The translations under genes were made by a program, and so were the position numbers. Below, piece by piece: positions 1 through 16,105 of a stretch of 16,105 bases of DNA. The stretch is from Abditibacteriaceae bacterium. GTDB taxonomy: Bacteria; Armatimonadota; Abditibacteriia; Abditibacteriales; Abditibacteriaceae. The notes beneath the pieces were generated by a model. The model saw only the letters and a program-made list of their open reading frames with translations. It was not told the DNA's origin and ran no database searches. Where the stretch lies: positions 1 to 16,105 of the forward strand of contig JANMKN010000056.1 in assembly GCA_031372065.1 (NCBI GenBank). The letters run 5' to 3'. Each line of letters begins with the position of its first letter. Position 1 is the first letter of the stretch.

Positions 1-149
1 CAATCGGCAGGAAATGCGTGTTTTTTGCCTGACAATTTACGCCGCGATGAAGAAATACGGTGTATGTGCATGACCACAACCGGCAACGAAAACGGCGGCA
101 AAGCCGTGAAAATTGTGCGACCTGTGACGTAAAATACGCGCAAAGACGC

Positions 150-189
150 AGAAAAAGGACGCACAGAATATTCTGTGCCTCCTTTTTCT
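150..189. terminator. Probable bidirectional intrinsic terminator downstream of the large surface-protein gene
   Basis: agaaaaaggacgcacagaat/attctgtgcctcctttttct is a 20-bp inverted repeat with one mismatch and A/T tracts on both sides. It lies 36 bp past the stop at 226. Confidence 0.85.
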
Positions 190-225
190 TTATCGCTAAA
201 GTTGACCTTGCGGTGACCAAAGTCC

Positions 226-3200
226 TTAGTGCGTCTGGATGTTACCGCTGTTGATGGTGCCGCCGTTGGTGTAACCGTTGCTGATGGTGATGTTGAAGGT
301 GTCGCGTCCGTTGCCGGGTTCGCCTACGTCTTTGACATTCACCACAAAGGTGACAGCCACGCCGCCCACAGTGCCCTTGCCGAAGATGCGGGCGTCAATG
401 CCATTGGCGTTGACAACTAAGGCCGTAATCTGCGTGCTGCTGAGGCTGAGGGCGCCATCGGTGTAAGTAACGCTGCCTTTGAGGGCGCCGTTCTTGTCCA
501 CCTGCGGGTTGATGTTGAAGCTGGCATTGCCGGAAGTCTTGCCCGCGATGGAACCACTACCCGTTACCTTGCCGCCCGAAGTGTTGGAAGGCAGGTTGAC
601 CGTGATGACAACCGTATCGGTGCTGTTGGCGCCGGAGGGGTCAGTCACCGTCAGCGTGATGGTGTTGACACCAACGGGCAGGTTGACCGTTGGGTTGGCG
701 CCGCTGGCTGTGACGCCTGCGCCTGTCCACGCGTAGGTCAGCGTATCGCCGTCAATGTCGCTCGAAGCGCTGCCGTTCAACGTCACCGGCGTTGTCACGC
801 CGGTAGCCGTCACCGTTTGGTCGGGGCCAGCGTTGGCAAGCGGCGCATCGTTGACGGCTTTGACCGTGATGGAAACCGTAGCTGTGTTGCTGTCCACCGT
901 GCCGTCCTTGGCTTTGAAGGTGAAGCTATCAGAGCCGTTATAGTTGAGGTTCGGCGTGTAGGTGCGGTTCGCGCCGCTGCCACTCAAGGTGCCATGCGCC
1001 GGGCCGCTGACGATGGAGTAAGTCAACGCGTCGCCATCAATGTCACTGGCGTGCAGTGTGATGGCTTTGGCGGTGTCTTCGTCCGTCGTTACGCTTTGGT
1101 CATCAGCGGTTGGTGCATCGTTGACGGCATTCACGGTGACTGTTACCGTTGCTGTGCCTTCGCCGCCGTTGCCATCGCTGATGGTGTAAGTGAAGCTGTC
1201 GCCACCGTTGTAGTTGGCATTCGGCGTGTAAGTTAGCGTGCCGTCAGCGTTGATAACAACGTTGCCATGCGCGCCATTGGTTTTGCTGGCAACGTGCAGC
1301 GTATCGCCATCAACGTCAGAGTCGTTGGCTTTGACGTTGATGGTGACTGGGTTATCTTCGTCTGTCGTCGCGCTGTCGTTGACTGCAAGCGGCGCATCGT
1401 TGATGGCGTTGACGGTGAGTGTGACGGTGACGGTTGCACTTTCCAAGAAGCCATCGGTGGCCTTGTAGGTGAAGCTGTCAGCGCCGTTGTAGTTGAGGTT
1501 TGCCTTGTAGCTAAAGCTGCCATTGTCGTTCAAAGTCAGCGTGCCGTGTGCGGGGCCAGTGACTTTGACGGCGTGCAGCGCTTCGCCATCGAGTTCTTCG
1601 TCGTTGAAAAGCACGCCGGGTGCCGGAACATTGAGCGTTTGGTCTTCGTTGGCGGCATAGCTGTCGCCTTGAGCAATCGGCGCATCACAAACCGCATGAA
1701 CAGTGATGGAAACCTCGGCTTCGTTGGAATCAAGCGTGCCATCGTTGGCGACGAAGCTGAAGCTATCGGAGCCGTCATTCATGGTGCCCAGAGGATAGTT
1801 GGCATCTGGGGTGTATTTAACGACGTTGCTGGTCGGCGTGTTATTCACAATCGCGCTGCCGTCGCTGTTGGTGAGGGTGCCGTGTTGGGGCAACTCGATG
1901 AGGGAATAGGTCAGCGTGTCGCCGTCAACGTCGCTGGCGCCCAAAGTGATAGCTTTGGCGACATCTTCGTTGGTGCTTACGCTCTGGTCAGCGGCAGTCG
2001 GTGCGTCGTTGACGGCATTGACCGTTACGGTCACAGTTGCTGTTCCTTCGCCACCGTTGTTATCGCTGATGGTGTAGGTAAAGCTGTCCGGGCCATTGTA
2101 GTTGGCGTTCGGCGTGTAGGTTACGGTGCCGTCAGCATTGATAACAACGCTGCCATACGCGCCGTTGGTTTTGCTGGCAACGTGCAAGGTGTCGCCATCC
2201 ACATCGGTGTCATTGGCTTTGACGTTGAGGGTGACTGCGTTGTCTTCGTTTGTCGTGGCGCTGTCGTTGACTGCTACAGGCGCGTCGTTGACAGAATTGA
2301 TGGTCACCGTAATGGTGGCTTCTGCCGAAAGATTACCATCGTTGGCGACGAAGGTGAATGTGTCGGTGCCGTTTTCCTCAGCGATTGGCGTGTAAGTGTA
2401 GGCGCCGGTACCCGCGTCGGTGATGACCGCGCTGCCCTTGGTGCCGTTGGTGACGATGCTGTAAGTCAGCGCATCGCCGTCAATATCGTTGCCGACTAAG
2501 GTGCCGCTCTTGGCGGTGTCTTCATCGGTGCTTAATGTGCCATCGTCGGCTGTTGGTGCGTCGTTGACGGCTTTGACCGTGATGGAAACCGTGGCGACAT
2601 TGCTGTCTACGATGCCGTCGTTGGCCTTGAAGGTGAAGCTGTCAGGGCCGTTATAGTTAGCATCCGGCGTGTAAGTCAGGTTCGGCGCGGTGCCGGAAAG
2701 CGTGCCCTGCGTCGGGGCGTCTACAACCGTATAGGTCAGCGGGTTGTTGTCGGCATCCGTCGCCGTCAGCGTGATGGCTTTGGCGACATCTTCATCGGTG
2801 GTTGCGCTTTTGTCATCGGCAACTGGAGCAGTGTTGACGAAGAGTGATTCATAAGCGCCGATGTCCACACTGCTGCCAATGATACGCGGATAGTTAGCGC
2901 CGCGTTGGTCATATGTCAGTCCAGCCGCCGCTGCATTGCTGCCTGCATTCACGGCTGTTCCATACGTTGTCAGCGCGATGGTTTGGGTTGGCCCGCCGTT
3001 GTTTTGCAAACCGGCGGGGTCGAGGCCAGCTTGCGCCGCCGTGCCACTGGTGATGTTGTTGCCGCCAGTGGTGACGCCCAGGTCATAGATGTTGGCGATG
3101 TAGGGCGATGTATTACCCGCAACGATGCTGTTGTTGAGCACCAGCGTGTTGAAGTTGAGGATGGCGCCGCCGTAGTTGGCAGTGTTGCCCGATACCGTAG

Positions 3201-5193
3201 TGTTGGCGAGGTCCAGCGTGCCGCCGTCGCCGTTGCGGATGGCGCCACCGCCGTAGGTGGTGCTATTACCCGACAGCGTGCTGTTGGTGACGTTGGTGAT
3301 GCCGTTGGCGTTGTAGACGGCGCCGCCGTCACCGACGGAGGTGTTGCCGCTGAGGGTGCTGTTCTGCACCACTAACGTGGCATTGTTGAAGATGCCGCCG
3401 CCAGCCACAGCGGAGTTACCGCTGAGGGTGCTGTTCTGCACCACTAACGTGCTATTCGATGGGTTGACGTAGATGGCGCCGCCGTTGCTGGTGCCGCCCA
3501 CAGCGGAGTTGCCGCTGAAGGTGCTGTTTTGCACCGTGAACGTTCCCTGATTGATTACGACAGCACCGCCGTTGCCGTTCTGGGAGAGGTTCCCACTGAA
3601 CGTGCTGTTGGTTATGGTCGTGGGCCCGTTCCCGTTGTTGGCGATGACGCCTCCGTCACGAGGAGCGGAGTTCTGGTTGAACGTGCTGCCGGTCACCGTC
3701 AACGTTCCGAAGAGGTTGTAAACAGCGCCGCCGTCGTTAATCAGGGTGGAGTTGTTGTTCACGGTGCTATTTACAATTTCCACGCTGGTCTGATAGAAGA
3801 AGATTGCGCCGGCGCCGTCGCCGGCGGAGTTGCCGCTGAGGGTGCTGTTGGTGATGGTCACAGGGCTATAGGCGTAGATGGCGCCGCCTTGATTAGCGGT
3901 GTTGCCTGACAGCGTGCTGTTCGTGATGGCGAGGGTGCCGAGGTTGCGGATGGCGCCGCCTTCGCCGCCCTCTGCCCTGCCGCCGCTGAGCGTCAGGTTG
4001 TTCAGCGACAGGTTGGCGCCGCTGTTCACGTTCAACAGTTGCACGTCGCCGGTGTTGTTGGTGCCGGAGTTATTGGCATCGCCGCTGATTGTCACGCCGC
4101 CCGCTTGGGTGTTGGTGATCGTGAGCGTGCCGTTGTTGACGATGTTGGGCAGTGTGGTCAAGAGCCGGATGGTGCCCGTCACGCTGAAGGTAACAGTGTC
4201 GTTGCTCGGCAGGCTGTTGGCGTAATTAACGGCCTCGCGTAAGCTGGTCAGGCCATCGTTCGCCGTCACATCTTGCGTGGTGTCAACAATCAGCGAAGGC
4301 ACTTCGTTGACCATGATGGAAACCGTAGCGATGTTGCTGTCAATGGTGCCGTCGTTGGCCTTGAAAGTGAAGCTGTCAGGGCCAGCATAGTTATTGGCTG
4401 GCGTATAGGTGCGATTGGCACCCGTGCCCGAAAGCGTGCCGTGGGTTGGAGCGCTGACAATCGTATAAGTCAGTGGGTTGTTGTCGGCGTCGCTGGCGCC
4501 CAATGTGATGTTAGCGGGCGTGCCTTCGTTGACCGCTACGCTCTGGCTGCTGGCAACTGGGGCGATGTTTGTGGGAACAGACGTAATTTTTACATCATCC
4601 ACGCCAACCTGAAAGAAAAACTGGTCGTCGGCCATCGCAAAACGCAAACGCACGGTCTGGCCAGCAAAGGCCGAAAGGTTGGCGCTCAGTGAAAATGGCG
4701 CTCTGGTCAACGGGTCACCTACGTTGGTTTTGAAGATAGTGGTTAAGATGTCTGCGGAAGCTACCGATAAGATATTGGCGGTTGGCTTCATAACATCAAT
4801 ACGATACTGCTGATTGCCACCTGACGGATTTAAATGAGCAGGTGTAAGAAACACGCTATAGCGATTGTAATAATATGTCTGAAATGACAGATTATGACTT
4901 TGGTTGGCCTCTAAAACGATGTCCTGATACAGAATAAGGGACGAAGGGCTATTTTGATCACACATAGCAGCGCGCGTTCCCTGGGGAGGTGCAGCAACAG
5001 ACTGCCCGGAAACAGGACTGTTTGTTCCTGTGTAATTATTCCAAGCCCCACCGCCGCTATTGACAACTCCCCAACCTGCCAGAGTTCCGTTTTCAAAGTT
5101 GCCATTGGTAATGGTAGCGGCGTAAGCGCTTTGGGCACTCACGAGGGATAGCGCAAGGGCCATCCACAGAAAAACACGTCTCATAATCATCAT
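226..5193 (-). CDS. Large secreted multi-domain surface protein / putative adhesin. Architecture: signal peptide, N-terminal beta-sandwich domain, Ig-like repeat, CSLREA-like motif, Pmp-like beta-helix, choice-of-anchor-Q-like segment, 7 more tandem-95/Big_9 repeats, PKD-like domain, post-COAP-1-like C-terminus
   Basis: 1655-aa ORF with a Sec signal ending in AYA and an AAAGGA RBS upstream. Motifs: DGLTSLREAV; repeated GGAI / FSGN / LSGN; LQNNGGPTQTIAL...DQRG...VDIGAYE; eight N(D)APxA...D(G)DxLTY...TYTP...GxDSFT repeats; APLANAGPDQ PKD-like domain; C-terminal GKVTGSG...DVGEPGNGRDTF...GNIQTH. Confidence 0.9.
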   Translation of the reverse strand: MMIMRRVFLWMALALSLVSAQSAYAATITNGNFENGTLAGWGVVNSGGGAWNNYTGTNSPVSGQSVAAPPQGTRAAMCDQNSPSSLILYQDIVLEANQSHNLSFQTYYYNRYSVFLTPAHLNPSGGNQQYRIDVMKPTANILSVASADILTTIFKTNVGDPLTRAPFSLSANLSAFAGQTVRLRFAMADDQFFFQVGVDDVKITSVPTNIAPVASSQSVAVNEGTPANITLGASDADNNPLTYTIVSAPTHGTLSGTGANRTYTPANNYAGPDSFTFKANDGTIDSNIATVSIMVNEVPSLIVDTTQDVTANDGLTSLREAVNYANSLPSNDTVTFSVTGTIRLLTTLPNIVNNGTLTITNTQAGGVTISGDANNSGTNNTGDVQLLNVNSGANLSLNNLTLSGGRAEGGEGGAIRNLGTLAITNSTLSGNTANQGGAIYAYSPVTITNSTLSGNSAGDGAGAIFFYQTSVEIVNSTVNNNSTLINDGGAVYNLFGTLTVTGSTFNQNSAPRDGGVIANNGNGPTTITNSTFSGNLSQNGNGGAVVINQGTFTVQNSTFSGNSAVGGTSNGGAIYVNPSNSTLVVQNSTLSGNSAVAGGGIFNNATLVVQNSTLSGNTSVGDGGAVYNANGITNVTNSTLSGNSTTYGGGAIRNGDGGTLDLANTTVSGNTANYGGAILNFNTLVLNNSIVAGNTSPYIANIYDLGVTTGGNNITSGTAAQAGLDPAGLQNNGGPTQTIALTTYGTAVNAGSNAAAAGLTYDQRGANYPRIIGSSVDIGAYESLFVNTAPVADDKSATTDEDVAKAITLTATDADNNPLTYTVVDAPTQGTLSGTAPNLTYTPDANYNGPDSFTFKANDGIVDSNVATVSITVKAVNDAPTADDGTLSTDEDTAKSGTLVGNDIDGDALTYSIVTNGTKGSAVITDAGTGAYTYTPIAEENGTDTFTFVANDGNLSAEATITVTINSVNDAPVAVNDSATTNEDNAVTLNVKANDTDVDGDTLHVASKTNGAYGSVVINADGTVTYTPNANYNGPDSFTYTISDNNGGEGTATVTVTVNAVNDAPTAADQSVSTNEDVAKAITLGASDVDGDTLTYSLIELPQHGTLTNSDGSAIVNNTPTSNVVKYTPDANYPLGTMNDGSDSFSFVANDGTLDSNEAEVSITVHAVCDAPIAQGDSYAANEDQTLNVPAPGVLFNDEELDGEALHAVKVTGPAHGTLTLNDNGSFSYKANLNYNGADSFTYKATDGFLESATVTVTLTVNAINDAPLAVNDSATTDEDNPVTINVKANDSDVDGDTLHVASKTNGAHGNVVINADGTLTYTPNANYNGGDSFTYTISDGNGGEGTATVTVTVNAVNDAPTADDQSVTTDEDTAKAITLHASDIDGDALTYSIVSGPAHGTLSGSGANRTYTPNLNYNGSDSFTFKAKDGTVDSNTATVSITVKAVNDAPLANAGPDQTVTATGVTTPVTLNGSASSDIDGDTLTYAWTGAGVTASGANPTVNLPVGVNTITLTVTDPSGANSTDTVVITVNLPSNTSGGKVTGSGSIAGKTSGNASFNINPQVDKNGALKGSVTYTDGALSLSSTQITALVVNANGIDARIFGKGTVGGVAVTFVVNVKDVGEPGNGRDTFNITISNGYTNGGTINSGNIQTH
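3347..3451. repeat. Intragenic tandem duplication in the beta-helix (33-bp identical unit, 72-bp offset)
   Basis: ccgctgagggtgctgttctgcaccactaacgtg occurs at 3347-3379 and at 3419-3451, encoding TLVVQNSTLSG twice. A related third copy lies near 3500-3535. Confidence 0.85.
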
Positions 5194-5309
5194 TTGTCCT
5201 TTGGCGGGTTATGGCCCGCACTTTTACTTTTACGGCTGCGTGCGGCTCTTTGGCGGCTTGTTTTCCGCTAAGGTGGCACACTACATCGGCATTTTGAGAG
5301 GGAGGCTAA

Positions 5310-5357
5310 TTGAAGTGAAGACGCCCGATAAGATGGGCGACTAAGAATTCACTTCAA
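5310..5357. other. Nested stem-loop in the putative 5' leader of the surface-protein gene
   Basis: ttgaagtgaa (5310-5319) pairs perfectly with ttcacttcaa (5348-5357) and encloses an inner cgccc/gggcg stem (5322-5326/5335-5339). Confidence 0.5.
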
Positions 5358-5509
5358 AGAACTTCAATAAACGGCGAAACCGGTTGCTGAGATTAACCGC
5401 CAAGCGCCGCTCACACTCTCAAAAAACACCTATCATTGACAAAAATTGGGCGATACTTTGGTTTGTCCCTACTACTATAACCGTTATTGACAGCGAATAG
5501 GTGCAACAA

Positions 5510-5550
5510 AAAGTGAGTTTCGTCACTTTAAAAAAGTGAATCTTGTCACT
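5510..5550. promoter_or_regulatory. Two tandem CRP/FNR-family operator palindromes (AGTGA-N6-TCACT)
   Basis: AAAGTGA-gtttcg-TCACTTT (5510-5529) and AGTGA-atcttg-TCACT (5535-5550), 23 bp apart. Both match the GTGA-N6-TCAC CRP core and lie between the crp-like gene and the surface-protein gene. Confidence 0.8.
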
Positions 5551-5633
5551 ATTGCACAATTTACTGTTATTTATCGCCCTAAAAGTGGCAAGGGAGGGAT
5601 TTTGCAGGGCGCGACGGGGCATTTTGCAAGGCT

Positions 5634-6395
5634 TTATCGTTTGGGAATCGATTGGGCGTGGGCGCGGGCCAAACCCTCTCTATCAGTTATCAGGAGGCGA
5701 AATTGCGGGCGTTTTTCGATGTAGCCGAGTTCGACAAATTGCTTGAAAACTTTGTTGACACTCTCGCGCGTATGGCCGGTGAGCGAGGCCAACAATTTCT
5801 GGCGCAGGGGAAATGGCAAGAGCACGCTGTTATCGTCTTGCACTTCCCCATATTGGTGGGCGATTAATAAAAGCTGCGCGGCAACGGCGCCGTTGACGTT
5901 ATGCAAGGCTAAAATTTCCTGCCGCCACGATTGAAAACGCACCAAACGCACTAAATGCTGCAAGATGGCTGTTTGAAAAACCGGCATGGCATTCATAAAG
6001 TGGCAAAAGTCGGCTACCGCTAATTTGTGCCCTTCCACCTCTTCCAAAGCCACGACCGAATATGAATGCGCGATGCCATCTATCGCGCTCAATTCACCCA
6101 TGCAACTGCCGTATCCCATCACTGCCATCACAATAGCATTCTCATTTTCTTCGTAAACGATTTCGTGGTTGTTGCCGCTTATCACTTTGATGCTGCTGCG
6201 AACCACTTTGACACAGCCGCTTTCCACGAAATACACCCAGCCGGCATACTGGTTTTGTTCTATCAGACGCTGCTCTGGCTTGCAGCGAAAAGGCTGCATA
6301 AATTCAAAGGCTTCTTTACGCTCCGCGACTGACAATTTCTGAAACAAACGAAATTTGGGACAGCTTTCTACACAACCAGCAGCCGCGTCTTCCAT
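5634..6395 (-). CDS. Crp/Fnr family transcriptional regulator
   Basis: cNMP-binding-like domain (VYFVESGCVKV...GELSAIDG...SVVALE) and C-terminal HTH (LRQKLLASLTGHTRESVNKVFKQF...GYI). ATG 6395 has an AAGGA RBS, and TATAAT lies further upstream at 6439-6434. GTG 6431 is an alternative start. Confidence 0.92.
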   Translation of the reverse strand: MEDAAAGCVESCPKFRLFQKLSVAERKEAFEFMQPFRCKPEQRLIEQNQYAGWVYFVESGCVKVVRSSIKVISGNNHEIVYEENENAIVMAVMGYGSCMGELSAIDGIAHSYSVVALEEVEGHKLAVADFCHFMNAMPVFQTAILQHLVRLVRFQSWRQEILALHNVNGAVAAQLLLIAHQYGEVQDDNSVLLPFPLRQKLLASLTGHTRESVNKVFKQFVELGYIEKRPQFRLLITDREGLARAHAQSIPKR

Positions 6396-6489
6396 AAATT
6401 CCTTGATAACACAAAATATTCGCTTGGGCACACATTATATAGTCACCGCGCACACTTCGCTATGGCAGAAGCGCCTTCGATTGCAAACC

Positions 6490-6525
6490 AAAAAAGGGAG
6501 AGGCCATAAATTTTGCCTCTCCCTT
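6490..6525 (-). terminator. Intrinsic terminator after the Spy/CpxP-like gene
   Basis: 11-bp stem aagggagaggc/gcctctccctt, followed on the minus strand by a T6 tract. Confidence 0.85.
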
Positions 6526-6553
6526 CCCCTTGTTTTTCGCTTACGAGTTTGCT

Positions 6554-7138
6554 TTAGTTTCGCGGCGCAGGCGGCGGCGGCGCGGTGACACTCGGACTGT
6601 TGGCGCCGTTGCCACGATTCGCGCCGCCAAAACCACCATTGGCGCGGCCAGTTCCATTATTGCCGCCATTGCCGCCATTACCGCCAAATTGAGCGCGCCG
6701 TTGGGCTTGCATGGCGTCGTATTTGGTTTGTTGTGCGGGCGTGAGTAGCGCTTTGATTTCCGCATCCGAGGCGGCGCGAATCGGGCGCATTTTTTCGCGG
6801 CGTTGCTGACGCGTTAGCGTTGTATCGTCGAAGATCGGCTTGAGGCGCGGCGCATCGGCGTCTTGGATCGCTTTAATTTTCGCGACCTGCTCCGGCGTGA
6901 GTTGCAATTGCTGCGTCATTTGCTCCAAACGGCGCGCGGCCATTTGTTGCGGATTGAAACCGCCCGGCCCACCCATGGCGCCGCGATTGCCGCCCGTGGC
7001 AGCAGCGGCTTCATTCTGGCGCTCTTGCAAGGCGCCGCGCACATAGGAGCCGAAAGTCAACAACACGGCCAACAGCGAAACCGCAAACAAAATGAGGTGC
7101 GCCTTGGTGAGTTCGTTCTTTTTCGTGGTGTTATTCAT
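6554..7138 (-). CDS. Spy/CpxP-like LTXXQ-motif periplasmic protein with N-terminal membrane anchor and Gly/Asn/Pro-rich tail
   Basis: N-terminal hydrophobic helix; LQLTPEQ and LLTPAQQ motifs; helical Q/R/M-rich core; ATGA overlap with the upstream gene at 7135-7138. Confidence 0.75.
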   Translation of the reverse strand: MNNTTKKNELTKAHLILFAVSLLAVLLTFGSYVRGALQERQNEAAAATGGNRGAMGGPGGFNPQQMAARRLEQMTQQLQLTPEQVAKIKAIQDADAPRLKPIFDDTTLTRQQRREKMRPIRAASDAEIKALLTPAQQTKYDAMQAQRRAQFGGNGGNGGNNGTGRANGGFGGANRGNGANSPSVTAPPPPAPRN

Positions 7139-7533
7139 GGTGATCCTGTGTCCGATGTGCTTTTTTCGGCTTGTTCCATTGGCAATTTATAGCTGAAAAA
7201 CACGCCCAATGCCAGCATGAGCCATGTCATAATTTGCAGTTCGTGCAGATGCGTCAAAAAATACGGCAAGCTGTCGTCGGCTAAGAATGGTTCAAAGCGC
7301 CATTCGGTAAACAAACCTAAAATCAAACCCGCCACCGCGCAAAAGTAAGCCAACAGCGCCGACTTTTGCCCCGCGCCCTTGGCCGCGCCCCAGCCGAGCA
7401 TGACAGGCGGCAAAGCCAGCGCATAGAATCCCATTTTGGCGACTAAGAAAAAGGCGTAGTAACCCATTGCGCCGCCCAAAAGCGCGCCGATTACTCCTCT
7501 CACCAACACTTGTGTTTGATTCGGTTCTTTCAT
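7135..7533 (-). CDS. Small integral membrane protein (~4 TM), function unknown
   Basis: Four hydrophobic Gly/Ala-rich segments. Start reassigned to ATG 7533 (MKEPNQ) because the longer ORF would overlap the divergent promoter region. Stop codon overlaps the next start. Confidence 0.75.
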   Translation of the reverse strand: MKEPNQTQVLVRGVIGALLGGAMGYYAFFLVAKMGFYALALPPVMLGWGAAKGAGQKSALLAYFCAVAGLILGLFTEWRFEPFLADDSLPYFLTHLHELQIMTWLMLALGVFFSYKLPMEQAEKSTSDTGSP

Positions 7534-7636
7534 GCGGGAAAAGCTCTTTGCAAGAATGTTCCTAATTATCGCATAGCATAAACACTTCGACATAGATGTT
7601 TTGTCAGAAAAAGGCACTCACCACACGAGAAAACTT

Positions 7637-8617
7637 ATGACCAACTTCAAAAAAGCCTTGCCTCACCTCACAAAAGCCGCTTGCGCGCTGCTGTTTTCGC
7701 TGTTTTCGGCCACTTTTTCGACTGCTTTTGCCGACGAACTCACCATCGGGCCGGATTATGCCGATTCGCCGGAAATGACAGTGCGCGAGGGCGTGCCGCA
7801 AGGCACATTGCACGAATTCACTATGAATTCTACTGACAGCAAAATTTATCCGGGCATCGCCAAAAACCAACCCGGAACGGTGCCGTATCAGCGCAAAGTG
7901 GTGGTTTATGTGCCCCAACAATACGTTCCCGGCACCCCGGCGCCTTTTATTGTGGCGCAAGATGGCCTCGGTTATCGCAGCGCGCTGCCCAAAGTGCTGG
8001 ACAACCTCATCAACGAAAAGCGCGTGCCGGTGATGATCGCCATTATGATTAATTCCGGCGGCGGCGATTCGCTCGGCAGCGAGCGCGGCCTCGAATACGA
8101 CACGGTTTCGGACGTTTATGCCAACTTCATCGAAACAGAAGTGCTGCCCAAAATCAGCGCCGATTACAACATTACTTTCACCAAAGACCCCGAAGGCCGC
8201 GCCACGATGGGCGGCAGTTCGGGCGGCGCGGCGGCTTTTACGATGGCGTGGTTTCGCCCCGACCTTTACCATCGCGTGCTGACGTATTCCGGCACTTATG
8301 TCAATCAGCAATCGCCCGTCAATGCCGCTTCGCCGCATGGCGCGTGGGAATATCACGAGCATTTCATTCCGCAAAGCGAAAAGAAGCCGCTGCGCATTTG
8401 GCTGGAAGTCAGCGAAAACGATAACGGCTCCACGCGCGACGAGGCCTCACTGCACAACTGGGTCATGGCGAATCAGCGCATGGCGGCGGCGCTCAAAGCC
8501 AAAGACTACGATTATCGTTACGTTTTCGCGCAAAAAGCCGGTCACACCGATGGCCGCGTGACGCGCCAAACGCTCGCCTCGGCGCTCGAATGGCTGTGGC
8601 AGGGTTATCCTAAATAA
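7637..8617 (+). CDS. Secreted alpha/beta-hydrolase esterase (enterochelin esterase/Fes-like family)
   Basis: Signal peptide ending in AFA; VVYVPQQY...VAQDG; ERGLEYD; nucleophile elbow GGSSGG; C-terminal GH. ATG 7637 chosen as the start. Confidence 0.88.
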   Translation: MTNFKKALPHLTKAACALLFSLFSATFSTAFADELTIGPDYADSPEMTVREGVPQGTLHEFTMNSTDSKIYPGIAKNQPGTVPYQRKVVVYVPQQYVPGTPAPFIVAQDGLGYRSALPKVLDNLINEKRVPVMIAIMINSGGGDSLGSERGLEYDTVSDVYANFIETEVLPKISADYNITFTKDPEGRATMGGSSGGAAAFTMAWFRPDLYHRVLTYSGTYVNQQSPVNAASPHGAWEYHEHFIPQSEKKPLRIWLEVSENDNGSTRDEASLHNWVMANQRMAAALKAKDYDYRYVFAQKAGHTDGRVTRQTLASALEWLWQGYPK

Positions 8618-8642
8618 AAGGATGGTGCGCGCTTGGCTTTCG

Positions 8643-8756
8643 CGCCGGTTGAAACCGGCGTCTGGAGGGGCAAAGCCTGCCTTTGCAGGCTCATAATCAA
8701 GGTTTGGAGGCCACGAAGGTGGCCTTGGCTTTTGCAGGGGCCGGTTTCAACCGGTC
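8643..8756. repeat. REP/REPIN-like doublet: two 49-bp double-hairpin units in inverted orientation with a 16-bp spacer
   Basis: The reverse complement of 8643-8691 aligns without gaps to 8708-8756. Both contain gccggtttcaaccgg exactly and a 7-bp hairpin with an RAAG loop. Confidence 0.8.
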
Positions 8757-8796
8757 TTCAAACCCGCACCATCCATTAACTAAAGAAGGGGCAAAC

Positions 8797-9924
8797 ATGA
8801 AAAAGAATTTTTGGTCAACAAGGGCAATCGGCGCGCTGCTGCTGGCAAGTGGCGCACTCGTGCGGCCTGCGCAAGCCGCCGAGCCGCTTTATCAGGAAAC
8901 ATTTGAAGCCAATGACGGCGGTTGGACGCCGATGGGCGACACCGCCAAAGTGAAATGGGAACAGCAGGCGGACAACGTCAAGGAAGGCAAAGGCGCCTTG
9001 CGTTTCGATTACAGCATCGCGGCGGGCCAAATCAATTTGCTCGGCATTCCGGCGCCAGAGCGCCCTTTTGCCACGCTGCAAGCCATCACATTTTGGGTCA
9101 AGGCCAGCCACGACGCGCCGATGGCTTTTGTGCTGCAAGAACAAAACGGCGGGCGCTTCACGTCGCAGTTTTTCGCCCCGAAAAATAAATGGCAGCGCGT
9201 CGAACTCAAACCCGCCGATTTTGTGCTGCAAGAAGGCAACGACGACCCCAAAGACGCCAACGGCAAGCTGGATTTAGACAAAATCGAAGGCGCCGCACTG
9301 GTAGATTTCGGTCAAGTCTTGGCGCAATTCGCGGCGGGGCCAAATAACCCGCTGGCCCAACTTTTGAACGTGAAAACCGGGCCGCGCACTTTATATATAG
9401 ATGATGTCACCTTCAGCGCCACGCCGTTAGCAGGCGAACCGGCGCCCGATGCCACCTTGATTGATGGCTTCACGCGCCCGCAAGCCGCATGGTTTAGCAT
9501 CGGCGACATAGGACTGCAAAACATCAAAGACGAAAACCCTGAAAACAACGCGCTACAAGCCGACTACTGGCAGGAACCGAACCACCTTGTTGCCATCGTT
9601 AAGCCCGTTTCGCGCGGCGTTTTCGTCAACAAAAGCGGTCTTTCTCTCAATGCCGCCTCCAAACAGCGCGCCATTCTCATTGTGCAATTGGAAGAGCATA
9701 GCGGCGGCAAATACAACACAATGCTTGAAGTGCCCGGCAAAGCTGCGCCCACGCCCGTGACGCTTTTATTCAAAGATTTCAAGCCCGCCGACGACTCGAA
9801 AGACAACAATAATCGCCTTGATTTGGATCAAGTCAAGCAACTGCTCATCATTGACCTGACCGGCCTCATCGGACAAGCCAACACGCTTAATACGCTCTGG
9901 CTCAATCACATTCACGTTAAGTAG
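8797..9924 (+). CDS. Secreted protein with two tandem CBM11/CIA30-like (galactose-binding fold) domains
   Basis: GAAGGGG RBS before ATG 8797; signal peptide ending in AQA; EGKGALRFDY, ITFWVKA, WQRVELKPADF, LDLDKI and LYIDDV motifs. A second homologous domain ends in LDLDQVKQL...LWLNHI. Confidence 0.75.
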   Translation: MKKNFWSTRAIGALLLASGALVRPAQAAEPLYQETFEANDGGWTPMGDTAKVKWEQQADNVKEGKGALRFDYSIAAGQINLLGIPAPERPFATLQAITFWVKASHDAPMAFVLQEQNGGRFTSQFFAPKNKWQRVELKPADFVLQEGNDDPKDANGKLDLDKIEGAALVDFGQVLAQFAAGPNNPLAQLLNVKTGPRTLYIDDVTFSATPLAGEPAPDATLIDGFTRPQAAWFSIGDIGLQNIKDENPENNALQADYWQEPNHLVAIVKPVSRGVFVNKSGLSLNAASKQRAILIVQLEEHSGGKYNTMLEVPGKAAPTPVTLLFKDFKPADDSKDNNNRLDLDQVKQLLIIDLTGLIGQANTLNTLWLNHIHVK

Positions 9925-10007
9925 TGGTCGGTGGGCAGGGGGCGGGGGTCGGTGCAAGCACTTACTGCTCACTGCCTACTGCCTACTGCTCACCGACCAC
10001 CGCCCCC
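9924..10007. repeat. Inverted heptamer tandem arrays (STRR-like) between convergent genes
   Basis: actgctc-actgcct-actgcct-actgctc-accgacc-accgccc at 9964-10005 faces complementary G-rich heptamers at 9924-9954. Confidence 0.7.
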
Positions 10008-10009
10008 GT

Positions 10010-11245
10010 CTATGCCCATTTGCGATAAAAGCGCCATTCTTGATTGTGCGCGCCGGACAGCAAATCGGAATCGGAAACGCGATCCAGCGGCGTGAGAATC
10101 ACAGCGGGCGTATAAGCCGGGTGACAATTGCGAAAATGCGTGGTGCAGCGACGATCATCGTGTGTGCTGATCGTTGTCGTCGAAGTCGAAACCGTGGCGC
10201 TGCCCCAGCCATCCGACGGCAAGCGGCTAATGCCAAGCGGCGCATTTTCGCGGTCACGGCCAATTTCGCCGCACGTTGAAATGCCAGCATGACCTTCGGC
10301 GTCTGCCCACAATTCCAAAGCGCGCTTGTAACGCAGTTCACTGCCCAGACGCGGCGCCAAGCCATAATTTTGCATTTCCGGCAGCAGAAAATGATTGCTG
10401 CGCACTGCCATTTCATCGCCGTTAAACCACTGAAACGCCAGGCGTCGTGAGGTGCATTCGACAATCAAACCGCGCGTGGCATCGGCAAACAAAAATATCG
10501 AGCCGTAATTCACGCCGCCGCCGCCCAATAATTGGCGCGCAATTAAATCGTCAAGTGCGGGCACGATGTCATCCAGCGCTTCGCATTTTTCCGCCAAATA
10601 GCGCAAAACGTGGCAATCGTTGAGAACGCAGTCTTCATATTCGTCCGGCGGCACTGGCGAGCCGGTATTATTGGCGCCCGCCCAGTAATTTTCGGTGTGA
10701 ACGTGCGCGATGCCGATGTTGCCGACGTCGCCGCCCGCGACATAACGAAAACAATCGTCGCTTTGCTTGATGTAAAGGCATTGCACTTCGTCGCGCTCGT
10801 CGCGATTCTTGTGAAACAGCGTTTCGCCGGAAATCGTGCTGTCGCCCAGCGCGAAAAATGTGGTGCAATCGCCACCCATGAGCGGTTCATAGCCTTGCGC
10901 GTCGAAAGCGCTGACGATTTCGCCCGTCGCCGCATTATATAAAGGCGGCGGCAGGTATTCGTTGCCCCAGAAATCGGAGGGCAAGCAGTTGAGCGCCAAA
11001 ATTTGCGCAGCAGGAATTTCAAGCGTTTTCGCCACAGCGCGCGTTTCATCCAACCAATGCGGCGCGATTGCTTCCAGTGCGCTGCCGAATTTTTCAGCGC
11101 GCTCGCTCAACGCTTCGACCACGCTCATTTTTTCGGCGCGCCGTTTCGTGCGCGCCACGCGCTCTTTTAACGCGTCGCGCTGATATTCTCCGAGCAGCGC
11201 GCCGATTTCCGCCGCGCTGCCAATTAAAAAAACAGGTTCACCCAT
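10010..11245 (-). CDS. C45 family Ntn-hydrolase (autoproteolytic acyltransferase/peptidase)
   Basis: Pro-segment PHWLDETRAVA...ILALN; candidate nucleophile Cys127 in GGDCTTF; LFHKNRD; VRSNHF. Confidence 0.8.
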   Translation of the reverse strand: MGEPVFLIGSAAEIGALLGEYQRDALKERVARTKRRAEKMSVVEALSERAEKFGSALEAIAPHWLDETRAVAKTLEIPAAQILALNCLPSDFWGNEYLPPPLYNAATGEIVSAFDAQGYEPLMGGDCTTFFALGDSTISGETLFHKNRDERDEVQCLYIKQSDDCFRYVAGGDVGNIGIAHVHTENYWAGANNTGSPVPPDEYEDCVLNDCHVLRYLAEKCEALDDIVPALDDLIARQLLGGGGVNYGSIFLFADATRGLIVECTSRRLAFQWFNGDEMAVRSNHFLLPEMQNYGLAPRLGSELRYKRALELWADAEGHAGISTCGEIGRDRENAPLGISRLPSDGWGSATVSTSTTTISTHDDRRCTTHFRNCHPAYTPAVILTPLDRVSDSDLLSGAHNQEWRFYRKWA

Positions 11246-11246
11246 G
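11177..11246. repeat. 70-bp perfect direct repeat, copy 1 (the 5' end of the intact C45 gene)
   Basis: gcgctgatattctccgag...aaaacaggttcacccatg is identical to 12395-12464. Confidence 0.97.
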
Positions 11247-11253
11247 CGTTTAA

Positions 11254-12291
11254 TTATCTCAATTTATAGCGCCGAAAAGCGAGACCAGAGCCGCCGATTA
11301 TAACGAGGAAAATCAGAGTGGCAACGAAATAAACTTTTACTTTAAACGCATTGATTTCCGCATCTTGCAAAACTTTAATAGCTTCAAAACTATGCTTGCC
11401 CTCCGCCCATGTGAGCGCCGATTCGTCAGAAGCATTTCGATAATTCAAATCGGCTCCATGAGTGAGCAATACCCTAATGGATTCCGGCCTGTTTGCACCT
11501 GCCGCCAACATCAGAGGAGTCAGGCCATCATCGCCTTTATGTTCAATATCGGAGCCAGCATCCAAGAGCAGTTGCGTAATGGCCGGATCGCCGCCGATGG
11601 CCGCGCCACCTAAAGCCGTGTCGCCATGCGCGTCTGTCAGATTTATGTCGGCACCTTTTGATAATAGAAATCGAACAATATCGTCGTGCTTGGCTACAGC
11701 CGCGAAATGGAGGGCCGATAGTCCGCCCAATTTTCCTTGTCTGCCCTGCAATTCGATCATTTTGATATTGACGTTGCAGCCTTTATCCAAGAGCATTTGC
11801 ACAATCGAAAGATAACCACGATTGGCGGCAGCACACAAAACGGGAATGCCGCTTTTCGAGGCAGCAGACGGACTGGCACCTTGCGTTAAGAATAGCGATG
11901 CCGAGGCTGCATCTCCTTTGCGAACAGCATCAACCAAGTTCAAATCCACTAACGAAGTTGAAGGAGTGCAAATGGTGGCTGGCGGCACAGCAACTGACGC
12001 GATTAGAGGTTTGTGCTGCGCAACAGACGGCGCCGTAAAATGGCGAAAGATGCCGATTCCTAAAAGCAGCACGCAAAACAGAGCGGTGCCTATCAAAATG
12101 GTTTTGCGCTTCTCGGCCTCGAAAGGCGCTTTTTCCATTTGGCGCGACGCGGCATGGACAGGAGGAGAGCTTGGATTGGCGGCAGATTCACCTTGCTGAA
12201 CAGGCAACGTGGCGCGGCAAACCGCGCAGTTTTGGACATGGGGTGAATTCAACTCGCCACATTGTATGCACCGCACAGGTGTTAAAGACAT
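11254..12291 (-). CDS. Membrane-anchored ankyrin-repeat protein with N-terminal CxxC-CxxC zinc ribbon
   Basis: CIQC...CAVC; TM helix; about six ankyrin repeats (e.g. SALHFAA...LLSKGADIN, TPLMLAA...LLTHGADLN); C-terminal TM followed by RRYKLR. Lower GC than the flanking genes by eye. Confidence 0.9.
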   Translation of the reverse strand: MSLTPVRCIQCGELNSPHVQNCAVCRATLPVQQGESAANPSSPPVHAASRQMEKAPFEAEKRKTILIGTALFCVLLLGIGIFRHFTAPSVAQHKPLIASVAVPPATICTPSTSLVDLNLVDAVRKGDAASASLFLTQGASPSAASKSGIPVLCAAANRGYLSIVQMLLDKGCNVNIKMIELQGRQGKLGGLSALHFAAVAKHDDIVRFLLSKGADINLTDAHGDTALGGAAIGGDPAITQLLLDAGSDIEHKGDDGLTPLMLAAGANRPESIRVLLTHGADLNYRNASDESALTWAEGKHSFEAIKVLQDAEINAFKVKVYFVATLIFLVIIGGSGLAFRRYKLR

Positions 12292-12298
12292 CGTGCCA

Positions 12299-12304
12299 AT
12301 TATA
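12299..12304 (-). promoter_or_regulatory. Consensus -10 element (TATAAT) 7 nt before the ankyrin ATG; probable leaderless promoter
   Basis: The minus strand reads ggggTATAATtggcacgATG, with no Shine-Dalgarno sequence in between. Confidence 0.6.
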
Positions 12305-12394
12305 CCCCAAAAGCAATGTCATAAAACAGCGCAGCATTCTTATATGTAAGCCGTTCAAACGAGACATTCTACGGGAAGTTATATAAATAGCGCG

Positions 12395-12464
12395 GCGCTG
12401 ATATTCTCCGAGCAGCGCGCCGATTTCCGCCGCGCTGCCAATTAAAAAAACAGGTTCACCCATG
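12395..12464 (-). pseudogene. 70-bp direct repeat, copy 2: orphan 5' stub (23 codons) of the C45 gene
   Basis: Encodes MGEPVFLIGSAAEIGALLGEYQR, identical to the N-terminus of 10010..11245, then runs into unrelated AT-rich sequence. Confidence 0.9.
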
Positions 12465-12527
12465 TTTCAGAGTAAACCTAAATTCGAGATGATCGCCACA
12501 CAATTTTTGGAGATTCAAAAGGTTTGT

Positions 12528-12551
12528 GTAGCGACACACGGCGTGTGTCCT
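12528..12551 (+). repeat. GTAG-type REP-like hairpin
   Basis: GTAG-c-GACACAC-ggc-GTGTGTC: a GTAG tetranucleotide followed by a perfect 7-bp stem, intergenic and just past a stop codon. Confidence 0.55.
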
Positions 12552-12554
12552 TAG

Positions 12555-13070
12555 CTATTTCTGTGGTTGCGCGGCCAAATTGCCCAGCGTATTGAGCAAA
12601 TGGCCTTCGGCGCCAATGATAAAACTGGCTTCATCGCCGATTAAGCCGGTAATCGTGAGAAACGATTCCACTTTCGGCTGCTTGATGAAATCCACTTGCG
12701 TCTTGAGTTTGGCGATGGCTTTCGTTCGGCTGTCTTTGGCATCTTCCACGGAGCCGCGCCAATCGTTGAGCAGCGTAGCGAATTGGGTATTACCCGCTTG
12801 TTTATCAACCAAGGCCTGCGCCACTTTGCGATGCGTTTCGCGCACAGGCTCCAGCACGTTTTCTTCGGCTAAAGCGCATTGCACCACGGCGTCTTGCAGC
12901 GTTTTATCGGTCAACTCGCACCAGTTCATGGTGTCGCGCAGCGTTTTTTCGAGGCGTTGCAGCGCTTCTTGGCGCCTTTGTTCGGGGGAAGGCGCGGCGG
13001 TTTTTTGGGCCTGACAAAACGAAGCGCAACAAAGCAGCGCGGCGATGGTAAACAGTAAAGGGTGTTTCAT
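12555..13070 (-). CDS. Secreted alpha-helical hypothetical protein
   Basis: Start reassigned to ATG 13070 (MKHPLLFTIAALLCCASFCQA, a signal peptide). The longer ORF overlaps the divergent acyltransferase. Codon usage is host-like. Confidence 0.72.
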   Translation of the reverse strand: MKHPLLFTIAALLCCASFCQAQKTAAPSPEQRRQEALQRLEKTLRDTMNWCELTDKTLQDAVVQCALAEENVLEPVRETHRKVAQALVDKQAGNTQFATLLNDWRGSVEDAKDSRTKAIAKLKTQVDFIKQPKVESFLTITGLIGDEASFIIGAEGHLLNTLGNLAAQPQK

Positions 13071-13130
13071 GCCAAAATTAGAAACACAAGGCAGCCCCAT
13101 AAGGCGCGCCTTTGAACTGCCACTTTTTCT

Positions 13131-14330
13131 ATGAAAGCCACACAATTTCGCCCCGCGATTGACAGTCCGCGCACGCGAGCCTTTGCCAATTTGATGTCGC
13201 GTCCGGCGCTGCGTTGGGCGCGCGGTGTGCAGCGCGTGGAAATCGCAGGCGGCGATTTGAAGCGCTTGCAAAGTTTGCGCGACGAGCGCGTGGTTTTGAC
13301 GCCGAATCATCCGACTAACACCGATCCGGCGCTGATTTGGGAACTTTCGCGCCGCGCCGCCATGCCGTTTCATTATTTATGTTGCCACGAAGCCTTCGCT
13401 AAATGGGGCGGCTTGTGGGGCGCTTTAATTCAACGCATGGGCGCCTATTCGGTAGTGCGCGGCACGGCGGACAGGGCTTCGTTTGCCTTTACCAAGGAAG
13501 TTTTGTCCAAACCCGGCGCGAAGTTGGTTTTGTTTCCCGAAGGCGAAGTTTACAGCCAGAACGATTCGCTTTTGCCTTTTCAAACCGGCGCCGTGCAATT
13601 GGCCCTTTGGGGTCGTGACGCGGCGCGCAAAAGCGAGCCAAACGCGCAAATTTATCTGTTGCCGTGCGCGATTCGCTATCGCTTTTTGCGCGATGTGACG
13701 CCGGTTTTGCATGGCAAATTGGCCGATTTGGAAGAGCATCTCGCAATGCCAGACGGCCCCGGCGAATTGTATCCGCGAATGCGCCGCGTGGCACTGCGGG
13801 TTTTTGAAGAAGTCGAGCGCGAATACGGTTTGCATCCCGCGCCGGGCGAAGATGTTTCGCCGCGCTTGCAAGCCGCCAAAGAAGCCGCTTTAGCCCGCGC
13901 CGCCACGCTTTTTGGCCTCGAAATGCCGCGCGGCACCTTGCCCGAACGAATGCGCGCTTTGCTTTTCGAAGTCGAAAGCGCCATGCACGATTTGGAAAGC
14001 GAAAATGCCGCGCCCGATGCCGAAAACGTCGAAGCCTTCCGAGAAAGAGCTAACAACACGCGCCGCGCTTGGCGCGATTTACAGCGCCTCGCCAATTGGA
14101 TCGCGGTTTACGACGGCTACGCCAAAAAATCGCCGACGCCCGAACACATCGCCGAAGTGATTTATCGGCTGGAAATCGAAGTTTTCGGACACGCCACACA
14201 CGCTGGAACGCGCATCGCACGGGTGCGCGTCGGCCACGCCATTCCCTTGCCAGAAAAGGTTTCGCGCAAAGATTTGCCTGCGCTCACCTTGCAACTCGAA
14301 CAAGCCGTCGCAGCGCTCTTGCGCATTTAA
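13131..14330 (+). CDS. PlsC-family (1-acyl-sn-glycerol-3-phosphate/lysophospholipid) acyltransferase with long helical C-terminal extension
   Basis: Block I NHPTNTD (HX4D), block II GAYSVVRG, block III FPEGE, block IV LLPCAIRY. Confidence 0.88.
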   Translation: MKATQFRPAIDSPRTRAFANLMSRPALRWARGVQRVEIAGGDLKRLQSLRDERVVLTPNHPTNTDPALIWELSRRAAMPFHYLCCHEAFAKWGGLWGALIQRMGAYSVVRGTADRASFAFTKEVLSKPGAKLVLFPEGEVYSQNDSLLPFQTGAVQLALWGRDAARKSEPNAQIYLLPCAIRYRFLRDVTPVLHGKLADLEEHLAMPDGPGELYPRMRRVALRVFEEVEREYGLHPAPGEDVSPRLQAAKEAALARAATLFGLEMPRGTLPERMRALLFEVESAMHDLESENAAPDAENVEAFRERANNTRRAWRDLQRLANWIAVYDGYAKKSPTPEHIAEVIYRLEIEVFGHATHAGTRIARVRVGHAIPLPEKVSRKDLPALTLQLEQAVAALLRI

Positions 14331-14363
14331 AACAGGACAGCAGCACTCCTTTATTCCTAAACC

Positions 14364-14822
14364 ATGAACGAAACACAAATGATAGATGTCGGCGCTAAAG
14401 ATGACACGCAGCGCGAAGCGGTGGCGACAGGTGAAATTAAAATGTTGCCCGCGACTGTGCAAATGGTGGCAAGTGCCACGCTGCCCAAAGGCAACGCGCT
14501 CGAAACGGCGCGAGTGGCGGCCATTATGGTGGCTAAACGCACGCCGGATATAATTCCGCTCTGTCATCCGCTGCTGATTTCCCACGCTTCGTGCGAATTT
14601 GAATGCGACGAAGCGAACGGAATTATCCGCGCCACAACGCGTGTGCGTTGCAACGGCAAAACCGGCGTGGAAATGGAAGCGTTGACAGCAGTCAGCGCCG
14701 CACTCTTAACGATTTATGACATGACCAAAGGTGTGGACGACACGCTGGAAATTACGCGCATCGTTTTGCTCGAAAAACGCGGCGGCAAAAGCGGGGATAG
14801 GGTTAAAAAAAGCCGCGCCTGA
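14364..14822 (+). CDS. moaC: Cyclic pyranopterin monophosphate synthase MoaC
   Basis: MIDVGAK...REAVATG; KGNALETARVAAIMVAKRTPDIIPLCHP; GKTGVEMEALT; YDMTK; KRGGKSG. Confidence 0.96.
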   Translation: MNETQMIDVGAKDDTQREAVATGEIKMLPATVQMVASATLPKGNALETARVAAIMVAKRTPDIIPLCHPLLISHASCEFECDEANGIIRATTRVRCNGKTGVEMEALTAVSAALLTIYDMTKGVDDTLEITRIVLLEKRGGKSGDRVKKSRA

Positions 14823-14842
14823 AAATTCAGGCGCGGCTTTTT
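14805..14842. terminator. Bidirectional intrinsic terminator between moaC and the YceI-FKBP gene
   Basis: Perfect inverted repeat aaaaagccgcgcctgaa/ttcaggcgcggcttttt between convergent genes, overlapping the moaC stop. Confidence 0.92.
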
Positions 14843-14854
14843 GTTTATTAAATC

Positions 14855-15925
14855 TCAATTCACTTTCAGCAATTCAACATCGAAAACCAAAGTGGAATTG
14901 GGCGGAATGGCACCGGGGAAACCGCGCGAACCGTAGCCCAATTCGGGTGGAATGGTCAGTTTGCGCTTGCCGCCGACTTTCATGCCGGCCACGCCTTCAT
15001 CCCAGCCTTTGATAACCATACCAGCGCCCAGTTGAAACTGGAAAGGTTTCTTGCCCACCGATGAGTCGAACTGCGTGCCATCGGTTAATTTTCCCGTGTA
15101 ATGAACGGTCACATTGTCGCCCGCTTTGGCTTCGGCGCCGTCGCCAACTTTTACGTCTTCAATTTCTAAACCATTTGCCATTTTTCTTTTGCCTCCGTTA
15201 TTTTCTGCCACTTCTGGGTCTGCCTTGACTTGTGCGCCTTCGGGCATCGAAGAACGCGTGCTGGCGAAAACATTCACCGTCACGGTTTCTTCGTTGGCGA
15301 CTTTCAATTTCGCGGGCGCCGGAACCATGATGCCGAATTCGTCCAACTTGATAGGAAACGTCGCTTTGATATACAGCAAATCGCCCGGCAAACGTCCCTT
15401 CGTGTTTTCATCGGCGGGCAAGGCAGTCACTTCCACATCGGCCATGACCGGCTTGGTGACACCATGCAATTCCATGTCGCCTTCGGCTTTGAACTTTCGC
15501 ATTTTGCCCGGCACCAGCACTTGCACATCGCGCGTGATGCCGACCAATTTGCGCAACGTGAAAATCGCTTTGGGATTTTTCGCCACGTTCAGCCATTTGT
15601 CGCCGCGCATAATGTCGTCGCGCGCTTTGATGCCGGTTTCCAGCGACGCTAAATCTAATACAAAACGCGCCTTAGGGCCGTTGATCGCGTTTTGCGGGTC
15701 AACTTTTACTTCGGCGGTCACGTTGCCGGTGCGAGTCAGCATGGTTTCCAGCGGCGCGTCCGACAAAATCATCACTAAATTGCGTTGCGCTTCATCATTC
15801 GCATAATAGACGCGATAGGCGCCTTGCGCGGCCATCGCCACGAAGGTAAGGCCGGTTAATCCGACACAAGTGGCCCCGCCTTGAAGTATTCGCTTTTGAA
15901 GCGTTCGCTTTTGTCCTTGTTTCAT
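14855..15925 (-). CDS. Secreted YceI-like lipid-binding domain fused to an FKBP-type peptidyl-prolyl cis-trans isomerase
   Basis: Signal-like N-terminus. YceI motifs [12 protein letters not shown]...[12 protein letters not shown]...[12 protein letters not shown]...LDEFGI. Complete FKBP domain VHYTGKL-DG-FDSS...VIKGWDEG...[15 protein letters not shown]...[14 protein letters not shown]. Confidence 0.92.
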
Positions 15926-16044
15926 CGTTTGAATCCTTCTACTTTCAATTGAATCCGATACAGACTTGTATTCGCCGTGATGTAAAGCATTTTGCGGTCA
16001 GCCCCGCCAAAAGCGAGATTCGTTGTGCCTTCGGGCAACGCCAA
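15922..16044 (-). pseudogene. C-terminal fragment of an SMP-30/gluconolactonase/LRE family gene
   Basis: Manual translation gives [40 protein letters not shown], the typical final propeller blade of this family. The stop overlaps the YceI-FKBP start (ATGA). In-frame sequence further upstream does not resemble the family. Confidence 0.65.
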
Positions 16045-16105
16045 CGGGCTTTTTCTCAATCGCGAAAACCAATTGTTGGCTTGTGAGCATTCCAATCGCC
16101 GCGTT

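Follow-up and report, generated by a model that had tools for sequence, protein, structure and literature searches.

The locus examined here raises the question of how a single ankyrin gene came to lie between two copies of the start of another gene. The window, i.e., the whole stretch of 16,105 nucleotides that was analysed, is one complete contig (C305) of a 6.14-Mb, 410-contig assembly of an Abditibacteriaceae-related bacterium, whose genome is 94% complete. Comparison of the sequence with itself bore out the initial annotation in that a 70-bp direct repeat (11177–11246 and 12395–12464) is perfect, with its copies 1218 bp apart; it is not one base longer on either side, and only these two copies occur in the 6.14 Mb. 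On the minus strand the repeat comprises 1 nt ahead of an ATG and 23 codons, as had been described, and the distinction drawn between an intact and a stub copy was also correct. The copy at 11246 opens an intact gene of 411 aa, and the copy at 12464 opens a stub, from which 68 unrelated codons read on to form a 91-aa open reading frame (12188–12463) that overlaps the start of the ankyrin gene. Read along the minus strand, the order is a gene at 12555–13049, the stub, 103 bp of AT-rich DNA, the ankyrin gene (11254–12291), 8 bp, and the intact gene (10010–11245). The stretch at 12465–12554 is presumed to be the original upstream region of the target gene, although a count of the polarity of the two flanks at this locus gave a tie (11 vs 11).

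The intact target gene is conserved in the family and is present in three same-genus genomes at 78–79% identity. Its earlier C45 label stood in part: the protein has a weak similarity to Pfam AAT, i.e., a C45-like hydrolase family (E = 1.3e-4), but its 22.1 bits fall below the cut-off of 23.2, and no PDB sequence matched it. A second C45 match in genome G002 was considered as a stub and rejected, being a frameshifted piece. On the other side of the locus, the gene at 12555–13049 (minus strand) encodes a 164-aa protein without a Pfam family, which matches about 11 paralogues in the genome and appears host-like. Most other direct repeats of the window arise from a 1655-aa surface protein (226–5193, minus strand) with Big_9/cadherin-like and PMP-like repeats, and intergenic repeats of palindromic form, at 8620–8760 and around 14810–14850, have numerous matches in the genomes of the same genus.

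The insert between the two copies (11247–12394; 1148 bp) has a GC content of 49.6%, compared with 56% in both flanking genes, as had been noted earlier, and 53.2% genome-wide. Its only cargo is the ankyrin gene, on the minus strand, whose 345-aa product has two CxxC motifs, a hydrophobic segment and ankyrin repeats. The GC3 of this gene is 0.49, which ranks it among the lowest 4% when 3473 long genes are compared. None of the 12 window proteins belongs to an integrase or transposase family in Pfam, and comparison of the insert ends revealed no terminal inverted repeats, again in agreement with the initial annotation. The insert has no DNA in common with any of three same-genus genomes; the closest kin of the ankyrin protein, in same-genus genome G001, are only 39% and 34% identical, and a search of a protein database returned generic ankyrin matches only.

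Both ends of the ankyrin gene have features suggestive of promoters. Upstream, the AT-rich DNA (12292–12394; 40.8% GC) carries TATAAT 7 nt before the ATG and is possibly the gene's own promoter; it has no match to a −35 element and was missed by the promoter scan of the genome. The idea of general leaderless transcription was dropped, since TAnnnT at 6–7 nt showed only a slight enrichment (2–3% vs about 1%). At the other end, the two full-length ankyrin kin stop three residues past the point where a 34-codon extension (11254–11358) begins here. This tail has no relative in 30 related genomes or in its own genome, so the candidate explanation that it is a piece of another gene was rejected; judged from the sequence, it is likely to be read-through over a promoter region. 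Within the DNA of the tail, at 11324–11297, lies a predicted sigma-70-type promoter, TTGCCA-16-TATAAT (11 of 12 positions), which does not figure in the initial annotation. It is directed at the intact gene, about 50 nt before its ATG. Sites scoring at least 11/12 number 82 in the genome, with 0.0007 expected per 110 nt, and are found 5′ of 23 of 4068 genes versus none of 4068 gene-internal stretches. The predicted promoter is thus likely to be a replacement promoter for the intact gene. The insert would then be a natural chromosomal piece (ankyrin gene, promoter and gene start) that substitutes for the displaced promoter, and the repeat copy at 11177–11246 would have come in with it, in whole or in part.

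We consider it very improbable that the layout is an assembly artefact in which two strain variants, or an empty chromosome and a separate circle, were merged at the common gene start. The assembly is fragmented, and a repeat of 70 bp is beyond the resolution of 31-letter words. Contigs from four runs of one study were aligned to 9200–14600, and none of the pieces listed covers the whole stretch. In run X1, which is possibly the source run, the pieces (10398–11206, 11217–12424, 12395–12464, and 12435 onward) meet at the repeat, all four junctions showing up as 30-letter overlaps, i.e., one below the 31-letter bridging rule. One 1208-bp contig of this run nevertheless joins the repeat at both ends of the insert, which speaks against the artefact, as does a contig of X3 (11177–11353) that spans a repeat-insert junction; a contig of X2 (12418–12755) extends from the stub to the right flank. 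Depth in X1 is more favourable to the artefact, since the repeat (7.4) is not doubled relative to the flanks (6.5–6.8) and the insert is deeper (10.2). Amplification or circles were entertained to account for the latter and dropped, because X3 did not repeat the excess (3.9 vs 2.4–4.3). X2, in which the insert is uncovered, was likewise dropped as a candidate empty site: only about 85% of that run was read, none of its contigs joins across the insert, and its word share of 0.75 would be reached more easily with the insert in place. The contigs listed for the four runs include neither a flank-to-flank junction, as from an empty site, nor a circle junction, and no RNA run carrying the stretch was listed. 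Contigs of this kind cannot separate the integrated form from an empty site plus a circle, and support for the integrated layout comes from the genome assembly. Further arguments against an artefact come from the sister loci described below, most of which hold mismatches that collapse would not create, and three of which have empty sites in relatives.

The initial annotation had suggested a genome scan for similar cases. We compared the genome with itself, using an analysis-specific gene caller and keeping unique pairs 250–15000 bp apart. This yielded 145 repeat pairs, or 104 once pairs inside one gene were removed. Pairs combining a gene end with an intergenic copy were almost all direct (32, with 25 at 3′ ends and 7 at 5′ ends, vs 1 inverted), and 29 of the 32, among them the present locus, have the cargo enclosed by the intact gene end and a stub that lies outward. 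The set of 29 is uncurated and includes some doubtful members (C137, C60, C58 and C286). Its median repeat is 67 bp and its median insert 965 bp, the identity between copies ranges from 74 to 100%, and the insert's GC content is under that of the host gene in 24 of 29. Fewer than 50 open codons precede most of the 3′ stubs, which marks these as orphans. The target gene differs at every bracket, and the host genes are ordinary ones, e.g., acetate kinase, UvrC, SelB, a pseudouridine synthase and an aldehyde dehydrogenase. A perfect 108-bp repeat that opens with ATG (G000:C109:3178 and 7478; 4300 bp apart, near a contig end) fell outside the filters.

The cargo of these brackets is mixed. Cargo proteins were sampled at 18 of the 29 loci and at C17. 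Of these 27 proteins from the 19 loci, 11 matched a Pfam family: Fic, DUF433, DUF5615, Imm5, nucleotidyltransferase, NB-ARC/TPR, S8 peptidase, FG-GAP, WD40-like, NosD-like and one IS200-like transposase; none of the 27 was an integrase by Pfam. Integrative elements restore their targets, and the present locus might be the relic of a site-specific element of this type that brought a replacement gene start and promoter and has since lost its integrase. Although the genome encodes 11 tyrosine recombinases, none of these (the only type searched genome-wide) lies in or next to the 29 brackets, the nearest on the same contig being about 10 kb away, and neither this search nor Pfam analysis of the window placed an integrase at the ends of the present insert. 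Such an origin would also require a traceless loss of the integrase at each of about 29 different targets, and the site has not been used again at the loci of 12 relatives. We therefore regard it as improbable. Elsewhere, arrays of repeated intergenic sites, which we take to resemble integron attC sites, were observed at G000:C351:800–3860, C2:28300–30900 and C109:160–2000, with similar repeats in G003:C280; a tyrosine recombinase (C351:3261–3860) adjoins one of them. A short CRISPR-like array (G000:C183:27485–27950; 29-bp repeats, 61-bp spacing) is on a contig with two tyrosine recombinases.

One of the two routes offered in the initial annotation was mobilisation in trans of a minimal single-gene cassette; a dedicated cassette of this kind would make the locus a special slot. 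The 29 inserts share no sequence at their ends, and their inverted-repeat score (5.2) equals what is expected by chance (null 5.1), with the exception of palindromes within C118 and C286. No motif was found at the inner junctions; an apparent GC richness there was rejected (69 of 116 bases, p = 0.19). Target duplications well below 70 bp, which the initial annotation ascribed to insertion sequences, are not a general rule: IS1549 and IS1634 produce variable direct repeats of 8–514 bp (PMC2266710). A transposase of this type, or an unknown enzyme, could thus in principle make repeats of this length, and the stub-rich genome G003 does encode an IS1634 transposase. Those repeats, however, flank a transposase gene, whereas here no IS1634 match was found in the 94% complete genome, nor were inverted ends. 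Moreover, a transposase would copy its target exactly, which is at odds with the allele-like differences described below. With every target different, and the gene start duplicated at none of 12 relatives' loci (one of them with just 63 bp upstream), a cassette moved in trans is slightly less probable than a relic element. In C118, the IS200-like Y1 transposase (G000:C118:9801–10463) lies inside a stub bracket with 24-bp palindromic sequences at both ends, possibly a REP-associated transposase unit.

The density of outward stubs varies among relatives, as might be expected if it depended on an enzyme acting in trans. We counted 14 in 2.68 Mb of the present genome and 7, all at 3′ ends, in 0.386 Mb of G003 (overlapping pieces, on contigs chosen from earlier matches), but none in 0.4 Mb each of G002, G005 and G012, where frameshifts in G002 may conceal cases, and a single doubtful one in 0.4 Mb of G011. 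Because of this unevenness, a genus-wide or family-wide rate is unsupported.

If the stubs were exact copies of the host gene end, differences between the two copies would have arisen by decay. Across the set, mismatches fall at codon positions 1, 2 and 3 in the ratio 55/36/121 (121 of 212 at the third position), and the differing codons are synonymous in 98 cases and non-synonymous in 85. This pattern rejects uniform decay (p = 1e-12), as well as an assumed model with a neutral stub and a selected gene (p = 5e-4). Stub-side changes, when polarised with relatives, are distributed 15/4/20 (p = 0.015 for position 3), a pattern that also allows for some decay. Where site comparisons were made, relatives agree with the stub at 74 sites and with the gene copy at 111, although the sites are not independent. 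In 16 of 17 ungapped 3′ cases the stop codon of the stub is within three codons of that of the gene copy, even where similarity ends earlier, and for 16 of 24 cases the outer edge of the repeat is no more than 5 nt away from the stop. Taken as a whole, the set shows differences between copies like those between two alleles.

These results bear on the strongest competing explanation, in which foreign DNA entered at a staggered break or by a template switch, 70 bp of the recipient was copied exactly, and events that spared the gene were selected. The perfect repeat at the present locus agrees with this explanation, as do the many first-position changes on the stub side. PMC2853133 also suggests double-strand breakage as the way in which such duplications form, and notes that the sparing of the gene may be selected. 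What local duplication leaves unexplained is the near-consensus promoter correctly placed at the insert end, the position of the outer edges (1 nt from the ATG here, and close to the stop codon in 16 of 24 cases), and the third-position excess. We consider it unlikely, if less so than the other alternatives. The synonymous bias would also be given by replacement pieces under selection, as in a relic element.

Empty sites were sought by comparing eight loci with three same-genus genomes. They are clear at C90, C407 and C122 (3 of 8) and approximate at C210; the other four tested loci had no shared neighbours for comparison. C407 is a gene-start case like the present locus, and there relatives agree with the stub at the four outer sites, in keeping with retention of the native promoter side by the stub. 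A clean single-crossover pattern is seen at C407 and, roughly, at C329 only: C122 and C90 are mixed, and C161 has the opposite polarity, its cargo-side flank matching two relatives better than its stub-side flank does (27 vs 8 and 22 vs 5 of 60). The Fic gene that is the cargo of C90 has a counterpart, 77% identical, in G003, where it follows a host gene other than that of C90 and is accompanied by a 65-bp stub of its own. For the present locus, neither an empty site nor a donor was found among three same-genus and eight same-family loci, in a scan of metagenomes (seven loci, one of them close) or in a scan of genomes (six loci), and when the insert served as a DNA query against the genus, no donor was returned. 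No empty site was recovered because the neighbours differ in all relatives compared.

The differing neighbours are themselves informative. When the window from 7600 to 15900 was compared with G002, neighbouring genes were 76–90% identical in DNA yet at separate places, with their order nearly all lost. Gene order is shuffled among the same-genus genomes in general, and homology on two flanks is often absent. Because the genes of the window are scattered in these genomes, a donor would often share one flank only.

Taken together, we put at roughly two in three the probability that the ankyrin gene derives from the DNA of a close relative, where it was situated 5′ of the same target gene, and was captured by homologous recombination at nothing but the common gene start, the old start being left behind as a stub. 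This mechanism retains the parts of the initial annotation that described a recombinase-free insertion rebuilding its target gene and that offered homology-assisted recombination as a route. A donor piece carrying the ankyrin gene, the promoter and the start of the target gene would enter the cell. Its end would be trimmed to codon 23 and then joined either to its own other end or, illegitimately, to the chromosome at codon 23. A single crossover in the common stretch would then generate the observed order, i.e., old promoter, stub, ankyrin gene, new promoter and intact gene. A recircularised single crossover and an illegitimate joint inside the anchor gene give the same product and are not separable here. 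Capture via one homologous flank would make a dedicated element unnecessary, and the outer edge of the repeat would lie at the ATG because the homology of relatives ends with the coding sequence, rather than through a cut by an enzyme. ComEC, DprA and MutS are present in the genome; the first two are also in most control genomes, and being so widespread are no proof of competence. Ku, for end-joining, was found in none of nine genomes.

At the present locus the copies are 100% identical, so that they carry no allele signal; capture of a relative's DNA would require that the donor was very close or that the copies were homogenised later, and the same perfect repeat would result from exact local duplication. 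The lack of mismatches can date the event only on the premise that both copies were identical at the outset, a premise that the other cases suggest was often wrong; the event may nonetheless be recent. It may also be reversible: judging by geometry only, recombination between the copies could release a circle of 1218 bp.

The footprint itself is already known as an "insertion with long target duplication" (Furuta, Abe, Kobayashi, 2010; PMC2853133). That survey concerned restriction-modification cargo in mostly competent species, with repeats that often cover a start or stop codon such that the gene is spared. The present locus belongs to the same class, having a repeat of more than 30 bp that is unique in the genome (70 bp, two copies) and an insert of less than 20 kb without a mobility gene. 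The ankyrin gene places it outside the restriction-modification subset, and it differs further from the surveyed cases in that the cargo genome-wide consists of mixed small genes, that about 29 cases occur in one genome, and that an empty site was not found for it.

Integration of trimmed and recircularised DNA by one crossover has precedent in E. coli, where it gave duplications of 109–950 bp (PMC3240628); this involved a laboratory plasmid in conjugation, and the repeats here are shorter (median 67 bp). Homology-facilitated illegitimate recombination (HFIR) has been called upon to explain the orphan 3′ ends of T6SS arrays in Vibrio cholerae (PMC5361080). It combines one homologous anchor with one illegitimate joint and can leave displaced gene ends, but in general DNA of the recipient is lost (PMC3240628). 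At the present locus such DNA is duplicated instead, and an HFIR joint would need to land back within the anchor gene; the empty sites of the sister loci show that the flanks were kept. A literature search for the allele argument, which covered only a minority of subscription journals, returned a paper on cagA and does not imply that the argument is absent from print. What the present analysis adds is the density reached within a single genome, the allele-based evidence, and a predicted promoter hand-over.

Taken alone, the present locus is a clean but unremarkable instance of a footprint already described; what gives it weight is the set to which it belongs. With codon-position and outgroup data for about 29 cases in a single genome, the set informs the question of how long target duplications arise, and the data favour the replacement of the recipient's gene end by that of a donor. 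We suggest tentatively, as something that may well prove too broad, that in part of the genus capture by one flank is a main source of new genes and of altered gene order, with dozens of stubs per genome preserving the alleles of donor and recipient next to each other. If this is true, "long target duplications" would be swapped gene ends rather than copies, and loci like the present one would be switchable slots that also swap the promoter of the target gene. The insert appears to supply its target gene with a new promoter, so that events of this kind could change how genes are expressed.
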